From NCBI GenBank assembly GCA_965247925.1, contig CBDFIB010000004.1, positions 1,862,844 to 1,926,843 on the forward strand: a DNA stretch of 64,000 nt, read 5' to 3'. Under the pieces are notes generated by a model, which saw only the letters and a program-made list of their open reading frames with translations, did no database searches and was not told the origin of the DNA. Position numbers and translations under genes: made by a program. Of the stretch, positions 1-64,000 are shown piece by piece (the stretch's first letter is position 1; each line of letters starts with the position of its first letter). The stretch is from Dehalococcoidia bacterium. GTDB lineage: Bacteria; Chloroflexota; Dehalococcoidia; UBA2979.

Positions 1-1843
1 CGAGCCCGACGTGTCGGCGGTGTTCGAGTGGCCCGCGCGCGTGCTCACGCACGGCACGGCGAAGGTCCTCTTCCGCGCCTACGCCTCCGGCGGCTACAAC
101 GACGCCGTCGAGATCAGCCTGCCCGTGCATCTGGACGTGACGCCGGAGACAACCGCGACCGGCGGCGTCGTCGAGGACACGCTGGCCGTCGAGGCGGTGT
201 ATCTCCCGGACTACGTGATCACGGAGACCGGCTCACTGGAGATCTCGGTCCAGGGCTCGCTGGTCGGCGCGCTCGACGACGAGTTGGGCTCCTTCGCGCC
301 GCATCCCTGGTCCGGGCGCGAGTCGAGCGTGCGCATCGCCAGCCGTGTCATCGCTGCCATTGCAGTGGAGCGAGGCACGGCCGGGGGCCTCAGCGCCCGC
401 TGGCAGAGCCAGCTCCGGGCCGACGTGACGGAGCTGATCAGCCGGCAGCGCTACGACGGAGGCTGGGCCTGGTGCCTGACCTGCCGCACAAGCCTGATGT
501 GCAGCGGCTGGGTGCTGATCGCGCTCGGAGAGGCGCGCGACGCCGGCTACTCCGTCCCGGACGAGGCGACGAAGCGCGCCACCCAGCTGATCACAAACCA
601 CGTGCATCGCAAGACCGATGTCCAGTACCCCTCGGACCCGAACCAGCACGCCTTCCTGCTGTACGCGCTGACCGACGCATCGAACCGAGGCGACACGACG
701 AGCACGCTCGCCCTGCAGCAGGCGGGCACGATGCGCGCGATCGTCGAGCAGCACCGCGCCAGCCTCACGAACTGGGGGCGTGCGTACCTGCTGCTCGGGC
801 TGCTCGCGACCGGCCACGAGGCGGACCACGAGCACGTGCGGAGCCTGCTCAACGACCTCACCGCGGACATCATCGCCAGCGCCAACGGCAACCACTGGCA
901 GGACGAGCGCGTCGGCGGCTCGATGCACAACGGCAGTGTGCGCACTACCGCGCTCGTGCTGCGCGCGCTCATCGAGGTCGATCCGAATCACCCGCTGATC
1001 GAGGAGACCGCACGCTGGCTCGCGCTCGCCCGGACGGCCGGCGACTGGAAGACGAGCGTCGGCATCGCCCAGGGCATGGCCTCGCTCGGCGCCTTCGCCG
1101 AGCTGACCGGCGAGCACCTGGGTCGGTACGACTACTCCGTCTGGCTCAACACCAGCGAGGTGCTCGACGGCGACTTCGACGTGCCCGCGCGCGACTACCT
1201 CGACGGCACGGAAATCGCGATCGCGGAGCTGCCACTGGGCGAAGTCAGCCGCGTCCAGTTCGAGCGCGAGGCCGGCACCGAGGGGCGGATGTACTACGGG
1301 CTCAACCTGCGCTACGTGACGCCAGCGAGCGAGATCGAGGCGCTCAACCGCGGCTTCGCGGTCTCACACCGCTACTCGCTGCTCGACGAGCCGGATGAGG
1401 CGATCAGCAGCGCCGCCATCGGCGACGTCGTGCGGGTGGAGCTGACGGTCATTGCGCCCACTGACCGCGTGTTCGCGAAGGTCGAGGACTTCCTGCCGGC
1501 AGGCCTGGAGCCGATCGACCCGCGGCTGAACATCGTGTCCGACGCCTTGCGCGAGCAGTTGCAGGCCGATCGCGCCGAGGCCCTGCGCGGGGATGCGCCC
1601 TCGTACTACGCGCCCTGGTACCGCTGGTACTACAGCCCGTGGGACCAGGTGGACCTGCGCGACGACCGGGTCGTGCTGCTCGCCGATCGCCTGCCGAAGG
1701 GCGTGCACCAGTACGTCTACTACGCCCGCGCGACGACGCCGGGTGACTTCTTCGTTGCCCCCACCCACGCCGAGGAGACCTTCTTCCCCGAGGTGTTCGG
1801 CCGCAGCGACAGCGGCCGCTTCACCGTCGTCGTAGGCGAGTAG
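1..1843 (+). CDS. alpha-2-macroglobulin family protein, C-terminal portion (5' end outside window)
   Basis: The 610-aa frame runs off the left edge of the window. The alpha-alpha toroid/thioester-region-like segment (CLTCRTSLMCSGW) and the C-terminal receptor-binding-like domain (MYYGLNLRYVTPASE...VRVELTVIAPTD) are characteristic of bacterial A2M proteins. Confidence 0.6.
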   Translation, partial: EPDVSAVFEWPARVLTHGTAKVLFRAYASGGYNDAVEISLPVHLDVTPETTATGGVVEDTLAVEAVYLPDYVITETGSLEISVQGSLVGALDDELGSFAPHPWSGRESSVRIASRVIAAIAVERGTAGGLSARWQSQLRADVTELISRQRYDGGWAWCLTCRTSLMCSGWVLIALGEARDAGYSVPDEATKRATQLITNHVHRKTDVQYPSDPNQHAFLLYALTDASNRGDTTSTLALQQAGTMRAIVEQHRASLTNWGRAYLLLGLLATGHEADHEHVRSLLNDLTADIIASANGNHWQDERVGGSMHNGSVRTTALVLRALIEVDPNHPLIEETARWLALARTAGDWKTSVGIAQGMASLGAFAELTGEHLGRYDYSVWLNTSEVLDGDFDVPARDYLDGTEIAIAELPLGEVSRVQFEREAGTEGRMYYGLNLRYVTPASEIEALNRGFAVSHRYSLLDEPDEAISSAAIGDVVRVELTVIAPTDRVFAKVEDFLPAGLEPIDPRLNIVSDALREQLQADRAEALRGDAPSYYAPWYRWYYSPWDQVDLRDDRVVLLADRLPKGVHQYVYYARATTPGDFFVAPTHAEETFFPEVFGRSDSGRFTVVVGE

Positions 1844-1876
1844 TCGGGTACGGACGGAGGCCTCGGCGCTCCCCGG

Positions 1877-2836
1877 TCAGCGCTGGACCTGCGGCAGCAC
1901 CCGCTCGGCGATCAGCTCGAGGGAGCCGAAGTCCGTCATTGCGTGGTGCTGCAGCATGATGCGCGTGATCCCGGCCTCCTCGCAGCGCCCAATCTGATCG
2001 ACGATGGCGTCGGGCGTGCCGATCAGCCAGCCCCGCGCCTCGAGGACGGCCAGCGTCTCCTCGAAGGACTGCTGCACCAGGGCGGGCGCCTGCACGGCGA
2101 TGCGCTCGAGGTGCGCGCGCTGCTCCGCCTCGTCGCGCCCGATCACGAAGCCCGCCATCTGCGAGTGGTGCACTTCGGAGGCGTCGCGCCCGGCCTCGTC
2201 ACAGTGTGCGGCAAGGACGCCGGCGAGGCGGCGGTACTCATCGAGGTCGATGCCCGCGAAGTTCCACTCCTGCGCGTAGCGGGCGGCCATCTGCAGGGTG
2301 CGCCGCTCGCCGCGGCCGCCGATCAGCAGCGGAAGCGGGCGCTGCAGCGGCTTCGGGTAGCAGAGCGCCTCGTGCAGCTGGTAGTAGCGCCCCTCGAACG
2401 TTGCGGGCTCGTCGCCGAGCAGCGCCAGCACGACCTGGATGCCTTCCTCGAGGCGGTCCATGCGCTCGCGCAGGCTGGGGAAGGGCAGGCCGAACGCCTC
2501 GTGCTCCCCGACGTTCCAGCCGGCGCCGACGCCGAGGACGAAGCGCCCTCCGCTGAGCTCGTCGAGCTGCGCCGCCATCCGAGCGAGCAGCGAAGGGTGC
2601 CGGAACGTCATCGAGGCGACCAGCGGCCCGAAGTGGATGCGCTCGCTCTCCTCGGCGGCGACGACGAAGGAGATGAAGGTCTCGAGTGCGTCACGATCGC
2701 GGGGGCCGGTGAGCGAGTGAAAGTGATCGGAGCGCCAGAGCGACTCGAAGCCCGCGTCCTCAGTGACGCGGACGATGCGCCGCCACAGCTCCCAGCCGAG
2801 CCCCTCCTGCCCCTCGATCATCACGCCCAGATCCAT
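1877..2836 (-). CDS. LLM-class F420-dependent oxidoreductase (luciferase-like monooxygenase family)
   Basis: 319 aa. It shows an N-terminal TIM-barrel LLM signature (FESLWRSDHF, GVGAGW) and the typical F420-dependent LLM architecture. Confidence 0.7.
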   Translation of the reverse strand: MDLGVMIEGQEGLGWELWRRIVRVTEDAGFESLWRSDHFHSLTGPRDRDALETFISFVVAAEESERIHFGPLVASMTFRHPSLLARMAAQLDELSGGRFVLGVGAGWNVGEHEAFGLPFPSLRERMDRLEEGIQVVLALLGDEPATFEGRYYQLHEALCYPKPLQRPLPLLIGGRGERRTLQMAARYAQEWNFAGIDLDEYRRLAGVLAAHCDEAGRDASEVHHSQMAGFVIGRDEAEQRAHLERIAVQAPALVQQSFEETLAVLEARGWLIGTPDAIVDQIGRCEEAGITRIMLQHHAMTDFGSLELIAERVLPQVQR

Positions 2837-2871
2837 TGCAGTCCCTCCGTCGCGGCGCCGACGGTCCGGCG

Positions 2872-3165
2872 CTACCCGCTCTTCACGAGTGCGCTTCGGG
2901 CCAGGACGAGCCGGTACTCAAGCTCGAGCCCGAGCCAGATGTGAGCCGGCGTAGAGAGGACCGGCTCAAGCTGCAGTGCGGTTTCTGCAGTGATCGCCTT
3001 CTTGCCCCGGATGATCTCGTTCACGGCCTGCCGGGGCCGGCCGAGACGCCTCGCGAGTTCGGCCTGACTCATCCCGGTCTCCTCCAGGTGTTCGCGCAGG
3101 AACTCACCCGGTGGGATGGGCATGTCCGAGTGCAGGCGCGGGGTCGTCGTAGGCGTGCTGGCCAT
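2872..3165 (-). CDS. higA: HigA-family antitoxin-like HTH (XRE) protein, orphan
   Basis: 97 aa with PGEFLREHLEETGMSQAELARRLGRPRQAVNEIIRGKKAITAETALQLE, the classic HigA/VapI HTH_3 antidote core. The real start is probably an internal Met near 3123. No higB-like ORF sits next to it. Confidence 0.65.
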   Translation of the reverse strand: MASTPTTTPRLHSDMPIPPGEFLREHLEETGMSQAELARRLGRPRQAVNEIIRGKKAITAETALQLEPVLSTPAHIWLGLELEYRLVLARSALVKSG

Positions 3166-3172
3166 GGCTACG

Positions 3173-4326
3173 CTACCCGTTCCCGAGGATTAGGGTGGAC
3201 GTGCCGGAGAACATGCCGGCCGGAGCGTGGGTCATGCTCAGCTCGAGGTCGGGGAGCTGGCGCTCGCCGGCCTCGCCGCGCAGCTGCGTGACCGACTCCA
3301 TGATCGCGAACATGCCGTACATGCCGGTGTGCGTGTAGGAGAGCCCGCCGCCGTTGGTGTTGATCGGCAGCTCGCCGCCGGGCGCGCTGCGCATCTCCGC
3401 GAAGTAGGGGCCGCCCTCGCCCGGCTGCACGAAGCCGAGCGCCTCGAGGGCGTAGACGGGACGTGCGTGAAGGCGTCGTAGAGCATCAGGTGGCGGATCG
3501 CCGAGTGGTCGAGGCCGGCCATCGCGAACGCGTCGGCGCCGGTCTGCTTCGCGGGCGTCCATTCCGTCATGTCGTCCATGAAGCTGACCGCCAGATGCGC
3601 GGTCGCCTCGCCGCGTCCGAGCAGCCAGACGGGCGGCTTCGGGAAGTCGCGCGCGCGTTCCTCGCTGACCAGCACCAGCGCGCCGCCGCCGTCGGTAACC
3701 AGGCAGCAGTTGAGCAGGCGCAGCGGCCAGGCGATCACGCGCGAGTTGAGCACGTCCTCGACGTTGATCGGGTCGCGCATCATCGCGCGAGGGTTGAGCG
3801 TCGCCCAGCGCCGTGTCGCCACGGCGACGGCGGCGAACTGCTCCTCGGTGCTGCCGAAGCGATGCATGTGCCGCACCTGCGGGATCGAGAACATGCTCGG
3901 CGGGCCCCAGATGCCGAATGGCTCCTCGAACTGCCCGGCGATGCTCGAGGGCCCGCTGTCGCGCGGAGGCATGCCGATGCGCGAACGGCCCGACTCGCCG
4001 TGCGTGATCAGCACCGTGTCGCAGTAGCCGGCCTCGATGGCTGCCGCCGCGTGGCCGACGTGCATGAGGAACGAGCCGCCGCCCACCGCCGTGCCATCCA
4101 CCCAGCGCGGCGTGATGTGCAGGTACTCCGTGAGCTGCGCCGGCGTGATGCCTGCCGTCGCGACGCCGTCGACGTCGTCCTCGGTCAGCCCCGCGTCGGC
4201 GAGGGCGAGCCGGGCCGCCTCGGCGTGCAGCTGGATCATCGAGCGGTCGGGCAGGATACCGATCTCGGCCGTCTCCGAGGCGCCGACGATCGCGACCTTG
4301 CGGCTGATGCGGCTCGCTTCGGGCAT
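3173..4326 (-). pseudogene. thiolase-like protein (SCP-x / lipid-transfer type), frameshifted
   Basis: Two overlapping minus-strand frames together give a full thiolase. The N-terminal 362-aa frame reads ...LMLYDAFTHVP and then turns to junk. The second frame (3173..3562) carries the thiolase C-terminal signature PVYALEALGFVQPGEGG...NTNGGGLSYTHTGMYGM. A single missing G near 3460 (ccg-tc versus ccg-gtc) joins them. Confidence 0.7.
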
Positions 4327-4340
4327 GGTCGGCTCCTCGC

Positions 4341-4760
4341 CTACGTCCTGAGCGGCCGGAACTTCGGGAGCGTCACCTCATCGGTGACGGCATCGAAGAC
4401 GATCTCCAGCGGCATGTCGACGATCAGCGCCTCGGGCGTCGGCTCCACCTCGACGAGGTTGGTCATCATCCGCGGGCCCTCGTCCAGTTCGACGACGGCG
4501 ATCACGAAAGGCGTGTCCTCGGCGAAGCCGCCGAAGCCGCGATGCGAGATCACGTAGGTGTGGAGCTTCGCGCGGTCGGAGACGGTCTCCCACTGCACGT
4601 TCCCGGAGCGGCAGCCCGGGTGCGGGCAGAAGGGGCGGGGGAAGAAGTAGAAGCGATCGCAGTCGAGGCAGCGCTGGATGCGTAGCTCGTGCCTCTTCAG
4701 GCCGTCCCAGAACTCCTGCGTCTCCGGCGTCGGCTGTGGCAGCGGCTTGTCGTAGGCCAT
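4341..4760 (-). CDS. DUF35 family Zn-ribbon/OB-fold protein (thiolase partner)
   Basis: About 139 aa at the end of the 4341..5348 frame, starting MAYDKPLPQPTPETQEFWDG. It has a C4 zinc ribbon (CLDCDRFYFFPRPFCPHPGC) followed by an OB fold. DUF35 genes typically pair with SCP-x thiolases, as here. Confidence 0.7.
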   Translation of the reverse strand: MAYDKPLPQPTPETQEFWDGLKRHELRIQRCLDCDRFYFFPRPFCPHPGCRSGNVQWETVSDRAKLHTYVISHRGFGGFAEDTPFVIAVVELDEGPRMMTNLVEVEPTPEALIVDMPLEIVFDAVTDEVTLPKFRPLRT

Positions 4761-4795
4761 CGTCTCCTCAGGTCCGGCGACGCCGTCGCTGCTGG

Positions 4796-5401
4796 TCAGT
4801 CTCCGAGGACCGTCTCGTAGCCGAGGGAGCGGATCTCCTCGACATACTCGGCGCGCCAGCCGGCCGCCGGGATGCGGCGATGCAGGTCGCGGAACTCGCG
4901 GTGGTAGCGCAGGTACTCCTCCTCGAGCCGCCGGCGCCACTCCGACTCCTCGCGGTAGGCGTCCGGGTCGACCTCCTCGAGGCGGCGGTCGAAGCTCTCC
5001 TCGTCGAGGTCGAACTCGTCGCGCCAGTACTCCGCGAGGTAGTCGAGCGAGTCCTCGAGGTCGCGGCGGCAGTCGAGCATGTAGGTCTCGAGCAGCTGGC
5101 CCGCGTCGGCAGTGGAGCCGCGCAGGCGCTCGGAGCGCGCGCAGTCCTCGCAGAGCGCGACGAGCTTGCGTGCCTCGCAAGCGTCGCCGCGCGGGCAGTT
5201 GTGGTGCCGTGGTGCGAAGGGCGAAAGCTCGGGCTTGCGGGAGTAGCCGACGACGAGCGCCTCGAAGTCGGTCTGGCAGCGCGGGCAGGTGAGCCGCCGC
5301 GCGAAGATCTGGTTGATCGCCTCTTCCCAGTTGATGCGCACCCCACACTCCTCCGCGCGCTCGGGCTTCCCGGATGGTACGCCCGGCCCGGGCACTGTCA
5401 A
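4796..5401 (-). CDS. hypothetical protein, N-terminal Cys-rich zinc-ribbon-like region and highly acidic helical C-terminus
   Basis: 201 aa with CPRC, HHNCPRGDAC and CEDC motifs, then a D/E/R-rich tail. The codon usage matches the genome. I recognise no family. The start is uncertain. Confidence 0.45.
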   Translation of the reverse strand: MTVPGPGVPSGKPERAEECGVRINWEEAINQIFARRLTCPRCQTDFEALVVGYSRKPELSPFAPRHHNCPRGDACEARKLVALCEDCARSERLRGSTADAGQLLETYMLDCRRDLEDSLDYLAEYWRDEFDLDEESFDRRLEEVDPDAYREESEWRRRLEEEYLRYHREFRDLHRRIPAAGWRAEYVEEIRSLGYETVLGD

Positions 5402-5479
5402 CGCGGCCCGACTACCGCGAGGGTGCTACCCGCCGGGCAGACCGCCGAACGGCGCCTCGCGAGCGCATGATGGCCGCCT

Positions 5480-6067
5480 ATGAGCGTGTACCATGACGGT
5501 GCATGGGAGCGAACAGCGATGACGGCGACCGAAACGAAGCTGCTGACCGCCGACGAACTGCTGCGGCTCTACAGCAAGGGTGAGCGCGGCGAGTTGATCT
5601 GGGGCGTGTTTTGCGAGACGGAGCCGGAGGGGGCCGAGCATGGCCGCGTGCTGGCCACTCTGGGCGCGCTGCTGGCCAGCTTCGTCCAAACCCGCCGGCT
5701 GGGGCGGTTGGCCATGGGATCCGGGATCTGGCTCGACCACGACCCGGACACGGTGCGCAAGGCCGACATCGCGTACTTCGCGCCGGGGCGGCTGGACGGG
5801 CGCGTGACCGGCTACGCTGAGGTTCTCCCCGACCTCGTGGCCGAGGTCGAGTCCTTCACAGACGGCCGCAACGCGATTTTCGACAAGTCGCATATGTGGC
5901 TGTCCAGCGGCGTGCGCCTCGCGTGGGCCGTGTATCCCGAGTCGCGCACGGTCGCCGTGCACCGGCCGGGCGAACGCCGCGTGATGCTCGCCGCCGCCGA
6001 CGACCTGGATGGCGAGGACGTGCTGCCCGGCTTCAGCTGCCCCGTGAGCGCTGTGTTCGACGAGTAG
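5480..6067 (+). CDS. Uma2 family endonuclease (DUF820)
   Basis: 195 aa with LLTADELLRLYSKGERGELIWGV...EVLPDLVAEVES...DKSHMWLSSGVRLAWAVYP, the typical Uma2/putative restriction endonuclease fold. The start is possibly the Met near 5519. Confidence 0.65.
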   Translation: MSVYHDGAWERTAMTATETKLLTADELLRLYSKGERGELIWGVFCETEPEGAEHGRVLATLGALLASFVQTRRLGRLAMGSGIWLDHDPDTVRKADIAYFAPGRLDGRVTGYAEVLPDLVAEVESFTDGRNAIFDKSHMWLSSGVRLAWAVYPESRTVAVHRPGERRVMLAAADDLDGEDVLPGFSCPVSAVFDE

Positions 6068-6103
6068 CGCAGCCCGCAACGTGGCCCGGCTGCTGCGAGG
6101 GCG

Positions 6104-6622
6104 CTACCCGCCGGGCTCTCCCGCGCCCAGATCGCGCTCGTAGCTGCCGGACTGGCCGGGCATCTCCTCTACCTCGACGGCGATGCGCGCGAGGTTGTCT
6201 GCGCCCTCGGCTGCGAGGCCGGCAATGACGACCTCGCAGAGCCACTGCGCGATCAGCTCGGCGGTGCTGTTCTTGATCGGCAGCACGGCGACGTCGGCGG
6301 CCGGGAAGCGGTACTCGCTGTCGCCGAAGCGCACGATCCATGCGTCCGCCCGCTCCTCGATGTCGAGCAGATTCGAGTCGCGCTGGAGCAGGAAGCGGTG
6401 ATCGAGGCGCTCGCAGGCCTCGCGCGCGAGGCGCTTGAGCATGCTGAAGTCGATCACCCAGTGGTCCGAGGTCAGCGCGCCCTCGACGCGGCAGCGCACG
6501 ATGTAGTTGTGTCCGTGCAGCGGCTCCAGCTCGTCACCGAGCGTGGCCATGTGCGCGGCGGCGAAGCGCAGCCGCACGCCCTCGACGGTGACCGCGCGCC
6601 GCTCCGCGCCTGCCTCGCTCAT
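6104..6622 (-). CDS. 6-pyruvoyl-tetrahydropterin synthase family protein (QueD/PTPS-like)
   Basis: It has EPLHGHNY and VIDFSMLKR motifs with the PTPS fold spacing. The start is probably the internal Met (MSEAG) rather than 6640. No catalytic Cys is obvious upstream of HGH, so it may be a variant subfamily. Confidence 0.6.
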   Translation of the reverse strand: MSEAGAERRAVTVEGVRLRFAAAHMATLGDELEPLHGHNYIVRCRVEGALTSDHWVIDFSMLKRLAREACERLDHRFLLQRDSNLLDIEERADAWIVRFGDSEYRFPAADVAVLPIKNSTAELIAQWLCEVVIAGLAAEGADNLARIAVEVEEMPGQSGSYERDLGAGEPGG

Positions 6623-6712
6623 CGGGGGGTGTCGGGCCATCGCGTCGCCCGCGCAACGAACGAGGGCAGCCGCGCGGCTGCCCTCGTCACGTTCACTACT
6701 CGCTGCGTGTGC

Positions 6713-7585
6713 TCAGACGGCGACCATGTCGAGCAGCTGGTCGACGCTGCGCTCCTTGACGCGCAGACGCTGCTTCGCCTCGACCAGGCGCTGGTGCATC
6801 GGCACGCTGTCGATCGCGCGGTGCAGCACGCCGACCGGGATGCCGTCCTGGCGGACGAGATCAAGGGCGGCGGCGAGGTTGGACGGGTCGTGGCTCTCCG
6901 GGATGTCCCAGGCGCCGGGGTCGATGCCCTTGGCCGGGTTGCCCTTCAGCGCCTCGTAGGTGTCGTTGTAGGTCGTGCAGGGCGACTGCACGTGGACGAT
7001 GGAGAAGCCCGGGTACTCCATCGCCTCGCCGATTTGCCGCGCCAGTACACGCGGCTGCGTCGAGATCGCGGAGACGATGAACGGCACGCCGTACGAGAGG
7101 TACAGCAGCAGCGGGTTCACCGGGTCGTCGAGCTTGCCGTAGGGCGTGGTCGGCGTGATCTGACCGAACTCGGTGGTCGGCGAGGCCTGACCCTTGGTCA
7201 GCCCGTAGACCCCGTTGTCCATGATGATGCAGGTCACATCAAGGTTGCGCTTCGCCGCCGGGGCGATGTGCTCGCCGCCGATGCTGAGGAAGTCGCCGTC
7301 GCCGGCCACGACCACCACGTTGAGGTCAGGCCGCGCCGACTTCACGCCGAGCGCGATCGGCAGCGTCCGGCCGTGGATGCCGTGGATGCCGAATGGCTGC
7401 GGGCCCTCCTGCAGATGCACGAGGTTCCCCGAGCAGCCGATGCCGGCGACCATCACGATCTCCTCGATCGGGCGGTTGACGGTGTTGACCCACTCCGCGA
7501 GCGAGAGCTCGACGGCGCGCACCACCGCGAAGTCCCCGCAGCCCGGGCACCACTTGAAGTCGTATTCGGGATTGCGCTTGGTCAT
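6713..7585 (-). CDS. korB: 2-oxoacid:ferredoxin oxidoreductase beta subunit (TPP-binding)
   Basis: It starts MTKRNPEYDFKWCPGCGDF and carries GDGDFLSIGG TPP motifs. The ATG at 7585..7583 overlaps the korA stop (ATGA), which suggests translational coupling. Confidence 0.8.
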   Translation of the reverse strand: MTKRNPEYDFKWCPGCGDFAVVRAVELSLAEWVNTVNRPIEEIVMVAGIGCSGNLVHLQEGPQPFGIHGIHGRTLPIALGVKSARPDLNVVVVAGDGDFLSIGGEHIAPAAKRNLDVTCIIMDNGVYGLTKGQASPTTEFGQITPTTPYGKLDDPVNPLLLYLSYGVPFIVSAISTQPRVLARQIGEAMEYPGFSIVHVQSPCTTYNDTYEALKGNPAKGIDPGAWDIPESHDPSNLAAALDLVRQDGIPVGVLHRAIDSVPMHQRLVEAKQRLRVKERSVDQLLDMVAV

Positions 7586-9288
7586 ACCTGAGCCAGCCTT
7601 CCGGCGCCGCAGCGCTCCTGGACTCGTTCGACGAGGCTTCTCACCTTGAACGGCAACCCCGTGAACTGCGTGAGTGACTCCGCAGACACATATTGTTGCC
7701 GCAAGACACTTGAGAACTGCCCGAGATAGTTGAGCTCGGGCACCAATACCAGCTCCCGGCTCTGAAGGTGCTCGAGCAGGGCCGGGGGCAGCGGGTTGAG
7801 GTACATCGTGTAGCACCAGCCGATGTCCACGCCGGCCGCGCGCAGCTCCTCGTAGGCCGCGCGCGCCGCGCCCTTGGAGCCGCCCCACGGCATCAGCACC
7901 ACCGGCGAGTCCATGTTCTCTGCTTCGTAGTCGCCGTCCTCGAGGATCTTGAGCTTGTTGAAGCGGCGCGCGGTCATCGTCGGGTGCGTGTCCGGCTGGT
8001 GAACCGTGTCGCCCTGCTCGTCGTGCTCCGAGGCATTTGCGATGTAGGCGCCGGGCCCGCCCGGCACGGGGAACGGCGTGACGCCGCCTCCGGCGTAGCG
8101 GCGGTTGCCAATCGAGCCGTCTGAGACGACGCGGTGCTCGACGACGGCGTCGGCGGGGTTGGGGCGCGGGATGTCCTGCGCGCGCTCGGCGAGCTGCATC
8201 TCACTGAGCACGATCACGGGGCCCTGGTACCGCTCGGCCCAGTTGAGGCCCATGATGCCGGCCGTCCAGCACTCCACGACGGTGCCCGGCGCGATCACCG
8301 GCAGCCGCAGGTCGCCGTGGCCGGGGTTGAGGCAGGCCAGCAGGTCGGATTGCTCCGTCTTCGTCGGCAGGCCCGTCGCGGGGCCGCCACGCTGCACGTC
8401 GACCACGACGCAGGGGATCTCCGCCATCCAGGCGAAGCCGAGGCCCTCGCCCATCAGGCTGAGGCCCGGACCGGCTGTCGAGGTCATCGCCTTTCTGCCG
8501 GCGTAGCCCGCACCGATGATCGTCGAGATCGACTCGATCTCGGAACTCGCCTGGACGACCGCCTTGCCTTCGCCGACGAGGTGGTCCTCCATGAACACGA
8601 GAATCGTCGTCGCCGGCGAGATCGGGTAGCCGACGAAGATGTCGAGGCCCGAAGTGATCGCCCCGAGCGAAAGCAGGTCGTTGCCCTTGATGACGACGCG
8701 CGGGCCGTTCTCGGCCGGCGGCTCGTCGAGGTCGGAGACCTTGAAGCCGGTGCGCTCGATCTCCTGAACGCCGAGCTTCAGCGCCTCGATGTTGGCGTCG
8801 ATGATCTGCTGGTCGTTGTCGCGACCGCGGGTGAAGCGCTCGCGGATGAAGTCCTCGAAGTACTCGGGGGGCATCCCGCCGAGGGCGGCGACCGCGCCGA
8901 TCACGACCATGTTGGCCGCGCGCGGGTTGCCGGTGGAGCGCGCCAGCTCGTCGACGGCGATGCCGACGGTGCTGCCGTTGGTGTCGAGGTCGACGTCCTC
9001 GGAGTTGTAGACGAGCACCCCGCCGTCACGCAGTTCGGAGATGTGGCTCTCGTAGGCCTCGCTGTTGAGCACCACGAGGATGTCGAGGGCGTCGCCGTCG
9101 TGCTGGATCGGATTGGTGGAGATGCGGGTCTGCGCCCAGGTGGGGCCGCCCTTGATCTGCGAGGGATAGGTGGAATAGGTCTGCACATGGTAGCCGACGC
9201 GGCCGGCTGCCTGCGCGAGCCCCTCGGCTGCCGTGACCTGTCCCTGGCCACCTTCACCTGCGAACCGGACGATCAGGTCTGTACTCAT
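7582..9288 (-). CDS. korA: 2-oxoacid:ferredoxin oxidoreductase alpha subunit (fused gamma-alpha)
   Basis: 568 aa. An N-terminal gamma-like domain (GEGGQGQVTAAEGLAQAA) is followed by an alpha domain. It lies directly upstream of korB. Confidence 0.8.
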   Translation of the reverse strand: MSTDLIVRFAGEGGQGQVTAAEGLAQAAGRVGYHVQTYSTYPSQIKGGPTWAQTRISTNPIQHDGDALDILVVLNSEAYESHISELRDGGVLVYNSEDVDLDTNGSTVGIAVDELARSTGNPRAANMVVIGAVAALGGMPPEYFEDFIRERFTRGRDNDQQIIDANIEALKLGVQEIERTGFKVSDLDEPPAENGPRVVIKGNDLLSLGAITSGLDIFVGYPISPATTILVFMEDHLVGEGKAVVQASSEIESISTIIGAGYAGRKAMTSTAGPGLSLMGEGLGFAWMAEIPCVVVDVQRGGPATGLPTKTEQSDLLACLNPGHGDLRLPVIAPGTVVECWTAGIMGLNWAERYQGPVIVLSEMQLAERAQDIPRPNPADAVVEHRVVSDGSIGNRRYAGGGVTPFPVPGGPGAYIANASEHDEQGDTVHQPDTHPTMTARRFNKLKILEDGDYEAENMDSPVVLMPWGGSKGAARAAYEELRAAGVDIGWCYTMYLNPLPPALLEHLQSRELVLVPELNYLGQFSSVLRQQYVSAESLTQFTGLPFKVRSLVERVQERCGAGRLAQV

Positions 9289-9627
9289 CTGTCCTCATCC
9301 CGGAGGCGCGTCTGGGCGACCTCGGAGCCATTCGGGCGGGGAGCCAGGGGGGCCGACCGCGCGCGAGGGTACACCGATCGGCAATGCCGGAGCGACGTAC
9401 GCCTTGCGCGTGGTGTGTGGCCTGTGATCCGGAGTGCCGTCATCGGTGGCGCCCGGCCTCGCGATTATCCTGGGGAGGTTCCCGCTGCATCGTACGCGAT
9501 GCTTCCAGATAAGGAGTATCGTTCCCGCGTACGGCTATGTTCAACTGTCCGGGCCGCTCGCTCCCCACCCATGGCGCAATTCGCGTGAGTGAGCTTATCC
9601 ACCGGAATCTACGACGCGTCAACAGCG

Positions 9628-10890
9628 TCAAGACCGGGGCAGTCCGAGGCCGCGCGTCGCGATGATGTTGCGCTGGATCTCCGAGGTCCCGCCGCCGATC
9701 GTGGCGGCCACGCACCCGACATAACCGCGAGACCAGCGGGAGCGCAGCGGGGCACCCTCCTTGTCCCACAGCGCGCCGTAGAGGCCGAGCGTCTTCATCG
9801 CCGTCCGCGCGATGCCCTGCACCAACTGGTCGCTGAACAGCTTCTGCATCGACGCCTCGTAGTTGGGGACGCCGCCGCGCAGTTGCAGCGAGATGACGCG
9901 GTAGGAGAAGAGCCGCGCGAGGTGCCCCTCGATGTAGCGGTCCGCGATCTCGCCCCGCAGGGTGGGGGAGCGGTCGGCGCGCGCACGCGCGGCCGCGCCG
10001 GACGGCGCCTCGTCCTCGATCAGCCGCCGCAGGTCGTCGAGCGTGAGCAGGATGTGCACGCCCGAGCCGATCGAGGAGCGCTCGAAGTCGAGGTGCGTCG
10101 CGCCCACGTACCAGCCGCGGTTGAGCTCGCCCACGGCGTTGCTCGCGGGTACGCGAGCGTCCTCGAAGAACACCTCGTTGAACTCGCGATTGCCGTTGAT
10201 CTGCTCCATCGGGCGGACGCTGATGCCGGGCGTGTCCATCGGCATCAGCAGGTAGGTGATGCCGCGGTGCTTGGGCGCGTCGGGGTCCGTGCGGAAGAGC
10301 CCGAACAGCCACTTCGCCTGGTCGGCGAACGAGGTCCAGATCTTCTGCCCGTTGAGCACGAAGTCGTCGCCGTCGCGGTCCGCCCGCGTCTGCAGCGAGG
10401 CGAGATCGGAGCCGGCGCCCGGCTCGGAGTAGCCCTGCGCCCAGCGCTCCTCGCCGCGCATCAGCCCGGGCAGGAAGCGCCGCTTCATCTCCTCCGACCC
10501 GTGCACGAGGAGCGTGGCGCCCACCAGGTCCGGCACGCCGCCGCCGCCGGGCGCGCGGAAGCCGGCCAGCACCTCGTTGAGGATGAACTGCTGCTCCACG
10601 GAGAGGTCGGCGCCGCCGTACTCCTTCGGCCATCCGGGTGCGGTCCAGCCGCGCTCGATCAGCGCCCGGCGGAACTCCTTCACCAGCCGCTGGTGCTCCT
10701 CGTCTTCGGGCCAGACCGAAGCCGAGCCGGGGCCGCCGAGCCCGCTGTACTGCGCGTCGTCGCGCAGCTTCGCGGGCAGGTGTGCAGCGATGTACCCGGA
10801 CACCTCGCGCCGCCACGCCGCCTGCTCCGGACTGTCCGCGAAGTCGACCATCACGCCCTCCTCGGGTGCGGCTGCAGGGCGGGGCGGCAA
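9628..10890 (-). CDS. acyl-CoA dehydrogenase
   Basis: 420-aa frame with the ACAD N-terminal, middle beta-barrel and C-terminal helical domains (GGTSEIQRNIIA near the C-terminus). The true start is probably the Met at about 10851 (MVDFADSPEQ). Confidence 0.8.
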   Translation of the reverse strand: MPPRPAAAPEEGVMVDFADSPEQAAWRREVSGYIAAHLPAKLRDDAQYSGLGGPGSASVWPEDEEHQRLVKEFRRALIERGWTAPGWPKEYGGADLSVEQQFILNEVLAGFRAPGGGGVPDLVGATLLVHGSEEMKRRFLPGLMRGEERWAQGYSEPGAGSDLASLQTRADRDGDDFVLNGQKIWTSFADQAKWLFGLFRTDPDAPKHRGITYLLMPMDTPGISVRPMEQINGNREFNEVFFEDARVPASNAVGELNRGWYVGATHLDFERSSIGSGVHILLTLDDLRRLIEDEAPSGAAARARADRSPTLRGEIADRYIEGHLARLFSYRVISLQLRGGVPNYEASMQKLFSDQLVQGIARTAMKTLGLYGALWDKEGAPLRSRWSRGYVGCVAATIGGGTSEIQRNIIATRGLGLPRS

Positions 10891-11084
10891 GGCCCACCGT
10901 CACCACAAGCATAATGCCCACAATCGCGGCGCGCGGGCAGCAGAGCCGACTCGCCTCAGTACGCTCGCTGCGCCTCATCCCCGCTGATGGACATAACATT
11001 GCCATGCGCGGCGCTGCCCGTATCGGAACGCCTTCGTATAATGGCCGCGAACGAGGGACGCGAAGCGGCCGGGGAGGGGACAGC

Positions 11085-11339
11085 GTGGTCAAGGCGTACG
11101 TGTTGATCGTCACGGACCCCGGGAGCACGCGCCACGTCACCGAGACCCTGGCGGCGCTGCCACGCATCCAGGCTGTCAGCGAGGTGATGGGCCCCTACGA
11201 CATCGTTGCCGAAATCGAGGCCGACAGCCTGACCGAGATTCCGCCCATCCTCTCCGGCGAAATCCGCACCATCGCGGGCATCCAGTCCACGACCTCGCTC
11301 GTCGCGTTCCCGATCGACAACCCGCAGTCCGAGCTGTAG
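11085..11339 (+). CDS. Lrp/AsnC-type stand-alone ligand-binding (RAM) domain protein
   Basis: About 84 aa from a GTG start, with a GGGGAGGGGA SD-like stretch 5-14 nt upstream. [44 protein letters not shown] is a typical RAM domain. There is no HTH. Confidence 0.5.
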
Positions 11340-11367
11340 CGCCCGACGCGCCCGGAGGAGGCAGCCG

Positions 11368-11850
11368 ATGGCGATCACCCTCGAGGCCGGCGACCGCGCT
11401 CCCGCGTTCACGCTGCCGGATCAGGACGGCGCGACGCACCGCCTGAGCGACTACCGCGGGCGGACGGTCGTGCTCTACTTCTACCCGCGGGATTTCACGC
11501 CCGGCTGCACGAAGCAGGCGTGCTCGCTGCGCGACACGAACGAGGAGATCGCCGCCGAGGGCGCCGTGATCCTCGGCGTCTCCACCGACGACGCGGACTC
11601 GCACCGCAGCTTCCGCGAGGAGCACGGCCTCAACTTCCCGTTGCTCTCGGACGCGGGCGCGAAGGTTTCGACGCGCTACGGATCGTGGGGGGAGAAGACC
11701 CTCTACGGTCGCAAGAGCATCGGCATGACGCGCTCGACGTTCATCATCGGGCCGAACGGGAAGCTGTTGCGCGTCTGGAAGCGCGCCCGCGCCGCCGACC
11801 ACGGCGAGACGGTGCTCAAGGCGCTGCGCGACCTCGCTGCTCGCTCGTAG
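11368..11850 (+). CDS. bcp: thioredoxin-dependent peroxiredoxin Bcp (AhpC/TSA family)
   Basis: 160 aa with [15 protein letters not shown] (peroxidatic and resolving Cys). Confidence 0.8.
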
Positions 11851-12342
11851 CCGCCCGCACCGCGTCTGCGCGGGGATTGTCGTTAAGGCGACATAACGCT
11901 GGCTCTGTAGCGATCGGCGTCTTCGTGAGGCGTCGCGTCGACGCCGCGCGGGCAGCCCTGGCCGGTCCTGGCTGTGGCGCCACCAGCCCAACGCCTCCCG
12001 GTTGGCAGCACCTTGCTCTGGCCCGCGCTGTGCAGTTGCGGCGCCGCGCGCCACGATGCTCGCCCCGGAGCACCGAAGGCTACGACGATCCATCGAGGCC
12101 CCGCCGTCGCCGCCGGCCATTGGCCAGGGCCTCGGATGCCGTTCTCGGAAGGGCTGGCCCTCCCCGGCGTTACGCTGTGCCGATCGCGTCGGTGAACTTC
12201 GCCCTATCTTTCTTATGTTGTCATTGGCTGACTCGGTAACGCTGAGGGCGCTGATAAGCGCCTCCGGGCGGCGCACCGTGGCAGTGATAGACTTAATGCG
12301 GTCCCGTGGGGTGCGGAATCAGACCGCCGCAAGGAGCCCGGA

Positions 12343-13656
12343 ATGAACTCAAGCGCGGCTCGGACCGCTCTCGTCGCAGCGCTCTCGGCCGTGATCGGCG
12401 TGCTCCTGATCGTCGCCGGCTTCCTCGCCGCCATCATCGTCCTCGACGATGGTGACGAGGTCGCGCCGCCTGCCGCGGTCGCCGAGGTCACCGCGACGCC
12501 GGTGGCGGACCCACCCGCAACGCCTAGCGTGGGCGCCGCCGCCGAAGGCGTCGATATCCATGGCGGGATCTTCGAGGAGATCGTCGACATCCTCGCCGAG
12601 GATTTCGTCGAACCCGAGCGCATCGACCGCCAGTTCCTCTTCGAGGGCGCGATCAACGGCATCTTCACCTCTCTCAACGACCCGCACTCCACCTACATCG
12701 ACCCGCAGACGTTTGCCGTCTCGCGCACCGACTTCTCCGGCGCCTTCCAGGGCATCGGCGCGACGGTCGCGCAGCAGGACAACCACGTCGTGATCGTGAC
12801 GCCGCTGCCCGGCACGCCTGCCGAGCGCGCCGGCATCCAGGCCGGCGACATCATCCTCGAGGTCGACGGCGAGTCGGCCGAGGGCTGGAGCGTGGAGAAG
12901 GCGGTGCTGCGCATCCGCGGCCGCACCGGGACCACCGTCGAGCTGCTCGTCCGGCACGCCGACGGCACCGAGGAGCTGGTCCCGATTACGCGCGACGAGA
13001 TCCTCGTGGCCTCGGTGGGCACCTCGCCGCCGGGCGGCGTGCTCAAGGACGGCGACGACAACGAGGTCACCGACCTCGCCTACATCCGCATCCGCACCTT
13101 CACGGCGCGCACGCCGACCGAGCTGCGGCGCGCGATCGAGGCGGCCGGGGACGCCAAGGGGCTGATCCTCGACCTGCGAAGCAACCCGGGCGGCCTGCTG
13201 GTTGAGACCGCGCAGACGGCGGACCTCTTCCTCGATGGCGGCACGATCCTCGTGCAGGTCGATCGCGACGGAAACGAGCAGATCTACAACGCGCAGTCGG
13301 GCATGGTCACGGACATTCCGGTCGCGATCCTGCAGGACGAGTTCTCCGCCTCCGGCTCGGAGCTGCTGGCGGCGGCGCTGCAGGAGAACGACCGCGCGAT
13401 CGTGGTCGGCTCGCCCTCCTTCGGCAAGGGCACCGTCAGCCACGCCCGCGACCTCAGCAACGGCGGCGCCGTCTACGTCTCGATTGCCCGCTGGCTGACG
13501 CCCGATCGCAACCTGATCGAGGGCCAGGGCGTTACTCCCGACATCGAGGTGGAACTGACCGTCGAGGACATCGAGGAGCGGCGCGACGTCGCGCTCTATC
13601 GGGCAATCGACGCGCTGCGCGCACAGGTCGAGGCGCAGAGCTCAGCCAGCTCGTAG
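12343..13656 (+). CDS. ctpA: S41 family C-terminal processing peptidase (PDZ domain), membrane-anchored
   Basis: 437 aa with an N-terminal TM helix, a PDZ domain (GDIILEVDG) and a tail-specific protease core (FSASGSEL...FGKGTV). An AAGGAG-like RBS sits before the ATG. Confidence 0.8.
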   Translation: MNSSAARTALVAALSAVIGVLLIVAGFLAAIIVLDDGDEVAPPAAVAEVTATPVADPPATPSVGAAAEGVDIHGGIFEEIVDILAEDFVEPERIDRQFLFEGAINGIFTSLNDPHSTYIDPQTFAVSRTDFSGAFQGIGATVAQQDNHVVIVTPLPGTPAERAGIQAGDIILEVDGESAEGWSVEKAVLRIRGRTGTTVELLVRHADGTEELVPITRDEILVASVGTSPPGGVLKDGDDNEVTDLAYIRIRTFTARTPTELRRAIEAAGDAKGLILDLRSNPGGLLVETAQTADLFLDGGTILVQVDRDGNEQIYNAQSGMVTDIPVAILQDEFSASGSELLAAALQENDRAIVVGSPSFGKGTVSHARDLSNGGAVYVSIARWLTPDRNLIEGQGVTPDIEVELTVEDIEERRDVALYRAIDALRAQVEAQSSASS

Positions 13657-13732
13657 TTATGTAACCTGAGCGCCACCCCTCCCCGCCCCGGCTTACGGTT
13701 CGCGGGCGCGGTGACGCCGGGGGAACGGCGCC

Positions 13733-14224
13733 ATGGCGAAGAAGCGATCACGCGGGCAGCGCAAGACTCGTGACGGGGCCGCCGTCGCGACGAACCGCCG
13801 CGCCCGCTACGACTACGATCTCACGCAGAACACCGAGGCCGGTCTCGTCCTCACCGGCTCCGAGATCAAGTCGATCCGCAGTGGCCAGGCGAACATCGCC
13901 GAGGGCTTCGGCCGCTTCCAGCGCGGCGAGTTGTGGCTTTACAATGTTCACATCGCTCCGTACGCGGCTGCCCGTGAAAACCACGAGCCGACGCGTCCGC
14001 GAAAGCTGCTGCTGCATCGCAGCCAGCTCGAGCGGCTGGAGCGAGCGCTGCGCGAGCAGCCCGGCACGACGATCGTCCCGTTGCGGCTCTACCTGACCCG
14101 CGGACTGGCGAAAGTCGAGATCGGGCTTGGTCGCGGCCGTCGCAGCTATGACAAGCGGCAGGCGATCGCGACGCGCGAGGCCGAGCGGACGATGCAGCGG
14201 GCGCTGCGCAGGGAACTGCGCTGA
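13733..14224 (+). CDS. smpB: SsrA-binding protein
   Basis: 163 aa with RYDYDL...GSEIKSIR...ELWLYNVHIAPY, the canonical SmpB. tmRNA lies immediately downstream. Confidence 0.85.
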   Translation: MAKKRSRGQRKTRDGAAVATNRRARYDYDLTQNTEAGLVLTGSEIKSIRSGQANIAEGFGRFQRGELWLYNVHIAPYAAARENHEPTRPRKLLLHRSQLERLERALREQPGTTIVPLRLYLTRGLAKVEIGLGRGRRSYDKRQAIATREAERTMQRALRRELR

Positions 14225-14274
14225 GCCGGCGGCAGCGAAGGCGAGGCCGGACGTGGGCGGCGTGACAGAACCGT

Positions 14275-14629
14275 GGGGACGATAGGAGTCGACAGGAGTT
14301 TACGGACACGGATTGCGGGCCGAGGCGCCACCACCCTCGTTAAACAGGTGGCAAACCGTAACTGGCGAAAAAGAACTCGCCCTCGCCGCCTAACCAGGCG
14401 GTGACGTCGCCCCCGGGCTCAGCCCGGCAGACCGGGAGGCGGCGACGATACGCCGGGCTGCAACCGCGAAGATGCGCCACAGGTCTCGCGGCCAAGATTA
14501 CTGGGGCTGGCCGGCCCACCCCTCGTCGGTGAAGGCAGGCCGGTGAGACCTTCTCACCGACTACGCCCGTAGTAGATTCGTGACGGCCGCTCTCTGGACG
14601 GGGAGTTCAATTCTCCCCCGTCTCCACCA
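14275..14629 (+). ncRNA. ssrA: transfer-messenger RNA (tmRNA)
   Basis: The 5' GGGGACGATAGGAGTCGAC acceptor/D region and the 3' tRNA-like end (GGACGGGGAGTTCAATTCTCCCCCGTCTCCACCA, T-arm plus CCA) are both present. An internal tag reading frame ends ...GEKELALAA-TAA, and the gene sits downstream of smpB. Confidence 0.8.
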
Positions 14630-15061
14630 CATTCACTACCTCGAGTCCCGCGAGTTCGCGGCGCGCCCGCAGTGCAGGCGCGAGCGTGCGGCGTGCGGGC
14701 GGTTCACTACGCGATGCGCCGGAGCGCGACGCCGCCCTCCGTGAACAGCCACGCATCAGGGAAGGTCAGCCCGTCCCAGAATTCGACGGCATCGACGGCG
14801 TCGAGCGTGGCGGGCCGCCTAGCAGGCTGCTGAAAAACTCCTGATCCTGGGCCGCTGGGTCTCACTGGCCATTCGGTGGGCTGGCGTAGAGCCCAGAAAC
14901 ATTGGGGTTTTTGATGTCGCGGCCAGCGCGATTTCAGCCCAAAACCGCCGCGGCGGACTTTTTCATCACCCTGCTGAGGCTGTCGCACAAACCCGCGATG
15001 CGGGGAACATCGCGATAGGATGAGCATGGCGGCGGGGGCGGAGTGATTCCGGGGTGCCGCC

Positions 15062-16270
15062 ATGACCCAGCGCTTCCTGCCGTGCGAGCGTGACCAGCAA
15101 TACCTGATGCCCGCCAGCCTCCGCGACTGGCTGCCCGAGGACCACCTCGCGTGGTTCGTGCTCGATGCGGTAAGCCAGCTCGACCTCACCGCGTTCTACG
15201 CGCGCTACCGCGAGGACGGTTGGGGGCGGAAGGCGTACGAGCCGTCGATGATGGTCGCGCTCGTGCTCTATGCCTACTGCGAGGGCGAGCGCTCGAGCCG
15301 CCAGATCGAACGGCGCTGCCGCGAGGACATCGCCTTCCGCGTGCTGACCGCGAACCAGCAGCCCGACCACGCCACGATCTGCCGCTTCCGGCAGCAGCAC
15401 GAGCAAGCGCTGGCGGGACTGTTCGCCGGGGTGCTCAGGCTGTGCGCCGAGGCGGGTCTGTTGCGGGTCGGCGTGGTCGCGCTCGACGGCACCAAACTCC
15501 GCGCGAACGCCAGCCGTGAGCGCAATCGCACGGATGCGGAGCTTGCGGCCGAGGTGCGGCGCATCCTCGCCGAGGCGGAGCGGGTGGACGCCGAGGAGAA
15601 CGCGCGCTTCGGCGACGCGCGGGGCGACGAGTTGCCTGCGGGGTTCAGGGACCGCGAGGAGCGCCTGCAGCGGCTGCGCGAGGCGCGGGAGCGGCTGGCG
15701 GCCCGTGAGCGGGAGCGGCAGGAGGACTATGAGGAACGCCTCAGGAGCCGCGCGCAGAAGGACCGGCGCGGGCGCCGCCCGCAGCCGCCGCAGCCCGACC
15801 CGGGCGCGAAGGTGAACGTCACCGACCCGGACAGCCGCGTGGTGCGCGACTATCACGGCTACTTCCAGGGCTACAACGTGCAGGCGGTGACGAGTAGCGA
15901 CCAGATCATCGTCGCGGCCGAGGTGAGCCTCCAGGCGACGGACATGCACGAGCTGCAACCGATGATCGAGGCGATGCACCGCAACCTGCAGGCCGCACAC
16001 TGCGGGCCGCTGCGCGTGCTGCTGGCCGATGCCGGCTACTACTCCGAGGCGAACGTGCGGCAGGCCGAAGGCAGGGGTCCGGAGCTGCTGATCGCCACCC
16101 GCAGCGACCGCAACCGGCGCGCCGGCGCTGCGGCGCCGCGCGGGCGCATCCCTGCCGGGCTCTCCGTACGTGAACGGATGGACCGGAAACTGGCGACGCA
16201 GCGGGGCCGGCGTCTCTACGAGCAGCGGCGCTGGATGATCGAACCCGTCTTTGGAGACGTCAAGGAAAAC
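15062..16270 (+). mobile_element. IS1182-family (IS5-like DDE) transposase gene, 3'-truncated IS remnant
   Basis: The N-terminal DUF772-like region and the DDE core are intact through ...RRWMIEPVFGDVKENRG. The frame then continues into Arg/Pro junk in place of the conserved FRRF...HNL C-terminus. The element's left end lies somewhere in 14800-15060 and was not mapped. Confidence 0.65.
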
Positions 16271-16706
16271 CGCGGCAGCTCATCGCGGGGCCGTGGCCAA
16301 CGGCCACGGTCGTGCCCTCCGGGCGCCAGTGTTCCAGCAGCGCGGTCGAGAGGCGCTGCAAGACTTCGTCCCGAGGTTCCCAGCCAGGTGCGGAACCGGA
16401 CCGCAGGTACGCTCGCGCGTGCTCGCGATAGTCGCCGTCTGTCCAGGGGCGCTGGACTTCGCGGAGACCGGGGCAGACCTCGGCGGGTCCGAGACCGAGC
16501 GCGCCTGTCACCTGCTCGGCCGTCTCGATCGCCTTGCGCTCGTCCCTGCTGACCACGGCGAGGGGTGGGGTGAGGCCGCCGAGGGAGCGGGCGAGACGAA
16601 CGGTCGCCTCCCTCGCCTCGGGTGTCAGGGGCCATGCGTCGGCGGGGATCGCTGGGTCGGGTTTCACCGTGGCGTGGCGAACCCAGACAAGGTGGCGGTG
16701 GGTCAT
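16260..16706 (-). CDS. histidine phosphatase family protein (phosphoglycerate mutase-like), probably C-terminally truncated
   Basis: HLVWVRHA (RHG-type motif) and a distal VGHG are present. The last residues (SCRGFP-stop) are encoded by the antisense of IS transposase sequence, so the native C-terminus was lost at the IS junction. Confidence 0.5.
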   Translation of the reverse strand: MTHRHLVWVRHATVKPDPAIPADAWPLTPEAREATVRLARSLGGLTPPLAVVSRDERKAIETAEQVTGALGLGPAEVCPGLREVQRPWTDGDYREHARAYLRSGSAPGWEPRDEVLQRLSTALLEHWRPEGTTVAVGHGPAMSCRGFP

Positions 16707-16857
16707 CTCGCATCCATCGTATCGGAGGCGCGGTCTTGCGACTCCCGGCGCCCTGCCGGCCGGACCGCGGTGCACTCGAGGTCGCTGGCGCACGCTCCGA
16801 GTCGATAGATCGCCCGCGTGGCGCTACATTGGCGCGGCGACGGAAGGTCGGTGCGGG

Positions 16858-17796
16858 ATGCGTGTTGCGGTACTGGGTGGAAGCGGCTTCATCGGGACGC
16901 GTGTGATGCGCCGGCTCGTGGAGCACGGGCACGAGGTCCACTGCATGGACATCGCGCCGGATGCTCCCGCGCTCGACCCGCTTCGCGACCGGATCCGGCT
17001 CATGCGCGGCGACATCACCCTCATGGACGACGTCGTCGAGGCGCTCGTGGCGAGCAAGCCCGACCGCGTTCTCAACCTCGCGTACACCCTGGGCCAGTCC
17101 GAGGACGACCCGCACCCGCAGGTGCGGTTGAACATCCTCGGGATGGACAACTGCTTCGAGGCGGCCCGCATCCTCGGCATCCGGCGGGTGGTCTACGCGA
17201 GCTCGCTCGCCGTCTATGGTGCGCAGCGACTGCACGGCCAGCACCACGTGACCGAGGACGAAGCCCGGCTAGGCACGAGCCTCTACGCGGTCTCCAAGAT
17301 CTTCAACGAGCACCAGGCCGACTGGTACAACCGCGCCTACGACATGGCCATCACCGGCGTGAGGCCCGCGAACATCACGGGCCCCGACAAGGTGCGGGGC
17401 TCGATGAACCACGTGCAGTGCCAGGTGCTCCCGGCGCGGAACGAGCCCATCCACTTCCCCTACCGCGACATGATGACGCTGCCGCTCCACGTCGAGGACA
17501 TCGCCGAGGTCTTCCTGCGCGTGACGCTCGCCGAGGAGACGCACTACTCGATCTACAACTCGGGCGGCAACTCGCTGAACCTGGGCGAGCTCGCCGACCT
17601 CGTGCGCGAGTTCCTGCCCGAGGCGGAGATCACGTTCGAAGAGGACGAGGGCGGGTACGACCTCTCGAGTCTGTACCTGATGGACAACTCGCGGCTCGTC
17701 GAGGAGTTCGAGGTCCAGTACGCGCCGTTCCGGCAGCGCGTCATGGAGACCATCAACGACGTCCGGCTCGGGGAAGGGCTACCCCCGGTCGGCTAG
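16858..17796 (+). CDS. NAD-dependent epimerase/dehydratase family protein
   Basis: It starts MRVAVLGGSGFIGTRV (Rossmann GxxGxxG) and has YAVSK (YxxxK). It is about 312 aa. Confidence 0.75.
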   Translation: MRVAVLGGSGFIGTRVMRRLVEHGHEVHCMDIAPDAPALDPLRDRIRLMRGDITLMDDVVEALVASKPDRVLNLAYTLGQSEDDPHPQVRLNILGMDNCFEAARILGIRRVVYASSLAVYGAQRLHGQHHVTEDEARLGTSLYAVSKIFNEHQADWYNRAYDMAITGVRPANITGPDKVRGSMNHVQCQVLPARNEPIHFPYRDMMTLPLHVEDIAEVFLRVTLAEETHYSIYNSGGNSLNLGELADLVREFLPEAEITFEEDEGGYDLSSLYLMDNSRLVEEFEVQYAPFRQRVMETINDVRLGEGLPPVG

Positions 17797-17797
17797 G

Positions 17798-19059
17798 CTA
17801 CTCGTCCTCCGGAAGCAGCACGACGCGTACGTAGCGGTCCTCGGGCAGGTAGCGTCGCGCTGCGGCCGCGACCTGCTCCAGGGTCAGCGCCTCCAACCAC
17901 TCATCGAAGCGGTTGATTTCCGCGAGCGGCTCGCCCCGCTGGGTGGCCACAAGGATCCCATTCAGCCAGAACCCGTTGTCACGAAGCTGTTCCTCGCGTG
18001 ACGTGCGCAGCAGTTCCTTGACCGTGTCCAGGTATCGCTGCTCACCCCCCGCGCGCAGCCACTCCAGTTCAACGGCCACCTCCGCCGCAAGCTCCTCCGC
18101 GCGGGAAGGGTCACTCCCGAAGATGATGGCGACCTGGTACTCGGGATCCGGGAGCGGCCTGGAGCCGGCGCTGACGCTGATGCTGTACGTGCCGCCGAGC
18201 TGTTCTCGCACCCGCTCGCGCAGACGGATCCCGAGCACCTCGCCTGCCACCTGCAGGGTCAGCGCTTCGCGACCGCTCCACTCCGCATCTCCGGCGAACA
18301 CCCACACCGTGTTCGCGCGTGGTTCGATGCCGCTGCGCACGACGAGGTCCTCGACTCCCGGCGGTGGATCGACCCCGACGTCCTGCCACTGCTCGACACG
18401 CCCGGTGGTCGGCAAACTGGCCAGGTAGGTGGCGGTCAACGAGCGAAGGTCATCCCAGTCAAAGGCGCCCACGAACACGAAGGTCGCGTCGCCCAGATCG
18501 GCGAACCGGTCGGCGTACACCGCTTCCGCACGCTCCAGGCTGAGTTCCTCCAGTTGTTCGAGGCTCAGGGGACGGCGCCGGAAGTGATTCTGGCTCAGCA
18601 CCGTGTTCACGGTGTCGAAGAGAACCGCGTCCGGCTGGGTGGGGCGAGTTTCGGCGGCGCTGCGCAGCCTTGCCTCGTAGGTCGAGAAGTAGGCCGGATC
18701 GAGCCGCGGGTCGGTCGCATACAGCGTGATCAGCTGGAACAGGGTCTCGAGGTCTTCCGGAGATGCACTTCCGTTCAGGCCCTCGGACAGCTCCCTGATG
18801 TAGGGGGACACTTCAACCCTCTTGCCGGCGAGCAGCTTGTCCAGGGTGACGCTGTCGTGCAGGCCGACGCCGCTGCCGGATACCAGCGCGGCGGCGAACA
18901 GGGCGGAGACATGGTCCGCGTCGGCGACCAGCGAGTGGCCCCCCGGGCTGAAGGCGCTGAAGCGCACTTCGTCATCGCGGAAGTCGGTCTGCTTGGCGAT
19001 GACGGTGATGCCGTTCGAGAGAGTCCAGCGCACGGCATCGATGGACTCGACCTGCTTCT
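17798..19059 (-). pseudogene. M16 family zinc peptidase, C-terminal half (gene split by an IS110-family insertion)
   Basis: It begins ...AVRWTLSNGITVIAKQ, the typical start of the second M16 domain pair, and an in-frame stop lies just upstream at the IS boundary. It partners with the N-terminal fragment at 20581..22356. Confidence 0.7.
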
Positions 19060-28797: not shown

Positions 28798-29877
28798 CTA
28801 CTCTGCCGCTGCCGCCGTCCGCGACATGACGTGCAGATCCTCCGCCGGCAACTCCACCACCCAGCGCTCCCGGTTCGCGAGGCCGAGGATCTCGTAGGGC
28901 CTCGAGGCGACCTCGACAGCGATCGGCGGCCCGGCGCCCTCGGGCGCGAGGTGCAAGGTGTGCGTGTTGCCGAAGGCGAGGTCGTCGACGATCCGCGCGA
29001 CGAAGCAGTTCTCCGGCAGCCCGCCGTCCGGATCCACCCGCCGCAGCACGCAGCGCTCCGCGCGGATCGCGACATCGACGGTCTCCGAGTCGGCCACGTC
29101 CGCCGGGACCGCCGCACGCAACGCCAGCCCGGCGACCGCCACACCCTCGGCGTGTTGGTGCGCCTCGAAGATGTTCGAGAAGCCGGTCAGCTCCGCGACC
29201 AGCCGCGAGGCCGGGCGGCGGAAGACCTCGTCGCGCGGGGCGAACTGCAGCACCCGCCCCTCGTCGAGGACCGCGATGCGGTCGGCGAGCAGGTGGGCCT
29301 CGCGCAGGTCGTGCGTGACGAAGACGATCGAGAGCCGCATCTCGCGGCGCAGGCGCAGCAGTTCCGCGCGCAGATCGGCGCGCAGCGCCTCGTCGAGCGC
29401 CGAGAACGGCTCATCGAGCAGGAGCACGTCCGAGTGGCGCACGAGCGCACGCGCGAGCGCCGCGCGCTGCTGCTGCCCGCCGGAGAGCTGGTGCGGCCGT
29501 CGCCCGTCGAGGCCCTCGATCGAGAGCAGCCGCAGCAGCTGCTCGTAGCGCGCGGGCGCGTCCACGTCGCGCTCGAGGCCGATCAGCACGTTGCGGCGCA
29601 GATCGAGGTGCGGGAACAGCGTCGACTCCTGCACGACGTAGCCGCTGCGCCGCTCCTGCGGCGGCAGGTCGACGCCCGCCGCCGCATCGAAGACGGTGCG
29701 CCCGCCGATCTCGATGCGCCCGCTGCGAGGGCGCAGCAGGCCGGTGATGGCGCGCAGCGTCAGGCTCTTCCCGGAACCCGAGCGCCCGTAGAGCACGACC
29801 AACTCGTCGTCGGCATCGAGCGCGACCGAGAGATCGAAGTCGCCGACGCGCGCCTCGAACTGCGCGCGCAGCGTCAT
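28798..29877 (-). CDS. modC: molybdate (or tungstate/sulfate-type) ABC transporter ATP-binding protein with C-terminal MOP/TOBE domain
   Basis: It has Walker A (GRSGSGKS), the signature motif (LSGGQQQRAALARAL) and Walker B (LLLDEPFSALD), plus a C-terminal TOBE domain. Its stop overlaps the modB stop/start region. Confidence 0.75.
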   Translation of the reverse strand: MTLRAQFEARVGDFDLSVALDADDELVVLYGRSGSGKSLTLRAITGLLRPRSGRIEIGGRTVFDAAAGVDLPPQERRSGYVVQESTLFPHLDLRRNVLIGLERDVDAPARYEQLLRLLSIEGLDGRRPHQLSGGQQQRAALARALVRHSDVLLLDEPFSALDEALRADLRAELLRLRREMRLSIVFVTHDLREAHLLADRIAVLDEGRVLQFAPRDEVFRRPASRLVAELTGFSNIFEAHQHAEGVAVAGLALRAAVPADVADSETVDVAIRAERCVLRRVDPDGGLPENCFVARIVDDLAFGNTHTLHLAPEGAGPPIAVEVASRPYEILGLANRERWVVELPAEDLHVMSRTAAAAE

Positions 29878-30671
29878 CGGTACGCCCCTGCCGATGCGGT
29901 GACGCGATGCAGCGCGATCAGCAGCACCGCGGCGAAGCCGAGCAGCACGACCGAGAGCGAGACCGCGCCGGCGATCCCCGCCTCCGACTCGAAGGCGGCG
30001 AGGATCGCGAGCGGCATCGTCTGCGTCCTGCCGGGCAGCGAGCCCGCGAACAGCAGCGTCGCGCCCAGCTCGCCGAGTGCGCGCGCCCAGCAGAGCACCG
30101 CGCCGCCGGCCAGCGAGGGCCAGACCAGCGGCAGCGTGACGCTGCGGAACGTCCGCCAGCGCGAGAGCCCGAGGGTGTACGCGACGCCCTCGAAGCGCGG
30201 ATCGGTGCCCGCGAATCCGGCGTAGGCGGAGCGCACGTAGAACGGCGCGGAGACGAAGAGCTGCGCCAGCACCACCGCCGCCGTGGTGAAGGAGAGCGTC
30301 ACCCCGACGCCGCCAAGCGCATCTCCGAGGTAGCCGCTGCGCCCGAACGCGGTCAGCAGCGCGATGCCCGCGACCGTGGGGGGCAGCACCAGCGGCAGAT
30401 CGAGGAGCGAGGCCGCGAGGCGGGCCGCCCTCGCGCGGCTGCGCGCCAGCAGCCAGGCGAGCGGGGTGCCGAGCAGCACGGCGATCACGGCCGTGATCGT
30501 GGCCGTGATCAGCGAGAGCCGCAGCGCGTTCCAGGTCGCGCCCGAACCGAGCTCGGCGGCGACATCGCCGTCACTCAGCGCGCGCCAGACGAGGCCACCG
30601 AGCGGCAGCAGCAGCAGCAGCGCGAGCAGCGCCCCCGCGACGGCCAGCGAGAGCGTGAGGCCGCGGCTCAC
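29874..30671 (-). CDS. modB: molybdate ABC transporter permease
   Basis: It has a GTG start overlapping the modA stop (GTGA) and the CysT/ModB-type permease EAA-loop region (ALGELGATLLFAGSLPG). Confidence 0.75.
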   Translation of the reverse strand: MSRGLTLSLAVAGALLALLLLLPLGGLVWRALSDGDVAAELGSGATWNALRLSLITATITAVIAVLLGTPLAWLLARSRARAARLAASLLDLPLVLPPTVAGIALLTAFGRSGYLGDALGGVGVTLSFTTAAVVLAQLFVSAPFYVRSAYAGFAGTDPRFEGVAYTLGLSRWRTFRSVTLPLVWPSLAGGAVLCWARALGELGATLLFAGSLPGRTQTMPLAILAAFESEAGIAGAVSLSVVLLGFAAVLLIALHRVTASAGAYR

Positions 30672-31483
30672 CGGGCCTGCACCCCGGCGACGCTGGGCAG
30701 GAACCCGTAGAGCTGGAAGATCGCTTGCGCCTGCGGAGCCAGCAGCCAGGCCAGGAGATCCTCCGCAGCGGGGTCGGCGTCTTCGATCAGTACCGCCACG
30801 TATTCGTTCGGCGGAGTGCGGAGTGGTAGCGCGATCAGGCGCAGCCCGTCCGTCGCCTCCACGTCCGAGGCGTAGACGAAGGCCGCATCGGCCTCGCCCA
30901 GTTCGAGGCGCGAGAGCACGATCCGCACGTTCGGATCCTGCGTCGCGATCTTGCTCCGCAGCGCCGCCGCGGTCTCCGGGTCTTGCAGCTGCACCAACTC
31001 CAGGGCGATCTCGGTGAGCGCGCCGACCGGAACCGAGGGCGCCCCGGCGGCAATACGCACGTCCGCCAGAGCCAGATCGCGAAGGCTCAGCCACGGCCCG
31101 TCGTTGGGAACGGCTACGACGAGCACGTTCGCCGTCACGACCGTGGGGCGGGAGGCGAGCCCGGCGCTCATCAGCCGGCGCGCCTGCAGCGGATTGGCGG
31201 AGATGAACAGGTCATCGCCCGCACCCTCATCGATCTGGGACGCGAGCACCTGCGAGCCGGCGAACCGCAGCTCGACCTCGACACCGGGATAGGCGCGCTC
31301 GAATTCCGCGGCGATGTCGGGCAGTGCGTGGCGCAGCGAGGACGCGGCGGCGACCGTGATCGTCGGCTTGCCGTCGTCGCCGTCGCAGGCGCCGCTGAGC
31401 AGGGCGAGGACGCCGATCGCTATGAGCGTCGGGAGTGGAGCGCGGAAGCGCTGCAATCGCGAGAGTCGCCAGGCCGAGCGCAT
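30668..31483 (-). CDS. modA: molybdate ABC transporter substrate-binding lipoprotein
   Basis: It has a lipobox (LSGACDG), a ModA fold and the motifs SANPLQ and AAFVYASD. The likely start is MRSAWRL. Confidence 0.7.
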   Translation of the reverse strand: MRSAWRLSRLQRFRAPLPTLIAIGVLALLSGACDGDDGKPTITVAAASSLRHALPDIAAEFERAYPGVEVELRFAGSQVLASQIDEGAGDDLFISANPLQARRLMSAGLASRPTVVTANVLVVAVPNDGPWLSLRDLALADVRIAAGAPSVPVGALTEIALELVQLQDPETAAALRSKIATQDPNVRIVLSRLELGEADAAFVYASDVEATDGLRLIALPLRTPPNEYVAVLIEDADPAAEDLLAWLLAPQAQAIFQLYGFLPSVAGVQAR

Positions 31484-31658
31484 TCCGCCCAGGGGTTCCC
31501 CGCAGTTCCGCGCCACCGCACGCTGTCCCGGTACGCCCCGCACTCCGAGTATATGCCGAGCCGTGCCCGGTGCTACGATCGTTACCTGCCCGCGCCCGCG
31601 GGTGTCCGAGGCTCGCGGCGGCTCGTCTGGTCGCTCCAGAGGTCGCCCCGGAGGCCGC

Positions 31659-32214
31659 CGTGCATTTCAACGTCGCCACACTGCTGCAGGAGCCGATCGG
31701 CAGCCGCCGCGACGCGCGCTTCGAGGGCGAGGCGATGCACGTGGCCGCGGCGGGCTGGGACGCGGTCGCCAGTGGCGAGGTGCGGCTGCTGCGCTCGGAC
31801 CGCGGCGTGCTGGTGCAGGCGCGGCTGGAGACGGCCCCCCTGGTCGAGTGCGCGCGCTGCCTCGAGTCGTTCCGGCAAGTAGTCTCACTGACTATCGACG
31901 AGGAGTTCGTGGCGCCGTACGACCTCGTCACGGGCGTCGCCGTGGAAACGATCGACGCGGACGAGTTCCGGATCGACGGGCAGCACCATCTCGACCTCAG
32001 CGAGGCAGTCCGGCAGTATGAACAGACGGCGATCCCGCTTCAGCCGATCTGCCGTCCCGCCTGCGCCGGGCTGTGTCCGGAGTGCGGGTCCAATCGCAAC
32101 CTCGCTCCCTGCGAGTGCGCGAAGGCAGGCACGGCGGGGCCCTGGGATGAGCTGTCCGCTCTGAGCGAGCGGCTGCACGCCACGGAGGAGAGCGATGGCG
32201 CTACCGAAACGTAA
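31659..32214 (+). CDS. YceD/DUF177 family protein (23S rRNA accumulation protein)
   Basis: The Cys-rich C-terminus (CRPACAGLCPECGSNRNLAPCEC) is typical of DUF177. It is immediately upstream of rpmF, which is the conserved synteny. A GTG start is proposed. Confidence 0.6.
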
Positions 32215-32395
32215 AACCCCGAAGGCGAAGCAGCAGCATCGCCGCAGCCACCATCGCATCAACGCTCCGCACCTGGTGCGCTGCACCACGTGCAACTCGT
32301 GGCACATCAGCCATCACGTGTGCGCGACCTGCGAGGTTGACTACAATGAGGCCGCCGCGCCGGCCCCGGCAGCGGAGGCTGAGGAGACGGAGTAG
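32195..32395 (+). CDS. rpmF: 50S ribosomal protein L32
   Basis: It starts MALPKRKTPKAKQQHRRSHH, with ...CTTCNSWHISHHVCATC as a zinc ribbon. Confidence 0.75.
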   Translation: MALPKRKTPKAKQQHRRSHHRINAPHLVRCTTCNSWHISHHVCATCEVDYNEAAAPAPAAEAEETE

Positions 32396-32453
32396 CGCTC
32401 GCCGGTTCGGCGAGGGCACTCCCGACAGATATGGAGTAACTCGCAGAACGCCA

Positions 32454-33419
32454 ATGACACCAATCACCATCCCGGACTTGCCCCCAGCCAGCGATGGCGC
32501 AGCCAGCGCCTGGCTCTTCCCCGGACAGGGCGCGCAACACGTCGGCATGGGCAAGGACCTGGCCGAGGAGATCCCGGCTGCGCGCGCCGTCTTCGAGGCG
32601 GCCGACGAGGCGCTCGGGTTCTCGCTCTCCTCGCTCTGCTTCGAGGGCCCCGAGGACGAGCTGCTGCGCACCGTGAACACGCAACCGGCGCTCGTCGCGC
32701 ACGGCATCGCCGCGCTCGCCGCGGCGATCGACCAGGGCAGCATCAGCGAGGCGCCTACCCTGCTCGCCGGCCACTCGCTGGGCGAGTACGCGGCGCTGAT
32801 CGCCGCGGGCGCGATCAGCTTCGAGGACGGCATCAAGCTGGTACGCGAGCGCGGGCGGCTGATGCAGGAGGCGTGCGACGCGCAGGCGGGCACCATGGCG
32901 GCCATCCTCGGCCTCGAGCGTGCCGCACTGCAGACGATCTGCGCCGACCACGGCGCCGCCGTCTGCAACGAGAACGCCGCCGGCAACATCAGCATCGGCG
33001 GGACCGCCGAGGCCGTCGAGGCGGCGAGCGCCGCGGCCACCGAGGCCGGCGCCTCGCGCGTCGTCCCGCTGAAGGTCGCCGGCGCCTTCCACACGCCGCT
33101 GATGACGAGCGCCGCCGAGGGCATGGCGGCCGTGCTCGCTGCGGCTCCGTTCGGCGATCCCGCCCTGCCCGTCGTCTCCAACGTGACGGCGCAACCACTG
33201 ACCGCCGGGGACGCCCTCGCAGCCGAGTTGCGCGATCAGATCACGAGCCCGGTGCTCTGGCTGGACTCGCTGCGCACTATGCTCGGCGCGGGCGTGAGCT
33301 CGTTCGTCGAGTTCGGGCCCGGCCGGGTGCTCACGGGCACAGTGGGGCGGACCGATCGCTCGGCTGCCGTGCGCAACGTCGCGACCGCCTCCGACGCGCG
33401 CGGCGGAGATGGGGAGTAG
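32454..33419 (+). CDS. fabD: malonyl CoA-acyl carrier protein transacylase
   Basis: It has LFPGQGAQHVGMG and the GHSLGEYAA active site. Confidence 0.85.
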   Translation: MTPITIPDLPPASDGAASAWLFPGQGAQHVGMGKDLAEEIPAARAVFEAADEALGFSLSSLCFEGPEDELLRTVNTQPALVAHGIAALAAAIDQGSISEAPTLLAGHSLGEYAALIAAGAISFEDGIKLVRERGRLMQEACDAQAGTMAAILGLERAALQTICADHGAAVCNENAAGNISIGGTAEAVEAASAAATEAGASRVVPLKVAGAFHTPLMTSAAEGMAAVLAAAPFGDPALPVVSNVTAQPLTAGDALAAELRDQITSPVLWLDSLRTMLGAGVSSFVEFGPGRVLTGTVGRTDRSAAVRNVATASDARGGDGE

Positions 33420-34191
33420 CGGGATGGTGACCGAGACGAGCGCGAGGCCGCTGCTGGGGCGCAACGCCGCCGTCACCGGCGGCGCGCGCGGCATCGGCCG
33501 CGCGATCGCGATGGAACTCGGCCGCCAGGGCGCGAACTTGATCATCACCTATCGCCGCGAGGAACACCTCGCCAGCGCCGTCGCGAGCGACATCCGCGCC
33601 CTTGGCGCGAGCTGCACCTCCGTGCACGTGGACGTGCGCAACCAGGAGGACCTGGAGGCGCTCTTCGAGGAAGGGCGGCAGCGCTACGGCAAGATCGACA
33701 TCCTCGTCAACAACGCAGGCGTCACCGAGGACGGCCTCGTGATGCGGATGAGCGACGACTCCTGGGACCGCGTGATGGAGACGAACCTGCGCGGAGCCTT
33801 CCTCGCGACGCGGCTGGCGCTGCGGCAGATGACGCGGGCGCGCTGGGGACGCATCATCAACATCACCTCCGTCTCCGGCGTCATGGGCAACGCCGGACAG
33901 GCCAACTACGCCGCCGCCAAGGCGGGCATGATCGGCTTCACGCGCGCCGTCGCCCGCGAGGTCGCCTCGCGGCATGTCACGGTCAACGCGGTCGCGCCCG
34001 GCTTCGTGCTGACGGACCTCACGGCGGGGCTCAGCGACAGCCAGAAGAAGGCGATCATCGATATGATCCCACTGGGCCGCCACGCCGAGCCGGAGGACAT
34101 CGCCCCGCTCGTCGCCTTCCTCGCCTCGGACGCCGCGAGCTACATCACCGGCCAGACGCTGCACGTCGACGGCGGCCTGGTGATGCAGTAA
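33409..34191 (+). CDS. fabG: 3-oxoacyl-[ACP] reductase
   Basis: It has the SDR motifs [16 protein letters not shown] and YAAAKAG. The start is possibly the Met at 33424. Confidence 0.8.
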
Positions 34192-34197
34192 CGGGCG

Positions 34198-34665
34198 ATG
34201 CCGCCCGGTTCGCGCCGCCGCTCGCGCATCGTCGCCTTCCAGGTGCTCTACGAGGCTGACCAGTCCGGCCGCGATCCGCGGCGCATCCTCGACCGTCAGA
34301 TCGACGAATCGCGGCTCTCCACGGAGGCGGCGCAGTTCGCGCGAGCGCTCGTCGAGGGCGTCGAGGCACACCGCGAGCAGCTGGACGAACGGATCGCCGC
34401 GCAGGCGCCGGCGTTCCCGCTCTCCTCGATGGCGCCTACGGATCGCAACGTGCTGCGCCTTGCCCTCTTCGAGATATGCTTCGATAATCGCCCTGCTCCG
34501 CTCCCGGTCGTCATCAACGAGGCCGTCGAGTTGGCCAAGGGATACGGCTCGGAGTCTTCCGGGCGCTTCATTCACGGTGTGCTCGGAAGCATCGCCGCGG
34601 CGGAAGCCACGAAGCACGAGGCGACAACGAACGAGCACAGCGGGCGCTCCGCCGGATCCGACTGA
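34198..34665 (+). CDS. nusB: transcription antitermination factor NusB
   Basis: It has [14 protein letters not shown]...[12 protein letters not shown]...[14 protein letters not shown]...[10 protein letters not shown], the canonical NusB fold. Confidence 0.75.
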
Positions 34666-34699
34666 CCCGGCGCTGCCCCAGAGCGAGAGGACCGCAACG

Positions 34700-34960
34700 G
34701 TGGCAACCACGTACGAGCGCGTTCGCGCCCTGATCGTCGAGCAACTCGGCGTCGACGAGTCCCAGGTGACCCCGAACGCATCCTTCGTCGATGACCTCAA
34801 CGCCGACTCGCTCGACCTGGTCGAGCTGATCATGTCGATGGAGGAGGAGTTCTCCGGCGACGGCACGGAGATCGAGATCTCCGACGAGGACGCCGAGAAG
34901 ATCCAGAGCGTGCAGGACGCGATCGACTACCTGCACGACCTCGGCATCGACGACGACTAG
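34700..34960 (+). CDS. acpP: acyl carrier protein
   Basis: It has a GTG start after a GAGAGG RBS and the phosphopantetheine site [15 protein letters not shown]. Confidence 0.8.
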
Positions 34961-35074
34961 CCTGCCCCGCCGGCGGGCGGCGTCCACGCCTCGCGGCAGC
35001 GGCGACTCGCCCGCCTGCCGCGGCGAGCCGGGCGCAGCCGAACAGGGCTGCGCCGGGCGTACTATCCTGTAGAC

Positions 35075-35524
35075 ATGGAACTGCTGGGCGTCGGAGCCGC
35101 CGAGGCGTTCGTGGTCCTCGTGATCGCGCTCATCGTCGTGGGCCCGCAGCGCTTTCCCGAGATTGCCCGCGAGGGTGGCCGCTACTTCCGCATGGCTCGC
35201 CGCTACGCGGCCGAGGTCACCTCCGACGTGCGCGGCGCGATGGCGGAGCTCGAGGCCGAGGTCGAGCAGCAGAAGGACGAGCTGCAGGCCGCCCACGAGG
35301 AGATCGCCACTGGCCTCTCCACCTCGATCGCGGAGACGCGCAGCGAGATCGAGAACATCGGGCGTGAGGCGGGAGACGCCGTGCAGGACGCCGCGGCTGC
35401 GCCTGCGCCGCCGCGGGTGATTGAGCCGGACCCGGCTGGCAACGGCGCGAGCCCGCCCGCCGACGCAGCCGGCGGCCTGCGCACCCCGCGCGAGCTGCCC
35501 GCCAGCGACGCCGAGGGCGGCTAA
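35075..35524 (+). CDS. tatB: twin-arginine translocase TatA/TatB family protein (TatB-like length)
   Basis: It has an N-terminal TM helix plus an amphipathic helix (LLGVGAAEAFVVLVIALIVVGPQRFPEIAR) and a long acidic tail. Confidence 0.65.
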   Translation: MELLGVGAAEAFVVLVIALIVVGPQRFPEIAREGGRYFRMARRYAAEVTSDVRGAMAELEAEVEQQKDELQAAHEEIATGLSTSIAETRSEIENIGREAGDAVQDAAAAPAPPRVIEPDPAGNGASPPADAAGGLRTPRELPASDAEGG

Positions 35525-35530
35525 GCCGCC

Positions 35531-36334
35531 GTGGCTACCGCCGTGACCGACGGGCCGACCCCGCCGGACGCCGACGAGGAGACCCCGCCGGACGCCGAGG
35601 AGCAGCCTGAAGGCGGCGAGATGACCCTCATGGGTCACCTCCTGGAGCTTCGCTCGCGCATCACCTGGATGGCCGGCGCGATCGTCCTCGGCATGTGCAT
35701 CTTCTTCCCGTTTCCCATCAACTTCGCGGTCTGGGAGTTCCTGCTCGAACCGGCGAGGTCGCGCATCCCCGGCTTCGAGGCGCAGGCGATCGAGCCGCTG
35801 GAGAACCTCGGCGTCTACTTCCGCATCGCCCTCGCCTGCGGGCTCGCCGTGGCGATGCCGATGCTCGTCTACCAGACGATGCGCTTCGTGGCCCCGGCGC
35901 TGACGAAGAAGGAGAGGCGCTGGATCTACCCGATCGCCGGGGGCGCCTCGTTCGCCTTCCTCGCGGGGATGGCCTTCGCCTACTACGTCGTGCTGCCGGC
36001 GGCCTACAGCTTCCTGTTCCAGTTCGCGAGCGACCTTGCCTCTCCCACCCCGCGGATCAGCAGCTACATGGACCTGACGCTGCGGCTGATCGTGATCCTC
36101 GGGCTCGTGTTCGAGATGCCGATCCTGATCATGGGCCTCGCGAGGATGCGGATCGTGCACTGGCGCAAACTGCTCGGCTGGTGGCGCGTCGCGATCATCG
36201 GCGCCTTCGTGGTCTCCGCGATCGCGACACCGACGATCGACCCCGTGACGCAGTCGCTCGTGGCCGGCCCGATGATCGTGCTCTACGGGCTCGGCATCGG
36301 CCTCGCCTGGATCGTGCGTCCGAGGTCCGACTAG
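35531..36334 (+). CDS. tatC: twin-arginine translocase subunit TatC
   Basis: It has HLLELRSR at its N-terminal region, six TM segments and typical TatC motifs. The start may be the internal Met near 35621. Confidence 0.8.
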   Translation: MATAVTDGPTPPDADEETPPDAEEQPEGGEMTLMGHLLELRSRITWMAGAIVLGMCIFFPFPINFAVWEFLLEPARSRIPGFEAQAIEPLENLGVYFRIALACGLAVAMPMLVYQTMRFVAPALTKKERRWIYPIAGGASFAFLAGMAFAYYVVLPAAYSFLFQFASDLASPTPRISSYMDLTLRLIVILGLVFEMPILIMGLARMRIVHWRKLLGWWRVAIIGAFVVSAIATPTIDPVTQSLVAGPMIVLYGLGIGLAWIVRPRSD

Positions 36335-36418
36335 CGCCCAAGGATGGCGTGATTGCGAGATGGTTCAGCTGTATACGCAGCGCAGCCGTTTCCGGCGGCG
36401 TGCTAGGATAGTCTACAG

Positions 36419-37114
36419 ATGAGCGATGCGATCGGCAGTCCGGCACAGGCGTCCAACGACGCCCTGCTCACCCTCTACGAGGAGATCGCAGACTGCCCCG
36501 CCTGCGAGTTGGCCCGTCACCGCACCCAGACCGTCCCCGGCGTAGGCCCCGCCCCAGCCGAGGTGATGTGCATCGGCGAGGCCCCCGGCGCACGCGAGGA
36601 CGAGCAAGGCTTCCCCTTCGTGGGACCGGCCGGGCGCTTCCTCGACCAGTTGCTGGGCGCTGCCGGGCTCTCGCGGGAGACCGTCCACATCGCCAACGTC
36701 GTCAAGTGCCGCCCGCCCGGGAACCGTGATCCACAGCCCGAGGAGATCGCGGCCTGCACTCCCTTCCTCGAGCGCCAGATCGCGATCGTCGATCCACTGC
36801 TGATCGTCACGCTCGGGCGCTTCTCGATGTCGCGCTGGTTCCCCGGCGCCTCGATCAGCCGCATCCACGGCCGCCCGAAGCGCTTCGGCGAGCGCATCGT
36901 GCTACCGATGTACCACCCCGCCGCCGCGCTCCACCGCGGCGACCTGCGCCCGGTGATCGAGGCCGACTTCGCGCGCATCCCCGAGCTGCTCGCCGAGGCG
37001 CGCAGCGGAGGCGCGCGTGACGAGATCGCGGCCTCCGAGGCGCCCACACCGATCGCGCCGGCGACCGCGGCCGCTGCTCCCCGCTCGCCAGCGGCGCAGC
37101 ACTCGCTGCTGTGA
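36419..37114 (+). CDS. uracil-DNA glycosylase, family 4
   Basis: It has CPACEL...GEAPGAREDEQGFPFVGPAGRFL...HPAA, the family-4 UDG motifs. Confidence 0.75.
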   Translation: MSDAIGSPAQASNDALLTLYEEIADCPACELARHRTQTVPGVGPAPAEVMCIGEAPGAREDEQGFPFVGPAGRFLDQLLGAAGLSRETVHIANVVKCRPPGNRDPQPEEIAACTPFLERQIAIVDPLLIVTLGRFSMSRWFPGASISRIHGRPKRFGERIVLPMYHPAAALHRGDLRPVIEADFARIPELLAEARSGGARDEIAASEAPTPIAPATAAAAPRSPAAQHSLL

Positions 37115-38841
37115 GCGCGAGTAGCGGGGCGGCCCTGCGAGTCATCCCCCTCGGCGGTCTCGGCGAGATCGGCCGCAACATGATGCTCTACGAGCAGGGC
37201 GACGACGTGATTGCCGTCGATGTCGGGCTGATGTTCCCCGACGAGCACATGCCGGGCGTCGACCTCGTGATCCCGGACTGGAGCTACCTGCTGCGCGACG
37301 CCGAGCGGCTGCGCGCCGTCTTCCTCACGCACGGACACGAGGACCACATCGGCGCGCTGACCTTCCTGATGCGCGCGCTGCGCGACCGCGGCGAGCCGCT
37401 GCCGCCGGTGTTCTGCACGCGCCTCACCCGAGGGCTCGTGCAGGTCAAGCTGCGCGAACATCGCCTGCTCGACGAGACGCACGTCCAGGTCATCGAGCCC
37501 GGCCAGACGATCGAGGCCGGCTCGTTCTCCGTCGAGCCCTTCGCCGTCTCGCACTCCATCCCGGACTCCGTCGGCTTCATCATTCACACCGGCCTCGGAC
37601 CGGTCGTGCACACCGGCGACTTCAAGATCGACCACACCCCGGTGATGGGGCAGCACACCGACCTCACGCGCCTCGCCGAGATCGGCCGCGAGGGCGTCCT
37701 GCTGCTCGCCGCGGACTCGACCTACGCCGAGATCGAGGGGCACACCCCGTCCGAGCAGACCGTCGCCGAGGCCCTCGATCGCGTGATCGGGGACGCGCCG
37801 GGGCGGGTCATCGTCGCCACCTTCGCCTCGCTGATCTCGCGCGTGCAGATGGTGATCGACGCTGCCGAACGGCACGACCTGCGCGTCTTCGTGACCGGCC
37901 GCTCGATGGTCAACAACGTGCAGATGGCGCGCGAACTCGGTTACCTGGACGTGCCTGATGGCATCCTGATGAACGTGCGCGAGATGCGGGAGCACGCGGA
38001 CTCGCGCACCGTCGTGATCAGCACCGGCGCACAGGGCGAGCCGACCGCCGCCCTCACCCGCATGGCGAATGGCGACCACCAGCACATCGCCATCACCGAG
38101 GGCGATACCGTGGTCCTCTCCTCGAACCCGATCCCCGGCAACGAGGCGCTCGTCGACCGCAACATCGACAACCTCTTCCGCGCCGGGGCGCGCGTGGTCT
38201 ACAACCGCATCGCGCCCGTCCACGTGCGTGGCCACGCTGCCCGCGAGGAGCTGAAGATCATCCACCGGCTGGTGCAGCCACGGCACTTCATCGGCATCCA
38301 CGGCGAGCACCGCCACCTCGTCATGCACCGCGATCTCGCCGTCGACCTCGGCATCGACGAGGACGATGCCTTCGTACTCAGCGACGGCGACGTGCTGGAG
38401 ATCCGCGAGGATGGCGCCGCGGTCGTCGACAAGGTGTCTGCTGATTATGTCTACGTGGATGGCATCGGCATCGGCGACATTGACCACATCGTGCTGCGCG
38501 ACCGGCGGCGGCTCGCCGCAGAGGGCGTGTGCGTCGTCGTCGTCGCTATCGACCGCCGGCGCGGCAAGCTGGCAGGCGTGCCGCAGGTGCTGTCGCAGGG
38601 CTTCGTGGGCCCCGAGGAAGAAGATCTGATCACCGAGCGCGTGCGCCAGTTGGTCGCCGACCTCGCCGGCGGCGAGGGCGGGCGGTTCGACTGGACCGAC
38701 TGGCGTGAGACACTGGAGGACGAGGTGGCTCGCCTCCTCTATCGCGAGACGCACCGGCGGCCCCTGGTCCTGTCGGTGACCGTGGAGGCGCCCTCCGCTG
38801 GACGGAGCGGCGCACCGCAACGGAGCGCAGCGACGGAGTAG
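37111..38841 (+). CDS. rnj: ribonuclease J
   Basis: It has a metallo-beta-lactamase domain (HGHEDHIG), a beta-CASP domain and a C-terminal domain. It is 576 aa. Confidence 0.85.
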   Translation: MSASSGAALRVIPLGGLGEIGRNMMLYEQGDDVIAVDVGLMFPDEHMPGVDLVIPDWSYLLRDAERLRAVFLTHGHEDHIGALTFLMRALRDRGEPLPPVFCTRLTRGLVQVKLREHRLLDETHVQVIEPGQTIEAGSFSVEPFAVSHSIPDSVGFIIHTGLGPVVHTGDFKIDHTPVMGQHTDLTRLAEIGREGVLLLAADSTYAEIEGHTPSEQTVAEALDRVIGDAPGRVIVATFASLISRVQMVIDAAERHDLRVFVTGRSMVNNVQMARELGYLDVPDGILMNVREMREHADSRTVVISTGAQGEPTAALTRMANGDHQHIAITEGDTVVLSSNPIPGNEALVDRNIDNLFRAGARVVYNRIAPVHVRGHAAREELKIIHRLVQPRHFIGIHGEHRHLVMHRDLAVDLGIDEDDAFVLSDGDVLEIREDGAAVVDKVSADYVYVDGIGIGDIDHIVLRDRRRLAAEGVCVVVVAIDRRRGKLAGVPQVLSQGFVGPEEEDLITERVRQLVADLAGGEGGRFDWTDWRETLEDEVARLLYRETHRRPLVLSVTVEAPSAGRSGAPQRSAATE

Positions 38842-38902
38842 TGAGTCCAGCCCTCGAACCGGTCCGTCTGCTTGGCGGGAGGCGGTCCGGTGAAGGAGCG
38901 GA

Positions 38903-41338
38903 GTGATGGCCCGAACGAATACCCGCCGAAGCACAAGCCGTCCCACGCCGGGCGCGCGCTCGCGATCCATCATGCGTCGCGTACTGCGCCCCGAGATCGT
39001 CGGCACCGTCCTCGTCGTCCTCGCAGCGGCGCTGCTGCTCTACCTGCTCCCGCAGATCCCGCTCACCCGCATCGTGAACGATGCCCGCGACGAACTCGTC
39101 GGGGCGTTCGGGCTGCACGTCTTCACGCTCGTCGTGCTGACGCTGGCGGTCGGCCTGCTGCTCGCGCTGCGCCAGGGCAAGCGGCTGCGAGGGCACGCGA
39201 GGCACCTCGCCGGCGCGGCCCTGCTACTGGTGTTCAGCGCGGGCGCGCTCGGCTTCTGGGCCCCCGACGTGATCGTCGGCGAGGTGGACCTCGGCGACGC
39301 CTCGGCAGGCGGGAGCGTCGGCGGGGCGCTCACGGGTGGCGGGATCGCAACGATCGCCTGGGTCGCGGCGCTCGTGGTCGGCTTCACGCTGCTCTGGCCG
39401 CGCACGGCGCTGGCGCTGCTGCGCGCGGCGCCGCCCGCCCTCGGGCGCAGTCTCTCCTGGCTCTGGCGCCACGCGATCAGGCCCGCCGGCCGATCCGTCG
39501 CCGCGTATGTCCGCAGCTACCGGATGCGCCGCAGCGATCCCGCGGCGGGGAGTCACCCCTACGCCGACCTCCGCGCCGACCGGCCGATCGGGTCCGGCCT
39601 GCCCACGCGGCTCGAAAGCGGGTCGGCTCCCGCCGCCGCGGACCTCGAGCCCGCGCCCACCGAAGAAGCCGCGCCTGCGGAGCCGCCGCCGCCCAAGCAG
39701 ATCGAGATGGACCTCGAACACGACGTCAGCGGCTGGCGTCACTCCAGCGACGGCTGGCAGCTCCCGCCGATCGAGCTGCTCGCCGAGGCGGAGCCGCTCG
39801 CGCCCGAGCTGGGCGACCAGCAGCGGCGCGCCGAGCTGATCGTCGAGACGCTCGCCTCCTTCGGCGTCGAGGCGCGCGTCTCGACGATCAACGAGGGCCC
39901 GACGGTCACCCAGTTCGGCGTCGAGCCCGGCTGGGACGTCCGCACGCGCACCGTGGCCGAGCGCACCCCCGAGGGCGCCGCCCTCCTCGACGACGAGGGC
40001 CAGCCCCGCACCCGGCAGATCGAGGTCTCGCGCACGCGCGTGCGCGTGAACCGCATCACCGCGCTGCAGAACGACCTCGCGCTCGCGCTCGCGACGCCCG
40101 CGCTGCGCATCGAGGCGCCGGTCCCCGGCCGGTCGGTCGTGGGCATCGAGGTGCCGAACGCCAGCTCGGCGGTGGTGACGCTGCGCAGCGTGCTGGAGTC
40201 GCGCGAGTTCGCGAAGGCGGCGGGCAAGTCGCCGCTGCCGATCGCCCTCGGCTCCGGCGTGTCCGGCTCGCCGGTGGTCGCCGACCTCGCGGAGATGCCG
40301 CACCTGCTGATCGCGGGCGCGACCGGCTCGGGCAAGTCGGTCTGCCTCAACTCGATCATCGCCTGCCTGCTGATGAACCTCTCGCCCGAGCAGTTGCGCT
40401 TCGTGCTGATCGACCCGAAGCGTGTCGAGCTCGCCGCGTTCGCCGACGTGCCGCACCTCGCGTTCAGCGAGATCGTGGTCGACATGGACAAGGTGGTCGG
40501 CGCGCTCCAGGCCGTCATCCACGAGATGGAGACGCGCTACCGCCGCTTCGCCAAGGTCGGCGTGCGTAACCTCGAGCGCTACAACGAGCAGGCCGGGAGC
40601 GGTCGCCTGCCCTACTGGGTGGTCGTCATCGACGAGCTCGCGGACCTGATGCTCGCCGCGCCCTACCAGGTGGAGCACCAGCTCGTGCGCCTCGCGCAGC
40701 TCGCGAGGGCGACCGGCATCCACCTCGTGGTCGCCACGCAGCGGCCCTCGGTGGACGTGGTGACGGGGCTGATCAAGGCGAACTTCCCCACGAGGATCGC
40801 GTTCGCCGTCTCCTCGCACGTGGACTCGCGCACGATCCTCGACGGCGGTGGCGCTGAGAAGTTGCTCGGCAAGGGCGACATGCTCTTCCAGCCGAAGGAC
40901 CAGGGGAAGCCGACCCGCCTGCAGGGCGTCTACGTCTCAGACGGAGAGATCGACGATGTCGTGGACTTCTGGACGAACGGCCGCTTCGAGAACCTGCGCC
41001 CGCCCAGCTTCGACGAGCTGATCGACGAAGTCGCCGAGGAGGTCGCCGCCCTCGAGGCGCGCGGCGCCGCGGGGCCCCCCTCATCCGAGGTCGACCCGAT
41101 GATTACGAAGGCCCTCGAGCTGGCCCGTGAGCACGACCACATCTCGACGTCGCTGCTGCAGCGCCGCCTGCGCATCGGCTACCCACGCGCCGCGCGCGTC
41201 ATGGACGAGCTCGAGGAGCAGGGTGTCGTCGGCGCCTCCGAGGGCGGCTCCGGCAGCCGCCCCGTCCTCCTCGACGACGACGGTGGTGCGGAGTCTGCGC
41301 CTGTCGCGGGTGCGCCGGTGGTGGATCGGGAGGGGTAG
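38903..41338 (+). CDS. ftsK: DNA translocase FtsK/SpoIIIE
   Basis: N-terminal TM segments and a linker precede the ATPase domain (GATGSGKS; DELADLM). A C-terminal gamma winged-helix domain (LLQRRLRIGYPRAARVMDELE) follows. Confidence 0.85.
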   Translation: MMARTNTRRSTSRPTPGARSRSIMRRVLRPEIVGTVLVVLAAALLLYLLPQIPLTRIVNDARDELVGAFGLHVFTLVVLTLAVGLLLALRQGKRLRGHARHLAGAALLLVFSAGALGFWAPDVIVGEVDLGDASAGGSVGGALTGGGIATIAWVAALVVGFTLLWPRTALALLRAAPPALGRSLSWLWRHAIRPAGRSVAAYVRSYRMRRSDPAAGSHPYADLRADRPIGSGLPTRLESGSAPAAADLEPAPTEEAAPAEPPPPKQIEMDLEHDVSGWRHSSDGWQLPPIELLAEAEPLAPELGDQQRRAELIVETLASFGVEARVSTINEGPTVTQFGVEPGWDVRTRTVAERTPEGAALLDDEGQPRTRQIEVSRTRVRVNRITALQNDLALALATPALRIEAPVPGRSVVGIEVPNASSAVVTLRSVLESREFAKAAGKSPLPIALGSGVSGSPVVADLAEMPHLLIAGATGSGKSVCLNSIIACLLMNLSPEQLRFVLIDPKRVELAAFADVPHLAFSEIVVDMDKVVGALQAVIHEMETRYRRFAKVGVRNLERYNEQAGSGRLPYWVVVIDELADLMLAAPYQVEHQLVRLAQLARATGIHLVVATQRPSVDVVTGLIKANFPTRIAFAVSSHVDSRTILDGGGAEKLLGKGDMLFQPKDQGKPTRLQGVYVSDGEIDDVVDFWTNGRFENLRPPSFDELIDEVAEEVAALEARGAAGPPSSEVDPMITKALELAREHDHISTSLLQRRLRIGYPRAARVMDELEEQGVVGASEGGSGSRPVLLDDDGGAESAPVAGAPVVDREG

Positions 41339-41361
41339 CGGGCGACGCGGCTACAGGGCCG

Positions 41362-41958
41362 TCAGGAACTCGCGAACCGAATCAAGAGCACTGTGATCGA
41401 GATCCCAATAGCCCTTCTGAGCCGCGAATCCCACGGAAACGTGCGGATCCGGTCTCGTCGCCAGCCATGCATGGGCGCGGGCCTTGTCTGGTCGCCTGAT
41501 GGTGGAGTCGGATGCACCCTCGACGCACTCGAGAAGGCCTCGATGCAGTCGCTCTCGGGGCTGCTTGCGAAGGTCTCGCAAAGCAGTGTTTCGAGCATGC
41601 CCGACCGGTCGTCACCAGGCAGGATCAGCACCGTGACGGCGGGCTCCCCGTCGACGCGCTGCCCTGGTGTGTCCGGTGCAGGCAATCCCGCAGCTTGCAG
41701 CGAGCCCTGGACGCTTTGGAACGCGCCCGCGGCGTTCTGCTCCGCATCGCGGACGATGCCGAGGCGGCTGATGCTCCCGAAGTTGGGGGCACTCGCGAGC
41801 AGGCGCAGGAAGGGTCGCAGTTCGCTCACGCCACCGAAGTTCTGTACCTGGACATCGCTGAGTTGCAGGTGCACGACGAGGGCTTCGAAGAAGTTGAACT
41901 GGTCCCGGCCCTCGACGAGCAACTGGATGCGCTTGCCGATGTCCTGCGGCTCCGGCAC
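41362..41958 (-). CDS. TOPRIM-like small partner protein of the AAA_21 ATPase (DUF4276/RloB-like)
   Basis: 198 aa with a GTG start overlapping the ATPase stop (TAGTG) and GAGGTG 6 nt upstream. An N-terminal IQLLVEGRDQFNFFEAL (conserved Glu) and ILPGDDRSGMLE (acidic DxD-like) suggest a TOPRIM-type nuclease fold. Confidence 0.5.
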   Translation of the reverse strand: MPEPQDIGKRIQLLVEGRDQFNFFEALVVHLQLSDVQVQNFGGVSELRPFLRLLASAPNFGSISRLGIVRDAEQNAAGAFQSVQGSLQAAGLPAPDTPGQRVDGEPAVTVLILPGDDRSGMLETLLCETFASSPESDCIEAFSSASRVHPTPPSGDQTRPAPMHGWRRDRIRTFPWDSRLRRAIGISITVLLIRFASS

Positions 41959-42500
41959 TACCGCACCTCGAAGTAGTGCTTGACGGCTGCTGCGGCGATG
42001 TCGGGGTCGTAGGTGACGGCGCGGACACCCCCCTCGACCATGTCGAGCCGGTGGTAGCGGAACGCATCGGGGTCCAGCGACTTCTGCGCGGCCTCGAAGC
42101 ACTCGTAGCTGTGCGTGGTGGCGAAGACCTGCGTGTCGGCGTCCGCCGCCGCCTTCCCGACCACCTTCCACAGGTCCGGCAACACGGAGTGGTGGAACCC
42201 GTTTTCGATCTCATCGACCAGCAGGAGGCTGCCGGCGGCATGTTCGATCGACAGCACCACTTCCGCGAGGTGGATCATGCCCTCCCCGACCACGGTCAGG
42301 GGCACGAGCTCGGGGAGGCCAATGTCGCACCAGATCATGGGCTTGTCGCGCCCCGGAAGAAACTCGATGCTTTGGAGCCTGGGTTCGACGACCCGGAGTG
42401 CGTCGAGGAGCAGGTGGCCTCGCTTGAGCTTGTTCAGGTTACCCAGGCGGTTCGCCAACTCGCCTTGATCGGCGGGGGCGCGCGACAACAGGATCGCCGC
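41958..42500 (-). pseudogene. AAA_21/OLD-type ABC-like ATPase, C-terminal fragment (gene interrupted by a group II intron)
   Basis: It has Walker B/D-loop (GSLLLVDEIENGFHH) and an H-loop (VFATTHS). Its N-terminal boundary coincides with the intron 5' flank, which is uncertain at 42440-42610. Confidence 0.6.
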
Positions 42501-44445
42501 ATCGAATGGGAAAGGGTGATCTGGGAGCGCCAAGCTAACTGGTGTTTGGGGAGGAGGTGGAAGTCCTCTGCGGCAAAGGAACAAGCCATTCCATGCCGCT
42601 CCGCGAGCCGTGCGCGGGTCACCGCGAGGTGGCCCGTGAAGCGTCGGTAGCGGGGTATGCGGGCAGAGCTATTGAGCATCGAAAGGACAATCCGGAGTGC
42701 CGAGACCCTCTAGTTGGTTGAAGGCAGCACCGGCCACGGCGTGATGGGCGAGACGTGGCCGGGCTCCGCGGTGTCGAAGAACTCATGCACGCATGCACGT
42801 CCAACACCGGGACTTGGGAGGGCTGCGCGCCGTCCCGGCGGGTCGTACGCCGGGACCGCATCGGGAAGGGAAGCAACCGGAGCCGATGATGCACGACGCG
42901 CAGCAGTCTGACGCGGGCGTAGTAGCGATGAAGGCGGCGAACAAGGGGGAGCAATTCCCGGCGGAGCCGCTGGAGCGAAGGGCCGCGGCCGAGAGGAATC
43001 CGCGAAGCACCGGCACGGTCCGGACGCAGAGTCGGGGTGCGGTGTCACCTGGAGCGGAGCGGATACGGCAGTTTGCAAAGGAGAATCCGGGGGAGAGGCT
43101 CACCGCGCTTCTGCACCACATCACGCCGGAGGCGCTCCGGGATGCGTATCTCGCGCTCAAGCGGGACGCAGCCCCGGGCGTGGACGGGATGACATGGCGC
43201 GAGTACGGGGACGGGCTGGACGAGCGATTGCTCGACCTGCACGGCCGCGTACACCGTGGAGCGTACCGGGCGACTCCCGTGCGGCGGGTGGAGATCCCGA
43301 AGCCGGACGGGGGCGTGCGACCGCTGGGTATTGCGTCGCTGGAGGACAAGATCGTCCAGCGGGCGGTGGTGGAGCAGATCCTGAACCCGATCTACGAATC
43401 GGAGTTCTACGGATTCAACTACGGGTTCAGGCCGGGGCGCTCGGCGCACGATGCGCTGGACGCGCTGGCCTACGCGGTGGATCGGCGCAAGGTCAACTGG
43501 ATAGTGGAGGTGGACATCCGCCAGTACTTCGACAGCATCGACCGGGAGCAGCTGATGCAGCTCCTGGAGATGCGCATCGGGGACCAGCGGGTACTGCGTC
43601 TCATCCGGAAGTGGCTGAACGCCGGCGTCATCGACGCGGGGCTGGAGGTCGACGTGGTGCGGGGGACGCCGCAGGGGGCGGTGATATCGCCGCTGCTGGC
43701 GAACGTGTACCTGCACCACGTGCTGGACCGTTGGTTCGCGCGGGAATGGCGGCCGCGGGAGGTCCGGGGCGAGGCGTATCTCGTGAGGTACGCCGATGAT
43801 TTCGTCCTGGGGTTTGAGCGCCGCAGCGATGCGGAGCGATTCATGGAGGCGGTCGGGGAGCGGTTCGCTACGTACGGACTGGAAGTGCACCCGGAGAAGA
43901 CGCGCCTGTTGGAGTTCGGCAGGTTCGCGAGAGCGGACCGTGCGAAGCGCGGGGAAGGACGACCGGAGACGTTCGACTTTCTCGGGTTCACGCATTACTG
44001 CCGGACTCAGCGGAACGGGCGTTTCGGGCTGGGGCGCAAGCCGGTGGCGAAGCGAATGCGCCGCACACTGCAGGCCATCAAGGCCGAGTTGCGGAAACGC
44101 ATGCACGCGAACCCGAAGGTGACGGGTCGGTGGCTCGGGCGGGTGCTGCGCGGGTGGCTTGGCTACTACGCGGTGCCGACGAGCGCTCCGTCGCTGTCGC
44201 GGTTCGTCTGGTTCCTGAGGCGGCTGTGGCTGCGCGTCCTCCACCGGAGGTCGCAGCGGGGCTACTTCACCTGGGAGCGCCTGAACGCACTGTGCCGGGA
44301 ACTCTGGCCCCGCGTCACTATCCTCCATCCGTGGCCGTCGGAGCGATTTGCCGTCAGGACTCAAGGCGGGAGCCGTATGCGTTAACGCGCTCGTACGGAT
44401 CCGTGCGGGGGGCGCCGGGCAACCGGCGCTCCTACCGCGAGCCAT
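42500..44445 (+). mobile_element. bacterial group II intron (ORF in domain IV, no En domain), inserted antisense within the ATPase gene
   Basis: It encodes an RT/maturase. A domain V-like hairpin, GAGCCGTATGCGTTAACGCGCTCGTACGGATC, lies at about 44371..44404, followed by a short domain VI-like tail ending ...GAGCCAT near 44445. The 5' end is not fixed; a GTGCG lies at 42605, but more 5' sequence is expected. Confidence 0.6.
42886..44385 (+). CDS. group II intron reverse transcriptase/maturase
   Basis: RT domains 0-7 are present (APGVDGMT, RRVEIPKPDGGVRPLGI, FYGFNYGFRPGRSAHDA, RYADDFVLG). A maturase X domain (RGWLGYYAV) follows, and there is no HNH/En domain. The ORF track extends the frame back to 42793. 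Confidence 0.85.
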   Translation: MMHDAQQSDAGVVAMKAANKGEQFPAEPLERRAAAERNPRSTGTVRTQSRGAVSPGAERIRQFAKENPGERLTALLHHITPEALRDAYLALKRDAAPGVDGMTWREYGDGLDERLLDLHGRVHRGAYRATPVRRVEIPKPDGGVRPLGIASLEDKIVQRAVVEQILNPIYESEFYGFNYGFRPGRSAHDALDALAYAVDRRKVNWIVEVDIRQYFDSIDREQLMQLLEMRIGDQRVLRLIRKWLNAGVIDAGLEVDVVRGTPQGAVISPLLANVYLHHVLDRWFAREWRPREVRGEAYLVRYADDFVLGFERRSDAERFMEAVGERFATYGLEVHPEKTRLLEFGRFARADRAKRGEGRPETFDFLGFTHYCRTQRNGRFGLGRKPVAKRMRRTLQAIKAELRKRMHANPKVTGRWLGRVLRGWLGYYAVPTSAPSLSRFVWFLRRLWLRVLHRRSQRGYFTWERLNALCRELWPRVTILHPWPSERFAVRTQGGSRMR

Positions 44446-44929
44446 TCGATCTTGACCCCTGTCCCTCCGAGCGACTCGATGAGCGAGCATCCTTACCCGG
44501 CTGACTGTAGCGCAAGGCAAGCTTCGGCCTGAGCGATGCCTGCGATGACACGTCTTTCAGGGACCGGCGCTTCGCCGATCCGATCGGGACTTCCGGGGTT
44601 GTTGGCCACTCCCTCTCGATGCTGAGCGTCCATGCGCCAAACGCCTTATGGGTCACGGCGACTTCAATGGCTGCCTGATGGTCCAACCCGTTGAACAACT
44701 CCCGCCACGGCGCCGCATCGCGGAGGCTATCGCGCGCGCCGTCGGTGCGGATCAGGTTCGTGTCGAGCGCCCCTCCCGGGTTCCCGGCCGTGGACAGCAG
44801 GAATAGCGCTTCAAGCAGGCTGGTCTTACCGGAGTTGTTGCGGCCGCCGATCAGGTTGATGCGCGCGAGTTCATCCATCTCGAGGTCGCGCAGAGCGCGG
44901 AAGTTCTTGATGTGGAGACGTTCGAGCAT
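44446..44929 (-). pseudogene. AAA_21/OLD-type ATPase, N-terminal fragment with Walker A
   Basis: It starts MLERLHIKNFRALRDLEMDELARINLIGGRNNSGKTSLLEAL. The frame runs into intron sequence and reaches a stop at 44432. Confidence 0.65.
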
Positions 44930-45010
44930 CGCAGTCAGCCCATGTGTCTGGCCCGTACGGACCCGGAGCAGCGGTCAGCCGTAGTGTAGACCCTCGCCCG
45001 CTGACCCGCC

Positions 45011-47122
45011 CTACCTCCCCCGCCGCCGCCCGCCGCGGCGCCCGCCGCCGCCATTCGCGCGCTGCGGGCGCGGCGAGGGGGACTCGAAGGCGCGCAGGCC
45101 CTCGGGGGTGTCGCCGACGAGTTCGCGGCGCAGCTCGACGATCCGGTCGCGGAGCTGGGCCGCGCGCTCGAACTCCAACTCGCGCGCCGCAGACTTCATC
45201 TGCGACTCCAGCTCCTTGATCATCCGCAGCAGTTCGTCGCGCGGCAGGTCCGTGGCGACGACGTATGCGGGCGACTCCTCGGCGACGCGCAGGCCGTCGG
45301 TGATGTCGCGGATCTGCTTGCTGATGCCCTCGGGCTCGATGCCGTTCTGCTCGTTCCAGGCGACCTGGATCGCGCGCCGGCGTCCCGTCTCGTCGAGGGC
45401 GGTGTGCATCGATTGCGTGACGGTGTCGGCGTACATGATCACGCGGCCCCCGGCGTGGCGGGCGGCACGGCCGATCGTCTGGATCAGTGACCCGCCGGAG
45501 CGCAGGAAGCCCTCCTTGTCGGCGTCGAGGATGCAGACCAGCGAGACCTCGGGCAGGTCGAGGCCCTCGCGCAGCAGGTTGATACCGACGAGCACGTCGT
45601 ACACGCCCTGGCGCAGGTCGCGGAGGATGTCGACGCGCTCGAGGGTGTCGATCTCGGAGTGGAGGTACTGCGCCTTCACGTCCATCTCGATCAGGTAGTC
45701 GGTCAGGTCCTCGGCCATCTTCTTGGTCAGCGTCGTCACCAGCACGCGCTCGCGGCGCTCCGCCCGCGTGCGCACCTCGGCGAGCAGGTCGTCGATCTGC
45801 CCCTGCGTCTCGCGCACCTCGACGATGGGATCGGGGAGGCCGGTCGGGCGGATCACCTGCTCGGCGACCTGCTGCGAGCGCTCCAGCTCGAACGGGCCGG
45901 GCGTCGCGGAGACGAAGATCACCTGGTTGAGGTGATCCTCGAACTCGGCGAAGTTGAGCGGGCGATTGTCGAGCGCCGAGGGCAACCGGAAGCCGAAGTC
46001 GACCAGCGTCTCCTTGCGCCGGATGTCCCCGAAGTACATCCCCCGGATCTGCGGCACGGCGATGTGCGACTCGTCGATGAAGACCAGCCAGTCGTCCGGG
46101 AAGTAGTCGAGCAGTGTCCACGGCGTGGAGCCTTCGGCGCGGCCCTGCAGGTGCCGCGAGTAGTTCTCGATACCCGAGCAGTAGCCGCTCTCGCGCAGCA
46201 TCTCCAGGTCGTAGCGCGTGCGCTCCTCGAGCCGCGTCGCCTCGAGGATGCGGCCCTCGCGGCGCAGCGCGACGGAGCGCTCGCGCAGCTCCTCCTCGAT
46301 GTTGGTGATGGCGACCTCGAGACGGTCGCTGGAGGTCACGAAGTGCTTCGCCGGGTAGATCGAGAAGCGCTCCTGCGCCGTCAGCAGCTCGCCGGAGAGC
46401 GGATCGACGGTGACGATGCGCTCGATCTCGTCGCCCCAGAAGTCGACGCGCACGGCGAGGTCCTCGTAGGCGGGGAAGATCGTCAGCGTGTCGCCGCGCA
46501 CGCGGAAGGTGCCGCGCACGAGGTTCATATCGTTGCGCGCGTACTGCATGTCGATCAGCTGGCGGATCAGCGAGTTGCGGTTGACGTGCCGCCCGACGTG
46601 CAGCTTCGCGACGAACGACTCGTACTCGCCCGGCTCGCCGAGGCCGTAGATGCAGGACACCGAGGCGACGATCAGCACGTCGCGGTGTTCAAACAGCGCC
46701 CGTGTCGCCGAATGGCGCATCTTGTCGATCTCTTCGTTGATGTCGGCGTCCTTGGCGATGTAGGTGTCCGAGCGCGGGACGTACGCCTCGGGCTGGTAGT
46801 AGTCGTAGTACGAGACGAAGTACTCGACCGCGTTGCGCGGGAAGAAGTCGCGGAACTCCGAGGTCAGTTGCGCGGCCAGCGTGCGGTTGGGCGCGAGCAC
46901 CAGCGTCGGCCCTGGTTGGCGCTGGGCGATGATGTTCGCCATCGTAAAGGTCTTGCCGGAGCCGGTGGCTCCATTGTACGCCGCAGCGAGCATGGTCTGC
47001 ATCGCCAGACCGCGATCGAGGCCCTCACTGAGCTGCTCGATCGCCTGCGGCTGGTCGCCCGTCGGGCGGAAGTCGCTGACCAGTTCGAACCCGGTGCTCG
47101 CTGTGGTGGTCACGCGTTCCAT
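45011..47122 (-). CDS. uvrB: excinuclease ABC subunit B
   Basis: 703 aa with the helicase motifs GATGSGKT and the beta-hairpin region, plus a C-terminal UvrB/UvrC interaction domain ([16 protein letters not shown]). Confidence 0.9.
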
Positions 47123-47277
47123 TGTACGCCGCGGCGAGCCGTACGCGACCAGCGGGCGTCAGTCCGCCGGAAACAATCTAGCACACACATTCCGATCCGT
47201 CGCCTCGCTCCACACCGCGCTATGCTGCCCGGCGGAGCAGATCAGGACCGCACGGCGCGACGCCGGGGAGGTGAACG

Positions 47278-48003
47278 ATGCGGCTCGAGGGCAAGGTCGC
47301 GATGGTCACGGGGGCAGCCTCCGGTATCGGGCGCGCCACGGCGCAGACGCTCGCCCGCGAGGGCGCGGCCGTGATGTGCGCCGACATCAACACCGAGGGC
47401 GCACAGGAGACGGCGGACGCGATCGCCGCCGACGGCGGGACGGCCGCGATCGTCCAGCTGGACGTGACCGACGAAGCTGCCGTGCAGGCTGCCCTCGCGG
47501 CCACGGTCGAGGAACTCGGCGCGCTGCACATCCTTATCAACGACGCCGGGATCAGCGGCCGCGGAGCCGAGTACCACTCCGTGATCGACGTAAATCTCAA
47601 CGGCGTCTACTACTGCCTGGAGCACGGCGCCCCGCTGATCGAACAGCACGGCGGCGGTGCAATCGTCAGCCTCTCCTCGATCATGGGCCTCGTGGGCGGC
47701 TCTGCGCCGGCCTACACGGCCTCCAAGCATGGCGTGCTCGGCCTGACGCGGACCTACGCCCTGATCTATGGCGGGCGCGGCGTGCGAGTGAACTGCGTGA
47801 ACCCCGGCTACATCGAGACCCCGATGACGGAGTTCATGCTGCGCGACGAGACGCGGCGCGAGGCGTCGATCGGTCTGCACCCGATCGGGCGCCTCGGGAA
47901 GCCCGAGGACGTGGCGAACGCGATCCTCTTCCTCGCGAGTGACGACGCCTCGTTCGTGACCGGCGTGGCGCTGCCCGTGGACGGCGGCTACACCGCCCAG
48001 TAG
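47278..48003 (+). CDS. SDR family oxidoreductase
   Basis: It has TGAASGIGRA, NDAG and YTASKHG motifs. Confidence 0.75.
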   Translation: MRLEGKVAMVTGAASGIGRATAQTLAREGAAVMCADINTEGAQETADAIAADGGTAAIVQLDVTDEAAVQAALAATVEELGALHILINDAGISGRGAEYHSVIDVNLNGVYYCLEHGAPLIEQHGGGAIVSLSSIMGLVGGSAPAYTASKHGVLGLTRTYALIYGGRGVRVNCVNPGYIETPMTEFMLRDETRREASIGLHPIGRLGKPEDVANAILFLASDDASFVTGVALPVDGGYTAQ

Positions 48004-48033
48004 TCCTTGAGGCAGTAGTCCGCGCGCCGAGGC

Positions 48034-48837
48034 TCAGTCTTCGCCGAACCAGAAGCGGCGCGCGTTGCCGCCCGCGATCGCCTCGATCGCGTCATCGGGG
48101 ACCGGCAACTTGCCGTCGAGCAGCAGCATGAGGTCGGCCAGGTACTCGTCGAGGCCCCCGGAGGCCGGGTAGTTCGAGCCCCAGACGATACGCTCCGCCC
48201 CGAACGCCTCCACCGCCTGCGCGACCACGGGGTAGACCGCCTCGTGCGGGTGTGGGGCGTAGCGGCTCGGGAACGAGAGCTGGAACATCACGCCGGGATG
48301 GCGCGCCAGGTCCCAGACCGGCTGCTGCGGCGCGAAGTCGGGCGCGTCCTGCAGGCGCGGCGTCGCGAGGTGCGAGAGCATCACGCGCGTCTCCGGGTGG
48401 CGCGCGATCGCCGCCTCGAGGTACGGGACCCAGTCGGCCGGCGCGTGATGGGGCATCGCCTGGATGATGAGGCCGAGGTGCGCCGCGGCCATCACCAGCT
48501 CCGGCCGCTCGAACATCATCTCCGAGGTGAGCCGCACGCCCTTAAGGTCGCCGCCCTCGGCCAGCTCCGCGAGCTGATCGCGCGCCCGCGGATCACGGTG
48601 ATTCACCAGGCCGACGCAGGCAACAGTGTCCGGGTGCTCGCGGGTGAGACCGCCGAGATAGGCGTTGTCGTACTCGCCCATGTGCTGGACGATCACCACG
48701 CGGCTCACGCCCGCCTGGTCGAGCGCCCCTCGCAGCGTCTCGTACGGGTAGTACTTGCTCAGTCCGCAGTGCGTGTAGCCGTCGATGACCTCGAAGGGGT
48801 GGACGGGCGGCGGAGCCGCTGCCGCGCTCACGATGCC
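48034..48837 (-). CDS. amidohydrolase 2 family (TIM-barrel metal-dependent hydrolase) protein
   Basis: It has HPFEVIDGYTHCG (the HxH-like metal ligand region) and a C-terminal conserved ...ERIVWGSNYP. The start is uncertain (the ORF frame runs to 48960). Confidence 0.6.
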   Translation of the reverse strand, partial: GIVSAAAAPPPVHPFEVIDGYTHCGLSKYYPYETLRGALDQAGVSRVVIVQHMGEYDNAYLGGLTREHPDTVACVGLVNHRDPRARDQLAELAEGGDLKGVRLTSEMMFERPELVMAAAHLGLIIQAMPHHAPADWVPYLEAAIARHPETRVMLSHLATPRLQDAPDFAPQQPVWDLARHPGVMFQLSFPSRYAPHPHEAVYPVVAQAVEAFGAERIVWGSNYPASGGLDEYLADLMLLLDGKLPVPDDAIEAIAGGNARRFWFGED

Positions 48838-49026
48838 GCCTCGCGGGATACGGGGCGGTCGAGGCCCCGTGCCGAGTAGACGATGCTCACGTTGACCTCC
48901 CTGAGTCGCCCCGAGGGCCGGGAATCCTTGCCGCCCGCAGTCTAGCGAAGCGCATGACACGCCGCGGACAGCGGCCCGACCTGCGGTCCGCGGCAGCCGG
49001 GGCTAGAGTGGGCCGCTGGAGGCGGC

Positions 49027-50346
49027 ATGGTCGCGAGGCTGTTCCCGAACGTCTATGAGGGCTGGATCGTCGTCGGCGCCTCGTCGGTGACGCTGTTCAT
49101 CCTCTCCGCTGCGGTCTTCTGGGGCCTCGGGCCGATCTTCAATCCGATCGTCAACGAGTTCGGCTGGAGCCACGGTGCCACCGCCTTCGCCTTCGCCGTT
49201 CGCTCCGAGGTCAACGGCATCGCCGCCCCCTTCGTCGGGGCGCTGATCGACCGGATCGGCTCGCGGCTGATGATGATTCTGGGGCTCGTCGTCGCCGCGT
49301 GCTGCCTCTTTCTGCTTTCGTTCATGCAGAACATCATGCATTTCTACGTGCTGATGCTGATCATGGCGGCGGGCACCAGCACCTCTGGCGGGCAGGTGAC
49401 GATGGTCTCCACCGTCAGCTGGTTCGAGCGCAAGCGGGCGCGCGCGCTGGCGCTGGGCACGGCGGGAGGGACGCTCGGCGGGGTGCTCGTCGTGGCCATC
49501 GCCTTCCTCGTCGAGTCGCTCGGCTGGCGCGGCGCGCTGCGGATCATGGCGCTGTGCCTGCTCGTCGGCGGCGTCCTCGCGGGCTCCAACGTGCGCATGC
49601 GGCCGCGAGGCCACCACCAGCCGCTCGACGGCATCCCGCGCCCCCCGGGCTCAGCACACGACTACGACGACGACGACGATCGCTGGGGTACGACGCTGCG
49701 CGAGGCGCTGCGCACGCGGGCGTTCTGGCTGCTGGCCTTCGCGCAGTTCACGATCTTCTTTTCGATCACGGCCATCGTCGTGCTGCACGTGCCGTTCATG
49801 GAGGACGATGTCGGCATCTCCAAGACGGCGGCGGGCGTGGGCTCGGCGTTGTTCGCGCTCTCCTCGCTGGTGGGGCGGATCATCTCCGGCGAGGCCGCGG
49901 ACCGCCTCGACAAGCGCGTGGTGCTGGCGCTGGTCGTGCTGGTGGCAGGGCTCTCGATGCCGCTCTTTTCGCTGGTGCAGAACCTCTGGCAGGCGGGGCT
50001 GGTGCTGACGGTGATCGCCGCCGGCGTCGGCGGCGCCAACCCGATCCGCACGGCGCTGCTGGCGGACTACTACGGGACACGCTCGTTCGGCGCGATCAAC
50101 GGCGTCTCGATGTTGATCGGGACGCTCGGCGCATTCCTCGGGCCGTGGCTGCTGGGCTTGAGCGTGGACGCGACCGGAGGCTACGCGATCGGGTTCGCGT
50201 CGACGGGTGTGGTCGCGCTGTTCGCGATTCCGGCGGTGCTGTGGGCGACGCCACCCTCGGAACTGATGGCGCGCTACCGCCGCCGCCCCGTGCGCGTCGT
50301 GCCGCCGGGTCCGCCGCGCTCCTCGCTCGGCACGCCTCGCGGCTAA
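49027..50346 (+). CDS. MFS transporter (OFA-like)
   Basis: 439 aa with 12 predicted TM helices and the MFS signature G(x)LIDRIGSR. Confidence 0.7.
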   Translation: MVARLFPNVYEGWIVVGASSVTLFILSAAVFWGLGPIFNPIVNEFGWSHGATAFAFAVRSEVNGIAAPFVGALIDRIGSRLMMILGLVVAACCLFLLSFMQNIMHFYVLMLIMAAGTSTSGGQVTMVSTVSWFERKRARALALGTAGGTLGGVLVVAIAFLVESLGWRGALRIMALCLLVGGVLAGSNVRMRPRGHHQPLDGIPRPPGSAHDYDDDDDRWGTTLREALRTRAFWLLAFAQFTIFFSITAIVVLHVPFMEDDVGISKTAAGVGSALFALSSLVGRIISGEAADRLDKRVVLALVVLVAGLSMPLFSLVQNLWQAGLVLTVIAAGVGGANPIRTALLADYYGTRSFGAINGVSMLIGTLGAFLGPWLLGLSVDATGGYAIGFASTGVVALFAIPAVLWATPPSELMARYRRRPVRVVPPGPPRSSLGTPRG

Positions 50347-51632
50347 TCGAGCCGCCGCAGGCGCGGCAGGAACGCGATCATCGCGATCGTCACGAGGACC
50401 AGCACGGCGGACGTGGATCCGAGCGCCCACTGGCCGCCGACCTGCTCGGCGAACAGGCCGAACAGCACCGCCCCGAACGCCATCAGGCCGAACTCTGTCA
50501 TGTAGAGCGACATCACGCGCCCTCGGTACTCGTCCAGCGAGTATTGCTGCAGCAGCACGTTGCCCAGCGCCTGCCGCCCGGCACTGCCGAGGCCGACGAA
50601 GAGCATGAAGAAGCCGGCCACCCAGATCAGCCTTGTCGCGGCGAACCCCACGAGCGCCATGCCGATGACCAGGGAGCTGAGCAGCAGCAGCACGCCCCGG
50701 CGCCTCGCGGGCAGCGAGGCGAGCACCAGCGATCCGGTCAGCGATCCGAGGCCGCTCACCGCGATCAGCAGGCCGAGCTCGACCGGGCCGCCGTCGAGCA
50801 CGCCGCGCACGAAACCGGGGAGCATGATCTGGTACGGCATCGCGAGCAACGAACCGACCAGGCCCGCGAGGAGGAGCAGCGCGAGCGTGCGCTCGGCGCG
50901 GACGTAACGGAGGCCTTCGATCAGATCGGCGTACCCGCTGGTGCGGCGGGGGCGGGCGGGGGGCTCGTACTGCGGCTGCACGCGGGCGAGCGTGATGACG
51001 GCGAAGCCGTAGAGCGCGGCCATCAGGAAGTAGACCCACTCCGCGCCGATGAAGGCGATCATGAAGCCGCCCAGCGCCGGCGCCATGAGGCGCATCAGGT
51101 TCGTCGCGGCGGCGCTCAGCGCGACGGCGTTCATCAGGCGGTCCATGCCCACGACCTCCGGCATGATCGCCTGCCTCGAGGGCATCATCAGCGCGATCAC
51201 GATGCCGTGAGCGACGCCGGCGACCATCAGGTGCGCGAACTCAAGCAGGTCGAACAGCAGCAGCAGGCCGACGATGACCGAGATCACGACGTTGGCCACC
51301 TGCCCGGCCTGCAGCACCAGCTTCTTCGGCGCACGGTCGGCGAGCACCCCGCCAAAGACCGAAAGCGTGAGCATCGGCACGGCGCTTCCGAGGGAGATCA
51401 CGCCGAGCGCCGCGAAGCTCTCCGTGAGGTCGTACACGAGGTAGCCGCGGATGAGCATCTGCATGTTCATCGCGGCCATCTGGCCCAGCAGGGCGAGGTA
51501 GAACCAGCGGAACTCGCGGTCGGAGAAGGAGTCGAAGGTGCGGAGTTGCCGCCCGCCTCCGAAGCTGCCGCCCGCCCCCGGCGGCAGGTCGATCGGGCGC
51601 CCGGCGGCGCCCCGCGTCGGGGCGGCGGTCAC
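50343..51632 (-). CDS. MFS transporter (DHA3/EntS-like)
   Basis: 429 aa with 12 TM helices and FGGVLADRAPKKL (MFS motif A). Confidence 0.7.
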   Translation of the reverse strand: MTAAPTRGAAGRPIDLPPGAGGSFGGGRQLRTFDSFSDREFRWFYLALLGQMAAMNMQMLIRGYLVYDLTESFAALGVISLGSAVPMLTLSVFGGVLADRAPKKLVLQAGQVANVVISVIVGLLLLFDLLEFAHLMVAGVAHGIVIALMMPSRQAIMPEVVGMDRLMNAVALSAAATNLMRLMAPALGGFMIAFIGAEWVYFLMAALYGFAVITLARVQPQYEPPARPRRTSGYADLIEGLRYVRAERTLALLLLAGLVGSLLAMPYQIMLPGFVRGVLDGGPVELGLLIAVSGLGSLTGSLVLASLPARRRGVLLLLSSLVIGMALVGFAATRLIWVAGFFMLFVGLGSAGRQALGNVLLQQYSLDEYRGRVMSLYMTEFGLMAFGAVLFGLFAEQVGGQWALGSTSAVLVLVTIAMIAFLPRLRRLD

Positions 51633-51833
51633 GACACCAGACCGCCCGCGAGGGCGGGCGAGCGTGAGGGTCTACGGGAGGGTGCGATCATCTCCGCAGT
51701 TTAGGCGATGAGCCTCGCGACTGCCGTGCGGTTCGACCCGGCGACAGCTTGCTGCAACGGCGCGTCGGGAAGTGCAGGCCTCCTGGACGGCCATCGCGTA
51801 ACCTGAGTGTCGAGCGGGACGGAAGCATGACCT

Positions 51834-52028
51834 ATGACTAGCGAAGAGACCATCACCCTGCCCCGGGCGGAGTACGACGCTCTGATCGAACGAAACGAGG
51901 AGCTTGAGGACACGCTGGCCGCGCTCGAGACGGACGACGGCAGCCGCGTTCCTCACGAGGCGGCCCTCGCCATCATTCGCGGCCAGAGCCCCATTCCACC
52001 GGTTGCCGCGCGGGGGGCGTGCCGCTAG
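51834..52028 (+). CDS. small hypothetical protein (64 aa)
   Basis: It has acidic, helical-looking sequence (ITLPRAEYDALIERNEELEDTLAALE) and genome-like codon usage. It sits between a divergent promoter region and an alpha/beta hydrolase gene. Support is weak. Confidence 0.25.
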   Translation: MTSEETITLPRAEYDALIERNEELEDTLAALETDDGSRVPHEAALAIIRGQSPIPPVAARGACR

Positions 52029-52059
52029 GGTTCGCAGCGCGATACGGGAGGAGACCGCG

Positions 52060-52848
52060 ATGCCGATGCTCGACGTGGACGGGGCGAGGCTGCACTACCA
52101 CGAGCAGGGAGCGGGCGACACGATCGTCCTCACCGCTGGCTACAACACGCCCTCGAAGTTCTGGGGCCCGCTGGTCCCGATGCTCGCCGAGAACTTCCGC
52201 GTCGTCACCTACGACGTACGCGGCTTCGGCGACACGGAAATCGTAGCCGAGAGCGCCAGCATCGATGTCGCCTCGGACGACCTGCACGCGCTGATCGCCC
52301 ATGTCAGCGACGACCCGGTGCTCTCGCTCGGACACGCCTTCGGAGGAGGCGTCGCGTCCAACCACATCGTGCGTAACCCGGACGACGTGCGCGGGCTGAT
52401 CCTCCTCAACTCCGGCGGCCTGTTCGCCGGCGATCCGGCGGCCTCGGCCAACATGTACCCGCTCTCGACCAAGCGGGGCCTCGACGCCGATTCCTACGCG
52501 AAGCTCTTTGTGGAGACCTACTGCGGCGCCGGGTTCGGGGAGACGGACGAGCAGCGCGCGCTGCTCGACGGCATGTTCGAGGACCGGAACTCGCGCGAGA
52601 AGGTGATGCTCTCCCTCTCGATCCTCGGCTCGATGAACGCGGAGAAGTACTGGGCGAAGTGGTCGCAGCCGACGCTGCTGATCTACGGGACCGCGGACCG
52701 CGTGGCCGTGCCCTTCAACGGCTTCGATCTCGCGAGGATGCTGCCGGGCGCGGAGCTGCACTGGCTGCGCGGCGCGGGCCATTACAGCCCGTGGGAGCGC
52801 CCCGAGCGCATCGCCGAGCTGATCGGCGAGTTCGCCGCGGGCCTGTAG
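52060..52848 (+). CDS. alpha/beta hydrolase
   Basis: It has an ATG with a GGGAGGAG RBS and the nucleophile elbow GHAFGG. Its length of 262 aa is typical. Confidence 0.7.
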   Translation: MPMLDVDGARLHYHEQGAGDTIVLTAGYNTPSKFWGPLVPMLAENFRVVTYDVRGFGDTEIVAESASIDVASDDLHALIAHVSDDPVLSLGHAFGGGVASNHIVRNPDDVRGLILLNSGGLFAGDPAASANMYPLSTKRGLDADSYAKLFVETYCGAGFGETDEQRALLDGMFEDRNSREKVMLSLSILGSMNAEKYWAKWSQPTLLIYGTADRVAVPFNGFDLARMLPGAELHWLRGAGHYSPWERPERIAELIGEFAAGL

Positions 52849-52897
52849 CCCGCATCCGGGCGCCCGGCCGGCCGGTAGCCACGAGCAGCACGGCGCG

Positions 52898-53674
52898 GTG
52901 ACGCAGCGCCTCCAGGGCAAGGCCGCCGTCGTCACGGGCGCCGCCTCCGGCGCCGGGCGGGCGATGGCGCAACGCTGCGCCTCGGAAGGCGCGTCCGTGT
53001 TCTGCGCCGACGTCAACGAGGACGGCCTCGCCGACACGGTCGCGAGCATCGAGGCCGCGGGCGGTAGCGCCGTCGCGCGGCGCGTCGACGTCTCCCGCGA
53101 GCCCGAGGTCGAGGCGATGCTGCGTGAGGCGGTCGAGCGCTTCGGGCGGCTCGACGTGCTGATGAACAACGCCGCCGTCGGGGGCGGCGTGGGCGACTGG
53201 TCGCGCACGATCGCGGTCAACCTCGAGGGCGTCTACTACGGGCTGCAGCACGGCGCGGCGCTGCTCGCCGAGCAGGGCGGCGGCGCGATCGTCAGCACTG
53301 CCTCCGTCGGCGCGCTCGTCGCGCTGCGCCACCACCGGCTGCCGCGCGACGGTGGCCCGCTGCCCTCGGGGCCGCTCGGCTACATCGCTGCGAAGTCCGG
53401 CGTCGTGGGGCTGACGAGACAGTTCGCCGTCGTCTACGGACGCCGCGGCGTGCGCGTCAACGCGATCGCACCCGGCGGCATAGACACCCCGATGCTGCGA
53501 GGCGGCAGCGACTTCACCGAGGGCGATCCACACCCCGCCGACGCGATCCACCCGCTCGGCCGCATCGCGCGGCCCTCGGAGATCGCGTCCGCCGCCGTCT
53601 TCCTCGCCAGCGACGAGGCCTCGTTCATCACCGGCATCGTGCTGCCCGTCGATGGCGGCTACACGGCGATGTAG
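52898..53674 (+). CDS. SDR family oxidoreductase
   Basis: It has TGAASGAGRAMA, NNAA and YIAAKSG motifs. Confidence 0.75.
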   Translation: MTQRLQGKAAVVTGAASGAGRAMAQRCASEGASVFCADVNEDGLADTVASIEAAGGSAVARRVDVSREPEVEAMLREAVERFGRLDVLMNNAAVGGGVGDWSRTIAVNLEGVYYGLQHGAALLAEQGGGAIVSTASVGALVALRHHRLPRDGGPLPSGPLGYIAAKSGVVGLTRQFAVVYGRRGVRVNAIAPGGIDTPMLRGGSDFTEGDPHPADAIHPLGRIARPSEIASAAVFLASDEASFITGIVLPVDGGYTAM

Positions 53675-53742
53675 CCGCGGCGGGACCGCCACCCGCATAC
53701 ACTCCGGCGGACACGCTTCGGGCAGTGGACGGGAGGGCGGCC

Positions 53743-54627
53743 ATGCAGGACTTCGAGGGCAAGGTCGCCGTCGTCACCGGCGCGGCAAGCGGGATCGGGC
53801 GCGGGCTGGCGCAGAGCTTCGCCGAGGAGGGCATGCGCGTCATCCTCGCCGACGTCGAGGCGGAGGCCCTCGATGGGGCGGTCGCGGAGTTGCGGGACGC
53901 GGGTCACGAGGTGCGCGGCGAACAGGTCGACGTCTCCAGTCAGCCCTCGGTCGACGCGCTGGCGCAGGCGGCGTTCGAGGCCTGGGGCGGGGTGCACGTC
54001 GTCTGCAACAACGCCGGCGTCGCCGCCGTCAACGACTGGGGCTCGCTGCATCCCGAGGGCGGCGTCCCGATGTGGGACCTCACGCTCGATGACTGGCGCT
54101 GGACCTACGGCGTCAACTTCTGGGGCGTCGTGCACGGCATCCGCGCCTTCACTCCGCTGCTGCTCGAGCAGGGCGAGCCGGCGCACATCGTCAACACCGG
54201 CTCCGTGCAGAGCTTCCACGGCGGCACGAGCCTCGTTGCCTACAGCTCGACGAAGTTCGCCGTCGGCCGCATCACCGAGGCGCTGCAGATGCAGCTGCGC
54301 GAGCTCGGCTCGCCCGTGCGTGCGCACCTGCTCTGCCCCGGCGGCGTGGCGACTCGCAGCTACCTCGCCGAGCGCAACCGCCCGGCTGAACTGCGCAACC
54401 CCGATCCGGGAGCGGACGACCCGGAGCGCGCGGCTGCCTTCGCGCGAGCGCGCGACGAGACCGGCGAGAACATGGGACGCAACATGCCGCCCTCGGGCGT
54501 CGCGGCGGCAGTGGTCGAGGGGCTGCGCGCGGAGCGCTTCTACATCTTCTCGCACGGGACCGACTTCGACGCGCAGATTCGCGCGCGCATGGAGCGGATC
54601 ATCGCGCGCGAGGATCCCCAACCCTGA
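53743..54627 (+). CDS. SDR family oxidoreductase
   Basis: It has TGAASGIGRGLA, NNAG and YSSTKFA motifs. The start is the internal Met (MQDFEGK). Confidence 0.7.
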   Translation: MQDFEGKVAVVTGAASGIGRGLAQSFAEEGMRVILADVEAEALDGAVAELRDAGHEVRGEQVDVSSQPSVDALAQAAFEAWGGVHVVCNNAGVAAVNDWGSLHPEGGVPMWDLTLDDWRWTYGVNFWGVVHGIRAFTPLLLEQGEPAHIVNTGSVQSFHGGTSLVAYSSTKFAVGRITEALQMQLRELGSPVRAHLLCPGGVATRSYLAERNRPAELRNPDPGADDPERAAAFARARDETGENMGRNMPPSGVAAAVVEGLRAERFYIFSHGTDFDAQIRARMERIIAREDPQP

Positions 54628-54658
54628 TCCTCGCCGCGAAATCGGCTATCGTGCGCCC

Positions 54659-55105
54659 GTGACCGCCGAACACCGTCTCGCGATCCTCGAGCAGATCGGC
54701 CGCTACTCGTACGCGGCCGACGATCAAGACGTCGAGGGCATGGCTGGGCGCTTCACCGAAGACGGCGTCTTCGAGCGCCACGAGATTGGCTCGAACGGGG
54801 CGGTCTTCCGCGCCGCGGGCCGCGCGGCGCTGCGGGGCTGGGCCGCCGAGGTGATCGCGGCGCGCGGGGACGGCGTCATCACGCGCCACCACCAGCGTGC
54901 GACCGTCTTCGACGAGCTGGGCGCCGACACGGCGCGTACGCGCACGATGCTGCTGCTCACCCGCATCGGTCCGGGCGAGCAGCACCCGCGCACGGTCCTC
55001 AGCGGCGTCTACCGCGACGAGTGGCGCCGTACGGCCGACGGTTGGCGCATCACGCGCCGCATCGCCGACCTGGACCGCCCGGCCCCGGACGCGCCGCGTG
55101 GCTGA
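54659..55105 (+). CDS. NTF2-like (SnoaL/DUF4440-type) protein
   Basis: A GTG start is proposed. ILEQIGRYSYAADDQDVEGMAGRFTEDGVF...WRRTADGWRI is typical of the NTF2-like fold. Confidence 0.45.
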   Translation: MTAEHRLAILEQIGRYSYAADDQDVEGMAGRFTEDGVFERHEIGSNGAVFRAAGRAALRGWAAEVIAARGDGVITRHHQRATVFDELGADTARTRTMLLLTRIGPGEQHPRTVLSGVYRDEWRRTADGWRITRRIADLDRPAPDAPRG

Positions 55106-55106
55106 G

Positions 55107-55391
55107 GTGCGCATCGTCGGCAAGGCGATGGACGATCTCGCCGACGACTGGCACTGGGTGGTGTTGCACGCCGCCGAGGAGCTGGAGCCGCGGCTCTACT
55201 TCACCGCCCGCGTCGACACCGTCTGCGGCATCCTGATCGCGGACCGCCCGCGGCGCGTGCGGCTCTTCGACATGGGCGCGCCGGATCAACCGACCTGCCC
55301 GGCGTGCAGCAAGGACGGCCTGCCGCCCGGCCTGCTCGCCGACGTGCGCGAGGCCCTCGAGCGCGCCGACCGCGAGCCGGTGGAGGTGTAG
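55107..55391 (+). CDS. hypothetical protein
   Basis: It is about 90 aa and contains a CPAC motif, with no recognisable family. It fills the gap before polA. Confidence 0.3.
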   Translation: MRIVGKAMDDLADDWHWVVLHAAEELEPRLYFTARVDTVCGILIADRPRRVRLFDMGAPDQPTCPACSKDGLPPGLLADVREALERADREPVEV

Positions 55392-55430
55392 CGGCACGCC
55401 TCCGGCCGCGCGGCGGATATACTGCGGGCG

Positions 55431-58271
55431 ATGGCCCTCGATCTATCCGACCGCCCAAATCTGCTCGTCATCCTCGACTCGCACGGCATCATCTACCGCT
55501 CGTACTTCGCGCTGCGCGACAGCTTCGCGAGCACCGTGCGGCTCACGGGTGAGCCGGTCTGGGCCGTCTACGGCTACGCCAACTCGCTGCTCTACGTGCT
55601 GGACGAGCTGCGCCCGACGCACATCATCGCCGCCTGGGACGCCCCTACCCCGACCTTCCGCCACGAGGCCGACGCCGACTACAAGGCGACCCGGCGGCCG
55701 ACGCCCGACGACCTGAAGCCGCAGATCGAACGCGTGCGCGATGTGCTGGCCGCGTTCCAGATTCCCCTGATCGAGGCGCCGGGCTTCGAGGCCGACGACG
55801 TTCTCGGCACGCTCGCCACGCAGGCGAAGGCGGCCGGCGTCGAGACCGTGATCGTGACGCTCGACAACGACCTGGTGCAGCTCGTCCAGCCGGGCGTGCG
55901 CGTGCTGATGTACCGGCCCTATCAGCGCGATTATGTCCTGTACGACACCGAGGGCGTCCGTGCCCGCTGGGGCTTCGAGCCGGACCAGATCCCCGACTTC
56001 AAGGCCCTCGTCGGCGACAACAGCGACAACATCGCCGGCGTGAAGGGCATCGGCGACAAGGGCGCGAAGGCGCTGATCGGCGAGTGGGGCACGCTCGAGG
56101 GGATGATCGAGCACCTCGACGAGATCAAGCCGCCGAGTGCGCAGAAGGCGCTGGCCGCCGCCGTCGAGGACGCCCGCCACTACAAGCGCATGGCGACCAT
56201 CGTCATCGACGTGCCGGACGTGACGCTCGACCTCGATGCGTCGAGGGTGCACGACTACGACCGCGACGCGGTGCTGGCGCTGTTCCAGGAGCTCGAGTTC
56301 CGCTCGCTCGTCCGACGGCTGCCGCAGCACGCGGACGATGTCGCCCCGGACGGGGCGCAGCCCAAGGGCGCCATCACCCGCGGCGGCGACTACGAAGTCG
56401 TGACGACGACCGAGCGCCTTGCCGAGGTCGTCGAGGCGGTGCGCGCGGCCGGGCGCTTCGCCTTCGAGCTGCTGGCCGACGATGAGCACCCGATGCGCGC
56501 CGCCTACGGCCTCGTGGGCCTCGCGCTCAGCATCGAGCCTGGCAAGGGCTGGTACCTGCCCTTCGGCCACACGAGCGAGCCGCTGCCTCCGACGGAGGGC
56601 CAGCAGGAGATGGCGATGGACGCGCCCGAGCCCGAGGCGCGGATCGCCCAGCTCCCGCGCGACGCCGTCCTCGAGGCGGCGCGCACGCTCTTCACCGATC
56701 CGGACCTCGAGCGCGTCTCCAACAGCGGCAAGAACCAGATGCTCGCGCTCGCCGAGACGCCGGGCGGCGTCTGGACCGAGCGCATTGACTTCGACACCTC
56801 GGTCGCCGCGTACGTGCTCGGCGAGCGAGCGCGCGACATCCGCGGGCTGGCCTTCGAGCGGCTCGGCCACGAGCTGCCCGAGGCGAAGAGCCTGCTCAGC
56901 ACGGGCCGCAAGGCGATCCCCTTCTCGCGCACCGACCCCGAGGACGCGGCGGGCCTTGCCGCTGGCGCCGCCGACGCGACGCTGCGCCTCGCCGGTGATC
57001 TGCTCCCCGAGCTCGCGGCGAACGACCTCGACGGCGTCTTCCGCGAGATCGATCTCCCGCACCTGCCGGTGCTCGCGCGCATGGAGCAGTACGGCCTCGC
57101 CGTGGACCGCGAGGCGCTCGCGATCCTCGGGGCGGAGCTGGCCGAGCTGTCCGAGGCGGCGCAGGCCGAGGTGTTCTCGGCGGTCGGGCACGAGTTCCAG
57201 ATCGGCTCGCCGCAGCAGCTCTCGCACGTGCTCTTCGAGGAGCTGGAGCTGCCCCGGACGCGCAAGACGGCGAGGGGCTGGACGACGGACGCGAACGCCC
57301 TCGAGCCGCTGCGGCAGGCGCACCCGGCCGTCGAGGCGGTGTTGCGCTGGCGCGAGCTGACGAAGATCCGGTCGACCTACGTGGACACGCTGCCGGGGCA
57401 GATCCATCCGGTGACCGGGCGCGTGCACACGGTGTTCTCGCAGACCACGGCCGCCACCGGGCGGCTCTCCTCGAACGATCCGAACCTGCAGAACATCCCC
57501 GTGCGCAGCGAGATCGGCGCGGCCGTGCGCAACGCCTTCATCGCGCGGGACTGTGGCGAGGATCCGCTGCTGCTCTCGCTCGACTACTCGCAGATCGAGC
57601 TGCGCATCCTCGCGCACGTCTCGGGCGACGAGGAGCTGCGGCGCGCCTTCCTCGCGGGCGAGGACGTCCACCGCGCGACGGCGTCCAACGTCTTCAAGGT
57701 CGCCCCGGAGGAGGTGGACGCGGAGATGCGCCGCCGCGCGAAGGTCTTCAACTTCGGCGTGCTCTACGGCCTCACGGCCTTCGGGCTCTCCCAGCGCGAG
57801 GGCATCCCCCGCGACGAGGCGGAGGAGTTCATCCGCGCCTACTTCGCGGCCTACCCGCAGGTCGCGCACTGGCGCGACACCGTGGTCGCCGAGGCGCGCG
57901 AGCGTGGCTACGCCGAGACGCTGACCGGACGGCGCCGCTACATCCCGGAGCTGCGGTCGAGGAACCACAACCGCCGCCTCGGAGCGGAGCGGATCGCGAT
58001 CAACATGCCAATTCAGGGCGCCGCCGCTGACATCATCAAGATCGCCATGAACCGCATCGACACCGAGTTGGTCGCTCATCGTGCGAGCGGCGGCCGGGCG
58101 CGCATGGTGCTGCAGGTCCACGACGAACTGCTCTTCGAACTGCCGCGCGAGGAACTCGACAGCGTTCGCGAGATCGCCTGCCGCCTCATGCCGGCCGTCG
58201 TGCTCTCCGTGCCGCTGGAGCTGGACGAGAAGTACGGCCGCTCGTGGGGCGAGATGGCCGAGACGGCGTGA
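55431..58271 (+). CDS. polA: DNA polymerase I
   Basis: 946 aa with a 5'-3' exonuclease (LLVILDSHGIIYRSYFAL) and a 3'-5' exo-like domain. The polymerase motifs A (LLSLDYSQIELRILAH), B (RRRAKVFNFGVLYG) and C (VHDELLFE) are present. Confidence 0.9.
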   Translation: MALDLSDRPNLLVILDSHGIIYRSYFALRDSFASTVRLTGEPVWAVYGYANSLLYVLDELRPTHIIAAWDAPTPTFRHEADADYKATRRPTPDDLKPQIERVRDVLAAFQIPLIEAPGFEADDVLGTLATQAKAAGVETVIVTLDNDLVQLVQPGVRVLMYRPYQRDYVLYDTEGVRARWGFEPDQIPDFKALVGDNSDNIAGVKGIGDKGAKALIGEWGTLEGMIEHLDEIKPPSAQKALAAAVEDARHYKRMATIVIDVPDVTLDLDASRVHDYDRDAVLALFQELEFRSLVRRLPQHADDVAPDGAQPKGAITRGGDYEVVTTTERLAEVVEAVRAAGRFAFELLADDEHPMRAAYGLVGLALSIEPGKGWYLPFGHTSEPLPPTEGQQEMAMDAPEPEARIAQLPRDAVLEAARTLFTDPDLERVSNSGKNQMLALAETPGGVWTERIDFDTSVAAYVLGERARDIRGLAFERLGHELPEAKSLLSTGRKAIPFSRTDPEDAAGLAAGAADATLRLAGDLLPELAANDLDGVFREIDLPHLPVLARMEQYGLAVDREALAILGAELAELSEAAQAEVFSAVGHEFQIGSPQQLSHVLFEELELPRTRKTARGWTTDANALEPLRQAHPAVEAVLRWRELTKIRSTYVDTLPGQIHPVTGRVHTVFSQTTAATGRLSSNDPNLQNIPVRSEIGAAVRNAFIARDCGEDPLLLSLDYSQIELRILAHVSGDEELRRAFLAGEDVHRATASNVFKVAPEEVDAEMRRRAKVFNFGVLYGLTAFGLSQREGIPRDEAEEFIRAYFAAYPQVAHWRDTVVAEARERGYAETLTGRRRYIPELRSRNHNRRLGAERIAINMPIQGAAADIIKIAMNRIDTELVAHRASGGRARMVLQVHDELLFELPREELDSVREIACRLMPAVVLSVPLELDEKYGRSWGEMAETA

Positions 58272-58289
58272 TCCGCCGCCCGCCGAGCG

Positions 58290-59120
58290 ATGCCTGAACT
58301 GCCCGAGGTCGAGACGATCCGCCGCGGCCTCGAGCCGCGGATCGCCGGTCGCACCATCGAGTCGGTGCGCATCCACGCCGGCGCCGAACGCTTGGCCGTC
58401 ACCCACTCCCCGCGCGAACTCGAGCACGAGCTGGCGGGACGGCGCATCGAGGCGCTCGGCCGCCACGGCAAGTACCTGATCGCCGCCCTCGACGACGACC
58501 GCAGCTGGGTGATGCACTTGCGCATGACCGGCGTGCTGCTGCTCGGCGACCGCGCCGCACCCAGCGAGCGCTTCGAGCGCGCACGCGTCGAACTCGACGA
58601 CGGCTGCGCGCTGCGCCTCAATGACATCCGCAAGTTCGGCACCTGGCACCTCGTCGAAGATCCCGCCGACGCGATGCCGCGCATCGGGCCGGACGCGCTC
58701 TCCGAGGCGTTCAGCGTGCGCTGGCTGCGGGACGCCCTCGGACGGCGCAGCGTGGCCGTGAAGTCGGCGCTGCTCGATCAGCGCGTGGCGGCGGGAGTCG
58801 GCAACATCTACGCAGACGAGGCGTTGTGGATCGCGGGCATCGACCCGCGCACGCCGGCCGGCTCGATCGGCCCGCGCCGGGTCGCGCGACTGCACGCCGC
58901 GCTGCTGGAGACGCTGCGCGAGGGCCTGGCCGACGGCGGCAGCTCATTCGACGACTACCGCGACGCCTTCGGACTCACGGGCGGGCACCACCTGCGCGTG
59001 CACATCTTCCGCCGCCAGGGCGAACCCTGCGAGCGCCGGCGCTGCGGCGGACGCGAGATCCAGCGCATTCGCCTCGGCGGACGCGCCACGCACTTCTGCG
59101 CGAGCTGCCAGCGCCGCTGA
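58290..59120 (+). CDS. mutM: formamidopyrimidine-DNA glycosylase
   Basis: It has the N-terminal MPELPEVE and a C-terminal zinc finger (CERRRCGG...CASCQ). Confidence 0.85.
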   Translation: MPELPEVETIRRGLEPRIAGRTIESVRIHAGAERLAVTHSPRELEHELAGRRIEALGRHGKYLIAALDDDRSWVMHLRMTGVLLLGDRAAPSERFERARVELDDGCALRLNDIRKFGTWHLVEDPADAMPRIGPDALSEAFSVRWLRDALGRRSVAVKSALLDQRVAAGVGNIYADEALWIAGIDPRTPAGSIGPRRVARLHAALLETLREGLADGGSSFDDYRDAFGLTGGHHLRVHIFRRQGEPCERRRCGGREIQRIRLGGRATHFCASCQRR

Positions 59121-59210
59121 GGGAACGATCGGGCGCGTGTGCGCGTACAGTCTGATCAGAGGGTGCGGGTGTGCCGATCAACCCGCCCGCGCGCGCAGAA
59201 CAGAGGCACT

Positions 59211-61667
59211 ATGCGCATGCGTCACACGATTGTCGCCGCCCTGCTCACGCTGGCCGTCGTGGCTGCGCAGGCGCTGCCGTCGCCGGCGGCCGCGCAGCGT
59301 CCCCCGCCGCAGCCCTGCTTCGATTGCTGGTGGGCCGGACCGTCCGACGCCCGCCTCACGCGCGCCGATGCCAGCGTCGACGTGGAAGACGGGCGCTACC
59401 GCACCAGTTGGGCGCTGACCTTCGCGCACCCCGCCGACCTCGATGGCGGCGGAGACGTCGACACGCGCTTCCCGCTCGCCGAGGGCCGCGTGATCGTCCC
59501 GCTGCCGACGGACAGCGTTGTCACCGATCTCACGCTCGGCGACGGCACGCAGACACTCGAGGGGCGGCTGCTCGACGCGGATGACGCCTCGAGAATCTAC
59601 GAGGAGATCGTGCGCCGCCTGATCGACCCCGCGCTGCTGCGTTCGCTCGGCGACGACCTCTACGAGATCAAGGCCTTCCCCGTACCGCGCGGCGAGACGC
59701 GCACGGTGACCTACATCGTGACCACGCCGCTGACGGCGGAGGGCGGGCAGGTGGTGATCGAGGCGCCATGGTCGCAGATGTCGCCGCGTCCAGCCGCCGC
59801 TTCCTTGAGCGCGGAGATCGACGTGCCGTGGGAGGCGCGATCGGCGATCGCGCCGGGGCACGTTCCGGAGATCCTGCGCGAGGGGTCGGGCCAGCTCAGC
59901 GTCTCATGGGAGTCGCCTGACGGCTGGACCGCCGAGCGTGACTTCCGGCTGCACCTTGCCGGCGGCGAGGGCCTCGTCGACGCGCGGCTGCTGGCGCACC
60001 GCAGTGCAACCGACGGCGACGAGGACGGCTACTTCGCGCTGCTGCTTGCCCCGGCGCTGGAGACCAGCGAGCGCGTCGCTCGCGACATCGTGATCGTGCT
60101 CGACCGCAGCGGCTCGATGCAGGGCGAGAAGATCGTGCAGGCCCGCGCCGCCGCCACCCGCATCCTCGACAGACTGGGCGCCGGCGATCGCTTCGGAATC
60201 GTGAGCTTCGCGAGCGACGTATCGTCCTTCGAAGGCATGCTGCAGCCGGCGTCCGCCGCCGAGGAGGGCCGAGCCTGGATCAGACGCATTGATGCGGCAG
60301 GCCTCACGAACATCTCGGGTGCGCTGGCTGAAGCGATGGATCTGCTTCCCGGCGACCGGCCCTCCACGATCGTGTTCCTGACGGACGGCCTGCCCACCGC
60401 CGGCGTGGAGCACACAGACGGCATCGTTTCCGTCGCCACAGGGGCCGCGCCGGACCACGTGCAGCTCTTCGCCTTCGGCGTCGGCTACGACGTCGACGCG
60501 GTGCTGCTCGACGCGTTGACAACGCGCTTCACCGGCTCCAGCCACTACGTCACGCCCGATGAGCGGATCGACACCGAAGTCGGACTGCTCAGCGAGCGCA
60601 TCTCCTCGCCGGTGCTGCTGGGCACGGCGCTCTCGTTCGAACTTCCCGGGGACGCCTCGGAGCCCACGGTCAGCGCTCTTGCGCCCGTGAGCCTGGGCGG
60701 CATCTTCGCCGGCGAGCAGACGCTGATCACCGGGCGCTACCAGGGCTCGGGCGCCGTCACGGCGGTGCTCACTGGCACGGCGGCGGACGGCGAACAGAGC
60801 TTCAGCTACGAGTTGTCGCTTCCGGAGAGCAACGACGACAGCGGTGTCGCGCTGCTCTGGGCGCAGCGGCGGATTGCAGACCTGCTGACTGAGCTGCGCG
60901 TCGAAGGGCAACGCGAGGGCCTGATCGAGGAGATCATCGCGATCGCCAACCGCTTCGGCATCGTCACGCCGTACACCTCCTATCTCGCCGAGGAGCCCGA
61001 CTTCGTCTTCAACGAGCCTGCCGCGATGGACGCCATGGCCGACGACGCGGCGGCGCCGTCCAGCGGGCGCGCCGCCGTCGACGCTGCCGAGGCGGTGGCG
61101 GAACTGGAGAAGGGCGAGACCGAGCACACCACGCCCGACGCGGCGCGACTGGTCGGCACGCGCACCTACTACCTGACCTCCTACCTGGACGAAGACACGT
61201 GGATCGAGGAGGGTTTCGACCGCTCCGGACCGGAGCCGGAGGAGTTGCTGCTGGACATCGCGCGGCTCACGCAGCTGCAGAGCGACGATCCGCACCTCGT
61301 CGCCGCCTCGGCGATCGGGTCGCGCGTGATCGCCCTCGGCGCGGACGGCTGGGTGCTGCTCCGCTGGCCGGACGCCACCGTGCCGACGGACAGCGGGACG
61401 ACGGACAGTGGGACTACCGACAGCGGAACGACCGACAGCGGGACTACCGACGACGAGCTGGCCGAACCCGCGAGCGACTACGTCGTGCAAGCGGGTGACT
61501 ACCTGAGCAGGATCGCCGCCCACTGCTACGGCGACGGCTCCCGCTGGCGGGAGATCTGGGAGGCGAACCGCGATCGCGTCATGGAAGACGGCCGTACGTT
61601 CAGCAATCCGAATCTGGTCTATGTCGGCTGGACGCTGCGCATTCCCGGCGGCTGCACGCCCGGATAG
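59211..61667 (+). CDS. secreted VIT domain + von Willebrand factor A domain protein with C-terminal LysM
   Basis: A signal peptide (MRMRHTIVAALLTLAVVAAQA) is followed by a VIT-like N-terminal region. The vWA MIDAS motif is DRSGSMQG. A C-terminal LysM (DYVVQAGDYLSRIAAHCYGDGSRWREIWEANRD...GWTLRIP) closes the protein. The ORF track starts earlier, at 59139. Confidence 0.7.
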   Translation: MRMRHTIVAALLTLAVVAAQALPSPAAAQRPPPQPCFDCWWAGPSDARLTRADASVDVEDGRYRTSWALTFAHPADLDGGGDVDTRFPLAEGRVIVPLPTDSVVTDLTLGDGTQTLEGRLLDADDASRIYEEIVRRLIDPALLRSLGDDLYEIKAFPVPRGETRTVTYIVTTPLTAEGGQVVIEAPWSQMSPRPAAASLSAEIDVPWEARSAIAPGHVPEILREGSGQLSVSWESPDGWTAERDFRLHLAGGEGLVDARLLAHRSATDGDEDGYFALLLAPALETSERVARDIVIVLDRSGSMQGEKIVQARAAATRILDRLGAGDRFGIVSFASDVSSFEGMLQPASAAEEGRAWIRRIDAAGLTNISGALAEAMDLLPGDRPSTIVFLTDGLPTAGVEHTDGIVSVATGAAPDHVQLFAFGVGYDVDAVLLDALTTRFTGSSHYVTPDERIDTEVGLLSERISSPVLLGTALSFELPGDASEPTVSALAPVSLGGIFAGEQTLITGRYQGSGAVTAVLTGTAADGEQSFSYELSLPESNDDSGVALLWAQRRIADLLTELRVEGQREGLIEEIIAIANRFGIVTPYTSYLAEEPDFVFNEPAAMDAMADDAAAPSSGRAAVDAAEAVAELEKGETEHTTPDAARLVGTRTYYLTSYLDEDTWIEEGFDRSGPEPEELLLDIARLTQLQSDDPHLVAASAIGSRVIALGADGWVLLRWPDATVPTDSGTTDSGTTDSGTTDSGTTDDELAEPASDYVVQAGDYLSRIAAHCYGDGSRWREIWEANRDRVMEDGRTFSNPNLVYVGWTLRIPGGCTPG
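61385..61450 (+). repeat. four tandem 15-bp repeats (GACAGCGGNACNACC) encoding (DSGTT)x4 linker
   Basis: It is a direct-repeat tract inside the VIT-vWA gene, just upstream of the LysM domain. Copies differ only at wobble positions. Confidence 0.7.
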
Positions 61668-61754
61668 CGCCACCGGCAGATCGGCGGCGGCCCCCGCGGC
61701 AGCACGAGCGCTTGTGGGGCCCGGAGCGCGCTGGTACGGTCCGCACCGTTAGTC

Positions 61755-62696
61755 ATGGTGCGCCGGACTGAAGACGGGCGGGACGACGTGGTCGTTCTGG
61801 TGCTTGTCGCCACGATCGTGATCGCGGGCCTGCTGCTGCTCGCCTGCCTCCTCGCGGCCTACTACCTCGCCGAGACCCTGACGCGGACCAAGCGCTGGCG
61901 CGTCGAGGGCAACCCGGCCGACATGCTGCTGCGCCACGACGAGGTGGCGTTCGTGGCGGCCGACGGCGTCGGCACCCGCGGCTGGTACCTGGAATCGCCG
62001 GGCGCGCGGGCCACGATCGTGCTCGTCCACGATGCAGCCGGCACGCGCTCGGACCCGACCCAGGGCCTCCTCGATCTCCAGCGCGACTACCTCCGCCGCG
62101 GCCTGAACGTGCTCAGTTTCGATCTCCGCGGGCGCGGTGAATCCGAGGGCCACCACGACCACCTGGGCGCCGCCGAACTGGCCGATGTGGAAGCGGCGAT
62201 CGCCTACGCCCGGCGCCGCGGGCCGCTCTACCCGCTGGTGCTGCACGGATTCGGGATGGGAGCGGCGCTTGCGCTCATGATCGCCGCGCGCGATCCGGGC
62301 GTGGCCGGCGTGATCGCGGACTCGCCGTTCGCCTCGATGCGCAGCCACCTGCGGCGAGAGTACGAGCACTGGCCGGTGCTGGTGTTCCTGCTCGCGGTCT
62401 GGCTGGCGCGCCGGCTGTTCCACGCCGACATCGACGCCGTGACGCCGATCCTGGTGATCCCGCAACTCACCCAGCCGGTCTTCTACATCCACGCGGAGGA
62501 GGATCCCGAGGTGCCCGTGGAGCACACGCTGAATCTCGGGGCGGCGTCCCTCAACGCGGACGACCGGATCTGGCTCGCTCCGGTGAGCAAACACTGCGGA
62601 GCGTATCGCGCCAACCCCACCGACTATGTGTCGCGCTGCCTCGGGTTCATCGAGGTGATCACGCCGGCCCGGCAGCCGCTCTCGCGCGCTCGCTGA
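61755..62696 (+). CDS. membrane-anchored alpha/beta hydrolase
   Basis: It has an N-terminal TM helix and the nucleophile elbow LHGFGMGAAL. Confidence 0.6.
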   Translation: MVRRTEDGRDDVVVLVLVATIVIAGLLLLACLLAAYYLAETLTRTKRWRVEGNPADMLLRHDEVAFVAADGVGTRGWYLESPGARATIVLVHDAAGTRSDPTQGLLDLQRDYLRRGLNVLSFDLRGRGESEGHHDHLGAAELADVEAAIAYARRRGPLYPLVLHGFGMGAALALMIAARDPGVAGVIADSPFASMRSHLRREYEHWPVLVFLLAVWLARRLFHADIDAVTPILVIPQLTQPVFYIHAEEDPEVPVEHTLNLGAASLNADDRIWLAPVSKHCGAYRANPTDYVSRCLGFIEVITPARQPLSRAR

Positions 62697-63739
62697 TGCC
62701 CGCGCAACGCGCAGCTCGCCGTGCCTCCGGGCCGCACGACGCGATCACCGATGTCGCCGGCATCCGCGTCGGGCAATGGACGCACCGCCGCTGGGCGACC
62801 GGCTGCACCGTCGTGATCTGCGCCGCCGGCGCCGTTGGTGGCGTCGACGTGCGCGGCGCCGCTCCCGGCACGCGCGAGACCGATCTGCTGCGGCCCGGCA
62901 ACCTCGTCGAGGAAGTCCACGCCGTCGTGCTCTCGGGCGGCTCCGCCTTCGGCCTCGACTCGGCGGGCGGCGTCGTCCGCTACCTCGAGGAGCGCGGCAT
63001 CGGCCTCCACTTCGCGGAGCGGACGATCCCGATCGTCCCGGCGGCGATCCTGTTCGACCTCGGGCTCGGCAACGGCGCGCGCCGTCCCGGCGCCGAGGAG
63101 GGCGAGCGCGCGGCGAGGCGCGCGACGGGCGGGCGCGTCGCGCAGGGCTCGGTGGGCGCCGGGACGGGCGCGACCGTCGCCTCGCTGCTGGGCGGCGCGC
63201 GCGCGCTCAAGGGCGGGCTCGGCAGCGCCAGCGAGCGACTCGATAGCGGCGCGACCGTCGGTGCGATCGTCGCCGTCAACTCCTCCGGCGCGATTCGCGA
63301 CCCGAGCGACGGATCGCTCGTCGCCGGCCCGCGCGCCGACGGCAGCGGCTTCGTCGACCTCGATGCACACTTCCGCAGCGGCGCCCGCTGGCCGGAGCCG
63401 CCGGACCCGGACGCGGTAAACGGCGAGGACGGCCCGGAGAACACGACCATCGCCGTGGTCGCCACGGATGCACGGCTCACGCGCGAGCAGGCGAACCGCC
63501 TGGCGACCGTCTGCCACGATGGCTTCGCACGCACGATCTGGCCCGCGCACTGCCGCAGCGATGGCGATGTGATCTTCACGATCGCCACGGGCGCGGTCGA
63601 AATCGACCGCTATGCCTACGCGGCCCTCGAGGCGCTCGCGACGCGCGCGGTGGAGCGCGCGGTGCTCAACGGCGTCCACGCAGCCGACGGCCTTCACGGC
63701 GTTCCGTCGGCCGCCGAGTGGGCGCGGGAGGGGCGCTGA
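62696..63739 (+). CDS. P1/S58 family peptidase (DmpA/L-aminopeptidase D-Ala-esterase-amidase type)
   Basis: It has ITDVAGIRVGQWT...GCTVVI (the N-terminal region), the autoproteolytic GSVGAGTGAT and the conserved IAVVATDARLT. Confidence 0.65.
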   Translation: MPAQRAARRASGPHDAITDVAGIRVGQWTHRRWATGCTVVICAAGAVGGVDVRGAAPGTRETDLLRPGNLVEEVHAVVLSGGSAFGLDSAGGVVRYLEERGIGLHFAERTIPIVPAAILFDLGLGNGARRPGAEEGERAARRATGGRVAQGSVGAGTGATVASLLGGARALKGGLGSASERLDSGATVGAIVAVNSSGAIRDPSDGSLVAGPRADGSGFVDLDAHFRSGARWPEPPDPDAVNGEDGPENTTIAVVATDARLTREQANRLATVCHDGFARTIWPAHCRSDGDVIFTIATGAVEIDRYAYAALEALATRAVERAVLNGVHAADGLHGVPSAAEWAREGR

Positions 63740-64000
63740 GGGGAGCCTCCGGACGCCTGTGGCAACGCCTTCGATCGGAGCGCCGGGCGGCCTCCGCGGG
63801 GGCCGATCGAGCCGGAACGATGATCGGGGTGCAGTGCATCAAAGGAGACTGTTACCGTACCTCCGATCACGTGCATCACAACTCGGTTACCCAAGCAGGC
63901 GCTCCAATCACGCGGCGGCCGGGTCGGCCCGTGCTCGAAGCGGCGCCGCCGCTGAGATGCTTTGCACGGCGGCACCGGGCAAGCACAGGCAGCGACGGTG

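Follow-up and report, generated by a model that had tools for sequence, protein, structure and literature searches.

A PDC-M38-type candidate defence operon in a Dehalococcoidia genome, probably inactivated by an antisense group II intron and a frameshift in each gene

Within the 64,000-nucleotide stretch of a Dehalococcoidia genome analysed here (hereafter the window), an ATPase gene followed by a DUF3226 partner gene lies on the minus strand between uvrB and ftsK, and this module is very probably a dead copy of a chromosomal PDC-M38-type operon, inactivated by an antisense group II intron and by one frameshift in each gene. Every feature reported in the initial annotation is present, well above chance, including the ftsK and uvrB flanks: the same order of uvrB, ATPase, partner and ftsK is found at an orthologous locus, L001, which lacks the intron and encodes a 351-residue ATPase and a 202-residue partner. 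The uvrB-ftsK slot holds the same pair in related Dehalococcoidia genomes, and L001, L068, L070 and L074 each contain an intact, syntenic and intron-free pair. Loss of the candidate defence module in this genome is ordinary gene decay; it leaves current understanding unchanged while improving the annotation available for uncultured Chloroflexota genomes. It also provides a clean natural case in which a candidate immune operon has been destroyed by a mobile intron, with frameshifts that would have followed or accompanied the insertion, and for which sister genomes supply intact alleles for comparison.

The ATPase gene is represented by two fragments on the minus strand, delimited by open reading frames, Pfam and PADLOC profiles and alignment to L001. 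The first (44929-44442, codons 1-163) is the Walker A-containing N-terminal fragment recognised earlier; it carries GGRNNSGKTS at 44848-44819 and matches AAA_15 (E=1.9e-11) and AbiLi (E=4.9e-21), as well as AAA_23, AAA_21 and PDC-M38A. The second (42524-41958, codons 164-351 plus the TAG stop at 41960-41958) contains the Walker B sequence LLLVDE within 42227-42198 and the H-loop ATTHS within 42125-42108, matches AAA_21 (E=1e-11), PDC-M38A (E=9.5e-29) and AbiLi (E=8e-28), and differs from L001 by 5 mismatches in 566 nt. This C-terminal fragment had also been identified, with a start at about 42500 that we correct to 42524, since the intron occupies 42525-44441. When joined, the fragments align with the continuous 351-residue ortholog P0001 (95% identity, 100% query coverage, E=7e-216), as expected if they derive from a single ATPase, and the identity is 96.6% for the frame-corrected sequence. 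P0001 matches the AbiLi profile (PDLC02336) across positions 1-340 of 340 with 169 bits, and the PDC-M38A profile (PDLC04611) scores 161 bits on P0001, compared with 66 and 99 bits for the fragments in the window. The intact 351-residue protein is a Rad50/SMC-type ABC ATPase.

The partner is a DUF3226 pseudogene with a TOPRIM fold, extending on the minus strand from 41958 to 41351, and its GTG start codon (41958-41956) overlaps the ATPase stop. The resulting TAGTG junction (41960-41956), from which coupling of the two genes had been proposed, is present as described, and the same 1-nt overlap recurs in L001, L068, L070 and L074. The partner had been described as a TOPRIM-like protein of 198 residues; the fold is supported by a structure model of an ortholog, but the intact 198-residue frame is not, as the gene encodes 202 residues and has lost one base at 41531/41532, between ...CIEAF and ECVEG..., which leaves the C-terminal 60 residues in a different frame. 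Because the 198-residue ORF is the frameshifted reading, the gene ends at 41351 and not at 41362. Pfam DUF3226 (PF11536, cutoff 27) is matched by the two frames with 65.4 and 30.8 bits and is present in all of the at least 120 partner homologs listed, while the PDC-M38B profiles PDLC04624/PDLC04623 score 28 bits on frame A of the window and 33-40 bits on intact orthologs. Matches to the partner were confined to these two families, and the proposed resemblance to DUF4276, RloB or AriB was not upheld by the profile searches. The model of an 82%-identical ortholog adopts an OLD-like TOPRIM fold, and the closest solved chain by structure is 2p62, P. horikoshii PH0156, with a sequence identity of 13%. 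The four-stranded beta/alpha core, Glu, D-x-D/E, further acidic residue and Lys of a TOPRIM domain are all present, and the corresponding motif residues in the window are E (VEG, 41922-41902), D-x-E (RDAE, 41757-41740), E (MLETLL, 41601-41581) and, downstream of the frameshift, the Lys of PDKARA (41491-41474). To our knowledge, no function has been assigned to the DUF3226 family. In the literature searched, DUF3226 and PDC-M38 were absent from main texts, PDC-M38 appearing only in a supplementary table. It is now possible to describe DUF3226 as an OLD-like TOPRIM protein that partners an AbiLi-like ATPase, and this gives PDC-M38 a testable mechanism.

The intron is antisense to the ATPase gene, so that it cannot be spliced from ATPase mRNA and the ORF is interrupted, as had been argued from its orientation; long antisense RNA, also proposed in the initial annotation, is a putative product of the intron. 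The second lesion in this gene is a run of four C residues at 44456-44459, 15-18 nt from the intron, where the ortholog has five; with this base missing, the ATPase ORF continues into the intron, where a TAG at 44434-44432 ends it. As one base is gone from each gene, exact loss of the intron would restore neither protein. This conclusion would change if the intron were the sole real lesion and the deletions at 44456-44459 and 41531/41532 were assembly errors, leaving the partner intact and the ATPase restorable by precise intron loss. The positions of the deletions are compatible with such errors, since one falls in a C/G homopolymer run (C4 versus C5) and a TTCTTC repeat contains the other, and the contig names of related MAGs suggest long-read assemblies. 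However, comparison of approximately 11 kb of flanking coding sequence with L001 showed the reading frames of uvrB, ftsK and the RNase J gene to be unbroken by indels, the gaps of 18 and 6 bases there being multiples of three, whereas two frame-breaking deletions fall within the 1.67-kb module; moreover, public gene calling also has the truncated 198-residue ORF (P0124). We consider it unlikely that both deletions are artefacts. A single 1-base gap is located near 36300, beyond the genes compared with L001.

Sliding identity and mismatch positions relative to L001 define an island of divergence (41345-41943) that matches the DUF3226 gene, with identity of approximately 70% inside the island compared with 93-99% on either side, and a 5′ breakpoint between 41964 and 41943. 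Synonymous divergence from L001 is 0.93 for the partner compared with 0.08-0.13 in flanking genes. The module is, judged by these alignments, a recombination mosaic, and a locus under conflict would be expected to show such mosaicism, with synonymous divergence far above that of its flanks. The partner gene has been swapped between chromosomes that are otherwise nearly identical, which is likewise the expected mark of a gene in conflict. A tentative and rather doubtful extension of this interpretation is that the slot is a long-lived, recombining immunity islet in which ATPase and DUF3226 alleles are swapped independently, that the double lesion records a PARIS-like toxin-antitoxin dependency, and that the intron represents an unclassed compact lineage. 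Independent exchange of sensor and effector alleles is suggested by the location of the breakpoint exactly at the stop/start overlap. If this were correct, inactivation of the ATPase by the intron would leave a free nuclease that must be silenced, either by frameshift or by polar or antisense effects of the intron, and the compact intron lineage would be recognisable by its non-canonical GAGCG start and by the placement of the RT stop codon within the loop of domain V.

The defence function itself could be questioned if the pair were a lineage-specific accessory of DNA repair or recombination, consisting of a RecF/RecR-like or Rad50/OLD-like ATPase with a TOPRIM protein, that is kept beside uvrB. 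The amino acid identity of the pair between genomes is 62-97%, compared with 90-99% for its neighbours, with discordant nearest relatives, and its synonymous divergence reaches 10 times that of the flanks, all of which argues against such a role, as do the dispensability of the pair in this genome and the IS transposases contained in the same slot in L074. The best profile matches are to defence models, and in other phyla the context of homologous pairs is defence-like, with methyltransferase, TIR protein and ResIII helicase genes neighbouring the pair in L072 and VapBC and CTD10/MC6 genes in L073. A repair accessory is thus quite improbable, and we retain the candidate defence module as the preferred reading. 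The stable uvrB-adjacent position in several genomes is unlike that of a typical mobile defence island and counts against a defence function.

The insertion is a complete 1917-nt group II intron located at 42525-44441 of the plus strand, with an RT of approximately 500 residues and a domain V hairpin near 44371-44404, as the initial annotation had stated, and its limits were established by the empty site in L001, family alignment and Rfam covariance models. It begins with GAGCG, ends with ...CUACCGCGAG and lies between ATPase codons 163 and 164, the insertion point being fixed by L001, in which the empty site reads GATCTGC/CCATTCG; in the window, GATCTGG and CCATTCG are separated by the 1917 nt. 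Position 42524 is therefore G here and C in the empty site, and the intron could alternatively start at 42524 with the loss of one target base. Around 35 full-length relatives align to 42525 to 44440-44443 with the same ends. Ribozyme domains I-III (approximately 360 nt, 42525-42885, plus strand), detected with RF02005 and RNAalifold, comprise a long-range closing helix around domain I followed by two small hairpins; RF02005 matches 42560-42783 with 171 bits (E=8e-50, gathering score 49), and RNAalifold analysis of 14 family members predicted 103 pairs, 67 of which show compensatory changes. The RT/maturase (499 residues, 42886-44385, plus strand) reaches 352 bits with TIGR04416, for which the cutoff is 300, and matches RVT_1 (E=1.2e-38), while its GIIM match of 19.6 bits is below the cutoff of 23; YADD is located within 43786-43806, an endonuclease domain is absent, and the TAA stop codon (44383-44385) falls within the terminal loop of domain V. 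Domain V (44370-44401, plus strand) is a 32-nt hairpin with an AGC triad and a 2-nt bulge, and is followed by domain VI (44403-44441, plus strand) whose bulged branch A (44434) lies 7 nt from the 3′ end. Although the RF00029 score for domain V of this copy (30 bits, E=0.003) is below the gathering score of 40, more distant relatives pass it (40.5-47.8 bits in L036, L045, L047, L048 and L051), and members of the family carry compensatory changes in the distal helix of domain V.

The 5′ boundary was initially read as that of a truncated intron, since the insert begins G/GAGCG instead of GUGYG, the Rfam D1-D4 match begins after only 35 nt and the RNA outside the ORF amounts to only about 420 nt. 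Comparison with the family and covariation of EBS1 ruled out truncation: the relatives with the same first base come from several genomes, more distant members have GUGCG at the homologous position, and domain I has its closing helix, which covaries. In 10 of 14 aligned members, the EBS1 loop (alignment column 213; CUAGUU at 42710-42715 in this copy) is complementary over 5-7 bp to the last bases of the 5′ exon, and this covariation places the 5′ splice site directly before GAGCG/GUGCG, so that a 5′-truncated, dead fragment is extremely improbable. The ends of the complete intron depart from the consensus (GAGCG...AG compared with GUGYG...AY), and relatives begin with GAGCG, GAACG, GAAAGCG or GUGCG and end with AA, AC, CC or AU. 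The multicopy spread of the family shows that variant ends are tolerated and that it spreads in spite of a GAGCG 5′ end. Activity of the copy in the window is no more than putative, given its off-consensus ends and its domain V score below the gathering threshold.

The intron belongs to a multicopy family in MAGs of Dehalococcoidia and Spirochaetia, and the UGG 5′-exon end at this site is common to sister copies. Repeats of this kind can mislead assemblers, but the notion that the junctions are an assembly chimera and that the ATPase gene of the organism lacks the intron is barely credible, because both junctions are base-precise relative to the empty site, the sequence to either side stays colinear with L001, and the 5′-exon end is that of sister copies. 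Matches of a 21-mer spanning the 5′ junction to metagenome loci L075 and L076 were due to chance, as neither has BLAST similarity to the window. EBS1 of this copy pairs with the exon over only 4 bp (CUAG with CUGG, one G-U included), and the intron probably entered by reverse splicing at this poorly matching ectopic site. A scan of 40800-45300 on both strands found no promoter or terminator, nor any terminator-like site near the insertion; our guess is that the intron would be transcribed by read-through from ftsK. GC skew gave no usable signal within the 64 kb for relating replication direction to intron orientation.

The intron resembles compact class C (IIC; Rfam group-II-D1D4-6) introns in that its RT/maturase lacks an En domain, its ribozyme portion beyond the ORF measures about 420 nt, and target recognition involves EBS1-IBS1 pairing. 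Among solved structures, in which classes D-F are unrepresented, IIC RTs (7uim, 6ar1) are the best matches to the RT (161-169 bits, compared with 112-119 for IIA/IIB). Unlike IIC introns, which insert immediately after a terminator-like hairpin or attC site, it has no terminator-like hairpin upstream of its insertion site, the upstream 70 nt folding no better than shuffled sequence (z=0.28), and it combines an AGC triad with GAGCG and AG ends in place of GUGYG...AY. We have not adopted the IIC label, given the missing upstream hairpin and an RT similarity to IIC that derives from solved structures alone.

The pair was initially thought to be a possibly undescribed variant, but it corresponds to the PADLOC entry PDC-M38, one of 145 candidate systems catalogued by Payne et al. 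(bioRxiv 10.1101/2024.01.29.577857, supplementary file 8). Both genes match the A and B profiles and are adjacent on the same strand in the order ATPase then partner, although the B match is weak (28-40 bits) and the copy in the window is a pseudogene pair. Assignment to a PARIS/AbiL/OLD-type pair holds for the combination of a defence-associated ABC ATPase and a TOPRIM-fold partner and fails for the AriB-type identity of the partner, which is DUF3226. The end-to-end match of the ATPase to AbiLi is shared with the AbiL system of Lactococcus (AbiLi and AbiLii), whose architecture of an ATPase with a TOPRIM-fold partner (review PMC13064643) is the same as here, whereas the partner families differ: neither AbiLii nor AriB models matched the partner at E<=0.1 in PADLOC, and AbiLii gave no match at E<=0.001. 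PARIS similarly pairs the ABC ATPase AriA with AriB, a DUF4435 TOPRIM protein, but searches of PADLOC and Pfam gave no AriB/DUF4435 match for the partner described here, and the ATPase is closer to AbiLi and PDC-M38A than to AriA, to which its similarity is secondary. The analogy with PARIS, AbiL, OLD and Gabija suggests that the intact ATPase would detect infection and either hold the TOPRIM nuclease or activate it, and that the active nuclease would cut nucleic acid and abort the infection. OLD and Gabija GajA each carry both domains in a single fused polypeptide, whereas here each domain has its own gene and the stop codon of the first gene overlaps the start codon of the second.

Between uvrB and ftsK, the minus strand of the window carries two fragments of an ATPase gene followed by a gene encoding a DUF3226 protein (Pfam PF11536; 41958-41351). 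The N-terminal ORF, which starts at 44929, contains the Walker A motif and matches the profiles AAA_15, AAA_23 and AAA_21 as well as the PADLOC profiles AbiLi and PDC-M38A, and the C-terminal ORF, ending at 41958, contains the Walker B motif and H-loop, its profile matches being to the C-terminal halves of those models. When joined, the fragments align over the whole query with P0001, a continuous 351-aa ATPase encoded on the 3.58-Mb chromosome of a Dehalococcoidia MAG (95% identity, E=7e-216). At that locus, L001 (L-numbers denote loci in other genomes), uvrB is followed by the ATPase gene (351 aa), the DUF3226 gene (202 aa) and, on the opposite strand, ftsK, and both genes are uninterrupted; this is the neighbourhood of the window without the intron. 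The initial annotation, which had proposed that the two halves belong to one ATPase, is thus upheld, and the motifs and intron features that it described are all present. The ATPase and DUF3226 genes overlap by 1 nt at the stop and start codons of the operon.

The element separating the ATPase fragments is a group II intron on the opposite strand. Rfam detects group-II-D1D4-6 on the plus strand at 42560-42783 (171 bits, E=8e-50) and domains V/VI at 44368-44441 (30 bits, under the gathering score of 40), and the ORF between the fragments encodes a group II intron RT/maturase (352 bits to TIGR04416, cutoff 300). Elsewhere, the window contains an ordinary tmRNA gene (14275-14629, plus strand, 139 bits) and a bacterial class A RNase P RNA (28385-28785, minus strand, 262 bits). 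In a BLAST comparison with L001, 42524-44441 has no match. Read in intron orientation, the junctions are GATCTGG/GAGCG...CCGCGAG/CCATTCG, compared with GATCTGC/CCATTCG at the empty site, which places the intron between ATPase codons 163 (TGG) and 164, in phase 0. A metagenome search for the junction returned only chance matches.

Position 42524 is G in the window and C in L001. We read this as a probable polymorphism of the target, with Ala replaced by Pro where conservation is poor; alternatively, the G would be the first base of the intron and one target base would have been lost. Two lines of evidence bear on the boundaries. Firstly, a genome scan based on the RT identified 66 related loci. 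In about 35 of them the alignment begins at 42525, give or take a few bases, and ends at 44440-44443; they come from one Spirochaetia MAG (72% identity) and several Dehalococcoidia MAGs (81-90%). Since the flanks differ between copies of one genome that are themselves only 0-2 bases apart in 1917, these shared ends are the ends of the element. Secondly, a loop at alignment column 213 (CUAGUU, 42710-42715) shows 5-7 bp of complementarity with the end of the 5' exon in 10 of 14 aligned members, identifying it as EBS1 and fixing the 5' splice site immediately ahead of GAGCG. A 5'-truncated intron had been suspected from the missing GUGYG and from the mere 35 nt preceding the Rfam match, and is ruled out by the family-wide ends and EBS1. 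The intron is thus complete and compact, at 1917 nt.

RNAalifold analysis of 14 members predicts 103 base pairs, 67 with compensatory changes. In this fold, domain I (about 300 nt) is closed by a long-range helix, and two small hairpins separate it from the ORF (42886-44385). Domain V (44370-44401, plus strand) has an AGC triad, a 2-nt bulge and a distal helix that covaries across the family, and the A at 44434 in domain VI, 7 nt before the intron end, is bulged. The RT stop codon (44383-44385) lies within the terminal loop of domain V, and the ORF thus overlaps the catalytic hairpin; most of the family members examined likewise have a TAA or TAG in this loop (also in L002, L004, L030 and L036). 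The 5' ends vary (42525-42529 in the window; also L036, L043, L045, L048 and L051): more distant members carry GUGCG where the window has GAGCG, and others carry GAACG, GAAAGCG or GAUAGCG. Non-consensus ends and a stop codon inside domain V are traits of the intron family. Copy number can be high despite the variable 5' ends, with at least nine identical copies in one deltaproteobacterial MAG and more than 15 in one Spirochaetia MAG, and position 2 of GUGYG seems dispensable in this family. The RT is full length, retains YADD and has no endonuclease domain. Although its closest relatives among solved structures are IIC RTs, the window's site does not follow a terminator hairpin, the hallmark of IIC insertion, and we therefore do not assign the intron to IIC.

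In the window, the 5' exon pairs with EBS1 through just 4 bp, including one G-U, compared with 6-7 bp in several sister lineages, one of which occupies a conserved site of about 48 nt within a larger repeated element. Judged by this poor pairing, the insertion looks like ectopic retrotransposition. Introns without the endonuclease domain use primers from the replication fork, and bacterial copies lie mostly outside housekeeping genes (reviewed in PMC4424553). In the deltaproteobacterial MAG (L036-L042, L056, L062), about seven of nine related copies lie in tandem heptamer repeats, AGTGAAT or AGTGGAT, and since EBS1 (UCACUA) matches the repeat unit, this simple repeat seems to act as a homing target with many sites. 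Five copies in Dehalococcoidia MAG CBDHDI (L004-L007, L010) have an identical left flank of at least 2.6 kb in common, as well as about 340-350 nt on the right, indicating that the intron rides in a larger multicopy element, while at L009, L016 and L021 the common left flank is only about 40-49 nt and looks like a conserved homing site.

Each gene of the pair also carries one frameshift. The partner had been described as a 198-aa protein, but its Pfam match is split over two frames (profile positions 3-141 and 135-206), and comparison with orthologs shows that one base is missing at 41531/41532, between ...CIEAF and ECVEG...; with the base restored, it aligns without gaps to the 202-aa ortholog. 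In the ATPase gene, the C-run at 44456-44459 is one base short. This puts the N-terminal ORF out of frame before it reaches the 3' junction of the intron, 15-18 nt away, and it meets a stop codon within the intron. The deletion may be coincidental, may have arisen as the cDNA was integrated and repaired, or may be a homopolymer error. Assembly error could account for both frameshifts, but the indels in uvrB, ftsK and the RNase J gene (about 11 kb compared) are all in-frame, and on this comparison we favour real decay.

The pair occupies the same uvrB-ftsK slot, free of the intron, in L001, L068, L070 and the more distant L074. In L074, which is also from Dehalococcoidia, two IS (DDE) transposase genes lie between the DUF3226 gene and ftsK (7644-10061), so that the slot repeatedly gathers mobile elements. 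At L071 (8001-9217), a homologous ATPase gene is followed by a 54-aa ORF where DUF3226 is expected, which may be another decayed partner. Across four genomes, protein identity is 90-99% for the neighbours, 74-97% for the ATPase and 62-83% for DUF3226, and the nearest relatives of the two proteins disagree: the window ATPase is 96.6% identical to that of L001, whereas its DUF3226 protein is 64.9% identical to that of L001 and 82.7% to that of L068. The synonymous divergence of the ATPase gene from L001 is 0.033 and that of the flanks 0.08-0.13, but the DUF3226 gene reaches 0.93. The drop to about 70% nucleotide identity (41345-41943), between flanks of 93-99%, takes place within about 20 nt at the gene start, by the stop-start overlap. 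From these comparisons, the divergence looks like allele replacement by recombination and not like faster drift of the DUF3226 gene.

By analogy with the ABC-ATPase/TOPRIM systems PARIS, AbiL, OLD and Gabija, the intact ATPase would sense infection and control the nuclease. Circumstantial signs of a conflict function come from other phyla, where the pair adjoins methyltransferase, TIR protein and ResIII helicase genes (L072) or VapBC and CTD10/MC6 genes (L073). As the initial annotation had argued, the intron is antisense to the operon; the ATPase transcript carries the reverse complement of the ribozyme and so cannot splice, and the predicted mRNA would have an ORF ending in the intron. The intron itself would be expressed only from plus-strand transcription, perhaps by read-through from ftsK. 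A scan of 40800-45300 on both strands found no promoter or terminator, and GC skew across the 64-kb window gave no usable signal. Speculatively, if the pair followed a PARIS-like toxin/antitoxin logic, losing the nuclease would be favoured once the ATPase was gone, and the second frameshift would be explained.

The pair had been put forward as a possibly undescribed variant, but it matches the sequence definition of PDC-M38, already catalogued in PADLOC as one of 145 untested candidates from guilt-by-embedding (Payne et al., bioRxiv 10.1101/2024.01.29.577857). Searches of the main texts of papers yielded nothing on DUF3226 or PDC-M38, and a sequence match to Bcl-xL was set aside as chance. AbiL and PARIS differ from the pair in the partner, and OLD and GajA differ in that the ATPase and TOPRIM partner of the window are separate genes. 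The intron likewise belongs to an RNA type catalogued in Rfam, with an RT in an NCBIfam family. Pair and intron together are a new, inactivated copy of known types rather than a new kind of system; the points worth noting are the assignment of DUF3226 to TOPRIM, the swap of the effector allele and an intron lineage with GAGCG at its 5' end.
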